A DNA stretch of 64,000 bases from Heterodontus francisci (taxonomy: Eukaryota). Each line of letters starts with the position of its first letter. Positions within the stretch are counted from its first letter, which is position 1. Below are positions 1 through 64,000 of this stretch, one piece after another. The notes below the pieces were generated by a model. It made no database searches. It was given only the letters and a program-made list of their open reading frames with translations, and was not told the DNA's origin. The stretch spans positions 86,208,252 to 86,272,251 of the forward strand of contig NC_090390.1 in the NCBI RefSeq assembly GCF_036365525.1, read 5' to 3'. A program made the position numbers and the translations under genes.

Positions 1-3000
1 GGAAGTGTGTCCAGCTGCAGCTCCTGGAAGCTCGGGTTTCAGAGCTGGAATGGCGGCTGGAAACACTGTGGAGCATCCACGAGTCTGAGAGCATTGTGGA
101 TAGCACGTTTAGAGAGGTAGTCACACCGCAGCTCAAGGGACTTGAGGAAGGAAAGGAATGGGTCACCACCAGGCAGTCCAAGAGAATCAGACAGGTAGTT
201 CAGGAGTCCCCTGGGGTCCCGCATGCAAATCGGTATTCCATTTTGGAGGCTGATGAGGCTGGTTCCTCCAGGGCGTGCGGACACAGCCAAGCTTCTGGCA
301 CCGCAAGCAGCCTGTCTGCACAGGAAGGGGGAAGAGAGGAAGAGCAATAGTAATAGGGGATTCTATAGTCAGGGGAACAGATAGGCATTACTGTGGCCGT
401 CAACGTGACTCCAGGATGGTGTGTTGCCTCCCTGGTGCCAGAGTCCGGGATGTCACTGAACGGCTGCAGGGCATCCTGAAGGGGGAGGGTGATAAGGCAG
501 AGGTCATGGTACATGTTGGTACCAATGACATAGGTAGAAAGAGGGATGAGGTCTTGCATCAAGAATTCAGGGAGTTAGGCAGTAGACTAAAAAGCAGGAC
601 CTCTTGGGTTGTAATTTCTGGATTACTCCCAGTGCCACGTTCTAGCAAGTATAGAAACAGGAGAATAGCACAGATGAATGTGTGGCTTAAGAGTTGGTGC
701 AGGAGGGAGGGTTTTAGATTCCTGGACCATTGGGACCGTTTCAGGGGAAGGTGGGATCTGTACAAGCGGGACGGTCTACATCTGAACCAGAGGAGGACTA
801 ACATCCTTGCTGGCGGGTTTGCTAGTGCTGTTGGGAGGAGTTTAAACTAACTTGCAGACTCCTAGCAGAATAGGGACACAGCTAAACACAGGAAAGCAAA
901 CACGTCAGAGGGAATACAGCGGAAGTAAGTTTCAAGGGAGTAAGACCAGGATGGAAGGCCTCTACTTTAATGCCAGGAGTATTGCAGGTAAAACGGATGA
1001 GTTAAGGGTAATGATTGACACGTGGAATTGTGATATAGTAGCCATCACGGAGACATGGTTGAGGGAGGGGCAGGATTGGCAGCTCAATATCCAGGGATAT
1101 AGAATCTTCAGGCGAGACAGAGGAGGGGGTAAAAGAGGAGGGGGTAAAAGAGGAGGGGGTAAAAGAGGAGGGGGTAAAAGAGGAGGGAGCATTGCAATAT
1201 TAGTTAAGGAGTCAGTTACTGCAGTAAGGAGAGATGATATCTTGGAGGGGGCATCAAATGAAGCTATATGGGTAGAGCTTAGGAATAAAAAAGGGACAGC
1301 CACATTGCTAGGTGTTTATTATAGACCCCCAGATCGTCAGCGGGAAATTGAGGAGCAAATATGTGCGCAATTTGCAGAGGTGTGTAAAAATAATAGGGTA
1401 ATTATATTAGGTGATTTCAACTTTCCCAACATTAATTGGGATAGTCATCGTGTTAAGGGCTTAGATGGAGTGGAGTTCTTAAAATGTATACAGGAGAACT
1501 TTTTAGCACCATATGTAGAGGATCCAACAAGGGAGAGTGCAGTGCTGGACCTAATTCTGGGGAATGAAGCCAGACAGGTGGTTGATGTGTTGGTGGGAGA
1601 GTATTTTGGTGATAGCGACCACAACATGGTACAATTTAAGCTTGTTACGGAGAAAGAAATAGACAAGTTGCAAAAAAAGGTTTTGGATTGGGGGAGAGCG
1701 AATTTTAGTAAAATAAGGCAGGATCTGGCCAAGGTGGACTGGAAAGAGTTACTTGTCGGGAAATCTACAGAAGAACAGTGGGGGGCATTCAAAAAGGAAA
1801 TGGGGAGGGTACAGGGCCAACATGTTCCCTCTAGGGTAATAGTTAGGAGCAACAAGCCCAGAGAACCATGGATGACCAGAAACATTCATGGTACGATGAG
1901 AAGGAAAAGAGAGGCTTCTAGAAAATACAAGGAGAGCAAATCAATGGAAGCATTAGTGGAATACAGAAAGTGTAGGATGGAGCTTAAGAAAGCAATTAGG
2001 AGAGCAAAGAGGGGATATGAGAAAGCTGTGACTGGTAAAAGTAGGGAAAATCCCAAGATATTCAATAAGTATATCAATGGGAAGAGGATAACCAGGGAAA
2101 GAATAGGACCCATTAGGGACCAAGGGGGAAATTTGTGGGTGGAGCCAGAGGACGTTGTTAGGGTGTTGATCGAATACTTCACATCTGTCTTCACCCAAGA
2201 GAATGAGAATGTAGATATGGAACTTAGAGAGACTGTGAGGTTCTTGAGCAAATAGTCATAGGGAGTGACAAGGTATTGAAGGTTTTGGCAGGCTTAAAAG
2301 TGGACAAATCTCCAGGTCCGGACTATTTGTGTCCCAGGATGCTGTGGGAGGCGAGGGTGGAGATTGCAGGAATTCTGACCCTAATTTTTAATTCCTCTCT
2401 GGCCATGGGGGAGGTGCCAGAGGACTGGAGAACAGCTAATGTGGTCCCACTATTTAAGAAAGGTTGTAGATATAAGCCAGGGAACTACAGACCAGTGAGT
2501 CTCACGTCAGTGGTAGGGAAACTATTGGAGAAAATTCTGAAGGAGAGAATCTATCACCACTTGGAGAGGCAAAATTTGATTAGGAATAGTCAGCATAGCT
2601 TTGTCAGAGGGAAGTCACGCCTAACAAATTTGACTGAATTTTTTGAGCATGTGACCAGGTGTGTAGATGAGGGCAGTGCAGTTGATGTCGTTTACATGGA
2701 TTCCAGCAAAGCCTTTGACAAGGTCCCACATGGGAGACTTATCAAGAAAGCAAATGCACATGAGATACAAGGTAACTTGATAAGGTGGATTCAAAATTGG
2801 CTTAGCTGTAGGAGACAGAGTGATGACAGACGGTTATTTTAGTGACTGGAAGCCAGAGTCCGGTGGCATACCACAGGGATCTGTGCTGGGTCCCCTATTG
2901 TTTGTCATTTATATAAACTACATAGATGACTATGTGGGGGGTAGGATCAGTAAGTTCACGGATGACACAAAGATTGGCCAAGTGGTTAACAGTGAGGTGG

Positions 3001-3878
3001 AGTGTCTTAGGTTACAGGAAGATATAGACGGGATGGTCAAATGGGCAGAAAAGTGGCAGATGGAATTTAATGCTGAAAAGTGTGAGGTGATGCACTTTGG
3101 AAGGAGTAATGTGACACGGAAGTATTCAATGAATGGCCTGACACTGGGAAGTTCCGTGGAACAAAGGGACCTTGGCGTGTTTGTCCATAGATCTCTGAAG
3201 GCAGAAGGGCAGGTTAATAGGGTGGTGAAAAAGGCACATGGGACACTTGCCTTTATCAATCGAGGCATAATTACAAAAGCAGGGAGGTCATGTTGGAGTT
3301 GTACAGAACTTTGGTAAGGCCACAGCTGGAGTACTGTGTGCAATTCTGGTCGCCACATTATAGGAAGGATGTGATTGCATTGGAGGGGGTGCAGAGGCGA
3401 TTCACTAGGATGGTGCCTGGGATGGAACATTTAAGCTATGAAGAGAGGTTGGATAGGCTTGGGTTGTTTTCACTGGAGCAGAGAAGACTGAGGTGACCTG
3501 ATCGAGGTGTACAAGATTGAGGGGCATGGACAGGGTGGATAGGGAGCAGCTGTTCCCCTTAGTTGAAGGGTCAGTTACGAGGGGTCACAAGTTTACGATG
3601 AGGGGCGGGAGGTTGAAGGGGGATTTGAGGAAGAACATTTTTACCCAGAGGTTGGTGACGGTCTGGAATGCCCTGCCTGGGAGGGTGTTAGAGGCTGGTT
3701 GCCTCACATCCTTTAAAAAGTACCTGATGAGTACTTGGCACGTCATAACATTCAAGGCTATGGGCCAAGTGCTGGCAAATGGGATTAGGTAGACAGATCA
3801 GGTGTTTTAATGCATCGGTGCAGACTCGATGGGCCGAAGGGCCTCTTCTGCACTGTATTATTCTGTGATTCTGTGATT
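1..3878 (+). mobile_element. CR1-clade LINE, near full length, degenerate (ORF1 coiled-coil plus SGNH/GDSL esterase, about 1-850; ORF2 APE endonuclease plus RT, about 951-3790, frameshifted)
   Basis: ORF1 esterase blocks IVIGDSIVRG, VHVGTND, DGLHLN; EN motifs YFNARS, AITETWL, GDFNFP, SDHN; RT motifs KSPGPD, GIPQGSVLGP, KFTDDTK; short-repeat tail TTCTGTGATTCTGTGATT at about 3861-3878. Confidence 0.95.
1119..1187 (+). repeat. 15-bp tandem repeat (AGAGGAGGGGGTAAA)x4.5 inside the CR1 endonuclease
   Basis: Read directly; encodes (RGGGK)x4 in frame. Confidence 0.95.
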
Positions 3879-4089
3879 ATTGCTCATCCCTCGCTCCACC
3901 TCTCCAATGCTGGATTATTACTCATCCCTCGCTCTACTCCGGCACCGGATTACTGTTCATCCCTTGCTCCACTTCTCCGACATTGGATTACTGCTCATCC
4001 CTCACTCCACCTCTCCAACACTGGATTATTGCGCATCCCTTGCTCCGCCCCTCCAACACTGGATTATTACTCATCCCTCGCTCCACTCT
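3875..4089. repeat. About 38-bp minisatellite, 5-6 diverged copies
   Basis: Unit approximately GGATTACTGCTCATCCCTCGCTCCACCTCTCCAACACT, starting at the CR1 tail. Confidence 0.85.
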
Positions 4090-4984
4090 TGGCTGTTTCA
4101 TCAGTCCCTGCTCTTTGGCACCCTCTCTCTCTTCCCCCCCCTCTTGCTCATGATCTCACTTCCTTCCGTTAGAAGCTTCTTAACTTCTACCTCCTTGATC
4201 ATGCCTTTTAATTTCTCTCACCTCTTGTAAGTGCTCCTAAATATTCAACCCTCAATATATTAATGCAGGAATTTTGCAGCTAAGCAACTCATTGTAACTG
4301 TACTGTGAGGTGGCTGAAAGAAACTTGACAGTTTCAGTCAAATCTAGCTAATCCATTTGACAGTATAATCCTGTTAATTCCTTTCTCAATTCCTTATAGC
4401 CTCAACAGGGTCCCAGACATTGCTGTGAGTAATCCTATCACCGAACAATGGGCTTTACTCCCCTCAAACAGACTACTGTTGGGTCTTCTGATTGATTTGT
4501 GAGCTGAAGCTGGTGTTCACTCACTCCAATCCGGGATAGGAGGCATATTCCCTATTTATTCTGCACAGCCAAGCAGGAAGGACAGACTGCACCTCACCTC
4601 CCACCACCCCGCTCCCCCATGGAGACACTCCTTGGGGTTGATACTCTGTGGCGGGTGTCCCGGTTTTGAGCTGCTTGCTGTTCCCGTGACAACTGTTTGG
4701 GGCAGCTGTGCATGTGTGGGTGTGCTAAGCAGGACCTGCCAATCAGTTTGCCCTGGGGAGTAGGGCAAACTGCAGTCCTGTGTGCGTCATTATTATATGC
4801 CACCTTTTAACTGTGTGGACAGATTCCTTTATTGCTTCATCCATGTAAAATACTCCTAGGTTTCCAACCAAGTTCTATTAAAACCCTGGGATTCTGAGCG
4901 TTTTTTCTGTTTGTCTTGATGCCACCTGTTCTGTGGCAGGGATCAGTACATTTCCTTAAACTGCACAAGTGTCTATACTTCAAC

Positions 4985-5612
4985 GACAAAAACCTGCACT
5001 TATATAGCACCCTTTCTTTTGGGCCTCCTTATCTCGAGAGACAATGGATACGCGCCTGGAGGTGGTCAGGTATAGCACCCTTAACATAGCAAAAGGTCCC
5101 CAGGTGCTTCACAGGAGCACTATCAAACACAATTTGACACTGAGCTACAAAGAGATATTAGGACAGGTGCTTGGTCAAAGATAGGTTTTAAGGAATGTCT
5201 TGAGGAGGAAAGGGAGAGAGGTTTAGGGAGGGAATTCCAGAGCTTAGGGTCCAGGCAACTGAAGGCACGGCCACCAATGGCGGAGCAATTAAAATTGGAG
5301 ATGCTCAAAAGGTCAGAATTAGAGGCGCACAGATACCTTAGAGGATTATGGGTCTGGAGGAAATTACTGAGATAGGGAGGGGTGAGGACATGAAGGGATT
5401 TGAAAACAAGGATGAGAATTTTAAAATTGAGGTGTTGCTGGACTGGAAGCCAGCAAGGACAGGATGATGGATGAATGGGACGTGGACGGGTTAGGGCATG
5501 GGCAGCAGAGTTCTGGATGACCTCAAGCTTATGTAGGATGGAAGATGGGAGGCTGGCCAGGAAAGCACTAGAATAGTCAAGTTTAGAGGTAACAAAGGCA
5601 TAGATCAAAGAT
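4985..5612 (-). mobile_element. L2-clade LINE 3' fragment
   Basis: ORF 5123-5608 AFVTSKLDYSS..LEVIQNSAA..AFSCLDPKLWNSLP resembles the L2 ORF2 C-terminus; tail GCTATATAAGTGCAGGTT. Confidence 0.8.
5015..5070 (-). mobile_element. 56-bp retroelement 3' stub, probably RTE-type, with 12-bp target-site duplication
   Basis: TATAGCACCCTT at 5003-5014 and 5071-5082 flanks the insert; family call is from resemblance only. Confidence 0.6.
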
Positions 5613-5644
5613 TGGTTGCAGCACAGAAGGAGGCCATTCGGCCT

Positions 5645-7921
5645 TTCTTTAATTCATTCATGGAATGTGGGCGTCGCTGACCAGGCCAGCATTTATTGCC
5701 CATCCCTAATTGCCCTTGAGAAGGTGGTGGTGAGCTGCCTTCTTGAACCGCTGCAGTCCATGTGGGCTAGGTACACCTACAGTGCTGTTAGGAAGGGAGT
5801 TCCAGGATTTTGACCCAGCGACAGTGAAGGAATGGCGATATAGTTCCAAATCAGGATGGTGTGTGATTTGGAGGGGAACTTGCAGGTGGTGGTGTTCCCA
5901 TGCATTTGCTGCCCTTGTCCTTCTAGTTGGTAGAGGTCGCGGGTTTGGAAGGTGCTGACTAAGGAGCCTTGGTGCATTGCTGCAGTGCATCTTGTAGATG
6001 GTACACACTGCTGCCACTGTGTCGGTGGTGGAGGGACTGAAGGTTTGTAGATGCGGTTCCAATCAAGCGGGCTGCTTTGTCCTGGATGGTTTCGAGCTTC
6101 TTGAGTGTTGTTGGAGCTGCACCCATCCAGGCAAGTGGAGAGTATTCCATCACACTCCTGACTTGTACGTTGTAGATGGTGGACAGGCTTTGTGGAGCCA
6201 GGCGATGAGTTACTCACCGCAGGATTCCTAGCCTCTGTAGCCACGGTATTTATATGGTTACTCCAGTTCAGTTTCTGGTCAATAGCAGTCCCTAGGATGT
6301 TGATAATGGGGGATTCAGCGATGGTAATGCCGTTGAATGTCAAGGGGCGATGGTTAGATTCTCTCTTGTTGGAGATGGTCATTGCCTGGCACTTGTGTGG
6401 TGCGACTGTTACTTGCCACTTATCAGCCCAAGCCTGGATATTGTCCAGGTATTGCTGCATTTCTACACGGACTGCTTCAGTATCTGAGGAGTCACGAACA
6501 GTGCTGAACATTGTGCAATCATCAGCAAACATCCCCACTTTTGACCTTATGATTGAAGGAAGGTCACTGATGAAGCAGCTGAAGATGGTTGGGCCTAGGA
6601 CACTACCCTGAGGAACTCCTGCAGTGATGTCCTGGAGCTCAGATGATTGACCTCCAACAGCCACAACCTTTGCACTAGGTATGACTCCAACCAGCGGAGA
6701 GTTTTCCCCCGATTCCCATTGACCTCAGTTTTGCTAGGGCTCCTTGATGCCATACTCCATCAAATGCTGTCTTGATGTCAAGGGCAGTCACTCTCACCTC
6801 ACCTCGAGTTCAGCTCTTTTGTCCATGTTTGAACCAAGGCTGTAATGAGGTCAGGAACTGAGCGGCCCTGGCAGAACTCAAACTGAGCATCACTGAGCAG
6901 GTTATTGCTAAGCAAGTGCCACTTGATGGCACTGTTGATGACACCTTCCATCACTTTACTGATGATTGAGAGTAGACTGATGGGGCGGTAATTGGCTGCG
7001 TTGGATTGGTCCTGTTTTTTGTGTACAGGACATACTTGGGCAATTTTCCACATTTCTGGGTAGATGCCAGTGTTGTAGCTGTACTGGAGCAGCTTGGCTA
7101 GGGGCGCGCCAAGTTCTGGAGCACAGGTCTTCAGTACTATTGTCGGAATATTGTTAGGGCCCATAGCCTTTGCAGTATCCAGTGCCTTCAGTCGTTTCTT
7201 GATATCACGCGGAGTGAATCGAATTGACTGAAGTCTGGCATCTGTGATGCTGGGGACCTCAGGAGGAGGCCGAGATGGATCATCAACCCAGCACTTCTGA
7301 CTGAAGATTGTTGCAAATGCTTCAGTCTTATCTTTCGCACTGATGTGCTGGGCTCCCCCATCATTGAGGATGGGGATATTTGTGGAGCCACCTCCTCCAG
7401 TTAGTTGTTTAATTGTCCACCACCATTCATGGCTGGATGTGGCAGGACTGCAGGGCTTAGATCTGATCCGTTGGTTATGGGATCGCTTAACTCTGTCTAT
7501 CGCATGCTGCTTATGCAGTTTGGCACGCAATAGTCCTGTGTTGTAGCTTCACCAGGCTGACACCTCATTTTGAGGTATGCCTGGTGCTGCTCCTGGCATG
7601 CCCTCCTGCACTCTTCATTGAACCAGGGTTGGTCTCCTGGCTTGATGGTAATGGTAGAGTGGGGGATATGCCGGGCCATGAGGTTATAAGATTGTATTTG
7701 AGTACAATTCTGCTGCTGCTGATGGCCCACAGCGCCTCATGGATGCTCAGTTTTGCATTGCTAGATCTGTTCCAAATGTATCCCATTTAGCACGGTGGTA
7801 GTGCCACACAACATGATGGACGGTATCCTCAATGTGAAGGCAGGACTTCGTCTCCACAAGGACTGTGTAGTGGTCACTCCTACAAATACTGTCATGGACA
7901 GATGCAAGTGTGGCAGGCAAA
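5645..7921 (-). mobile_element. Non-LTR retrotransposon family B (CR1/L2-group, single ORF), end of EN through RT to 3' tail
   Basis: SDHYTV, KAMGPNNIP, NYRPISLLS, GVPQGSVLGP, MFADDC; tail GGGCAATAAATGCTGGCC..CCCACATTCCATGAATGAATT. Confidence 0.9.
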
Positions 7922-9525
7922 TTGGTATACAGTAGGGAGGGAGTTACCCTGGGAGTCCTCAACATTGACTCCGGACCCCATGACGTCTCATGGCATCACG
8001 TCAAACATGGGCAAGGTAACCTCCTACTGATTACCACCTACCACCCTCCCTCAGCTGATGACTCAGTACTCCTACATGTTGAACACCACTTGGAGGAAGC
8101 ACTGAGGGTGGCAAGGGCACAAAATGCACTCTGGGTGGGGAACTTCAATGTCCATCACCAAGAGTGGCTCGGTAGCACCACTACTGACTGAGCTGGCCAA
8201 GTCCTAAAGGACATAGCTGCTAGACTGGGTCTGCGGCAGGTGGTGAGGGAACCAACACGAGGGAAAAACATACTTGACCTCGTCCTCACCAATCTGCCTG
8301 CTGCACATGCTTCTGTCCATGACTGTATTGGTAAGATGAACTAAAGAGGTGAGGTGAGAGTGACTGCCCTTGACATCAAGGCAGCATTTGACCGAGTATG
8401 GCATCAAGGAGCACTAGCAAAACTGAGGTCAATGAGAATCAGGGGGAAAACCCTCCGCTGGATGGATTCATACCTAGCGCAAAGGAAGATGGTTGCGGTT
8501 GTTGGAGGTCAATCATCTGAGCTCCTGGACATCACTGCAGGAGTTCCTCAGGGTAGTGTCTTCGGCCCAACCATCTTCAGCTGCTTCATCAATGACCTAC
8601 TTTCAATCATGTCAGAAATGGGGATGCTCGCTGATGATTGCACAATGTTCAGCACCATTTTTGGCTCCTCAGATACTGAAGCAGTCCGTGTAGAAATGCC
8701 GCAAGACCTGGACAATATTCAGGCTTGGATTGATAAGTGACAAGTAACATTCGCGCCACACAAGTGCCAGGCAATGACCATCTCCAACAAGAGAGAATCT
8801 AACCATCTCCCCTTGACATTCAATGGCATTACTATCGCTGAATCGCCCACTATCAACATCCTAGGGGCTACCACTGACCAGAAACTGAACTGGAGTAACC
8901 ATATAAATACCGTGGCTACAAGAGCAGGTCAGAGGCTAGGAATCCTGAGGCGAGTAACTCACCTCCTGACTCCCCAAAGCCTGTCAACCATCTACAAGGC
9001 ACAAGTCAGAAGTGTGATGGAATACTCTCCACTTGCCTGGATGGGTGCAACTCCAACAACACAAGAAGCTCGACACCATCCAGGACAAAGCAGCCTGCTT
9101 GACTGGCACCCCATCTACAAACATTCACTCCCTCCACCACCGACACACAATGGCAGCAGTGTGTACCATCTACAAGACGCACTGCAGCAATGCACCAAGG
9201 CTCCTTAGACAGCACCTTCCAAACCCGCGACCTCTACCAACTAGAAGGACAAGGGCAGCAAATGCATGGGAACACCACCACCTGCAAGTTCCCCTCCAAG
9301 TCACACACCATCCTGACTTGGAACTATATCGCCGTTCCTTCACTGTCGCTGGGTCAAACTCCTGGAACTCCCTTCCTAACAGCACTGTGGGTATACCTAC
9401 CCCACATGGACTGCAGCGGTTCAAGAAGGCAGCTCACCAACACCTTCTCAAGGGCAATTAGGGATGGGCAATAAATGCTGGCCTGGCCAGCGACCCCCAC
9501 ATCCCTGAATGAATAAAAAAAAAAA
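7922..9525 (+). mobile_element. Family B LINE sequence in opposite orientation: EN segment 7922-8335 joined to RT/3' segment 8336-9525
   Basis: VYSREG..WVGNFNVHH..; ALDIKAAFDRVWH, GVPQGS, LADDC; A-rich tail at about 9510-9525. Confidence 0.9.
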
Positions 9526-9526
9526 T

Positions 9527-11735
9527 CTACGGAACTGAAGTTCCTCATCCTTGGAACCATTCTTGTGAAGCTTTTCTGCACCCTCATCCTTCTGAAAGTG
9601 TGGTGCCCAGAACTGGACACAATACACCAGTTGAGGCCAAACCAGTGTTTTATACAGGTTTATCATAACTTCCTTGTACTTCTACTCTTACGCCCCTATT
9701 TACAAAGCCCAGGATCCCGTATGCTTTATCAACCACTTTCTCAAACTGCCCTGCAAATTTCAATGATTTGTGCACATATACCCCCAGGTCCCTCTGCTCC
9801 TGCAACCCCTTTCCAATTGTACCCTTTAAATTTATATTCCCTCTCCTCATTCTTCGTGCCAAAATGAATCACTTCACACTTCTCTGCATTAAATTTCATC
9901 TGCCACTTGTCCACCCATTCCACCAGCCATGTCCTCTTGAAGTTTATCACTATCCTCCTTACAGTTTATAATAGTAGCAAGTTTTGTGTCATCTGCAAAT
10001 TTTGAAATTGTGCCCTGCACACCCATGTCTAGGTCATTAATAAACATCAAGAAAAGCAGGGATTCTAACACCGATCCCTGGGAAACCCCACTATTTTACC
10101 TTCCTCCAGTCCGAAAAACAACCATTCACCACGACTCTATATCCTGTCACTCAGCCAATTTCGTATCCATGCCACTACTGTCCCTTTTATTTCATGGGCT
10201 CTAACTTTGCTGAGAAGCCTGTTATGTGATCAAATGCCTTTTGGAACTCCAGGTATACCACATCAACTGCATTACACACATCAAGCCTCTCTGTTACCTC
10301 AGCAAAAAATCAAACAAGTTAGTTAAACATAATTTGCCTTTCACAAACCCTACTGGCTTTCCTTAATTAATCCACATTTGTCCAAGTAACTGTTAATTTT
10401 GTTCCAGATTATCTTTTCTAAAAGCTTTCCCACTACCAAGATTAAACTGACTGGCCTGTAGTTGCTGGCTTTATCCTTGCATCCTTTTTTCAGCAAGGGT
10501 GTAACATTTGCAATTTTTCAGTCCTCTGGCACTATCCCCATATCTAAGGAGGATTGGAAGATTATGGCCAGTGCCTCCACAATTTCTACCCTTACTTCAC
10601 TCTGTATCCTTGGATACATCCCATTCGGTCCTGGTGACTGAACAACTTTAAGTACAGCTAGCATATCTAACACCTCCTCTTTATCGACTTGAAACATTAA
10701 CTCTGTTTCTCTCCACAGATGCTGCCAGATCTGAGTATTTCCAGCCTTTTCTCTGTTTTTATTTCAGATTTCCAGCATTTGCAGTATTTTGCTTTTGATT
10801 CCAATTTACCTGGGTCAGATCTGTTCTCACCCCATTGAAATTGACACTCCCCCAATTCATTATTTTTACTCTGGATTGCTCCTTGTCGTTTTCCATAGCT
10901 AACCTAAACCTCATGATACTATGATCACTATTCCCTAAATATTCTATGACTAACACTTGATTGACTTGACCCACCTCATTTCCCAGAACCAGGTCCAGCA
11001 ATGCCTCCTTCCTCATCGGACTGGAAATAGACTGATGTAGAAAATTCTTCTGAACATACTCTAGAACTCTTGCCCCTCTCTGCTCTTTACACTGTTACTA
11101 TCCCAGTCTATATTAGGATAATTAAAGCCCTCAATTATAACTACTCTATAATTTTTGCATCTCTCTAATTTCCTTGCAAATTTGTTTCTCTATATCTTTC
11201 CCACTAGTTGGTGGCCTATAGAATATACCCAAATAGTGTAATGGTACCTCTATTGTTTCTTAGCTCTAACCAAATAGATTCTGTCCTTGACCTCTCTAGG
11301 ACATCCTCTCTCTCTCTCTAGCACTGTAATGTTCCCCTTAATCAATACTGCCACCCCTCCTCCTTTTTTTCCTTCCCTATCTTTCATGAACACCTTGTAT
11401 CCAGGAATATTTAGTACCCAGACCTGCTCTTTCTTGAGCCAGGTCTTTGTATCACCACAACATCATATGTCCATGCGGCTATCTGCACCTGCAGCTCACC
11501 AATCTTATTTACCATACTATGTACATTCATAAACTAAACTAAACTAAACTAAAACTAAACATATACATGCACAGGAAACTTAATTTAGACCTTATTACAA
11601 TCCCTCTTACTCTGACCTCACCTAATGCCTTACTATTTCCTACTTTAGTGCTAGCTGTCTCTCCTAATTCTTTTGTGCACATTGGTTTTCCTCTCTAACA
11701 CTGCCTCCTGGTTCCCACACCCCTTCCAAGTTAGA
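9527..11735 (-). mobile_element. CR1 LINE ORF2, degenerate
   Basis: LDLVLGNE..SDHS, KFADDTK, QRDLGV, YCVQFWAPH fragments. Confidence 0.85.
10685..10797 (+). mobile_element. Penelope-like element terminal (pLTR) fragment, family P1
   Basis: GAAACATTAACTCTG..CCACAGATGCTGCCAGA..TTTCAGATTTCCAGCATTTGCAGTATTTTGCTTTT, homologous to copies at 15.1, 34.0-34.4 and 36.5 kb. Confidence 0.65.
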
Positions 11736-11741
11736 TTAAGT

Positions 11742-12375
11742 TAGCAAGAACATCCTTCCTCAGATAAGAAGACCAAAACTGCACACAATATTCCAGGTGT
11801 GGCCTCACCAAGGCCCTTTATAATTGCAGCAAGACATCCCTGCTCCTGTACTCGAATCCTCTTGCTATGAAGGCCAACATACCATTTGCCTTTTTTTACC
11901 ACCTGTTGCACCTGCATGCTTACCTTCTGCGACTGGTGTACATGAACACCCAGGTCTCGCTGCATATTCCCCTCTCTCAGTTTATAGCCGTTCAGATAAT
12001 AATCTGCCTTCCTGTTTTTGCTACCAAAGTGGATAACCTCACATTTATCCACATTATACTGCTTCTGCCATGCATTAGCCCACTCACTCAACTTGTCCAA
12101 ATCACCCTGAAGCCTCTCTGCATCCTCCTCACAACTCACCCTCCCACCCAGTTTTGTGTCATCTGCAAATTTGGAGATATTACATTTAGTTCCCTCATCT
12201 AAATCATTAATGTATATTGCGAATAGCTGGGGTCCTAGCACCGATCCCTGCGGTACCCCACTAGTCACTGCCTGCTATTCGGAAAAAGACCCATTAATCC
12301 TACTCTTTGTTTCCTGTCCACCAACCAATTTTCTATCCATCGCAATACTCTACCCCCAATCCCATGCGCTTTAAT
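11742..12375 (-). mobile_element. CR1 RT fragment
   Basis: ORF 11741-12268 GVPQGSVLGPQLF..KFADDTK. Confidence 0.9.
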
Positions 12376-12409
12376 TAATTATCCACGATTAATTAATTAA
12401 AATTAATTA

Positions 12410-13290
12410 ACTATCCAAGAAACTCTCAGCCGTGTGGATGTACCGTAGTGACGTCAGCTGCTGCTCAAGCTCCAAAACCTGGAGCTGAAGCTGCTGCAGC
12501 TGATGACACTTCCTACATGTGGTTATCCAAGTGTCTTGGAGTTCCCACATGGAACAGGATGTGCACTCCATGGAACTGAGGTGCCCTGCCAAGCCTCTAT
12601 TTATTAGACTATTGAGCATGGAATTAAAATAAATAAAGGCCCACCAGCTACTCATCAATCAGCTGCTTCTCTTGTGCTGATGTCATTTTCTTTTATAGAG
12701 ATTAACTGAAATGTTTTACTTAATGCTTATATAAAAACCTTAGATTTTAATTTACAGAAAAATTCAGAACTCTTTAGTCTTACTATCCCTTGTTATTTAA
12801 TTTGAACTTTATGACCCAGACTCGTTGCCTACAAGGGTGGTGGAAGCAGCGACGATGAATGATTTCAAAAGGAAATTGAATGGGCACTTGAGGGAAATAA
12901 ACTTGCAGGACTCCGTAGATAGAGCGGGGGAATGGGACTGATCGGATTGCTTTACAGAGAGCCAGCATGAACTCGATGGGCTGAATGGCCTCCTTCTGTG
13001 CTATAATGACTCCATCACTTCCCTAGATCTGATTAATTAATTGAGCACTGATCGTAATTACATGATGAGTTATAAAACTGGCTTTAATTTTTATACTAAT
13101 TAATCGATCTAGTCTGAGTTTATAGTTGATTAATTTAGATTAAATTAAAAGCTTACCAGAACTCACCCCACATGACTCCTTGTCCTGTGATATCACTTCA
13201 CGATTTTTTTTCCTTCTGTTCGGTTCAGACTCACAGCTCACAGCCTGATCTGCTCTGCTCCCGGCCTGCTACAATACTCTTAAAGGCGCC
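12410..13290 (-). mobile_element. CR1 5' UTR and ORF1 start (zinc finger plus coiled coil), interrupted by a small CR1 tail
   Basis: CTSCSMWEL..CRKC..LELEQQL; AT-rich leader homologous to 37455-37560. Confidence 0.75.
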
Positions 13291-13319
13291 TCACTCCCCT
13301 GTGCTCTGCAGATGAGCTG

Positions 13320-14190
13320 AGGTAAGGGCAAAGTTGGGTGGTGTTAGAGGCTTCAGTCTTCCCAATATTTAATTGGATAAAGTTTCTGCTCATCCAGTAC
13401 TGGATGTTGTACAAGACAGAGGCAGTGGTGGGGTAGAGCTGGGTGTTGTCAGCGTACATGCAGAAGTCGACATTAAAGCCTGGCTCGGGTCGAAAATTAA
13501 AACCCGACCTGGGCCCGACCCGACCACAACCAACCTGAACCCGACCCGGGCCCAAGTCGTTTAATTTTTTTGCGCCCGACCCGACCTGACCTGAATATCG
13601 TTCATCCGTTCTGCCAGCAGGCTATTCCTGCGGATAGAGTTGCGGGGAATCATGGGTAAGCCTGATCCCGTGACGTCCCAGAAGCAGCGCTGTCCAGCCC
13701 GACCCGACCCGAGCCCGAATGCTGGACTCGAAATATAGACCCAACCCGGCACGAACCCAACACATGTAGTTGGGTCTCGTCTGGTTCAGGTCGGGTAGCC
13801 AGGCTTTAGCCGACATTGTGTTTTCGGATAATGCAGCATGTGGGATGAGAGATTGGTGGGGACCTGGGATAGATCTTTGGGGGGACACTAGAGATAACGG
13901 TGTGGGAGCAGGAAAAGAAGCCATTGCAGAAGATTCTCTGGCTACAATTTGATAGGTAAGAATGGAATTAGATGAGTGCAGTCTCACCCACTGGACGACA
14001 GTGGCATTGGAGGAGGATGGTGTGGTCAACCATGCAGACAGGTCGAGAAGGGTAAGGAGGTACCATGGTCACAGTCACATCGGATTTCATTGGTGATTAT
14101 AACATGTGCTGTTTCAGGACCATGCCAGGGGAAGAAACCTGATTGGAGGGAATTAACCATGCTGGAAAGCAGCTGTAAAAGTGGGTATGG
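13320..14190 (-). mobile_element. Old L2-clade RT fragment
   Basis: MYADNTQLY and WMSRNFIQLNIGKTE motifs. Confidence 0.65.
13474..13808. mobile_element. hAT-type MITE (non-autonomous DNA transposon)
   Basis: 12-bp perfect TIR TAAAGCCTGGCT/AGCCAGGCTTTA; 8-bp TSD GTCGACAT/GCCGACAT; subterminal (CCCGA)n repeats. Confidence 0.85.
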
Positions 14191-15115
14191 AATTTAAGAG
14201 TATTTCATTGGTTGTGAAGCTCATTGGGATGTTCTGAGGTCATGAATGGCGCTATAGAAATAAAAATTTCTTCTTTTTATTTAAGGTATAAACCAAAAAA
14301 AAGTAAACAGGAGCAAAAGACAAACACGGAAATAAAAGTTTATACAGCATCGCCTCGCACCGTGAGCATGATTCAGGGTGTCAGACAACAGATTACTTTG
14401 AAGGGAAGGACTGTTATGTTGCAAAATGTGGCAGTCACCCTGCACCAGTACCAACAAGGGGCATTTGTTTTTGCTATGGTTTGCCCTGATGAGGGTGAGG
14501 TTGGCAAGGCCATTTCTGACTAATCCTTGCTTGCCCTGAAGAGGTATCCGTGTGCTTTCTTCCATTTTCATAATTACTGTCTGTACCACTGACTGGTTTT
14601 TAGGGCCACTTCAAGGGGCTTTAAAGAGCAGGGCAGAGGTGGCAGGTTTCTTTCCCTTAAGGGCATTAGTGAACCGATTTGGCTTTTGCAAAAAGCTTCC
14701 ATAGTTATTATTTCAGATTTATTCAATCCAATTTCACAACTGGCCATAATGGGATTTGAACTCATGACCTTTTGGTTGCGCATCCACAAATCTGCCCCTG
14801 CATCCCTAAATCCCACCCTGAACATCCCCAATCTCCCCCCGGAACATCCCGAAACCCAGCCCCACATCCCCAATCCTGGCAACGCCTGTCCAGACATTCC
14901 CAAACGTAGCACATGCAACATTTCCAAACTGGGAGCGAGGAGATTATCAGAAGTTGCATTTGTTCGAATGGGCATGGCAGGAGATGTGAACAGCTCTCTG
15001 AGAGAGCCAGCACAGGCACAATGGGCTGAATGGGGGATGGGCTAGAGAATGGAACTAAGGGGACAGCTCTTTCAGAGAGAAGACACTGGGACGTTGGGCC
15101 AACTGGCCTCTTTCT

Positions 15116-15232
15116 ATAAAAGCAAAATACTGCACATGCTGAAGGGTCACTGACCTGAAACGTTAACTCTGCTTCTCTCTCCACAGATGCTGCCAGACCT
15201 GCTGAGTATTTCCAGCATTTCTTGTTTTTATT
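15116..15232 (+). mobile_element. Penelope-like P1 terminal fragment with a short inverted 5' piece
   Basis: TGAAGGGTCACTGACCTGAAACGTTAACTCTG.. preceded by inverted AAAAGCAAAATACTGC. Confidence 0.65.
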
Positions 15233-15374
15233 TGGCCTCTTTCTATGCTGTAAAATTCTATGATTCTATTTCTATGCAGAGAATGCCTTCACCCCTCTAT
15301 CTCCATCAGATTGAAATTACTTATGTGAAAGAGCAGCACCCATATGCTTGCAATGAGAACCACAAAATACTCAC

Positions 15375-15503
15375 GGTCTTTTCAATCTCTGCAGCCTCAT
15401 CTCTGGGCATTCGATCCAGGAAATCGTGGTAGTGTTTGAGGCCAATGGTCTGCTGCTTAGTGAGACTGGCTTTTGTGTGAATGTCATCCAAGGTTCTGAA
15501 TCC
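15375..15503 (-). CDS. POLL: DNA polymerase lambda, coding exon 5 (fingers to start of palm)
   Basis: [43 protein letters not shown]; tttacag| acceptor, |gtgagt donor; 129 nt, phase 0-0. Confidence 0.95.
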
Positions 15504-15709
15504 CTGTAAAACATGTCAAAGTACCAAAGCTTCTCAACGTATGTCCAAATGAGAAAAAGACAGTGATAGGACTTCATCCTTTTTACTAAAAGGGGAGTCA
15601 GTATGAGGAACAGAATACCGGCACAAGGGCTAGAAACCTTACTGGGCTTCAGGGAGGAATTGGACAGGTTGCAACAACAAATGGGATTCATGGGGTCATA
15701 ATGGCAGTG

Positions 15710-16600
15710 GAGGCCACCATTCGGCCCATCAACTCCATCCTGGCTCTCTGTAGAGCAATCCAGTCAGTCCCATTGTCCCGCTCTAACACCATAGCCCTGC
15801 AATTGTCTTTCCCTCAGGTACCCATCCAATTTCCTTTTGAAATTACTGATCGTCTCCACTTCCACCACCCTCGTAGGCAGCGAGTTCCAAGTCATTACCA
15901 TTCGCTGCCAGAAAGGTTCTTCCTCACATCCCCCCGCATCTCTTGCCCAAAACCTTAAATCTGTGTCCCCTCGCTAATCGATCAGCTAATGGGAACAGCT
16001 TTTCTTTGTCTACCTTATCTAAACGTGTCATAATCTTGTACACCTGTATGAGATCTCCCCTCAATCTCCTTTGCTCCAAGGATAACAACCTCAGCTTCTC
16101 CAACATCACCTTGTAACTAAAATCCCTCATCCCTGAAACCATTCTGGTAAATCTCCACTGCACCCTCATATCCTTCCTAAAACGTGGTGACCAGAACTGG
16201 ACATAATACTCTATTTATGGCCTAAGCAGAGCTTTATAAAAGTTCAGAATTAACTTCGCTGCTTTGTAGTCAATACCTCCATTTATGAAGCCCAAGATCC
16301 CATATACTTAGATATGTTCTCAATATGGTCTGCCACCTTCAAAGATCTATGCAAATGCACCCCAAGGTCCCTCTGTTCCTGCACAATCTTTAGAACTGTG
16401 CCATTTAGTCTATATTGCCTCTCCCTATCTCTTCTGACAAAATGCATCACCTCACACTTCTCTGTATTAAATTCCATCTGCCACTTACCAAGATTCACTG
16501 TTTTCTGTCCTTAAGCTAATATTTTATCCCAGGGGGCACTGACCCTTCTATTCCATAAGCCTCAATTTTGTTAACCAGCGTTTTATGTCATACTTTGTTA
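15710..16600 (-). mobile_element. CR1 3' fragment
   Basis: [20 protein letters not shown] motifs and CR1 tail. Confidence 0.85.
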
Positions 16601-17532
16601 AAATCCAGGGTTATTACAAATGCACCAAGGGAATACTGAGGATACATGAACTCGATGGCTGAAGGTTCCCTGTCTGCCTGCAAGTTTTAAAGGAAGAAAT
16701 AAGTTGCATTTCTGTAGTTCCTTTCACGACCTCAGGATGTTGTTTTGAAGTGTAGTCACTGTTGTTACCATGTAAAAGTTAGCAGAGGCGATAGGGACTC
16801 ACTGTTACTGGTATCAACATCCTGAGGTTAGAGAGAGCAAATTCATGGAGGGAAAATCAGCCAGAGCTCCAGCTCCTGACCTAGGCTGAAGTGGATGTTT
16901 GTGGATGAGGACAGGAATGGGCATGTGACTGTGAGCCAGTGACTCCTGTGCAGCTGAAGCCCAGTGATAGCCAGTGGCTTTGGGAAAAGAGGATGGAGGA
17001 AAAAAGGGGAAAATTGCATTCGCCGCCTTCTGGTGTACAGGAGTTGAGACAAATATATTTCCTGCTGTGGGGGTGATCCTCCTGTGGATTTCCCGCTATT
17101 CAATATCTCCCCACAGGTGACACTGGGAAATGAGCATGTGGGAATCACCACATCATCCAATCACTTCATGCTGCACAGTGCCAGACCAGTACTCTCCCCA
17201 ACAAAGTTAGCAGCTTTTATTAGTGCTTCAAATTGCCACTAAAATGGGAATTCTCCTGGGATCCTGGCCAACAATTCCCCCTCACACTGAGAGTTCTCTG
17301 TATATTTACATTAGTCACCTCACTTCAAAGTAATCTATACTATATGAAGCACTGTGAGATGTTAAGGCCAGATGTTATATAAATGTCAGGTCTTCATTTG
17401 GTGTAATACACTGCAACATGGAGCTGGCTTTCTGTAGTCTGCAGACAGTAGTCTGTCAAGCCATGAAGGCAATGACAGTAAACCCAAGCACCTGCTCAAA
17501 GTATATCAAACACTACATAACCTGCATCCCAC

Positions 17533-17706
17533 CTGTTGATACCACATCCGGGCTGTCTTCACACCAGCTCCCCAGATGTTAGAAAAGGTTTCCAGCACAG
17601 GGACGCTCTCACTGATGTAGTCCAGCTTGCGCAGGTGCCCACTCTCCAGTATCTCTCTGATCTTCTCAGCCATCCGTTTGCCAATGCCAGGGATATTGCA
17701 GGCTTC
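17533..17706 (-). CDS. POLL: DNA polymerase lambda, coding exon 4 (8-kDa lyase HhH and fingers HhH)
   Basis: [58 protein letters not shown]; ctccag| acceptor, |gtggga donor; 174 nt. Confidence 0.97.
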
Positions 17707-17985
17707 CTGGAGATGGCAAAGAGGAAACTGGCTCAGAAATAAGTTCACGTGCACAAATTAGGACAATTCTTTTCAGGTTTTTAGGAAAGATAATGGGATC
17801 CATTGCTTTATAAATAGAGTACAAAATCAAGAAAGTTATGCTAAGTCTTTATAAAACACTGGTTAGGCCCCAGCTGGAGGATTGTGGCCAATTCTGGGCA
17901 CCATTCTTTAGGCAGGATGTTAACCTTGGGGAGGGTGCTGAGGAGATTTACCAGAACAGCATCAGGGATGAAGGATGTCAGTTAT

Positions 17986-18640
17986 GGGGAGGCAGTGCCG
18001 TAGTGGTAATGTCACTGGATGAGTATTCCAGAAGCCCAGGCTAATGCTCTGGAGACATGGGTTCAAATCCCACCACGGCAGATGGTGAAATTTGAATTCA
18101 ATTAATAAAAATCAGGAATGAAACACTTGAAACCATGAAACCATTGTCGATTGTTGGAAAAACCCATCTGGTTCACTAATGCCCTTTCGGGAAGGAAATC
18201 TGCTGTCCTTACCTGGTCTGGCCTACATGTGACTCCAGACCCACAGCAATGTGGTTAACTCTTACATGCCCTCTGAAATGGCCTAGCAAGCCACTCAGTT
18301 GTACCTAACCACTACAAAGTCAATAAAAAGGAATGAAACCGGACGGACCACCCGGCATCGACCTAGGCACCGGAAACGACAACGGTAAACCCAGCCCTGT
18401 TGACCCTGCAAAGTCCTTACTAACATCTGGGGGCTTGTGCCAAAGTTGGGAGAGCTGTCTCACAGACTAGTCAAGCAACAGCCTGACATAGTCATACTCA
18501 CGGAATCATACCTTACAGACAATATCCCAGACACTGCCATCACCATCCCTGGGTATGTCCTGTCCCATCGACAGGACAGACCCACCAGAGGTGGTGGCAC
18601 AGTGGTATACAGTAGGGAGGGAGTTGCCCTGGGAGTCCTG
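17986..18640 (+). mobile_element. 5' end of family B LINE: tRNA-like head, about 340-nt leader, then APE endonuclease N-terminus
   Basis: A-box-like TGCCGTAGTGG 17996-18006; B-box GGTTCAAATCC 18060-18070; LTNIWGLVPK..PDIVILTESYL..RQDRPTRGGGTVVYSREG, overlapping the EN sequence at 7922. Confidence 0.85.
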
Positions 18641-19036
18641 CTCTTTCTAACGTCCTAGGGGAAGAGGACCTCCTTCCTCGCCCGAGCAGCCTGGAGGAGC
18701 ACCTGTAGGGAGGCATCCATGAACCGTAGGGCTACCCTTGATCTCCCTTCTGCCATCTCCAGATGTATTTGGATTGCCAGGGCTCCCTCTGCTCTCTCCT
18801 GAGCTGCAACTACTATTGGGCGCCATTTAAATGTGGCGCCAGCGTTGACTAAGCTGGGATTTCCCCGTCTGTGCTACCCCAGTATACGGCTCCCCCACCT
18901 GCTGGACGCTAATTGGCTGGCTCTGAGAAGAACCTGGAACGCAACCCCACTTGCCCCCCCCATCCCCCCCCCCCCCCCGTGGCAATAACATCCGCTTCCG
19001 GTCACAAGTTTGGGGCTTCCAAGAAAATCCCAGCCT
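18641..19036 (-). mobile_element. PIF/Harbinger-like transposon end with the start of a Myb/SANT-like ORF (pseudogenised)
   Basis: From ATG 18756: MAEGRSRVALRFMDASLQVLLQAARARKEVLFP*, resembling the Myb/SANT-like N-terminal helix; terminus GGCTGGGATTTTC next to TAA. Confidence 0.55.
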
Positions 19037-19054
19037 AAATCTGTGTCCTCTGGA

Positions 19055-19720
19055 TCTGGATGTCCTCGTGCATGAATCACAAAAGATTAGTATACAGGTT
19101 CAGCAAGTAATTAGAAAAGCTCATAGAACATTATCGTTTATTGCAAGGGGAACTGAATACAAAAGTAGAGAGGTTACCCTTCAGTTATTAAGGGCATTAG
19201 TGAGACCACATCTGGAGTACTGTGTATGGTATTGGTCTCCTTATTTAAGGAAGGATGTAAATGAGTTGGAGGAAGTTCAGAGAAGGTTGACTCGACTAAT
19301 CCCTGGAATGGGCGGGTTGTCTTATGAGGAAAGGTTGGGCAGGCTAGGCTTGTATCCGCTGGAGTTTAGAAGAGGTGACTTGATTGAAACATATAAGATC
19401 CTGTGGGGTCTTGACAGGGTGGATGTTTCCCCTTGTGGGAGAATCTAGAACTAGGGGTCACTGTTTAAAAATAAGGGGTCACCCATTTAAGACAGAGATG
19501 AGGAGAAATTTTTTCTCTCAGAGGGTTGAGAGTCTTTGGAATTCTCTTCCTCAAAAGGCGGTGGAAGCAGAGTCTTTAAATATTTTTAAGGCAGAGGTAG
19601 ATAGATTCTTGATAAGCAAAGGGGTGGAAAGTTATTGGGGGTAGGTGGGAAAGTGGAGCCAAGGTTACATTCAGATCAACCATGATCTTATTGAATGGTG
19701 GAGCAGGCTCGAGGGGCCTG
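19055..19720 (+). mobile_element. CR1 3' fragment
   Basis: ALVRPHLEYC, RNFFSQRV..LWNSLP. Confidence 0.9.
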
Positions 19721-19796
19721 GATAAACTGCCACTTTGAAAGGCACGGATTAATCAGGGATAGTCAGCATGGATTTGGTAAGGGATTGTCATGTCAG

Positions 19797-21450
19797 AGTC
19801 ATACAGCATAGAAACAGGCCCTTCGGCCCACCGCGTCCATGCCAACAATAATGCCTAGCTATACTAATCCCACCTGCCTGCATTAATTCCTTATCCCTCT
19901 ATACCTTTCTCATTCAAGTACTTGTCCAGATGCCTCTTAAATGTTGCTATTGTTCCTGCCTCCACCACCTCCTCAGGCAGCTCATTCCAGATACCCACTA
20001 TTCTTTGTGTGAAACATTTACCCCTTTGATCCCCTTTAAACCTCCTCCCTCTCATCTTAAATCTGTGCCCTCTAGTTTTAGTCAACCCTACCATGGGGAA
20101 CAAACTCTGGCTATCTACCCTATCTGTGCCCCTCATAATTTTATATACCTCTATCATGTCCCCTCTCAGTCTCCTTCGCTCCAGGGAAAACAGACCCAGC
20201 CTATCCAATCTCTCTTTATAACTCAAGCCCTCCAAACCAGGCAACATCCTTGTGAATCTTTTCTGCACTCTCTCTAGCTTAATCACATCTTTCCTGTAGT
20301 GCGGTGACCAGAACTGCACACAGTACTCCAAATGCAGCCTAACCAACGTTATGTACAACTGTAACATGAGGTCCCAACTCTTGTACTCAATGCCTCGGCT
20401 GATGAAGGCAAGCATGCCATACACCTTTTACACCACCCTGTCTACCTGTGTTGCCACTTTCAGGGAACTATGTACCTGCACCCCAAGGTCTCTCTGCTCA
20501 ACAACACTCCCCAGAGCCCTGCCATTCACTGTATATGTCCTGCCCTGGTTTAACTTCCCAAAATGCATCACTTCGCACTTGTCTGCATTAAATTCCATTT
20601 GCCAATCCCTTGCCCACTTTCCCAGTTGATCTATATCCTGTTGTAACCTTAGACAACCTTCTTCACTGTCCACTATACCACCAATTTTGGTGTCATCTGC
20701 AAACTTACTAATCATGGCCCCTACATTCACATCCAAGTCATTAATATATATGACAAACAACAGATGGCCCAGCAGCGATCCCTGCGGCACACCCCTGGTC
20801 ACCGGCCTCCAATCTGAAAAACAACCCTCCACTACCACCCTCCTATCACCAAGCCAATTTTGTATCCAATTTGCTAGCTCACCCTGGATCCCATGTGTTC
20901 GAACCTTCTGGACCAGCCTACCATGCAGGACCTTGTCAAAGTCCATGTAGACAACGTCCATCGCCCTGCCCTCGTCAATTCTCTTGGTCGCCTCCTCGAA
21001 AAACTCAATCAAATTCGTGAGACGTTATTTCCCACGCACAAAGCCATGCTGACTATCCCTGATCAGACCTTGCCTTTCCAAATGTATATAAATCCTGTCT
21101 CTCAGAATCCCTTCCAATAACTTTCCCACCACTGATGTAAGGCTCACCGGCCTGTAGTTCCCTGACTTATCCCTGCTGCCCTTCTTAAATAAAGGCACAA
21201 CATTACCTATTCTCCAGTCTTCCAGTACCTTACCCGTGGCTAATGATGATACAAAAATCTCTGCCAGGACCCCAGCAATCTCCTCCCTTGCTTCCCATAG
21301 CATCCTAGGATACACCTGGTCAGGCCCTGGAGATTTATCCACCTTAATGCACTTCAAAACCTCCAACACCTACTCCTTTGTAATGTTGATCTGCTCCAGG
21401 ATATCGCTGTTCCCTCCCTTGAACTCACTAGCTTCCATGACCTTCTCCAC
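19797..21450 (-). mobile_element. 5'-truncated CR1 LINE (RT and tail)
   Basis: ORFs 21025-21369, 20428-21012 and 19891-20424 give KSPGPD, GVPQGS, KFADDTK. Confidence 0.93.
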
Positions 21451-22110
21451 TCTCTCTCTCTCTGTCCCCCTCTTTTCCTCTCTGTCTCTCCCTATGTCCC
21501 CCCTCCTCTATCTGACTCCCCCTCTCTGCCCCTCTCCCCTCACTCTCTCTCTGCCCCTCTCCCCTCACTCTGTCTCTTTCTTTCTCTGTTCCCCCCTCTC
21601 TCTCTGACCCCCCCTTCTCTGTCTCTTCCTCTGCCTCCCCCTCCCCATTATCCCTCTCCCTCGCTCACCTCCCACTCTATTCCCTCTCTCTGTTCATCCC
21701 TCTCCCTCTCGATCTCCCTCTCTCTCTCTCTGTTCCCTCCCCCCCCCCCGTCTCTGTCCGCCCCTCTCTCTGTTCCCCACCCCCGTCCCTCCTCCCTTTG
21801 TCCCCCCCCCGCATGTCACTCCCCCTCTCTCTATCGCCCTCTCTGTCCCTCCCTTCCTCTGTCCCATTTGTCTCCCTCTCTCTGTTCCCCCTCCCTCCCT
21901 CTCTGTCCCATTTGTCCCCCTCTCTCTATCCCCCCTCTCTCTCTGTTCCCGCCTCTCTCTCTGTTCCCGCCTCTCTTTCACCCTGTCCCCTCTCTCTCTG
22001 TCCCCCCATCTCTCTGTCCAAACCCCGTCCCTCCCTGTACCCCTCTCTTTCTCCCTTCGTCCCTTGCCTCTCTCTGTCCCCCCTCCCTCACTGTACCCCG
22101 CCTCTTTCCC
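21450..22110. repeat. CT-rich low-complexity polypyrimidine tract, about 660 bp
   Basis: Almost pure C/T with recurring CTCTGT(C/T)CCC units. Confidence 0.9.
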
Positions 22111-22492
22111 CAACAGTTGCAGGGAGCGGGAACGCTCAGCACAGCAGCTTTGTGGTTGGTTAGTTTTTTTAAAAATCGTGTTTAGTGTGCAGCTGACAGG
22201 TCCTCTGAGTGGAAACAGCAGTTTCCGACTTCGGACAGATTTGGGGTTTTCCGGCGGGCTTATTAAAAAAAAGGAACCCGCCTGAAAATCCCAAATCTGT
22301 CCAAAGTTGGGAAACAGCTGTTCCCGCACCCAGCGCCTGTCAGCTGTGAAACTAAAAGCGCAATTTTTTTTAAAAGCCGGTCTTAAAGAAGAGGACAATG
22401 GAAAATTTCTCATCTCTGAAATACATCTGCGGGCTAGATGGAAACCTTTGGAGGGCCAGATTCTGGCCATGGGTCATATGTTGGACAGTCCT
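22110..22492. mobile_element. Probable hAT (Charlie/Tip100-like) non-autonomous element end containing an imperfect palindrome of about 210 bp
   Basis: Arms 22166-22260 and 22275-22375; terminal GGGCCAGATTCTGGCC..ATGTTGGACAGTCC resembles hAT ends; other end not found. Confidence 0.5.
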
Positions 22493-22929
22493 TTATGCTG
22501 CATCTCATCCCTGCTCTGCCTGACCAGGAGCTGCTTGATGTTAACCCTGGCTGCAGATTGCGGACATCCATTATTGAGAAGGTGCTAGAAGGGATTGTAA
22601 GATATTCCCTTTATTATCACTCGGAGAGGGAATGAGTCAGGATTGGAAAACTTTGAGGACAGACTTGAATTTCTGGTAATATTTCCACTGAAGGAGAGAG
22701 AGAGCTAAAAGCACATTTAGTACAAGTTTTCAAAATTCTGAAGAGTTTTTAGTAGAGTAAACATTTCCTCTGGCTGGGAATTCAATGATGTGAGGGGAAA
22801 GGTTGAGACAAATGTCTTTACACAGAATGCTACTGGAGCTTGGAATGCTTTGCCACAGGGATTGGTTGAGGCAGAGACTCTTGCAACTCTTAAAGGAGGA
22901 ATACGACAAAAATTAAAACTGTACACAAT

Positions 22930-23054
22930 GGGGGTCATTTTAACATGAGGTCAATGGAGAGTAAAATCAGCCGGAGTGCAAAAGTACCGGATCCTGTCCG
23001 ATTCCTGGTTGGGTGAGGGGGGGTGGTTGCAGTGATTAGGTTAAAATTACTCCC
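22930..23054. mobile_element. 125-bp MITE, Harbinger-like TIRs
   Basis: GGGGGTCATTTTAAC ... GTTAAAATTACTCCC (13/15 inverted match). Confidence 0.55.
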
Positions 23055-23111
23055 AGTGTGTGATTCAAAATGGATGTTCCTTCATTTAGGAGGAAAAGGC
23101 AGAGATTTTAC

Positions 23112-23420
23112 CTGATAGGAGGACACTGGCTTCTGGCAACACTTCAGGGCATTAATGGCCTTGGCGTATCCCAGCGCTCGCCACTTGTCACCTTGATATG
23201 TGTATGCAGCCGCCAACACCTCTAGCTTGTCTGTGATGGGCTTGTTGTGGTTTTGCTTCTTGCTTTCAGATGACTGGGCACACACCCACTTGCCACTGAT
23301 GGCTGGTTCACTGCGGTCAGATTCACTGGCTGAATAGCTGGTCCCAGAGATCAGTGTTTGCAGCTCATGCTCGGAGACTCTGTCATCTTCAGCCTCACTT
23401 CCACCTTCGTCTTCGGATAA
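23112..23420 (-). CDS. POLL: DNA polymerase lambda, coding exon 3 (linker and start of the 8-kDa domain)
   Basis: [55 protein letters not shown]; ccccag| acceptor, |gtaaaa donor; 309 nt. Confidence 0.96.
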
Positions 23421-23534
23421 CTGGGGAGACACCATGGAGGGCATTCAGTGCAAGGGGTGAATACCTCACCAATGCATCACATTTAGATACAGCTGCATCC
23501 CAAATCTCCCCCATTTTGTCTGTTTGTAAACGTG

Positions 23535-26500
23535 TAAGAAAGACTTGCATTTCTATAGCACCTTTCACAACCTCAGGATGCCGCAAAGTGCTTCACAGTG
23601 AATTAAGTACTTTTAAAGTGGAGGAATTGTTGTAATGTAGAAAATGCGGCAGCCAATTTGTGCACAGCAAGATCCCACAAACAACAAAGTGATATTAACC
23701 AGATAATCTGTTTTAGTGATGTTAGTTGAGAGATAAACATTGCCTAGGACACTGGGCAGAAATCATCTGCTCTTCTTCAAAATAATGGCCATGGGATCTT
23801 TTATATCCACCTAAGAGGGCAGATGGGGCGTTGGTTTAATGTCGCATCTGAAAGATGCCATTCCCACAGTGCAGCGCACCCTCAGTACTACCTGTCCGAC
23901 TGTGCAGCACTCCCTCAGTATTGCCTCTCCGACTGTGCAGCAAACCCTCAGCATTGCCTCTCCGACTGTGCAGCACTCCCTCAGTATTGCCTCTCCGACA
24001 GTGCAGCACTCCCTCAGTATTGCCTCTCCCACAGTGCAGCGCACCCTCAGTACTGCCTGTCCGACTGTGCAGCACTCCCTCAGTATTGCCTCTCCGACTG
24101 TGCAGCACTCCCTCAGTATTGCCTCTCCGACAGTGCAGCACTCCCTCAGTACTGCCTCTCCGACTGTGCAGCACACCCTCAGTATTGCCTCTCCGACAGT
24201 GCAGCACACCCGCAGTATTGCCTCTCCGACAGTGCAGCACTCCCTCAGTACTGCCTCTCCGACTGTGCAGCACTCCCTCAATACTGCCTCTCAGACAGTG
24301 CAGCACTCCCTCAGTACTGCCTCTCCGACTGTGCAGCACTCCCTCAGTACTGCCTCTCCGACTGTGCAGCACTCCCTCAGTACTGCCTCTCCGACTGTGC
24401 AGCACTCCCTCAGTACTGCCTCTCCGACTGTGCAGCACTCCCTCAGTACTGCCTCTCCGACTGTGAAGCACTCCCTCAGTATTGCCTCTCCGACTGTGAA
24501 GCACTCCCTCAGTATTGCCTCTCCGACAGTGCAGCGCTCCCTCAGTATTGCCTCTCCGACAGTGCAGCACTCCCTCAGTACTGCCTCTCCGACAGTGCAG
24601 CGCTCCCTCAGTACTGCTTCTCCGACTGTGCAGCACTCCCTCAGTACTGCCTCTCCGACTGTGCAGCACTCCCTCAGTACTGCCTCTCCGACTGTGCAGC
24701 ACTCCCTCAGTACTGCCTCTCCGACAGTGCAGCGCTCCCTCAGTACTGCTTCTCCGACTGTGCAGCACTCCCTCAGTACTGCCTCTCCGACAGTGCAGCG
24801 CTCCCTCAGTACTGCTTCTCCGACAGTGCAGCACTCCCTCAATACTGCCTCTCCGACTGTGCAGCACTCCCTCAGTACTGCCTCTCCGACAGTGCAGCGC
24901 TCCCTCAGTACTGCCTCTCCGACAGTGCAGCGCTCCCTCAGTACTGCCTCTCCGACAGTGCAGCGCTCCCTCAGTACTGCTTCTCCGACTGTGCAGCACT
25001 CCCTCAGTACTGCCTCTCCGACAGTGCAGCGGTCCCTCAGTACTGCTTCTCCGACAGTGCAGCACTCCCTCAATACTGCCTCTCCGACTGTGCAGCACTC
25101 CCTCAGTACTGCTTCTCCGACTGTGCAGCACTCCCTCAGTACTGCTTCTCCGACTGTGCAGCGCTCCCTCAGTACTGCCTCTCCGTCTGTGCAGCACTCC
25201 CTCAGTACTGCCTCTTCAACAGTGCACGCTCCCTCAGTACTGCCTCTCCGACAGTGCAGCACTCCCTCAATACTGCCTCTCCGACTGTGCAGCACTCCCT
25301 CAGTACTGCCTCTCCGACAGTGCAGTGCTCCCTCAGTACTGCTTCTCCGACTGTGCAGCACTCCCTCAGTACTGCCTCTCCGACAGTGCAGCGCTCCCTC
25401 AGTACTGCTTCTCCGACTGTGCAGCACTCCCTCAATACTGCCTCTCCGACTGTGCAGCACTCCCTCAGTACTGCCTCTCTGACAGTGCAGCGCTCCCTCA
25501 GTACTGCTTCTCCGACTGTGCAGCGCTCCCTCAGTACTGCCTCTCCGACTGTGCAGCACTCCCTCAGTACTGCCTCTTCGACAGTGCAGTGCTTCCTCAG
25601 TACTGTCTCTCCGACAGTGCAGTGCTTCCTCAGTACTGCCTCTCCGACAGTGCAGCGCTCCCTCAGTATTGCCTCTTCGACAGTGTAGTGCTTCCTCAGT
25701 ATTGCCTCTCCGACAGTGCAGTGCTCCCTCAGTATTGCCTCTCCGACAGTGCAGCGCTCCCTCAGTATTGTCTCTCCGACAGTGCAGCGCTCCCTCAGTA
25801 TTGCCTCTCCGACAGTGCAGCGCTCCCTCAGTACTGCCTCTCCGACAGTGCAGCGCTCCCTCAGTACTGCCTCTCCGACATGCAGCGCTCCCTCAGTTTT
25901 GCCTCTCCGACAGTGCAGCGCTCCCTCAGTACTGCCTCTCCGACAGTGCAGCGCTCCCTCAGTACTGCCTCTCCGACAGTGCAGCGCTCCCTCAGTACTG
26001 CCTCTCCGACAGTGCAGCGCTCCCTCAGTACTGCCTCTCCGACAGTGCAGCGCTCCCTCAGTATTGCCTCTCCGACAGTGCAGTCCTTCCTCAGTATTGC
26101 CTCTCCGACAGTGCAGCGCTTCCTCAGTATTGCCTCTCCGACAGTGAAGCGCTCCCTCAGTACTGCCTCTCCAGCAGTGCAGTGCTTCCTCAGTATTGCC
26201 TCTCCGACAGTGCAGTGCTTCCTCAGTATTGCCTCTCCGACAGTGCAGTGCTCCCTCAGTATTGCCTCTCCGACAGTGCAGTGCTCCCTCAGTATTGCCT
26301 CTCCGACAGTGCAGTGCTTCCTCAGTATTGCCTCTCCGACAGTGCAGTGCTCCCGCAGTATTGCCTCTCCGACTGTGCAGTGCGCCCTCAGCACTGCCTC
26401 TCCGACTGTGCAGTGCTTCCTCAGTACTGCCTCTCCGACTGTGCAGTGCTCCCTCAGCACTGCCTCCCCGACAGTGCAGAGCTCCCTCAGTACTGCCTCT

Positions 26501-26730
26501 CCGACTGTGCAGTGCTCCCTCAGCACTGCCTCTCCGACAGTGCAGTGCTTCCTCAGTACTGCCTCTCCGACTGTGCAGTGCTCCCTCAGCACTGCCTCCC
26601 CGACAGTGCAGAGCTCCCTCAGTATTGGCTCAGGGAGTATCAGTCTGGATTATGTGGTCAGATTTCTGGCGTGGGCCTTGAACCCAAGATGTTCTGACTC
26701 ACAGGTGAGAGTGCTGAGCCATGGCTGACA
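23535..26730 (-). mobile_element. tRNA-headed Deu-domain-type SINE, split by an internal minisatellite
   Basis: tRNA-like head at about 26670-26730 (GGGTTCAAGGCCC); body 23535-23860 homologous to unexpanded copies at 30.7, 33.9-34.7 and 55.1 kb. Confidence 0.75.
23856..26627. repeat. 33-bp minisatellite, about 84 copies
   Basis: Unit TGCCTCTCCGAC(A/T)GTGCAGCACTCCCTCAGTAC; 11-aa periodicity in the ORF track. Confidence 0.98.
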
Positions 26731-27526
26731 TTATATTCCCAGTGACGCAGAAAAAAGCAGCAGGGAAGGATTTTCTTTTAAAAACCCAATTTTCAAACAG
26801 GGCTTGAAAGGGCTGTCAGCACTCACGCACAACTAAGGCAGAAACCTTCTCATTTAAATTGGGGTCCTACACTGATCTTAGGACCCCCAATGTGATTTTT
26901 AAGTTCTAGTGGGAATGCTGTAAGCTCCCTCCAAAAACTAGAGAGACAACAGCTGGCGCCTCGCTGTATGTCTGCACCCCCTCGCCAGGGTGCTCCCCAA
27001 CCCCACAGAGAACAAGAATTGATTTCCGCTTGCCTCTGTGGAATGGCCACTGGTTTTAGTTGAGCCCCTGCAGCTTGTTGATCAGATTTAAATGAGGCCT
27101 GACCATGAGAATGGAGTGATTGCTCCATCCAGTACATACTCTGTATCTGAATCGCACCCCACTCTCCCCACCCCGCCCCACTCACTGAGTAATATAGACC
27201 AGAGCTCCCAGGTTCAATCCCTGATTGTAGCTGAGTCAGCTGATCTCTGCAGTGTAGTAGCTGTGGTGCTGCAACTGGCCACAGTTGAGGGAGAAGGTTG
27301 GCAATCAGCCATGGTTCCCACTCCCAATGGTTGATTCCCACTTTGGAATACTGGTTCCCACTCTGGCAGTCTGGCTCCTACTTGGAAGGCTCTCCAATGA
27401 CTCCTGTCAGAATATCTGTATATGTCTACACTGGCTAAGGATAGGGATGGGCTCAGGTTAGGTGCCACAGGGCAGTGAAAAATGTACAGGTGAAAATTTT
27501 GGACAATTTTATTTATTTTTTTTTAA

Positions 27527-27869
27527 ATTTAGAGATACAGCACTGAAACAGGCCCTTCGGCCCACCGAGCTTGTGCCGACCAACAACCACCCATTTATAC
27601 GAATCCTACATTAACCCCATATTCCCTACCACATCCCCACCATTCTCTTAACACCTACCTACACGAGGGGCAATTTATAATGGCCAATTTACCTATCAAC
27701 CTGCAAGTCTTTGGCTGTGGGAGGAAACCGGAGCATCCGACGGAAACCCACGCGGTCAATTGGAGAACTTGCAAAATCCGCACAGGCAGTACCCAGAACT
27801 GAACCCGGGCCGCTGGAGCTGTGAGGCTGCGGTGCTAACCACTGCACCACCCAGAGTCCTGTGCCGCCC
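27527..27869 (-). mobile_element. HE1-like V-SINE (tRNA head, V-domain, CR1-type tail)
   Basis: GCAGTGGTTAGCACCGCAGCCTCACAGC..CCGGGTTC; CTCCGGTTTCCTCCCACA; tail GGGCCGAAGGGCCTGTTTCAGTGCTGTATCTCTAAA shared with CR1 ends. Confidence 0.88.
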
Positions 27870-27991
27870 AGAATTCTTCAGAGTCCAAGTAGACAACAGC
27901 AACTTGCTCCTTATATAGCTCCTTTCACAGAGTAAAACATCCTGAAGTGCTTCACAGGAGGGCTATCAGTCAAAATTTGACACCAAAACAC

Positions 27992-29030
27992 ATAGGAAGA
28001 TGGTTGTGGTTGTTGCAGGTCAATCATCTCAATCCCAGGACAGCATTGCAGGAGTTCCTCAGGGTAGTGTCCTCGGCCCAACCATCTTCAGCTGCTTCAT
28101 CAATGACCTTCGCTCCATCATTAGGCCAGATGTGGGGATGTTCGCTGATGATTGCACAATGTTCAGCACCATTCGCAATTCCTCAGGTATTGAAGCAGCC
28201 CGTGTCCATCTGTAGCAAGACCTGGTCAACATCCAAGCTTGGGCTGATAAGTGGCAAGTAATATTCGCTCCACACAAGCGCCAGACAATGACCATCTCAA
28301 ACAAGAGAGAATCTAACCATCTCCCCCTGATGTTCAATGGCATTACCATCACTGAATCCCCCACTATCAACATCCTGGGGGGAGGGTGTTACCATTGACC
28401 AGAAGATGAACTGGACCAGCAACGTAAATGCTGTGGCTACAAGAGCAGGTCAGGGATTCTGCAGCGAGTAACTCACCTCATGTCTCCCCAATGTCTGTCC
28501 ACCATCTAAGTCAGGAGTGTGATGGAAAACTCTCCACTTGCCTGGATGAATGCAGCTCCAACAACACTCAAGAAGCTCGACACCATCCAGGACAAAGCAG
28601 CCCACTTGATTGGCATCCCATCCACCACCTTCAACATTCATTCCCTCCACCACTGCCGCACAGTGGCAGCAGTGTGTACCATTTACAAGATGCACTGCAG
28701 CAACTCACCAAGCCTCCTTTGACAGCATCTTCCAAACCCATGACCTCTACCACCTAGAAGGACAGGGTAGCAGATACACGGGAAAACCACCATCTGCAAA
28801 TTCCCCTCCAAGCCACACACCATCCTGACTTGGAACTATATCGCCGTTCCTTCACTGTCGCTGGGTCAAAATCCTGGAACTCCCTTCCGAACAGCACTGT
28901 TGGTGTACCTACCCCACATGGACTGCAGCGGTTCAAGAAGGCAGCTCACCACCACCTTCTCAAGGGCAATTAGGGATGGGCAATAAATGCTGGCATAGCC
29001 AGTGACACCCACATCCCACGAATTAATAAA
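27992..29030 (+). mobile_element. Family B LINE, 5'-truncated, inserted in an L2 remnant (27893-29270, minus)
   Basis: GVPQGSVLGPTIFSCFIND..MFADDC; family B tail. Confidence 0.9.
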
Positions 29031-29321
29031 AGAACATAAGGAGATATTATGACAGGAGACCAAAAGCTTGGTCAAAGAGGTAGGTTTTAAGGAGCATCTT
29101 AAAGAAGGGGAGAGAGGTGGAGAGGTTTATGGAAAGAATTCAAGAGTTTGGGGCTCAGGCGGCTGAAGGCATGGCCACCAATGGTAGAGCAATTAAAATT
29201 CAGGATGCTCAAGAGGCTGAAACTGAAGGGTTGCATAGATCTAAGAGAATTGTAGGGCTAGAGGGGAATAGAAAAGGGGATATTGTAGGGGGGGGGGGGG
29301 GGGGGGGGAGTTTTACTGTAC

Positions 29322-29821
29322 CTGTCCTGCAGAGGCTTGTATTGTTCCACTGTTTTCCTCAGCTGTGGTCTCTCTTGGCTTCTCAACAAAAGGTTCTTCT
29401 GCCTCGGTGCAGTTCAACTCGGCATCTGACTTTTTCCCCAATTGGCTGTTGATCTCTGTGTTCTCTTGCTGACCCTCTCCCCCTGACCCCTGAGTCTTGA
29501 TCTGCTGCTCAGGCTGCAGGTACCTGTCTGGGATGAAGATGCTGTAGCCCGCCGTGCTCAGAACTTTCCTCTCCGAGATGCATAAACTGAGCCACGTGGA
29601 TCGCACTAGCTGGACTTTGGGAGGCAGCACCTCCAGCTTCAGGAGGCGAAAGGCACGGTCACAATCCATCCCATCGTCTATGATCACATGGGTAACGGCA
29701 GGGGAGAAAGCAAGGCTGACCGAACCACCGTTCTGTATAATCTGCTTCTGAAAAATTTCTGTCCGGGCCTTTCCAATCCCTGCCTGGACAATGTATGCTG
29801 TCATTCCACTCAACCAGGGCT
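29322..29821 (-). CDS. POLL: DNA polymerase lambda, coding exon 2 (BRCT domain and acidic linker)
   Basis: PWLSGMTAYIVQAGIGKARTEIFQKQIIQNGG..VTHVIIDDGMD..LVRSTWLSLCISE; ttctacag| acceptor, CAG|gtacag donor; 500 nt, phase 1-0. Confidence 0.93.
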
Positions 29822-31271
29822 CTGTAGAAATGGGATAAAGAAAGGAAAGATGAGTATTTTAATAAATGCCAAATGCCATGTGGTGGTATGTGTTACGGAC
29901 TCTTGAAAGGAGCTGGGACCATCAGTCCTTGGTTCTGCTGTGTGGAGGAGGCAAAGCTAAATGGGGCAGCAGGGAGTGGTATTGTGGGGGGAGGGGGAAC
30001 CTACACAAAAAGCAAGTAAGTAACCAGAGGTCACAGATGTAAAATGATTGGCAAAAAAACTAGAGGGGAGGTGAGGAGAATTTTTTTTCACACGGAGGGT
30101 TATTAAGATCTGGTTTGTACTACCTGAATGTGCGGTGGAAGCAGATTCCACAGCAACTTTCAAAAGGTAAATCGACATGTACTTGAAGAGGATTATTATT
30201 TGCAGGGTTATGGGGATAAATCTGGGGAGTTGGACCAAATTGGAAAGCTCTAAGAGCCAGCACCGAATGGCCTCCATCTTTGTTGTGAGATTCTATGATA
30301 ACAGAGACTGAGACTCACCAGCAGCAACATTAGGGGAGATCTGCTATTTAATATGTGCATTATGCCCAGTAACCTGCAATGTGATAATACACAATTTTTG
30401 TTTCTTCGCTATAATGTAGAATTTGGGACTGTGCAGAGTGTGTCATCCACAGAACTGTTTCTGCATTGTTCCAAACAGAAGGCTAAAATTGATTATTGAG
30501 TGTCACTGAACAGTTTAACAGCAGGTCTGACGTCCACTTCTTGACCGGGAAGCGATTTCTGGAATGGGTGGAGTGCAGGGGTTTGGGAAGAGAGGGAGAA
30601 GAATAATTAAATCTGGGACCGAGAAGCAGAACTCCAATGCTCCATTCTCACTCTTTCTCACTGTGTGGGCTATCTGATCCCAGCAGGAAACGGAGTTCTG
30701 AAACTCCAAAGCAGTATTGAGGGGGTACTGCATTGTTGGAAGTGTCATCCTTCAGATAAGATGTTAAATCAGGACCTTGTTTGGGTGGATCAACTGGATA
30801 TTAACAAATCGAGGAACAACAGAGAGTTCTCCTGGTTTTCAAATCAACGTTTCTCACCCAGCTAAACTCTATCAAAAGACAGATTAACAGGCCAACCACC
30901 TCAATACTTTTTGTTTGGGAACTTTCTGTGCATAAAATGGCTGTTGTGCTTGCCTACTTGGCTTGACACATTTCTGAAAGACATGTTAAAAAACTAAATA
31001 AAGATTTGCATTTGCATAGTGCCTTTCACAACCTGATGAGGTCCCAGAGGTGCTTTACAGCCGATGTAATGCTTTTGAAGTGTAGTTACTATTGTAACTT
31101 AGGAACGCAGCAGCCAATTTGCATACAGCAAGATCCCACAAACAGCAATGTGATAATGACCAGATCATCTGTAACAAGTACACATTTTTTTTATTCCTCA
31201 TCTCCAGATTATACTTAGTTTCCAGCTGTTACAACTTCTGCACTGCAAAGGTGAAGGTCAGTTTGCTCTAC

Positions 31272-31386
31272 CTTTCCTGATTTCATTCGGCTTAGCTTTC
31301 TTCTGGGACAGTCCAGCAGCTGCTGATGGGACGTCCTGTGCTCGTTTCACCTTTCGAAATGCCTTTACGATCCCCTGGGGCTCCAT
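31272..31386 (-). CDS. POLL: DNA polymerase lambda, first coding exon (basic N-terminus, likely NLS)
   Basis: MEPQGIVKAFRKVKRAQDVPSAAAGLSQKKAKPNEIRK, like vertebrate MDPRGILKAF; AAG|gtagag donor; 115 nt, phase matches the next exon. Confidence 0.9.
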
Positions 31387-31574
31387 GCTCTGCACGACAG
31401 ACTTGCAGTCTTGGCCAACTGTGAACCAACCTGTTCCAATGATCAGGATTTTAATTCCACAAAATAAATTTCAAATACCCCCTATACACCTCCATGTTCT
31501 CCTCTCTTCTTACCCCATCTGGTGTCCAGGATTGGACAAAATACTCCAGCTGAGGCCTAACCAGTGATTAATAC

Positions 31575-32920
31575 TGTCGATCATCAGCAAAATGATGCAA
31601 GATGGCGTTGACAGTGCTACCAAGTGGCACTTACTCAGCAATAACCTACTCACTATCACTCATTTTGGGTTCTGCCAGGGCCACTCAGTTCCTGGCCTCA
31701 TTACAGCCTAGTCCAAAATGGACAAAAGAGCTGAACTCAAGAGGTGGGGTGGGAATGACTGCCCTGGACACCAAGGCAGCATTTGACCGACTGCGGCATC
31801 AAGGAGCCCTAGGAAAATTGGAGTCGATAGGAATCAGGGGCTCTCCACTGGTTGGAATCATTCCCAGCACAAAGGAAGATGGTTATGATTGTTGGAGGTC
31901 AATCATCTCAGTCCCAGGACACACTACAGGAGTTCCTCAGGGTAGTATCCTAGGCCCAACCATCTTCAGCTGCTTCATCAATGACCTTCCCTCCATCATA
32001 AGGTCAGAAGTGGGTATGTTCGCTGATGATTGCACAATGTTCAGCACCATTCGCAACTCCTCAGACACTGAAGCAGTGTGTGTCCATATGCAGCAACACA
32101 TGGACAACATTCAGGCTTGGGCTGAGAAGTGGCAAGTTGCATTTGTGCCACACAAGCACCAGGCAATGACCATCTCAAACGAGAGAGAATTTAACCATCT
32201 CCCCTTGACATTCAATGGCATTATCATCGCTGAATTCCCCACTATCAACATCCTGGGGTTTAACATTGACCAGAAACTAAACTGGACCAGCCATTTAAAT
32301 ACCGTGGCTACAAGAGCAGGTCAGAGGCTGGACATTCAGCAGTGAACAACTCACCTCCTGATTCCCCAGTGCCTGTCCACCAGCTACACGGCACAAGTCA
32401 GGAGTGTGATGGAAAACTCTCCACTTGCCTGGATGAGTGCAGCTCCAACAACACACAAGAAGCTCGGCATCATCCAGGAAAAAGCAACCCACTTGAGTGG
32501 CACCCCATCCACCACCTTCAACATTCACTTCCTCTATCACCGACACACAGTGGCAGCAGTGTGTACCATCTACAAGATGCACTGCAGCAATTCACCAAGG
32601 CTCCTTTGACAGCACCTTCCAAACCCGCAACCTCTACCACCTGGGACAAGGGCAGCAGATACACGGGAAAACCACCATCTGCAAGTTCTCCTCCAAGCCA
32701 CACACCATCCTGACTTGCAACTATACCACCGTTCCTTCACTGATGCTGGGTCAAAATTTTGGAACTCCCTTCCTAACAGCACTGTGGGTGTACCTACCCC
32801 ACATGGACTGCAGCGGTTCAAGGCGGCAGCTCACCACCACCTTCTCAAAGGGAATTGGGGAGGCGCAATAAATATTGGCCTAGCCAGCAATGCCAACATC
32901 CAGTGAACGAATAAAAAAAA
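31575..32920 (+). mobile_element. Family B LINE, 5'-truncated
   Basis: WTKELNSRG..ALDTKAAFDR, GVPQGSILGP, MFADDC, A-rich tail. Confidence 0.9.
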
Positions 32921-33894
32921 GGCTTAGCATAGCTTCCTAATGCTGTATGATCAAGACATTTCAAACCCATGCAATCTCCCAGCAGAGGTTTAAAAGCCGG
33001 TTAAAACCCAAGACCAATTATAGAAAAAGCTAATCTGGAAAATTCCTCTCCTGACTCCCCAAGATGATCAAAACTAGACCACAGCTTATGTTACTTGGTA
33101 CCCACCTCTTGTACGACTTGATCTCTGGCCCAGCCTCTGGTCCAGTTTTCATTTGAAGATATTCAGCGAATCAGAGTTCACCGCACGAGTCGGCAACTTG
33201 TTCCATAGATCTACAATTCTCTGGGAAAAGAACCATTTAACAGGTAACCTTACTCTATTCTTGGGTAACTTACAAGCACGACCCCAACCTAACCAATAGA
33301 AATAACTCCAGTCCCTTAATTACCTTACAGACTGTGATCAAGTCTCCCGAGTCTACATTTCTCAAAAAGTATACAGACTTTAAATCTTTAAATCTATCTG
33401 GGTAGCTAAGGTGTTTTCAGCTGATGTTCCCAGATGTGTACGTACACACACAGTTTTCAACAGGAATCGCTGGATGGTGAACAAAAACAGGAGTCAAAAT
33501 TCCTTGATGATTTCCCCCTCATTTTCCTGGTCTGATTCACTAACGAGGTCACTGGGGAGCAGCGACCGTTAATCCTTTGTGTGTGATTTTTGAGTTCATT
33601 ATGAATGATGTTAGAGTTAGGGAATAGAACACTTCCCTTGAAGTGCCCAGTGTCAGCATCAAACATGCTCAGGTGTGGGTGAGTCAATACAAAGTAATGC
33701 TCCCTCTACTTAGCCCAAACCTTAAAAAAACACCCTCTAATACCTTTTCCCCATTTACCACAACCGTCACACCCTGTGACCATTCTGACTGAGACTGGGA
33801 ACATCAGTACCCACGCACTTTGGACTGTCGCTCCTGGCTCATCAGCAACTGGGCTGAAGTTTGCTAAAACATTTTTCATGTTTCTTCACTTTAG

Positions 33895-34670
33895 GTGTCA
33901 GTGACTCAGTGGGTAGCACTCTTAACTGATTCAGAAGGTTGTGGGCTAAAGCCCCACTCCAAGGATTTGAACATAAAATCTAAGCTAACACTCCTACTGC
34001 AGTAATATAAAAGCAAAATACTGCGGATGCTGGAAATCTGAAATAAAAACAAGAAATGCTGGAATCACTCAGCAGGTCTGGCAGCATCTGTGGAAAGAGA
34101 AGCAGAGTTAACGTTTCGGGTCAGTGACCCTTTTTCGGAAGTAGTAGGAGTCAGCCCGCCTATCTTCAATGGGGTCAGCTATGTGGCCTTGTCCAATCTA
34201 CACCTTCTCCTTTGTTATCTCCTGCCTCACTTGCTTATAACCTGTGACATTTTTAATATTTGTCAGTTCCGAAGAAGGGTCACTGACCCGAAACGTTAAC
34301 TCTGCTTCTCTTTCCACAGATGCTGCCAGACCGGCTGAGTGATTCCAGCATTTCTTGTTTTTACTCCTACTGCAGTACTGAGAGATCTGCAATTTTCAGA
34401 TGAGATGTTAAATTAAGGCCACAGCTGCCCCCAGGGGATATAAGAGATCCAACAGAACTATTCAAAGAAGAGCAGGGAAATTCTCCCCATTATCCCTCAT
34501 CATCACTAAAACAGATGATCTACTCATCATCTCATTGCTGTTTGTGGGAGTTTGCTGTGCGTAAATTGTTTGCCTCGTTTCCTTCATTACAACAGTGAAT
34601 ACACTTCAATAGTACTTCATTGGCTGTAAAGCACTTTGGGTCATCCTGAGCTTATGAAAGGCACTACAGA
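33895..34670 (+). mobile_element. Deu-type SINE, full length, interrupted by a Penelope-like insertion
   Basis: Head GTGACTCAGTGGGTAGCACT..; body GCTGTTTGTGGGAGTTTGCTGTGCGTAAATTG, homologous to 23535-23860. Confidence 0.75.
34005..34363. mobile_element. Penelope-like P1 insertion with inverted arms and 14-15 bp TSD
   Basis: 97-bp inverted repeats 34044-34140 and 34267-34363; TSD CTCCTACTGCAGTA at 33991-34004 and 34364-34377; hammerhead-like core in each arm. Confidence 0.75.
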
Positions 34671-34861
34671 AATTCAAATCTCTTTATGTGGCGCCTTGAT
34701 GACAGTGGACAGAGGAGACTTTCCTTCCATCAGTCTAGGCTGAATTACTACAGATGAACAGTGAGAATCTAACCCATTGCAACACCCTAACTTGACACAA
34801 TTTACTATGTTAAAGTCTCTGAAACTGCATTGCTGGCAAATGCATTCTATGCTGTGAAACT

Positions 34862-35230
34862 CAAACAACAATAACAACTTGCATTTATATAGTGCTTTTA
34901 ACGCAAGGAGCATTATCAGACAAAATTTGACAGCGAGCATATAAGGAGATATTAAGACAAGTGAAACAGGTAGGTTTTAAGCAGCGTCTTAAAGGAGGAA
35001 AGGTAAAAAGGTGGAAAGATTTAGGGAGGGAATTCCAGAGCTTAGGGTCTCAGCAGATGAAGGCAGTCACCAATGGTGGAACAATGAAAAACAAACAGTC
35101 ATGCCCAACAGGGCAGCGTTGGAGGAATGTTGGCAACTCAAGAGTTGTAAGGCTGCAGGAGGTTCCAGAGATAGGGAGGGGCAAGGCCATGGATGGATCT
35201 GAAACAAAGATGAAAATTTTACAACAAAAT
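34862..35230 (-). mobile_element. L2 3' remnant
   Basis: Homologous to 5085-5430 (GGGAGGGAATTCCAGAGCTTAGGGTC). Confidence 0.7.
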
Positions 35231-35970
35231 GTTGATCACTAGTGAGTGCAGCTTTCTGATCTTCACTAGGCTGTAAGTAGAACCACACTAGTCAAATTCT
35301 GTGCCAGAGCTAAGGGAGGGAAAAATGAAATGGCTCAATTCCCACTTTGGGGTATTGTGTGTGTGTTGGGGTGAACGTGCTGGTCAGTATGTGTAAAATT
35401 CATAAACATGCCCTTAAGATACTGACCAGAGATCTTCATGAGAGTATTTGTAATCTTTCTGCACTTGGACAGCAGGACAATTGCATCTGTTAAGTACAAG
35501 AAGTCCTTTAATTTAAATACAAACACAAACACAATTAAATCAATGCTTAATCTAAATAAACACTCTTTTCACCCACAAATCCTCTTCAGACAGATTTTAA
35601 ATTAAAAAAGCACCAAGCCAATTCCCATTGAGAGAGAAGCAGTCAATAAGAACCTCCCATCCCAATGGACAGAACCTCCTGGTAAATTGGAAAGGAATAA
35701 ATAAGAATTTTCCGCACTTTAAACTCTAATTAAGGCCGCAGGCGTCGATAAACCACCGGGCATTGATTACCCCACCGGAAATAGACCAGGAGAAAGTCAT
35801 TTCCGGATTGCGATTAATAAATAAATGAATATATTTAAAAATTAAAGAATATTTGTAATTATCACTGACAGAAATAAAGAAAATAGAAATAACTGGATTT
35901 CCGTTGAATCTTTAGTTAAATCAGTGCAGCCGCAGCAGTGATATGATTTGTTCACGCGTCTACGGGGGTC

Positions 35971-36105
35971 ATAGGGTGATGGGCGTGACCAGGATGACAG
36001 CGAGGGCGATGGGCGGAACCAGGATGACGGCGAGGGCGATGGGCGTGCCCGGGATGACGGCGAGGGCAATGGGCGTGACCGGGATGACGGCGAGGGCGAT
36101 GGGCA
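35971..36105. repeat. 30-bp CpG-rich tandem repeat, about 4.5 copies
   Basis: Unit GGGCGTGACC(A/G)GGATGACGGCGAGGGCGAT. Confidence 0.95.
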
Positions 36106-36126
36106 GGGTCATGACCGCGGGCCTCC

Positions 36127-36140
36127 GTTGCGATGGAAAC
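36127..36140. promoter_or_regulatory. RFX X-box-like motif GTTGCGATGGAAAC
   Basis: One mismatch from the typical X-box GTTGCCATGGAAAC; 17 nt upstream of the DPCD ATG. Confidence 0.6.
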
Positions 36141-36157
36141 CTGGCAAGTGCAACAAG

Positions 36158-36221
36158 ATGGCGGCGCAGAGTTGGTTAGAGAGTCTGCGAGGAGCAAAGA
36201 AAACAGCGGTGGTGCAGGACG
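36158..36221 (+). CDS. DPCD: DPCD coding exon 1
   Basis: MAAQSWLESLRGAKKTAVVQD; strong Kozak AAGATGG; G|gtgaga donor; 64 nt. Confidence 0.95.
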
Positions 36222-36470
36222 GTGAGACCAGGGTCCTTGTCCGAAACTGGTAGAGGTTGAGTTAGCAGATAGAGTCAGGGAGGGAAGCCGGCGCCCCAGA
36301 GATGAAAAGACATTGACCAGAGAGCATGAGGGAAGCAGCCAAGCTGTTAGAGAAGGGGAGAAGTCGGTGCTGGGGGAGGGGGGGGGAATATTGTATAAAC
36401 TCTGTAAGTAGGCAGTAATGCAAATGTTAGGGTATAATGGAGCGAACAGAATTCAGACAAAACACTAAAA

Positions 36471-36602
36471 TGAAAGCAAAATACTGCAGCTGCTGGAAAT
36501 CTGACATTAAAAACAGGACGTGCTGGAAATACTCAGCAGGTCTGGTAGCATCTGTGGAGAGAGAAGCAGAGTTAACGTTTCAGGTCAGTGACCCTTCATC
36601 AG
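36471..36602 (-). mobile_element. Penelope-like P1 terminal fragment with canonical hammerhead core
   Basis: Minus strand CTGATGA-AGGGTCACTGACCT-GAAA-CGTT-AACTCTG. Confidence 0.7.
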
Positions 36603-36796
36603 ACAAAACACCACTGGTGTAGGAAGAGGAACGAGGTTGGGGTGCGAGATTGGGTGAGGTTGAGTGCCAAGTCTTTGGAGTTGACAAACACTCAAGGTTA
36701 AAGATTTAATATTAACAGTGATGATTCACTACAAAATATATGTAATTTTGCAGTTTGTGCCCCTGTATTGACTGCAAGTCTGACTCTTGACTTTGA

Positions 36797-36952
<156 letters not shown>

Positions 36953-38192
36953 TAGTTTCATCACAGTCTGCTGGTAGTTAAAGGGTTTGTTTCCTGGTTC
37001 TTTGGTGAACTGTATTAATCAGCCCTTAAAATAAACAGTGCATTAAAATAGAACAGAATTTTATACAAACTCTTTGAAAAACTTGTACTTGGGAGGGTAC
37101 TGTCAAGGGCAAGGTGCCTTTTTGGCTATCCCTAGCTGTCCTGAGAAGATGTTAATGGACCTTCTCTCGGATAAGCTACATATATCAATATACAGGGCCC
37201 TGTTCTTTACAGACAGAAAGAACATGTATGCACATTGCGCCCATTTTGGAGAGAAGCAGCGGGAGAGGAGAGCATTCAAAGAGCGCGCCAGAACCCCGGA
37301 GATTTGGAGAAAAGCAGCAGGAGAAGAGAGCATTCAAAAAGCGTGCCAGAATCGCGGAGATTCGGAGAGGAGCGGGAGGTGCGGACGCAAATCAAAAATT
37401 GAAAAGTGACTTCACAATCAACAGAGCGCAGGGAAACAGAATGCAGGCCGGGATGAGTATACTGGTAAGCTTTTAATTTAATCTAAGTTAATCAAATATG
37501 AAATAAAACTTGATCGAATCATTAGTATAAAAACTAAGGCGGATTTTATAATTTACCATATAGAGAGAGAGAGAGAGAGAGAGACCAGCAGGGACGGTGT
37601 TGGTTCAAATTAGGAGCTGGGTAATTAAAAATTTTTCAATGCTGGTAGTGTAACGGTAAGTGTTATAATAAGAGTATAAACACAGAGCAGGCCTAGATGT
37701 ATTAATTACAATTGATTGTTTAAACAGGTACTTTTAATTTAAATCAAACATGGCATCAAACATCCAAATATTTAACATCCAAATTAATTAATTAAACAGA
37801 ATAGAGATGGCTGGGCAGGTGATGTGTTTCAGCTGTAGTATGTGGGAGCTGGTGGACGCCGGTGCGATCCACGTTGGCCACATCTGCAGCAAGTGCTGGC
37901 TTCTCGAGGACCTTCGGTTCAGAGTTGATGAGCTGGAGTTCAAGCTGCGGGCACTGTGACACATCAGGGACAGGGAGCGTTACCTGGACACTGTGTGTTT
38001 CAGGAGACAGTCACACCCCTGAGATTAATTACATCAAATTTGGACCGTGGTCAGGTACAAGAGGTTGTGACTACAAGTAAGGCAGGTGTGGGGATCCAGA
38101 ATTTAGCTTTGAGGAGCCTCAGCCAGTGCCCCTATCCAATAGGTACGAGGTTCTTGTTCCTTATGTGGGGGAGGATAGAAACTGCAGGGAGG

Positions 38193-38544
38193 ATAGAAAC
38201 ATAGAAAATAGAAGCAGGAGTAGGCCATTCGGCCCTACGGGCCTGCTGCGCCATTCATTATGATCATGGCTGATTGTCCAACTCAGTAGCCTGTTTCCGC
38301 TTTCGCCCCATACCCGTTGATCCCTTTAGACCCAAGAGCTATATCTGACTCCTTCTTGAAAACATACAATGTTTTGGCCTCAACCGCTTTCTGTGGTAGC
38401 GAATTCCACAGGCTCATCACTCTCTGGGTGAAGAAATTTCTTCTTAACTCAGTCCTGAAAGAATTACACCAGATCCTTAAACTATGACCCCTGGTTCTGT
38501 ACTCCCCCACCATCGGGAACATCCTTCATGCATCTACCTTGTCA
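38193..38544 (-). mobile_element. Short CR1 3' fragment inserted in ORF1 of element A
   Basis: RNFFTQRVMSLWNSLP; close relative of 61408-61780. Confidence 0.85.
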
Positions 38545-39266
38545 AGGATGAGCAAACTGACCACAGCACCGTGGTTCAGAGTGCCATTCAAGTGGGGGGA
38601 GAAAAGAGAAATGTAGTAGTAATAGGGGATAGCGTAGTTAGGGGAATAGATACTGTTGTCTGCAACAAAGACAGAGAGTCCCAAAGGCTGTGTTGCCTAC
38701 CTGGTGCCAAGGTTAAGGTAATCTCTTCTGGGCTGGAGAGGAACTTGGAGTGGGAGGGGAAGGATCCAGTTGTCGTGGTCCACGTAGGTACCAATGACAA
38801 AGGTAGGACTAGGAAAGAGGTTCTGCTGAGACTATGAGCAGCTCGGGGCTAAATTAAAAAGCAGAACCTCAAAGGTAATAATCTCCGGATTACTACCCGA
38901 TCCACATGCAAATTGGCGGAGGGTAAATCAGATAAGAGAGGTAAACGCATGGCTCAAAGATTGGTGTGGTAGAAATGGGTTCTGATTCATGGGGCACTGG
39001 GACCAGTACTGGGGAAGAAGAGAGCTGTTCCATTGGGATGGGCTTCATTTGAACCATGCTGGGACCAGTGTCCTGGTGAATCCTATAACTAGGGCTGTAG
39101 ATAGGACTTTAAACTAATTAGTGGGGGGGGAGGGTTCAATTGAAGGGAAGTTTAAAAAATAAAAAAGACATGAGAGCCGAGGTGCAGGGGTAATTGGAGG
39201 CAAACGGTAAACAAAGTGTGACAAGAAGGGGCAGAAAATATAAGCAGAGGAGTGTAGCAGAAATTA

Positions 39267-42200
39267 GTCAGAGTTTTAGCACAGAAACAGGCCCTTCGGC
39301 CCATCATGTCCGTGCCGGCCATCAAACACCTAACTATTCTCATCCCATTTTCCAGCACATGGCCCATACGCCTTGTACACTATGGCTTTTCAAGTGCTCA
39401 TCTAAATACTTCTTAAATGTTGTGAGGGTTCCTGCCTCTACCACCTCTTCAGGCAGTGCGTTCCAGATTCCAACCACCCTCTGGGTGAATAAATTTTTCC
39501 TCAAATCCCCTCAACCTCCTGCCCCTTACCTTAAATCTATGCCCCCTGGTTATTGAACCCTCCGCTAAGGGAAAAAGTCTCTTCCTATCTATCCTATCAA
39601 TGCCCCTCATAATTTTGTATACTTCAATCATATCTCCCCTCAGCCTTCTCTGCTCTAAGGAAAACAACCCTCGCCTTTTCAGTTTCTCTTCATAGCTGAA
39701 ATGCTCCAGCCCAGACAACATCCTGGTGAATCTCCTCTGCACCCTCTCCAGTGCAATCACCTCCTTCCTATAGTGTGGTGCCCAGAACTGGACACAGTAC
39801 TCCAGCTGTGGCCTAACTAGCGTTTTATACAGCTCCATCATAACCTCCCTGCTCCTATATTCTATGCCTCGGCTAATAAGGGCAAGTACCCCATATGCCT
39901 TCCTAACCACCTTATCTACCTGTGCTGCTACCTTCAGTGATCTATGGACAAGTACACCAAGGTCCCTCTGACACTCTACTTCCTAGGGTCCTACCATCCA
40001 TTGTATATTCCATGCCTTGTTAGTCATCCTGAAATGCATCATCTCACACTTCTCTGGATTAAATTCCATTTGCCACAGCTCCGTCCATCTTATCAGCCCA
40101 TCTATATCGTCCTGTAATCTAAGGCTTTCCTCCTCACTATCTACGACGCCACCAATTTTTGTGTCATCTGCGAACTTACTTATCGTACTTCCTTTATTCA
40201 CGTCCAAATCATTAATGTACACAACAAACAGCAAAGGTCCCAGCACCGATCCTTGCTGTACACCATTGGTCACAGGCTTCCACTCGCAAAAACAACCCTC
40301 GACCATCACCCTCTGCCTCCTGCCACTAAGCCAATTTTGGATCCAATCTGCCAAATTGCCCTGGATCCCATGGGCTCTTACCTTCTTAACCAATCTCCCA
40401 TGCGGGACCTTATCAAAAGCCTTAGTGAAGTCCATGTAGACTGCATCAACTGCATTATCCTCATCTACACATCTAGTCATCGTCTCGAAAAATTCAATCA
40501 CGTTAGTTAGACACGATCTCCCCCGACAAATCCATGCTGACTATCCCTGATTAATCCCTGCCTCTCCAAGTGGAGATTAATCCTGTTCCTCAGAGCTTTT
40601 CCCAATAGTTTCCCAACCACTGATGATAGACTCACCGGCCTGTAATTACCTGGTTTATCCCTGCTACCCTTTTTGAATAATGGTACCACATTTGCTGTCC
40701 TCCAGTCCTCTGGTACCTCTCCTGTAGCCAGAGAGGATTTAAAAATTTGTGTCAGAGCCCCTGCTATCTCCTTCCTTACCTCACATAACAGCCTAGGATA
40801 CATCTCATCTGGGCCTGGGGATTTATCCACTTTTAAACCTGCTTAAAAAAAGCTAATACCTCCTCCCTTTCAATGCTAATTTGTTCAAGTATATCACAAT
40901 CCCGCTCCCTAATCTCTACACCGACATCGTCCTTCTCCATAGTGAACACAGATGAACTGTAATCTTTTACAACCTCACCAATGTCCTCCGGCTCCACACA
41001 CACATTACCACTTTGGTCCCTAATGGGCCCTACTCTTTCCCTGGTTATCCTCTTGCCCTTAATATATTTATAAAATGCCTTAGGATTTTCCTTTATCTTG
41101 CTTGCCAGTGTTTTTTCATGTCCCCCCTTCGCTCTCCTAATTACTTTTTTAAGTCCCCGCACCCCCCCCTACACTTTCAGTACTCCTCAAGTGCCTCCGC
41201 TGTTTTCAGCACCATGAGCCTCCTTTTTTTTTCCTTATCCAATCCTCTATATCCCGTGTCATCCAGGGTTCCCTGGACTTGTTGGTCCTACCCTCACCTT
41301 AACGGGAACATGTTGGCTCTGAACGTTCACTATTTCCTCTTTGAATGACTCCCACTGTTCTGGTGTAGACTTTCCTATAAGTAGCAGCTCCCATTCCACT
41401 TTGGCCAGATCCTGTTTAATCATATTAAAATCGGCCTTCCTCCAATTTAGTAGCTTTATTTCCGGTCCGTCTTTGTCCTTTTCCATTTGTCCTTTTTTTT
41501 TTGAAAGACATGAGGACAGATAAGTCCCCGGGGCCAGACGGGATATACCCAAGGATATTACGGGAAGCGAGGGAAGAGATTGCTGCGCCTTTGGCGATGA
41601 TCTTTGTGTCCTCACTGTCCACTGGAGTAGTACCAGATGATTGGAGGGTGGCAAATGTTATTCCCTTGTTCAAGAAAGGGAATAGGGATAACCCTGGGAA
41701 TTATAGAACAGTCAGTCTTATGTCGGTAGTGGGCAAATTATTGGAGAGGATTCTGAGAGACAGGATTTATGATTATTTGGAAAAGCATAGTTTGATTCGA
41801 GACAGTCAGCATGGCTTTGTGAGGGGCAGGTCATGCCTCACAAGCTTTATTGAATTCTTTGAAGATGTGACAAAACACGTTGATGAAGGAACAGCAGTGG
41901 ATGTGGTGTATATGGATTTTAGCAAGGCATTTGATAAGGTTCCCCATGGTAGACTCATTCAGAAAGTAAGGAGGCATGGGATACAGGGAAAGTTGGCTGT
42001 CTGGATACAGAATTGGCTGGCCCATAGAAGACAGAGGGTGGTAGTAGATGGAAAGTATTCAGCCTGGAGCTCGGTGACCAGTGGTGTTCCGCAGGGATCT
42101 GTTCTGGGACCTCTGCTCTTTGTGATTTTTATAAATGACTTGGATGAGGAAGTGGAAGGCTGGGTTAGCAAGTTTGCCGATGACACGAAGGTTGCTGGAG

Positions 42201-45200
42201 TTGTGGATAGTGTGGAAGGCTGTTGTAGGTTGCAACGGGACATTGACAGGATGCAGAGCTGGGCTGAGAAGTGGCAGATGGAGTTCAACCTGGAAAAGTG
42301 TGAAGTGATTCATTTTGGAAGGTCGAATTTGGATGCAGAATACAGGCTTAAAGACAGGATTCTTGGTAGTGAGGAGGAACAGAGGGATCTTGGGGTCCAT
42401 GTCCATAGATTGCTCAAAGTTGCCACCCAAGTTGATAGGGTTGTTAAGAAAGCGTATGGTGTGTTGGCTTTCACTAACAGGGGGATTGAGTTTAAGAGCC
42501 GCGAGGTCATGCTGCAGCTCTATAAGGCCCTAGTTAGACCACACTTGGAATATTGTGTTCAGTTCTGGTCGTCTCATTATCGGAAAGATGTGGAAGCTTT
42601 AGAGAGGGTGCAAAGGAGATTTACCAGGATGCTGCCTGGACTGGAGGGCATGTCTTACAATGAAAGGTTGAGGGAGCTAGGGCTTTTCTCATTGGAGCGA
42701 AGAAGGATTAGAGGTGACTTGATAGAGGGGTACAAGATGATGAGAGGCATAGATAGAGTGGATAGCCAGAGACTTTTTCCCAGGGTGGAAAGGACTATCA
42801 CCAGGGGGCATAATTTTAAGGTGATTGGAGGAAGGTTTCGGGGAGATGTCAGAGGTAGGTTCTTTCCACAGAGAGTGGTGGGTGCGTGGAATGCACTGCC
42901 AGCGGTGGTAGTAGAAGCAGATACATTAGGGACATTTAAGCGACTCTTGGATAGGTACATAGATGATAGTAGTATGAAGGGTATGTAGGTAGTCTGATCC
43001 TAGAGTAGGTTAAAGGTTCGGCACAACATCGTGGGCCGAAGGGCCTGTACTGTGCTGTAATGTTCTATGTTCTATAACTTCCTTAAATCTTTGAGTTATG
43101 GTCACTGTCCCTGAAATGATCCCCCACTGACACTTTTACCACTCGTCCGGCTTCATTCCCTAGGATTAGGTCCAGTACTGCCCCTTCACTTGTAGGACTT
43201 TCTACGTGCTGGCTCAAAAAGCTCTCCTGTATGCATTTTAAGAATTCCGTCCCCTTTGAGCCCTTTGCACTAAGACTATCCCAGTTGATATTGGGGAAGT
43301 TGAAATCTCCTATTATTACCCTATTATTTTTACACCTCTCTGAGATTTGCCTATATATCTGTTCCTCTATCTCTCCCTGACTGTTTGGAGGTCTATCGTA
43401 CACTCCCAGCCAAGTGATTGCCCCCTTTTTGTTTTTAAGTTCTACCCATATGGCCTCATTTGAGAAACCATCTAAGATGTCATCATTCCTTATTGCAGTA
43501 ATTGACTCCTTGATCAACAGTGCAATGCCACCTCTTTTACCCTCTCCCCTGTCACGCCTGAAGATTCTATACCCTGGAATATTGAGTTGCCAGTCCTGCC
43601 CCTCCCTCAACCATGTCTCGGTGATAGCAATAATATGATAATGCCATGTACTAATCAACGGCCTCAATTCATCTGCCTTACTAGTTAGACTCCTTGCATT
43701 AAAATAGATACAATCCGGCATTGCATTTTTCACTTGTGCCTTAACAGGTCTATATTTGCTGTGCCTTCCAGACTGACTCAGTTTCTCTATGTTTTCACCC
43801 CCTACTGTACCACCACTCTATCCCATTCCCCTGCCAAATTAGTTTAACCCCCCCCCCCCACAACAACACTAGCAAACCTCCCAGCAAGGATGTTGGTCCC
43901 TTTCCCGTTCAGGTGCAACCCATCCAACTTGTACAGGTCTCACCTTTGCCAGAAACAGACCCAGTGATCCAGGAAACTAAAGCCCTCCCTCCTGCACCAT
44001 CTCCTCAACCACGCATTCATCTGCTCTATCCTCCTATTCCTATACTCACTAGCACGTGGCACCGGGAGTAATCCAGAGATTACAACCTTTGAGGTCCTGC
44101 TTTTTAATCTGCTACCTAGCTCCCTAAATTCTTGTTGCAGGACCTCATCCCTCTTTCTACCTATGTCGTTGGTACCAATGTGTACCATGACCTCTGACTG
44201 TTCACCCTCCCCCTTCAGAATGTCCTGCAGCCGCTCCGTGATATCCTTGACCCTAGTACCGGGGAGGAAACACACCATCCTAGAGTCTCGTTTGCGGCCA
44301 CAGAAACGCCTGTCTGCTCCCCTTACAATTGAATCTGCTATCACTATGGCTCTGCCAGTCTTTCCCCCCACTGCTGTACCGCAGAACCGTTCGTGGTGCC
44401 ACGAACCTGGCTGCTGCTGCTGCTTTCACCTGAGAGGCCATCCCCCCAACAGTATCCAAAGAGGTATATCTGTTTGAGAGTAGGATGGCTACAGGGGACT
44501 CCTGCATTACCTGCCTGCACCTACTACTCCGTCTGGTGGTCACCTATCCCTTTTCTGCCTGTGCAGCCATTACCTGCGGTGTGATTACCTTGCTAAACGT
44601 GCTATCCACAACATCCTCAGCATCACAGATGCTCCACAGTGAGTTGACCTGCAGCTCCAGCTGCGCAATGCGGTTAGCCAGTAGCTGCAGCTGGACACAC
44701 TTCCTGCACACATGGTGGTCAGGGACACTGGAACTGTCCCTAATTTCCCACATAGGGCAGGAGGAGCATATCATGGGGCTGAGCTCTCTTGCCATGACTT
44801 ACTCTTCGATTAAGCTTCTTAGTTACTCCCTTTAATATAGAGTACTAATTACGCTAAGGACCTTATTCTACTCCAAACACAACCTACTACAATCTAAAAT
44901 CCCTACCTTTACTTTAGCTATTGAAAGTAGTAAAAAAGGGTAGAAATACCCACCTGTTGCTACTTACCAATCAGCTGCCTACCCTTCCAATGCATCACTT
45001 TCTGAACTGTGACGTCAGTCATGGAAATCTCTCGCTGAGTCTGAGAGTGTGCCTCTTTTAAACTGCTGGAACTCCCGCTCGCCAGTGCCTGTCTCCTCAC
45101 AGGTCCGCTCGGTCTCGCTCTGGCCCTGGTCTCTTGCAGCCTCTTTTAAACTGCTGGAACCCCCGCTCGCTGGTGCCTGTCTCCTGACAGGTCCGCTCCA

Positions 45201-45205
45201 TCTCC
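39267..45205 (-). mobile_element. Full-length degenerate CR1 (element B) nested in element A
   Basis: ORF1 44795 MARELSPMICSSCPMWE..CRKC, esterase 43940-44371, EN 43083-43733, RT 39449-41490. Confidence 0.9.
41503..43075 (+). mobile_element. Young 5'-truncated CR1 (element C) nested in element B; uninterrupted 495-aa RT reading frame
   Basis: ORF 41501-42988 without stops, KFADDTK; tail (GTTCTAT)n at about 43060-43075. Confidence 0.95.
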
Positions 45206-48091
45206 GAACCAGGATGAGTAGTAATGGCAAAAAGTCAAAGCTTAAGGCTCTTTATCTGAATGCACGCAGCATTTGTAACAAGATAGATGAGTTGACGGCA
45301 CAAATAGAAATAAATGAGTGTGACTTGTTAGCTATTACAGAGACGTGGTTGCAGGGCGACCAAGACTGGGAACTCAATATTCAAGGGTATTCGACGTTCC
45401 GGAAAAATAGGCAAAAAGGAAAAGGAGTTGGGTAGCTTTGTTAATAAAGGAAGGTATCCATGCGGTGGTGAGTAGTGATATAGGTACAATAGATCGTGAT
45501 GTGTAATCAGTTTGGGTGTAAATAAGGAATAGCAAGGGGAAAAAGTCACGGGTGGGAGTCATCCATAGGCCCCCGAAGATTTGCCTCACTGTCGGACAAA
45601 GTATAAATCGGGAAATAACGGAGGCGTGTAAGAAGGGCGCTACAATTGTCATGGGTGAGTTTAATCTGCATATTGACTGGACAATCAGATTGGCAGAGTA
45701 ACATGGAAGACAAATTTGTAGAGTGCATCAGGGATTGTTACCTGGAGCAATATGTTGCAGAACCAACCCGGGAACAGGCTATTTTAGATCTAGTAATGTG
45801 CAATGAGGTAGGATTAATAAGAGATATCGTAGTTAAGGATTCTCTAGGGGGTAGCGATCACAACATGGTAGAATTTCAAATTCAGTTTGAGGGTGAGCAA
45901 CTCAGGTCTCAAACCAGTGTCCTCAACTTAAACAAGGGCAATTACAGAGGTATGAAGAAAGAGTTGTCTGAAAGCGGGCTGGGAAAATAGACTAAGGGGA
46001 AGGTCAAGGGATGAGCAGTGGCAGACATTTAAGCAGATATTTCATAATGATCAGCAAAAATTTATCTCGATCAAGAAGGACTTGTCGAGAAGGATGAACC
46101 ACCCGTGGTTAACAAAGGCAGTCAAGGAGAGTATCCAATCAAAACCTAAGGCATACAAAGCAGCGAAAATTAGTGGTAGGCCAGAGGATTGGAATTATTT
46201 AGGAACCAGCAGCGGATGACTAAAAAGCTAATAAAGAGGGAGAAAACTGATTATGAAAGTAAATTGGCAAGAAATATAAAAACAAACAGCAAGAGCTTCT
46301 ACAGGTATATAAAAAGAGAGTAGCTAAAGTGAGCGTGGGACCCTTGGAGGATGCGACTGGAGAATTGATAACAGGGAACAGGGGAATGGCAGATAATTTA
46401 AACCAATATTTTGGATCGGTCTTCATGGTGGAGGACACGAAAACATCCCACAGATATCAGATAAGCAAGGAGCTCATGGGAGGAAAGATCTTGTAACAGT
46501 CTCGATCACGAGGGACAAAGTATTTGACAATCTAATGGGCTTAAAGGCAGACAAGTCGCCAGGACCTGATGGCCTGCATCCAAGGGTATTAAAGGAAGTG
46601 GCTGCAGAGCTAGTGGAGGCATTGGTTGAAATATTCCACAACTCACTGGATTCCGGGAAGGTCCCAGTGGATTGGAAAACCGCTAATGTGATGCCCCTGT
46701 TCAAGGAGGGAGACAAAAAGCAGGAAACTATTGGCCAGTCAGCCTAACATCAGTCGTTGGGAAAATGCTAGAATCCATTATTAGGGAAGAAATAGCAGGA
46801 CATTCAGAAAAGCTTAACGCAATCAAACAGAGTCAACATGGTTTTGTGAAAGGGAAATCATGTTTGACAAATTTGCTAGAGTTCTTTGAGGATATAACAA
46901 GCAGAGTTGATAAAGGGGAACCGGTAGATGTAGTGTATTTGGATTTCCAGAAGGCATTGATAAGGAAATATAAAAGATTATTGCACAAGATAGGAGTTCA
47001 CGGTATTGGGGGTAATGTATTAGCATGGATTGAGGATTGGTTAACTCACAGAAGACAGAGTTGGGATTAATGGGTCTTTTCAGGTTGGAAAGACATAACT
47101 AGTGGAGTGACACAAGGATCAGTGCTAGGGCCTCAATTATTTACTATCTATATTAATGATTGGAGGAGGGGGCAGAGTGTAATATATCCAGATTTGCTGC
47201 TGATACTAAAATAGGTGGGAGGGCATGTAGTGATGAGGACATAAGGAAGGGATATAGATAGATTGAGTGAGTGATCAAAAACTTGGGAGTTGGAGTTTAA
47301 TGTAGGAAAGTGTGAGGTCATGCACTTTGGTAGGAAGAATCAAAAGACAGACTATTATTTAAATGAAGAGAGACTTCAAAAAAGTGCAGTACAGAGGGAT
47401 CTGGGTGTTCTTGTGCATGAAACACAAAAAGTAAACATGCAGGCACAGTAAGTAATTAAGAAGGCAAATTGAATTTTGGCCTTTATTGCTAGGGGGTTGG
47501 AGTTTAAAAATAGGGAAGTCTTGTTGCAACTGTACAGGGTGTTGGTGAGGCCCCACATTTAAGAAAGGATATACTGGCATTGGAGGCAGTTCAAAAGCGA
47601 TTCACTAGGCTGATTCCTGGGATGAAGGGGTTGACTTATCAAGAACAGCTAAACAGATTAGGCCTTTATTCATTAGAGTTTTGAAGAATGAGAGGTGATC
47701 TTATTGAAACGTACAAGATTCTGAGGGGCTTGACAGGATGGATGTTGAGAAGATGTTTCAACCAGTGGGGGAATCTCGAACTAGGGGACAGAGCTATAGA
47801 ATAAGGGGACACTCATTTAAAACTGAGATGCGAAGGAATTTCTTCTCTGACAGTAGTGAATGTCTGGAATTCTCTACCCCAGAGAGTTGTGGAGGCTACA
47901 TCACTGAAAGTATTTAAAGAGCAGGTAGATAAATTTTTGAAATATCGGGGGGTTGAGGGCTATGAGGAGCTGGCACGAAAGAGGAGTTGCGGTCTGGGGC
48001 AGATCAGCCATGATCTTATTGAAAGGCGGGGCAGGTTTGAGGGGCCAAATGGCCTACTGCTGCTGCTATTTCTTCTGTTCCTATGTTTCAG

Positions 48092-48400
48092 CTAAACAAA
48101 ATAAGTGACAGCCATTTGCTGGTTCATTGGTCAAGACATTGCCCTGAGGAGTCAATCAGTCAAGCTGTCTGGTTTAAATTTCAAACAAAGCTTGGCAGTT
48201 AATTGTCAGTCACCATAAACTGGTGCATTCTCCACAGCAATGCCTCTACCATTCAGAGTCCACTTGCCAACCAATCAGCACGCTCTTCTCATACAGTATG
48301 AATTTGTTGTTTTCCCTTGCATTGGTATTCTTGTGAATTGTTCTGATGAATGCAAGACAAAAAGCTTCAACAAAATGTCTATATTTTCAGCAATACTCAA
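48092..48400 (+). mobile_element. Probable Penelope-like terminal repeat, family P2, with decayed hammerhead motif
   Basis: CCAATCAG box, then TTGTT-CTGATGA-ATGCAAGAC-AAAA-AGCTTC-AACAA at 48338-48373. Confidence 0.5.
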
Positions 48401-48754
48401 GTTCTCTCTGACCGTTGCAGTCCTTGTGGTGATGGTGCTCCCACAATGGTGTTGGGTGGGAATTCCAGGACTGTGGTCCAGTGACAAAGAAATGGTGATA
48501 AATGTCCGTGTCAGAATGGAGGGGAACTTTGAGGTGATGGTGCTTGCACAAAATTATTCCTTTTGGTGGTAGAGGCCACAGGGGAGAAAGGTGATGTTGA
48601 AGTAACCTTGGTGAGTTGCTGCATTACATGTTGTAGATCGTAGCCACTGTACCTGGCAAGCATTGAATACTCCAGCGCACTCCTTGTAGAGGGTGGAACC
48701 ACTTTTGAGGGATTAGGAGATGAGCTATGTCCAGAGTATCCAGTGTTGATGTAA

Positions 48755-50280
48755 CTGGTCAGTAGTGGGCAAATTATTGGAATCTATTCTGAGAGACAGG
48801 ATAAACTGTCCCTTAGAAAGGCACAGGTTAATCAAAGATAGTCAGCATGGATTTGTTAAGGGAAGATCTTGTTTGACCAACTTGATCGAATTTTTTGAAG
48901 AAGTAACAAGGAAGATAGATGAGGGTAGTGCAGTTGATGTGGTCTACATGGATTTTAGCAAGGCTTTTGACAAGGTCCCACATGGCAGACTGGTTTAAAA
49001 AATAAAATCCCATGGGATCCAGAGAAATGCAGCAAGGTGGATACAAAATTGGCTCAGTGGCAGGAAACTAAGGGTAATTGTTGACGGCTGTTTTAGCGAC
49101 TGGAGGGCTGTTTCCAGTGGCGTTCCACAGGGCTCAGTACTGGGTCCTCTGCTTTTTGTGGTATATATTAACAATTTGGATGTAAATGTGGGGGGCATGA
49201 TCAAGATATTTGCAGACGACACAAAGATTGGCCGTGTGGTAAAACCTGGCAACTTGACTACATGTGTCGGGTCTATATTCCGAGTCCAGCCTTCCAGCTC
49301 GGGTCGGGTCGGGCTGGACAGGGCTGCCTCCGGGAACTCACGGGATCAGGCTCACTCGTGATTCCTACAACTCCATCTGCAGGAATAGCCTGCTGCCAGA
49401 ACAGATGAAAGATATTCGTGTCGGGTTGGGCGCAAAAAACAATTCAAGGACTCGGGCCCAGGTTGGGGTCAAGTTGGCTGTGGTCGGGTTTCAATTTTAT
49501 ACCCGAGCAGGCCTTTACCATGTGGTAGATAGCGAGGAGGATAGCTGTAGACTGTAGGAAGATATTGATGGTCTGGTCAGATGAGCAGAAAAGTGGCAAA
49601 TGGAATTCAACCCAGAGAAGAGTGAGGCGATGCTTTTGGGGAGGTTAAACAAGGTAAAAGAATACACAATTAGTGGGAAAATACTGAGAAGTGTAGAGGA
49701 AGTGAGGGACCTTGGAGTAAATGTCTACAGATCTCTGAAGGTAGCAGGACAGGACGATAAGGTGGTTATAAGAAGGCATATGCAATCCTTTCTATTTTTA
49801 GCCGAGGTATAGCATATAAGAGCAGGGAGGTTGTGCTGGAACTGTATAAATCATTGGCGAGGCTACAACTTGAGTACTGTATGCAGTTCTGGTCACCTCA
49901 TTACAGAAAGGATGCAATTGCACTTGAGAGGGTGCAGAGGAGATTTACGGGATGTTGCTGGGTATGGAATAATGCAGCTATGAGGAAAGATTGGATAGGC
50001 TGGGGTTGTTCTCCTCGGAACAGAGAAGGCTGAGGGGAGATCTGATTGAAATGTACAAAATTTTGAGGGGCCTGGATAGAGTGGAGGTGAAGGCCTATTT
50101 ACCTTAGCAGAGAGATCCGTGACTAGGGGGCATAGATTTAAAGTGATTGGTAGAAAGATTAGAGGGGAGATGAGGAAATGTTTTTTCACCCAGAGGGTGG
50201 TGGGGGTCTGGAACTAACTGCCTGTACAGGTAGTTTAGGCAGAAACCCTCAACTCATTTAAAAGAAGTCTGGATATGTTT
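48755..50280 (+). mobile_element. CR1 RT fragment interrupted by a MITE
   Basis: SQHGFVKGRSCLTNL, IFADDTK, WQMEFN. Confidence 0.9.
49240..49517. mobile_element. hAT-type MITE, second copy in opposite orientation
   Basis: Reverse-complement homolog of 13474-13808; 8-bp TSD CCGTGTGG/CCATGTGG. Confidence 0.85.
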
Positions 50281-50863
50281 GCTGATTGGAGGTGCTGAGC
50301 GTAGAAAAAAATGGGTTACAGAGTAAAGTTCCCTCTACACCATCCCATCAAACATGGCCAGGCACAGCACGGGGTTAGATACAAAGTTAAGCTCCCTCTA
50401 CTCTGTCCAATCAACCCTGTCAAGTTAGGTATACGTAGTAAGTTAATTCAACACAGACTGCGTATCACAGTTGCTATCTCCGTTGCGGTTCAATGATCAG
50501 TAAAGCATCCGCACCATTTAGTATGGTGTAGGTGTCATTATGGGAGAGCTGCAGCACAGGTAATTACTGTCTCAGTATTTACTTCGGCCGTTCCTTGGCT
50601 GCTTTGAGACAGAGATTTCCATTTTGGTCCAGTTCAATTAGGATCAATTTCAGACAATAAATTAAACTTCTCTGAATAGCTATCTTAATGTATGAGTGGT
50701 GGAACTCTATAAATAAGCAGTCTGTGTCTTTAGCCTGTAAATACAGGGCTTGTTTTTCACCATTAGTTTGTTCACAGATTACAGCTTTCCTTAGGATGTT
50801 GCATTCTGTATTGTACTTGTTTGTTTACATATCAATCATATTGAGACTGTTCTGTGCTTATAG

Positions 50864-50988
50864 TCAGAAAGTGGAAACAGAAGAGTCAACTGGGATCCCC
50901 TGGACAGTGGCAGGTCGAGTTGGGGGAAACTTTGTCAAGAGCAGTCGGCAGCCTGGATCAGCAACTGCTACAGGAAAGTAGCAGCAAT
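50864..50988 (+). CDS. DPCD: DPCD coding exon 3
   Basis: VRKWKQKSQLGSPGQWQVELGETLSRAVGSLDQQLLQESSSN; tatag| acceptor, |gtaagt donor; 125 nt. Confidence 0.95.
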
Positions 50989-51216
50989 GTAAGTGGATTT
51001 AAACAAGGAACATAAATAACTCTGTGCCAAAATTCTCTGGATCTAATTAAGTGGGTTCCCCTTGGTGGAAGAATGCACACTCCTTATAGGGTATAACGCA
51101 CACTACCTATGTGACTGAGTTTGGTGCGCTGATATTTTCCATCCAGCTCCCACCTCACCAACTTAAATATGTTGTGTACAGTCCACCGATACTATAATAT
51201 TTATACAGAGTTTTAA

Positions 51217-51363
<147 letters not shown>

Positions 51364-51879
51364 TAGTTTGTTTTACAGTTCTTTGAAAATTCTGTGCCCA
51401 GGCTGTGATACCTCTTTCAGAAACCCGTGTTTCCAATTTTTTTAATTTTTAATTTTCCAACATCTAATTTTTTTTTTCCTTCAGGAGATTCCTCTTGCTC
51501 CCCCTCCCTGGTGTTGATCTTGATGGGATATGGGTTCCATGGGTGCTGGCTTCTTTCCGCGACCACATCCAATAGCCCATTCTTCATGTGGGAGGCCAGT
51601 CGGTCCAACTAGTCCATGCCAATATTTATGCTTCACTCGAGCCTCTTCCCATCCTTCCTCTGTATCTGCACAATCCTCTATTCCCTTATCTCTCATGTTT
51701 ATCCAGCTTCCCTTTAAATGCAGCTGTACTACTCAACTCAACCACTCCCTGTGGTCGTGATTTCCACATTCTCACCACTCTGAGTAAAGAAGTTTTTTCC
51801 TGGTGATTTCTTAGTGACTATCTTATGTAATGGCCTCTAGTTTAGTTCTTCCCCACAAGTGAAAATGCTCTCTTTTTTT

Positions 51880-52223
51880 TTATTTTAGAGATACAGCACT
51901 GAAACAGGCCCTTCGGCCCACCGAGTCTGTGCCGACCATCAACCACCCATTTATACTAACCCTACATTAATCCCATTACCCGCTCACATCCTCACCTTCC
52001 CTCAATTCCCCTACCACCTACCTATACTAGGGGAAATTTATAATGGCCAATTTACCTATCAACCTGCAAGTCTTTGGCTGTGGGAGGAAACCGGAGCACC
52101 CGGCGAAAACCCACGCGGTCACATGGAGAACTTGCTAACTCCGCACAGGCAAGACCCAGAATCGAACCCGGGTTGCTGGAGCTGTGAGGCTGCGGTGCTA
52201 ACCACTGCGCAACTGTGCCGCCC
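51880..52223 (-). mobile_element. HE1-like V-SINE inside an old CR1 remnant
   Basis: Homologous to 27527-27869. Confidence 0.88.
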
Positions 52224-52784
52224 TGACTACTCTATCAGAACCTTTTATAATTTTAAAGATCCCTATTAGTTCACCTCTCAGCCTTCTCTTTTCTAGAGAT
52301 AAGCAATCCAGACTGTGTATCCTTTCCCGATTAGTTATTATCTCTCCATTCTGGTATCATCCTTGTAAATCATCTTTGAACCCTCTCCAGTGCCCTTTTT
52401 CCATTTTACAATATAGTGACCAGAACTGTGCGCAGTACTCTGTGTAGTCTAACCAAGGTCCTATACATGTTCAGCATAATGTCTCTGTTTCAATTCTATC
52501 CCTCCAGAACTAAACGCCAGTGCTTGATTTGCTTTTGTATGGTCTTGGTGACTTGTGCCACAACTTTGATTTGTGTATTTATATTCCCAAATTCCTTTGC
52601 TCCTCTTAGATTCTTATTTTCTTAGTAATATGTGACTTTTCTTACCAAAATATAATACTTATGGAAGTTGAAATTCATTTTCCAATTATATGCCCATTCT
52701 GCAGATTGTTGGAGCATGCAAGATGTGAGGGCAGAAGCCAAGCCTGTCTCTCTTTCCCCACTCGTATGTAAACATACATTTGTT

Positions 52785-53835
52785 TTTATTCATTTCACGG
52801 AATGTGGGCGGCGCTGGCCAGGCCAGCATTTATTGACCATCCCAACTGACCTTGAGAAGGTGGTGGTGAGCTGCCTTGAACCGCTGCAGTCCATGTGGGA
52901 TACGTACACCCACCGTGCTATTAAGAAGGGAATTCCAGGATATTGACCTAGCGACAGGGAAGTAATGACGATATAGTTCCAAGTCAGGATGGTGTGTGGC
53001 TTGGAGGGGAACTTGCAGGTGGTGGTGTTCCTGTGCATTTGCTGCCCTTGTCCTTCTAGGTGGTAGAGGTCACGGGTTTGGAAGGTGCTGCCTGAGTAGC
53101 CTTGGTGGTTTGCTGCAGTGCATCTTGTAGATGATGTACACTGCTGCCATTGTGCATCAGTGGTGGAGGGAGTGAATGTTTGTGGACGGGGTGCCAGTCA
53201 AGTGGGCTGCTTTGTCCTGGATGGTGGTGTGCTTCTTGAGTGTTGGAGCTGCACCCATCCAGGCAAGTGAACAGTATTCCATCACACTGTTGATTTGTGC
53301 CTTGTAGATGGTGGACAGGCTTTGGGGAGTCAGCAGATGACTTACTCGCTGCAGGATTCATATGGCTACTCCAGTTCAGTTTCTGGTCAACGGTAACCCC
53401 CCTCAAGGATGTTGATGGTGAGGGAGTCAGCGATCGTAATGCCGTTGAGTGTCAAGGGAAGATGGTTAGATTCTCTCTTGTTGGAGATGGTCATTGCCTG
53501 GCACTTGTGTGGTGTGAATGTTACTTGCCACTTATCAACCCAAGCCTGGATATTGTCCAGGTCTTGCTGCATTTCTACACTGACTGCTTCAGTATCTGAG
53601 GACTTGCGAATGGTGCTGAACATTGTGCAATCATCAGCGAACATCCCCACTTCTGATCTTCTGATTGAAGGAAGGTCATTGATGAAGCAGCTGAAGATGG
53701 TTGGGCCTAGGAGACTATCCTGATGAACTCCTGCAGTGATGTCCTGGAGCTCAGATGACTGACCTGCAACAACCACAACCATCTTCCTTTGCGCTAGGTA
53801 TGATTCCACCCAGCAGAGTGTTTTCCCCCAGATTC
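52785..53835 (-). mobile_element. Family B LINE, 5'-truncated
   Basis: SYLAQRKMVVVV..MFADDC; family B tail. Confidence 0.9.
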
Positions 53836-54171
53836 TACTTTCTCACATTTGTGTTCACGCTCACTCGCTGTCATCCCATTTTGCCAGGCTGAGATTTGCC
53901 AACTCACCATTGTGGAACCCAAAACTGTCTTAATCCATGAGACTGCCACACTTACCTATTGAGTAATCAAGTATCCAGAATTATGTTTTGAAAATAAAGG
54001 TACACTGTATAAACCAGGCTACCTACCTCACCACCTCGAAATATTCAACTCTGTTAGTGAGACATGACCTTTTTCTGAAGCCACACCAAAACTCCGTTTA
54101 GTGACTCTTTGTCAAGGTGGTAATACAGTAATATCCCTTCGAGCAAACTGCTTATAATCCAAGTCAAGCTA

Positions 54172-54305
54172 ACAGCGCTATGGGTGTACCTACCCCACAT
54201 GGACTGCAGCGGTTCAAGAAGGCAGCTCACCATGGGCAATTAGGGATGGGCAATAAATGCTGGCCTGACCAGCGAAGCCCACATCCCCATAAATGAATAA
54301 AAAAA
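54172..54305 (+). mobile_element. Family B 3' tail stub
   Basis: GGGCAATAAATGCTGGCC..CCCACATCCCCATAAATGAATAAAAAA. Confidence 0.8.
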
Positions 54306-55049
54306 GTAACAGCCCTGCAATTTCCTGGTTCTGACTGTCTTTTTTTTTAAATGTTGGCACCATATGGGGTCCCTCTAGTCCATGGGAACAGTCCCAGACC
54401 CCAGCAAACTGTTGACTATCTGAGCAAGGGGGTGATAGAGATCCTTTGGGCACTCTTTGGTGAACAGCGTCAGGATCAGCAGCCCAATCCATTTTGAGAC
54501 CCCCTTATTCTAGCCAGGGCTATATTCATCTCCACTTAGCACATTCAACTTTAGCATCAATCTTAGGATGTATTATTGGTAACGCAAAATAATCTTCTGT
54601 AATGTGCAAAGTTGCTATATGCGAGAGTCTACCTGTATCTGCCCTGAAAAATCCTTTCATAGCCCTATAAAGTCATATTAGTTCTCTGACTCTTTAACAG
54701 CTGAAGAAGACTTTGCTGTTACTCCCCCAGCTGTCCACTTCTTCATCCTCAATGTCCTTTTGGCTGATCTGATTGAAACTTTTGTTGCCCATAGCCGAGA
54801 TTGACTCCACTCCCTGTCCTCCTGAGAATTAAATCATTTGAGCGTGTAAAGATATTTCTGCTTGAGTATGAATTGCACATGATCCATTGGCCAATATAGC
54901 TTTGTTTTAACGTTTTTTTTCCACAGTCGAGGGACATACATCACTTCCTTTGGAAGGAACTGCAAGTGACTGCCTAACAAATAGAAATAAAGGGGAGATA
55001 GAGATATTCTCTTAGAATATTTTCCTTTATAAAAGGCAGAAAAATTGTC

Positions 55050-55165
55050 TTGGGATCCTTTACATTCACCCGAGAAGGCAGACGGGGCCTCAGTTTAATG
55101 TCTCACCTGAAAGGCAATACCTCCAACATTGCGGCACTCCATCAGTACTGCACAGGAGGGTGAGC
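55050..55165 (-). mobile_element. Deu-type SINE fragment with a single copy of the 33-bp unit
   Basis: GGGATCCTTTACATTCACCCGAGAAGGCAGACGGGG..CTCCAACATTGCGGCACTCCATCAGTACTGCAC. Confidence 0.75.
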
Positions 55166-55891
55166 AGTCACAGAAGATGTCATTCGTTCTCACAAATGCC
55201 ATTCATCCTACACAAACTAGGGTTGTATTCCCTTGAATTTAGAAGGTTAAGGGGAGATTTGGTCAAAGATATTAAGGAAAACAGAAACTATTTCCGCTGG
55301 TTAGGGAGTCTGGGACTAGAGGGCAATTAGAGCCAGATCTTTTAGGAGTGAAATTAAGAAACATTTCTCGACGTGAAGGGTGGTAGAAGTTTGGAACTCT
55401 CTTCCAAAAACAGCAATTGACATTAGATCAATTGTTAATTCTAAAACTGGATTAATATATTTCTGTTAACCAAAGGTGTGAAGGGATATGGGGCAAAGGT
55501 GGGTATATGGAGTGAGGTCGCAGATCAGCCTTGATCTCACTGAACAGGAGCAGGAGTAGGCCATTCAAACCATCGAGCCTGCCCCACCATTCAATACAAT
55601 CATGGCTGATCATCCACTTCAATGCCTTTTCCCCACACTATCCTCATATCTCCTTAATTCATTTGTATTTAAAAATCTGTCACTCTCTGCTTTAAACATA
55701 CTCAATGACTGAGCTTCCACAACCCTCTAGGGTAGAGAATTCCAAAGATTCAAAACACTCTGAGTAAAGACATTTCTCCTCATCTCTGTCCCAAGTGGCT
55801 TCCCCCTTACTTTGAAATTGTTTCCCCTGGTTCTAGACTCTCCAACCAGGGGAAACATCTTAGCTGCATCTACCCTGTCTATCCCTTTAAG

Positions 55892-56241
55892 TTTTTTTAG
55901 TTTTAGAGATACAGCACTGAAACAGGCCCTTCGGCCCACCGAGTCTGTGCCGACCATCAACCACCCATTTATACTAATCCTACACTAATCCCATATTCCT
56001 ACCACATCCCCACCTATCCCTATATTTCCCTACCACCTACCTATACTAGGGGCAATTTATATATAATGGCCAATTTACCTACCAACCTGCAAGTCTTTTT
56101 GGCTTGTGGGAGGAAACCGGAGCACCCGGAGAAAACCCACGCAGACACAGGGAGAACTTGCAAACTCCACACAGGCAGTACCCAGAATTGAACCCGGGTC
56201 GCTGGAGCTACGAGGCTGCGGTGCTAACCACTGCGCCACCC
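55892..56241 (-). mobile_element. HE1-like V-SINE
   Basis: Homologous to the other three copies. Confidence 0.88.
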
Positions 56242-58663
56242 TTTTGTAGGTTTCAGTGAGATCACCTCATTCTTCGAAACTCTAGAGAATACAGGCCCAG
56301 TTTCCCCAATCTCTGTTCATAGGACAGTCCCGCTATCCCGGGAACAAGTCTGGTGAACCTTCATTGCACTCCTTCTATGGCAATAATATCCTTCCTAAGG
56401 TAAGGGGACCAAAACTGTACACAGTACTCCAAGTGCGGTCTAATCAAGGATCTATACAATTGAAGCAAGACTTCACTACTCCTGTCCTCAAATCCTCTTG
56501 CGATAAAGGCTAATACTCTGCATATCTCCAACCAAAGTGGATAATCTCACATTTTTCCACATTATATTCCATCTGCCACGTTCTTGCCCACTCACTAAGT
56601 CTGTCCAAATCCCCTTGAAGCCGCTTTGCATCTTCCTCACAACACACATTCCCACCTAGATTTATGTCATCCGCGAATGTGGAAATACTACATTTGGTTC
56701 CCACATCCAAATCATTGATATATATTGTGAACAGCCGGGGCCCAAGCACTGATCCCTGTGGTACCCCACTAGTCACAGCCTGTCAATGCGAGAATGACCC
56801 ATTTATTCCTACTCTCTGTTTTCTGCCTGTTAACCAATCCTTAATCTTACCTCCTATCCCATGTGCTTTAATTTTGCTAACCAACCTCCTGTGGGGGACT
56901 TTATCAAAAGCCTTCTGAAAATCCAAGTATATCACGTCCACTCACTTCCCTTTATCAATTCTGTTAGTAACGTCCTCAAAAAAACTCCAACAGGTTCACC
57001 AAACATGATTTCCCATTCATAAATCCATGTTGACTATGCACAATCAGATCACTATTATTCAAGTGTCCATTTATCACATCCTTTAGCTTGGATTCTAGTA
57101 TTTTCCCAACGACTGATGTAAGGTTAACAGCTCTGCAATTCCCTGTTTTCTCCCTCTCTCCCTCCCTTCTTAAATTGTGGGGTGATATTTGTGACCTTCC
57201 AATCTGCAGGAACAGTTCCAGAATCTATAGAATTTTGGAGGATGATCACCAATGCATCCACTATTTCCATAGCTACCTCTTTCAACACTCTGGGATGTAG
57301 AATATCAGGTCCTGGGGACTTAACAACCTTCAGCCCCATTAATTTCTCTAAAACAACCTTCTTACTAATACTAATTTCCTTCAATTCCTCATTCCCCCTA
57401 ATCCCTTGGATCTCTAATTCTGGGAGATCTCTTGTATATTCCTCAGTGAAGACAGACACAAAGTAATCATATGGCTTCTCTGCCATTTCTCTATTCCCCA
57501 TTATAAATTCTCCTGACTCTGCCTGTAATAGACCCCCATTTGTCTTAGCCAAACATTTCCTTTTTACGTACCTATTAAAGCTTTTGCAATACGTTATGTT
57601 TTTTGCTAGCTTACATTCATATTCTATTCTCTATCAGTTTCTTCATTCTCCTTTGCTGTATTCTTAAATGTTCCCAATCCTCAGGTTTACTACTATTTCT
57701 GGCAACTTCATAGGCCTTTTTAAAAAAAATCTTATACAATCCTTAACTTCCTTTGTTATCCACAGTTAACTGCCTTTACTTTTGGGGTTTTTGTACCTTG
57801 AAGGAATGTATAGTTGCTGTAAACTGTGTAATATATCTTTAAAGACTACCCATTGCCAATGTATTGTCATACCTTTTAATGTATTTTCCCAATCCACCTC
57901 AGCCAATTTGCCCCTCACCATTATTTCCTTTGTTCAAATTTAACACCCTGGCTGCAGATTGAACTACCTCACTTTCAAACATAATGTAAAATTTTATCAT
58001 ATTCTGGTCACTCATCCCTAAAGGTTCTTTTACAACAAGATTATTAATTAGCCCTTTCTCATTACATACTACTAGATCTAAACTAGCCTGTTCTCTAGTC
58101 GGTTCCTCAACATACTGCTCTAGAAAACTATCCCTAACCCCCTCTGGAAACTCGTCCTCCACAGCATTAATGCTCATTAGGTTTACCCAGTCCACATGTA
58201 GATTGAACTCGCCCATGATTACTGTATTACCCATGCCACATGCTTCTCTAATCTCCTGCCCCACACTACCACTACTGTTTGGTGACCTATAAACAACTCC
58301 TACCAATGTTTGCTGCCCCTTGCTGTTTCTTAGCTCCACCCAAAAAATTCCACATTTTGTTCTTCCGATCTAAGATCCTCCCTTACTAATGTACAGATCC
58401 CGTCCCTTATCAGCACAATGCCACCTCCTTTTCCTTTTTACCTGTCCTTCCTAAATGTCGAATATCCCTGAATATTCAGTTCCCAGTCTTGGTCACCCTG
58501 TAGCCACATTTCCATAATGTCAATTAGATCATACCCATTTACCTCTATTTGTGCCTTTAAATCATCTACCTTGTTGCGAATGCTGCGTGCATTCAGGCAG
58601 AGTGCCCTCATCCTTGTCGTCTTGACATTATTCTGCATCCTAAGCTTAGTTGATGCTTGCCTT

Positions 58664-59003
58664 TAGTTTAGTTTAGAGATACAGCACTGAAGCAGGCCCT
58701 TCGGCCCACCGAGTCTGTGCCGACCATCAACCACCCATTTATACTAATCCTACACTAATCCCACATTCCTACCACATCCCCACCTGTCCCTATATTTCCC
58801 TACCACCTACCTATACTAGGGGCAATTTATAATGGCCAATTAACCTATCAACCTGCAAGTCTTTGGCATGTGGGAGGAAACCGGAGCACCCGGAGGAAAC
58901 CCACGCAGACACGGAGAACTTGCAAACTCCACACAGGCAGTACCCAGAATTGAACCCGGGTCGCTGGAGCTGTGAGGCTGCGGTGCTAACCACTGCGCCG
59001 CCC
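58664..59003 (-). mobile_element. HE1-like V-SINE with 11-bp TSD
   Basis: ATGCTTGCCTT at 58653-58663 and 59006-59016. Confidence 0.9.
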
Positions 59004-59484
59004 ATATGCTTGCCTTCTAATGTTATTTGCTACTTTTCTACCTCATGTTACCAGCTTTACTTCCTTCCAATTTGAGCTACCACTCAGGTTTCCATCCTCC
59101 TGACAAGCTAGTTTAAACCCTCCCCAACAGCACCAACAAATCTCCCTGTGAGGATATTAGTTCCGGTCTCTTAAGGTGTAGCCCGTCCATCTTGTACAGG
59201 TCCCACCTGCCCCAGAACTGGTCTTAATGCCTCAGAAATCTGATTCCCTCCCTCCTACACCAATTCTCCAGCCAAGTGTTCAATCGATCAATCCTCCTAT
59301 TCCTCTGCTCACTCGTACATGGTACTGGGAGTAATCCTGAGATAACTGCTTTTGAGGTCCTGCTTTTTAATTTCCTTCCTAACTCTCTAAAAATCTGTTT
59401 TCAGGACCTCATCCCTCTTCCTACCCATGTCATTGGTACCAATGTGGACCACAACCTCTGGCTGTAAACCCTCCCCCAGAAGCA

Positions 59485-61095
59485 TAAATGGTTCATTTTC
59501 TGCTTGGCAAGATGTAACGAGTGGTGTGCCACAGGAATCACTGCTGGGGCCTCAACTTATAACAATTTATATAAGTGACTTGGATGAAGGGACCTGATGA
59601 CACAGATAAGTAGGAAAGTAAGATGTGAACAGGACATAAGGAGGCTACAAAAGAATATAGATAGGTTAAGTGAGTGGGCAAAGATCTGGCAAATGGAGTA
59701 TAATGTGGAAAAATGTGAAATAGGCCATTTTGGCAGGAAGAATAATAAAGAAGTATATTAGCTAAACGGTGAAAGATTGCAGAAAGATCTGGGTGTCCTA
59801 GTGCATGAATTGCAAAAGCTTGGTATGCAGGTACAGCAAGTAATTAGGAAAGCTAGTAGAATGTTATCGTTTATTGCGAGGGGAGTTGAATGCAAAAGTA
59901 GGGAGGTTGTGCTTCAGTTATACAGGGCATTGGTGAGACCACATCTGGAGTACTGTGTACAGTATTGATCTCCTTATTTAAGGAAGGAAGTAAATGCATT
60001 GAAAGCAGTTCAGAGAAGGTTTACTAGACTAATACCTGGAATGGGTGGGTTGTCTTATGAGGAAAGGTTGGACAGGTTAGGCTTGCATCCGCTGGAGTTG
60101 AGAACAGTAAGAGGCGACTTGACTGAAACACATGAGATTCTGAGGGGTCTTGACAGGGTGGATGTGGAAAGGACGTTTCCACTTGAGAGAACCTAGAACT
60201 GGAGGTCACTGTTTAAAAGCAAGGGGTCACCCATTTAAGACCGTGATAAGGAGAAATGTTTTCTCTGAGGGCCGTGAGTCTTTGGAACTCTCTTCCTCAA
60301 AAGATGGTGGAAGCAGAGTCTTTGAATATTTTTAGGCAGAGGTAGATAGATTCCTGATAAGCAAAGAGGTGAAAGGTTATTGGGAGTAGGCAGGAATGTG
60401 AAGTTGAGGTTATAATCCGTTCAGCCATGATCTTGTTGAATGGTGGAGTAGGCTCGAGGGACCGAGTGGCCTACTCCTCCTAATTTTTATGTTTGTATAT
60501 TGGCCTTCAGTGTAAGGGGATTTGAGTACAAAAGTAAAGATGTCTTGGTGAGACTGCACCTGCAGTATCGTGTACAATTTTGGTCTCCTTATCTAAAGAA
60601 TATACTTAGTATAGAGGGAGTGCAACAGAGGTTCACCAGACTAATCTCTGGGATGGTGAGATTATTTTATGAGGAGAGATTGAGGAAACTGGGACTGTAT
60701 TCTCCACAGCTTCAAAGAATGAGAGGTGGTCTCATTGAAACTTACAAAATTCTTACGGGGCGTGACAGGGTGAATGCAGATAGGATGTTTCCCTGGCCGG
60801 TGAGCCTAGAATCAGGGGACATAATTTCAGTATAAGGAGTAGGCCATTTAAGACTGAGATGAGGAAGAATTTCTTCACTGAGGGTGGTGAATCTTTAGAA
60901 TTCTCTACCCCAGAGGGCTGTGGAAGCCCAATCACTGAGCATGTTCAAGACAGAAAGCTATAGATTTCTGGAGACAAATAACATCAAGGGATATGGAAAT
61001 AGCGCGGGAAAGTGGCCTTCAAGTAGATGATCAGCCATGATCTAATTGAATGGCGAAGCAGGCTCGAAGGGCTGAATGGCCTACTCCTGTTCCTA
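59485..61095 (+). mobile_element. Two tandem CR1 3' fragments (about 59485-60495 and 60500-61095)
   Basis: ALVRPHLEYCVQ and RFTRLI motifs twice, each with a CR1 tail. Confidence 0.85.
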
Positions 61096-61122
61096 AATTA
61101 TTGCTGTTGTTGTTGAAACTGA

Positions 61123-61284
<162 letters not shown>

Positions 61285-61407
61285 TGAGAGGGCAAATGGA
61301 GAGTGTGCTTAACATCAGTGATGTCTGATACTGCTTGATGTAGTCCAGTCAGATTTGATGATTTTAAACTGATTGTGTCAGTTACACTCTAGTTGCGTTC
61401 CTTGCAA

Positions 61408-61780
61408 TCTCATAGAAACCTATAAAATTCCAAAAGGACTTGACAGGGTAGATAGAGGAAGGGTGTTCCTGATGGTGGGGGAGTCCAGAACCAGGGGTCA
61501 TAGTCTCAGGATAGGGGGTAAACCTTTCAGGACTGAGATGGAGAAATTTCTTCACCCAGAGAGTGGTGAGCCTGTGGAATTCACTACCGCAGAAAGCAGT
61601 TGAGGCCAAAACATTGTACGTTTTCAAGAAGGAGTTAGATATAGCTCTCTGGTTTAAAGGGATCAAAGGGTATGGGGCGAAAGCGGGAACAGGTTACTGA
61701 GTTGGATGGTCAGCCATGATCATAATGAATGGCGGAGCAGGCTCGAAGGGCCTACTCTTATTTTCTATGTTTTTATGATC
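61408..61780 (+). mobile_element. CR1 3' fragment
   Basis: LIETYKI..GESRTRGHSL; tail TTTTCTATGTTTTTATG. Confidence 0.85.
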
Positions 61781-62165
61781 TTGAAGGAGTGAAGATGGGT
61801 GGAAGCCAGTGCAGGGAAAAAGGACCAGGAAGGGAAGAGAATAAAAGTTTTGCTGGGACCCACATATCAAAGATAAGGCGAAGGGAGTGGACCAATGGCT
61901 GCATAATTATCATGGTAAATGCAGAATCAAAGTCTAGGCAGTTAGGATTTTGATTAATGCTCAACGGAATGTTTTATTTCCCAGGTGTGACTGTAGAAGG
62001 AAAGTGGCATGTGGGTGGTGAGAGTTATAAGGTAGTTGTTGGAGATGGCCTTGGCTGTGATTGAGATTGTAGGAGTAGAGAAGCTACAGGAGACACTGCG
62101 TGGTTGAGGTGTTAGATTTTAAAATATCTTAAATACATTAACCGGGCCATTTTTCCCCCCTTCAG

Positions 62166-62270
62166 TATCAAAAGCCGACAGAAATCTTACAGCTGGAACA
62201 GGAGGTACTGCGGGAGCTGAAGAAGTTGAAGGTGGCTGAGGATGGAGACGTGGAGTGTAAAACACAGTGA
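62166..62270 (+). CDS. DPCD: DPCD coding exon 6 (stop TGA)
   Basis: YQKPTEILQLEQEVLRELKKLKVAEDGDVECKTQ*; the six exons total 612 nt = 203 aa plus stop. Confidence 0.96.
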   Translation, partial: YQKPTEILQLEQEVLRELKKLKVAEDGDVECKTQ

Positions 62271-62573
62271 ATCTGAACGCTCACCATTCGAGACACTCTG
62301 GCCTGTCTAAATCAACACCGTAGTGCAGAATCCTACTTTGAGGGCTAAGGGTGTGCTGTGTGTGAAGGAGCAGCACACTAGAAGCAGTTGTGCTGCTAAA
62401 CATGAAGCCCTGTGGCTCAGGTTATCACAGTGCGTTGGGGGGGGGTGGGGGAGGGTGGTGGTGTTTAAACTAGATCTCAAACTAAATAGAGAGTGCGGAA
62501 AAGGTGTTACTGGCTTTGGAGGAGTGGAGAATACTGCCACCGTTCCCAGGCACACTGTAAATTGCAGAACATT

Positions 62574-62579
62574 AATAAA
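62574..62579 (+). terminator. Candidate DPCD polyadenylation signal AATAAA
   Basis: About 300 nt after the stop; followed by ATTAAA and a GT-rich stretch. Confidence 0.55.
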
Positions 62580-63282
62580 ATATATAGTTTATATTAAACC
62601 TGCAACGTGTGGTCTCTTAACCTGCAGGCTGCATGAGCAGTCTCACTGGCAGAGGAGCCCTGTGTTCCAGTAGCTCTAATGATTTCAGACCCCCCTGGAA
62701 GCCAACATATGGCTACCTGACTATGGGGGAGGACAACAAATTTAACAAGTCGTCACTCTCTTTTTCTACCTGTTCAATGTCCCAGTTTCCTTAATTGATA
62801 AAGTATTCAATTTTTTTCCTAAGTTATTTGTTTCTAGTGCTGATGATCAGGGGGATGAGGCAGGGGAAAGTTACTGAGCCTGACAGTCTGAAAGTTCTCA
62901 ATTGGGCACTGTATCCCAGATGGGTCAGTGCTTCAAGGACGGGAAGGTGAGAAAAATCAGACGTTAATCCTCCTGCCACCCATCACCAGGTGACGTAATT
63001 CATCCAACTCTCAATACTCGCCACTTCTGGTGTACCTATAAATGAAAGGATTTAGTTTGTTTAAATCATCCTGTGATGACACGTGGTCTGCAATTATGTA
63101 ACACCCAGACACAGTCTGTGTTTTTGATCAGATGTTTAGGTTTTTATGACTGATTGCCTCTAAAAGGTATAAAAGGTTGCAGGATTACCTCGGTTTGACA
63201 AGGCAGTCGTAGATACGTGCCAGTCTTTGAGCGAGTTTATAATTGATCTCTGCTGCCTCTACTCTCATTGACAACGTAATCT

Positions 63283-63985
63283 TAGAATCATAGAAAGTTT
63301 AAGGCACAGAAAGAGGCCACTCGGCCCATCGTGTCTGTGCCGGCCGATAAACGATCCATCTATTTTAATCCCACCTTCCAGCATTTGGTCCATAGCCCTG
63401 CAGCTGACAGCACTTGAGGTGCATATCCAGACTCCTTTTGAATGAGTTGAGGGTTTCTGCCTCAACTATCCTTTCAGGCAGTGAGTTCCAGACCATCACC
63501 ACCTTCTGGGTGAAAAAGTTTTTCCTCATCTCCCCTCTAATTTTTCTACCAATCACTTTAAATCTGTGCCCCCTCGTCACTGACCTCTCTGCTAAGGTGA
63601 ATAGACCCTTCACTTCCATTCTAGCCAGGCCCCTCAAAATTTTGTACATTTCAATCAGATCTCCCCTCAGCCTTCTCTGTTCCAAGGAGAACAACCCCAG
63701 CCTATCCAATCTTTCTTCATAGCTGCATTTTTCAAGTCCTGGCAACATCCTCGTAAATCTCCTCTCTAGTGCAATTACATCCTTTCTGTAATGAGGTGGT
63801 CAGAACTGCACACAGTACTCAAACTGTGGCCTAACCAATGAGTTATACAGTTCTAGCATAACCTCCCTGCTCTTATATTCTATACCGCGGCTAATAAAGG
63901 AAAGAATTCCACATGCCATCTTAACCACCTTATTGACCTGTCCTGCTACCTTCAGGGATCTGTGGACATTCACTCCAAGGTCCGT
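63283..63985 (-). mobile_element. CR1 3' fragment
   Basis: ORF 63365-63748 [22 protein letters not shown]. Confidence 0.9.
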
Positions 63986-64000
63986 TAATGGGGGATGAAA

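What the first reader, a model, noticed from the sequence alone, without database searches (positions are those of the whole stretch)
17986..18640. tRNA-headed LINE: a Pol III promoter fused to an endonuclease-RT ORF, with no ORF1
Seen: a tRNA-like head (A box 17996-18006, B box 18060-18070, spacing like a long-variable-arm tRNA) continues through a leader of about 340 nt into APE endonuclease codons. There is no intervening SINE tail, TSD or ORF1. The last codons (VYSREGVALGVL) overlap the EN segment at 7922, linking this head to the family B copies. Known: LINEs normally use Pol II internal promoters, and tRNA heads define non-coding SINEs. Inference: family B may be an autonomous SINE-LINE hybrid. 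Only one 5' end is present in this window.
Basis: partly seen in the sequence, partly recalled or inferred. Interest (0 to 1): 0.85.

Follow-up and report, generated by a model that had tools for sequence, protein, structure and literature searches.

The report
Shark LINE starting with SINE head
This stretch is the broken-off front end of a very abundant shark jumping gene (a LINE) whose untranslated leader is the same sequence as the tRNA-like head and body of a short SINE, which is unusual because such heads normally mark non-coding elements copied by RNA polymerase III.

Summary
At 17986-18640 a tRNA-type A box and B box pair (chance about 0.01 per window) runs through a SINE-like body, a 32-nt spacer and an ATG at 18333 into APE endonuclease codons. 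There is no SINE tail and no ORF1 in between. The copy is cut off at 18639/40.

Contigs laid from three species show that the body-to-leader-to-endonuclease junction is not unique to this locus. Diverged copies (82-88% alike) bridge it in all three, and four predicted proteins from other copies read across it. The free SINE is this 5' part up to 18300 joined to the last ~76 nt of the LINE. It is therefore an internal-deletion derivative, or a sharer of both ends.

The scan found the same headed LINE, about 3.2 kb long, at ten or more other places in this genome. I treat those notes as leads.

Pol III transcription of the LINE is untested. T-run depletion in this window is real but only marginally beyond composition. 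I found no prior description in the papers searched.

The parts
17986..18085 (+). tRNA-like head; the 5' edge is uncertain within 17986-17992
   Evidence: A/B box pair. An anticodon-arm-like hairpin appears in the fold. ARAGORN and Rfam do not call it a tRNA. It is highly repeated in three species (table 2).
17996..18006 (+). A box, TGCCGTAGTGG
   Evidence: 10 of 11 matches to TRGCNNAGTGG.
18060..18070 (+). B box, GGTTCAAATCC
   Evidence: 11 of 11 matches to GGTTCRANNCC. There are 3 B boxes in the window against 0.65 expected, and this is the only one paired with an A box.
18086..18300 (+). Body shared with the free SINE. This copy lacks about 25 nt near 18109-18133.
   Evidence: Loose ends at 18109 and 18133 give the missing SINE segment. 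Loose ends 'behind' 18300/18302 in all four runs continue as the LINE 3' tail, CAAGGGCAATTAGGGATGGGCAA... (table 7).
18301..18332 (+). LINE-specific end of the 5' UTR, absent from the free SINE
   Evidence: Depth stays high across it in three species, and contigs 1, 9, 10, 17, 18, 25 and 26 bridge 18300 with at least 31 nt on each side. P0003 and P0151 read through it.
18333..18335 (+). Start codon of the single ORF
   Evidence: P0012, P0004 and P0037 start here and run into the endonuclease. tblastn places their first residues at 18333.
18333..18639 (+). First ~100 codons of the ORF. The APE endonuclease domain begins at 18407. There is one frameshift in 18395-18416.
   Evidence: Pfam Exo_endo_phos E 5.8e-5. 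The frame change is seen by tblastn of P0012.
18639..18640 (.). Break where this copy is cut off; the LINE does not resume in the window
   Evidence: Depth falls about 260-fold or more at 18643 in all runs. Loose ends 'behind' 18639 give the normal LINE continuation. No continuation was found by blastn or tblastn.
18535..18600 (+). Very stable hairpin inside the endonuclease coding region
   Evidence: -44.8 kcal/mol, z -5.5, and 0 of 200 shuffles fold as well.
7916..9525 (+). Family B copy, 5'-truncated and internally deleted, with the family's 3' tail at 9450-9525
5644..7926 (-). Family B copy, 5'-truncated, with RT ORFs and tail
28002..29034 (+). Family B 3' fragment with tail; no SINE head or body upstream
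31572..32920 (+). Family B 3' fragment with tail; no SINE head or body upstream
52784..53835 (-). Family B 3' fragment with tail; no SINE head or body upstream

Best explanation
The stretch is the front 655 nt of a dead copy of an abundant, ORF1-less LINE of sharks that encodes an APE endonuclease and a reverse transcriptase ('family B').

The element begins with a 347-nt 5' UTR made of three parts:
- a degenerate tRNA-derived head with A and B boxes;
- a body;
- a 32-nt spacer.

The single ORF starts at ATG 18333, and the endonuclease domain begins about 25 codons later.

The partner SINE is the same 5' UTR up to position 18300 joined directly to the last ~76 nt of the LINE. The simplest origin is one internal deletion of the LINE, giving a 'bipartite' non-autonomous derivative that kept the head.

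This copy later lost everything beyond 18639 through a local rearrangement, and it carries one frameshift.

Shown here:
- the anatomy of this locus;
- the body-leader-ORF junction as a family feature in three species;
- the SINE-type and LINE-type continuations at 18300;
- the tail as part of the LINE itself.

Inferred:
- that the head belongs to the master LINE and not only to this copy;
- that the element's RNA must start at the head's first base to be inherited. A type 2 Pol III promoter would do this (its start lies about 10 nt before the A box, as here), but an internal Pol II promoter could do it too.
For: Read evidence:
- Depth stays high and continuous from 17987 to 18642 in DNA contigs of three organisms, then drops sharply at 18643.
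- Seven listed contigs, 82-88% alike to the window, bridge 18300 with at least 31 nt on each side (records 1, 9, 10, 17, 18, 25, 26).
- Loose ends at 18300/18302 in all four runs read CAAGGGCAATTAGGGATGGGCAA..., which matches the LINE tail at 9450-9479 at 29 of 30 positions.
- Consensus letters specific to each species, at 18306, 18391, 18445, 18460, 18535/6 and 18585, show that the 5' region amplified separately in each lineage.
- One contig of organism B joins the head end (18109, plus 26 nt of SINE consensus) to the endonuclease at 18441 (table 5c).

Protein evidence:
- P0003 and P0151 read from 18278 into the endonuclease in one frame.
- P0006 joins body 18189-18302 to the endonuclease.
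- P0001 carries a body-derived peptide followed by leader and endonuclease.
- P0012, P0004 and P0037 start at the ATG.

Five 5'-truncated family B copies in the window carry the tail with no SINE 5' part upstream, so the tail belongs to the LINE.

The breakpoint in the SINE coincides exactly with the body/tail boundary, as a single deletion predicts.

Leads not tested by me: notes on ten or more other loci of this genome describe 3.2-3.3 kb copies with the same head.
Against: No contig or protein I could read links the A/B-box region to the endonuclease in an undeleted copy other than this one. The Logan contigs are too short, and the window copy's own deletion at 18109-18133 breaks the alignments.

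Head depth is lower than body depth. That fits a body shared by several SINE families, or a LINE that starts inside the body.

Kojima's model (PMC5786205) has heads added to bipartite LINEs to make SINEs, not heads carried on autonomous LINEs.

No target-site duplication can be read, because the 3' end is missing.
Confidence: 0.75

Rival explanations
1. One-off or recurrent recombinant. The master LINE's 5' UTR contains only the body. The SINE is that bipartite LINE with a tRNA head added, as in Kojima's model. This copy acquired its head through template switching or ectopic recombination between a SINE and a LINE within their homologous 5' region.
For: The published model, with examples from the RTE and Vingi clades (PMC5786205). 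Head depth is lower than body depth, and loose ends 'before' 18158 are heterogeneous. I could not read a second undeleted head-to-endonuclease copy.
Against: The loose ends at 18158 are recognisably diverged SINE sequence, not unrelated flanks (table 7). A contig in another species carries head and endonuclease together (table 5c). Many notes from other windows describe full-length headed copies (unchecked by me).
Confidence: 0.15
2. A target-specific LINE that always inserts at one site of the SINE. Under this reading the 'head and body' upstream and the 'tail' downstream are merely the two halves of the target SINE.
For: It would explain why the SINE and LINE continuations part exactly at 18300. 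Target-specific LINEs are noted close by in this genome (Tx1 note).
Against: Five 5'-truncated family B copies in the window end with the tail but have no SINE head or body upstream. The tail is therefore retrotransposed as part of the LINE.
Confidence: 0.03
3. Chance juxtaposition or nested insertion of an ordinary SINE next to an ordinary LINE 5' end, or an assembly join.
For: The region is packed with retroposon fragments.
Against: The same junction occurs in diverged copies in three species and in four predicted proteins. A retroposed SINE would have brought its tail, which is absent.
Confidence: 0.02

Closest known systems
SINEs whose bodies derive from the 5' part of their partner LINE, and bipartite non-autonomous LINEs (Kojima 2018, PMC5786205; Bov-tA, WALLSI, AfroSINE-like SINE2-1_EC)
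   Same: The free SINE consists of a tRNA-type head, the LINE's 5' region and the LINE's 3' tail. An internal deletion is the likely origin.
   Different: That survey found such 5' contributions only from the RTE and Vingi clades, and it places the head on the SINE only. Here the autonomous, protein-coding copy itself carries the head. The RT is not RTE-like: its distant named relatives are invertebrate 'X-element' (jockey-type) polymerases. The clade was not placed by a tree.
RIME/ingi and NARTc/L1Tc of trypanosomes, and EhSINE/EhLINE of Entamoeba
   Same: The non-autonomous element shares both the 5' end (with promoter) and the 3' end of its autonomous LINE (PMC1874656 abstract; otherwise from my own knowledge).
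   Different: Their shared 5' module is a Pol II-dependent promoter (Pr77), not a tRNA-derived box A/box B module.
Ordinary tRNA-derived SINEs of cartilaginous fish (HE1 V-SINE with HER1; SacSINE1 Deu-SINE with an L2 tail; PMC3747384, PMC5499810)
   Same: A tRNA-type head with A and B boxes, a body, a LINE-derived tail, very high copy number, and presence across sharks.
   Different: Those descriptions share only the 3' tail with a LINE. I could not identify the body here as a V, Deu or Meta domain, because no reference sequences were at hand.
Jockey/CR1-group LINEs, such as the CR1-like family A in this window (275-3400)
   Same: APE endonuclease plus RT plus a conserved C-terminal region, with frequent 5' truncation.
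   Different: Family A has an esterase-type ORF1 (Lipase_GDSL_2) and 3.6 T-runs per kb. Family B has no ORF1 at this 5' end and 0.5 T-runs per kb.

Membership tests
APE-type non-LTR retrotransposon (LINE) | N-terminal apurinic/apyrimidinic-type endonuclease domain | tested here: met
   Pfam Exo_endo_phos, E 5.8e-5, profile positions 4-80, for 18407-18655. Exo_endo_phos_2 matches the continuation in the copy at 7871-8188.
APE-type non-LTR retrotransposon (LINE) | Reverse transcriptase domain in the same element | tested here: inconclusive
   RVT_1 is found in family copies at 8345-8737, 5777-6664 and 6799-7530. This fragment stops before the RT and is linked to those copies only by a 44-nt overlap and by the loose ends at 18639.
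APE-type non-LTR retrotransposon (LINE) | Copies truncated at variable 5' points that share one 3' end | tested here: met
   Six tails lie in the window, on copies of 137 to about 2280 nt.
APE-type non-LTR retrotransposon (LINE) | Target-site duplication around the copy | not testable with these tools
   The 3' end of this copy is lost at 18639/40.
tRNA-derived SINE (SINE2) | Head with Pol III A and B boxes | tested here: met
   the pair is unique in the window, with 0.01 expected by chance.
tRNA-derived SINE (SINE2) | Short, non-coding, ending in a LINE-derived tail | tested here: not met
   At this locus the head and body run into an ORF, and no tail is present. The free SINE form does exist elsewhere (loose ends at 18300/18302).
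SINE/bipartite element carrying the partner LINE's 5' and 3' parts (Kojima 2018) | The SINE body is collinear with the LINE 5' region, and the SINE tail with the LINE 3' end | tested here: met
SINE/bipartite element carrying the partner LINE's 5' and 3' parts (Kojima 2018) | Partner LINE of the RTE or Vingi clade | tested here: inconclusive
   Close relatives are only shark proteins. Distant named relatives are 'X-element'-type polymerases. No labelled reference set was available for a tree.
Type 2 RNA polymerase III transcription unit | A and B boxes at workable spacing, with the unit starting about 10 nt before the A box | tested here: met
   Spacing is 53 nt. The element's edge at 17986-17992 lies 4-10 nt before the A box.
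Type 2 RNA polymerase III transcription unit | No T4+ terminator inside the unit | tested here: inconclusive
   There are 0 T-runs in these 655 nt, but only 0.5 are expected. Family pieces show 3 runs in 7.96 kb against 7.2 from dinucleotide shuffles. A synonymous-codon shuffle gives 2 observed against 5.3 expected (P 0.05). Family A shows no depletion.
Type 2 RNA polymerase III transcription unit | Transcription by Pol III | not testable with these tools
   All runs laid were contigs, and the 'RNA?' run is only a guess.
Target-specific LINE inserted in a repeat | Truncated copies still flanked upstream by the target's 5' half | tested here: not met

The most novel reading that the evidence does not exclude
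Family B is an autonomous, protein-coding LINE whose full-length 3.2-kb RNA is made by RNA polymerase III from the tRNA-derived A/B-box head. Its sense strand is kept free of T-run terminators for that reason, and its uncapped RNA is still translated. The partner SINE is then the same Pol III unit with the ORF deleted.
Probability: 0.25. Interest if true: 0.9.

Novelty: new variant of a known kind. Interest (0 to 1): 0.68.

Why it matters
SINE heads and LINE promoters are normally treated as two separate solutions: Pol III for short non-coding parasites, Pol II for the coding elements they parasitise.

A coding LINE that carries the SINE-type head, with the SINE as its simple deletion derivative, matters in three ways:
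- It gives a direct example for the long-open question of where SINE bodies come from, extending Kojima's 5'-LINE hypothesis beyond the RTE and Vingi clades.
- It shows one way an ORF1-less LINE can still carry a promoter through every retrotransposition cycle.
- It makes the question 'can Pol III make a translatable 3-kb retrotransposon RNA?' testable in a natural system.

The family is present in at least three species laid here, and in horn shark and sawshark proteins. It is therefore old and successful.

Tried and rejected
The DNA around P0003, P0012 and the other proteins could not be fetched, and no other full-length copy could be read.
- **The search for related loci** with P0002 found no relative in metagenome, viral or prokaryote genome contigs.
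- **The exhaustive protein search** found only short family B fragments of 269 aa or less, and no intact ORF. The word-index search with P0003 had only 8 candidates.
- **Rfam and ARAGORN** give no tRNA. The weak miRNA-like Rfam hits reflect the hairpin at 18535-18600.
- **A diverged SINE-like copy at 14400-14790 (-)** seemed to carry the LINE-type junction, but the similarity beyond 18300 is not significant (z 1.7). I dropped it as support.
- **The N-terminus of P0006** may derive from a B-box region, but tblastn gives no significant match. This is suggestive only.
- **T-run avoidance** is clear as a rate (0.5 against 3.6 per kb). It is mostly explained by composition and low Phe content, and the codon-order effect is marginal.
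- **The 44-nt overlap** between the end of this fragment and the start of the copy at 7916 could mean one element split by rearrangement. I found no flank evidence for that.
- **Literature**: seven searches found no description of a tRNA-headed autonomous LINE. The Vingi paper is not held. Repbase and Dfam could not be consulted.

Full report
**What is there**

Positions 17986-18640 read, 5' to 3', as follows:
- a tRNA-like head;
- a body;
- a short spacer;
- an ATG at 18333;
- the first ~100 codons of an ORF whose APE endonuclease domain begins at 18407.

The A box (17996-18006, 10 of 11 matches to consensus) and B box (18060-18070, 11 of 11) lie 53 nt apart. They are the only such pair on either strand of the 64-kb window, and shuffles give 0.01 pairs per window.

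The head is not a tRNA gene. ARAGORN and Rfam call nothing, and its fold is no better than shuffles, although an anticodon-arm-like hairpin survives.

The endonuclease codons match Pfam Exo_endo_phos from profile position 4 (E 5.8e-5), so this is the very start of the domain. All three frames between head and ATG contain stops, which rules out an ORF1 in this copy. No SINE/LINE tail lies between head and ORF.

The copy ends abruptly at 18639/40, and the LINE does not resume anywhere in the window. This copy has one frameshift between the ATG frame and the endonuclease frame.

**Is the junction unique?**

No. I laid Logan contigs of DNA runs from three organisms, plus one possible RNA run, on 17700-18900 at 80% likeness.

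- Summed depth is high and continuous from 17987 to 18642 in all runs. It falls about 260-fold or more at 18643, and the outer flanks are single-copy.
- Seven of the listed contigs bridge position 18300 with at least 31 nt on both sides (records 1, 9, 10, 17, 18, 25, 26). At 82-88% identity to the window, they are other copies and not this locus.
- Several positions have different majority letters in organism A than in B and C (18306, 18391, 18445, 18460, 18535/6, 18585). The 5' region was therefore amplified separately in each lineage.

Predicted proteins from other copies give independent support:
- P0003 and P0151 read from 18278 through the spacer into the endonuclease in one frame.
- P0006 joins body 18189-18302 to the endonuclease. 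It has the same leader deletion that appears as a recurrent read joint (18303 to 18414).
- P0001 carries a peptide translated from the body, followed by leader and endonuclease.
- P0012, P0004 and P0037 start at the ATG equivalent to 18333, which fixes the start of the ORF.

**Relation to the SINE**

In all four runs, hundreds of contigs leave the window sequence at 18300/18302 and continue as CAAGGGCAATTAGGGATGGGCAA... (table 7). This is the 3' tail of family B, matching 9450-9479 at 29 of 30 positions.

The free SINE is thus 17986-18300 (plus about 25 nt that this copy has lost near 18109-18133) joined to the last ~76 nt of the LINE. The SINE's body/tail boundary coincides exactly with the point where the LINE continues. 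One internal deletion of a headed LINE is therefore the simplest origin.

**Rivals**

- *Target-specific LINE sitting inside a SINE.* This would give the same picture. However, five 5'-truncated family B copies in this window end with the tail and have no SINE head or body upstream, so the tail is part of the LINE.
- *Chance juxtaposition.* This is excluded by the recurrence of the junction.
- *Recombinant copy.* This is the serious rival. The master LINE's 5' UTR would hold only the body, the SINE would be a bipartite LINE with a head added (Kojima 2018, PMC5786205), and this copy would be a recombinant.

I could not settle the third rival with my own data.

My only independent link is one contig of organism B that joins the head end, plus 26 nt of SINE consensus, directly to the endonuclease at 18441 (table 5c).

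The scan's notebook lists ten or more other loci in this genome described as 3.2-3.3 kb copies with the same head, single ORF and few T-runs, three of them with follow-ups. I did not check these notes, but they raised my odds that the head belongs to the family from about one in three to about three in four.

**Pol III?**

The element's 5' edge lies 4-10 nt before the A box, which is where a type 2 promoter would start transcription. An internal Pol II promoter could do the same.

T-runs (T4 or longer) on the sense strand of family B pieces in this window occur at 0.5 per kb, against 3.6 per kb in the CR1-like family A. Most of this difference follows from composition:
- dinucleotide shuffles expect 7.2 runs against 3 observed;
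- synonymous-codon shuffles expect 5.3 against 2 observed (P 0.05), with no depletion in family A.

This is consistent with the Pol III reading but not decisive. No run laid can show transcription.

**Comparison with what is known**

Kojima's survey found LINE 5' parts in SINE bodies only for RTE and Vingi. It also stated that bipartite ORF-less derivatives are known only from RTE, Ingi, Vingi and R2.

Family B's close relatives are shark proteins (Heterodontus, Pristiophorus). Its distant named relatives are invertebrate 'X-element'-type polymerases. It therefore looks jockey-group rather than RTE, but I could not build a labelled tree.

Shark SINEs described so far (HE1, SacSINE1) share only tails with LINEs. 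Seven literature searches found no tRNA-headed autonomous LINE. Repbase and Dfam could not be checked.

**Verdict**

The structural reading is supported for body-leader-ORF and is likely for the head. The Pol III mechanism remains open. I rate it a new variant of a known kind, with an interest score of 0.68.

Noticed in passing
window 18535-18600 (+): A ~30-bp imperfect hairpin lies inside the endonuclease coding region (-44.8 kcal/mol, z -5.5). Majority-letter changes in the family keep the inner stem (A-U to G-U at 18571 and 18524) but break the outer stem in two species. It sits just 5' of the point where the copy at 7916 begins and where this fragment ends.
   Followed up: partly
window 18596-18639 and 7916-7959: The 5' fragment ends 44 nt after the position at which the 5'-truncated copy at 7916 begins (93% identity over the overlap). 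This is either coincidence, a breakage or RT-stall hot spot next to the hairpin, or one element split by rearrangement.
   Followed up: partly
window 5644-7926 (-) and 7916-9525 (+): Two family B copies lie head to head with about 10 nt of overlap, each with its own 3' tail. The plus-strand copy has an internal deletion that joins the endonuclease C-terminus to the middle of the RT at about 8336.
   Followed up: partly
window 14400-14790 (-): An old, diverged SINE-like copy with a B-box region and part of the same body. Its apparent LINE-type continuation is not significant.
   Followed up: yes
joints 18303->18414 and 18316->18414: A subfamily in all three species lacks about 100-110 nt of the leader, including the ATG. 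In it the body abuts the endonuclease directly, and P0006 is such a copy.
   Followed up: partly
table 2: The LINE-specific leader and endonuclease start carry 20-54% of the summed depth of the SINE body's end. That is unusually high for a LINE 5' end and suggests many 5'-intact copies, or a non-autonomous form that keeps this region.
   Followed up: no
window 29313-29813 (-): A 166-aa ORF with a BRCT domain (Pfam E 1.1e-5). It is probably an exon of a host DNA-repair or polymerase gene among the repeats.
   Followed up: partly
window 275-3400 (+): A CR1-like LINE (family A) with an esterase-type ORF1 (Lipase_GDSL_2, E 3e-15) followed by endonuclease and RT ORFs. I used it as the control for T-run counts.
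   Followed up: partly
window 26674 (-) and 27211 (+): Two further B-box matches lie beside the 23.5-26.7 kb minisatellite, presumably from other SINE copies.
   Followed up: no
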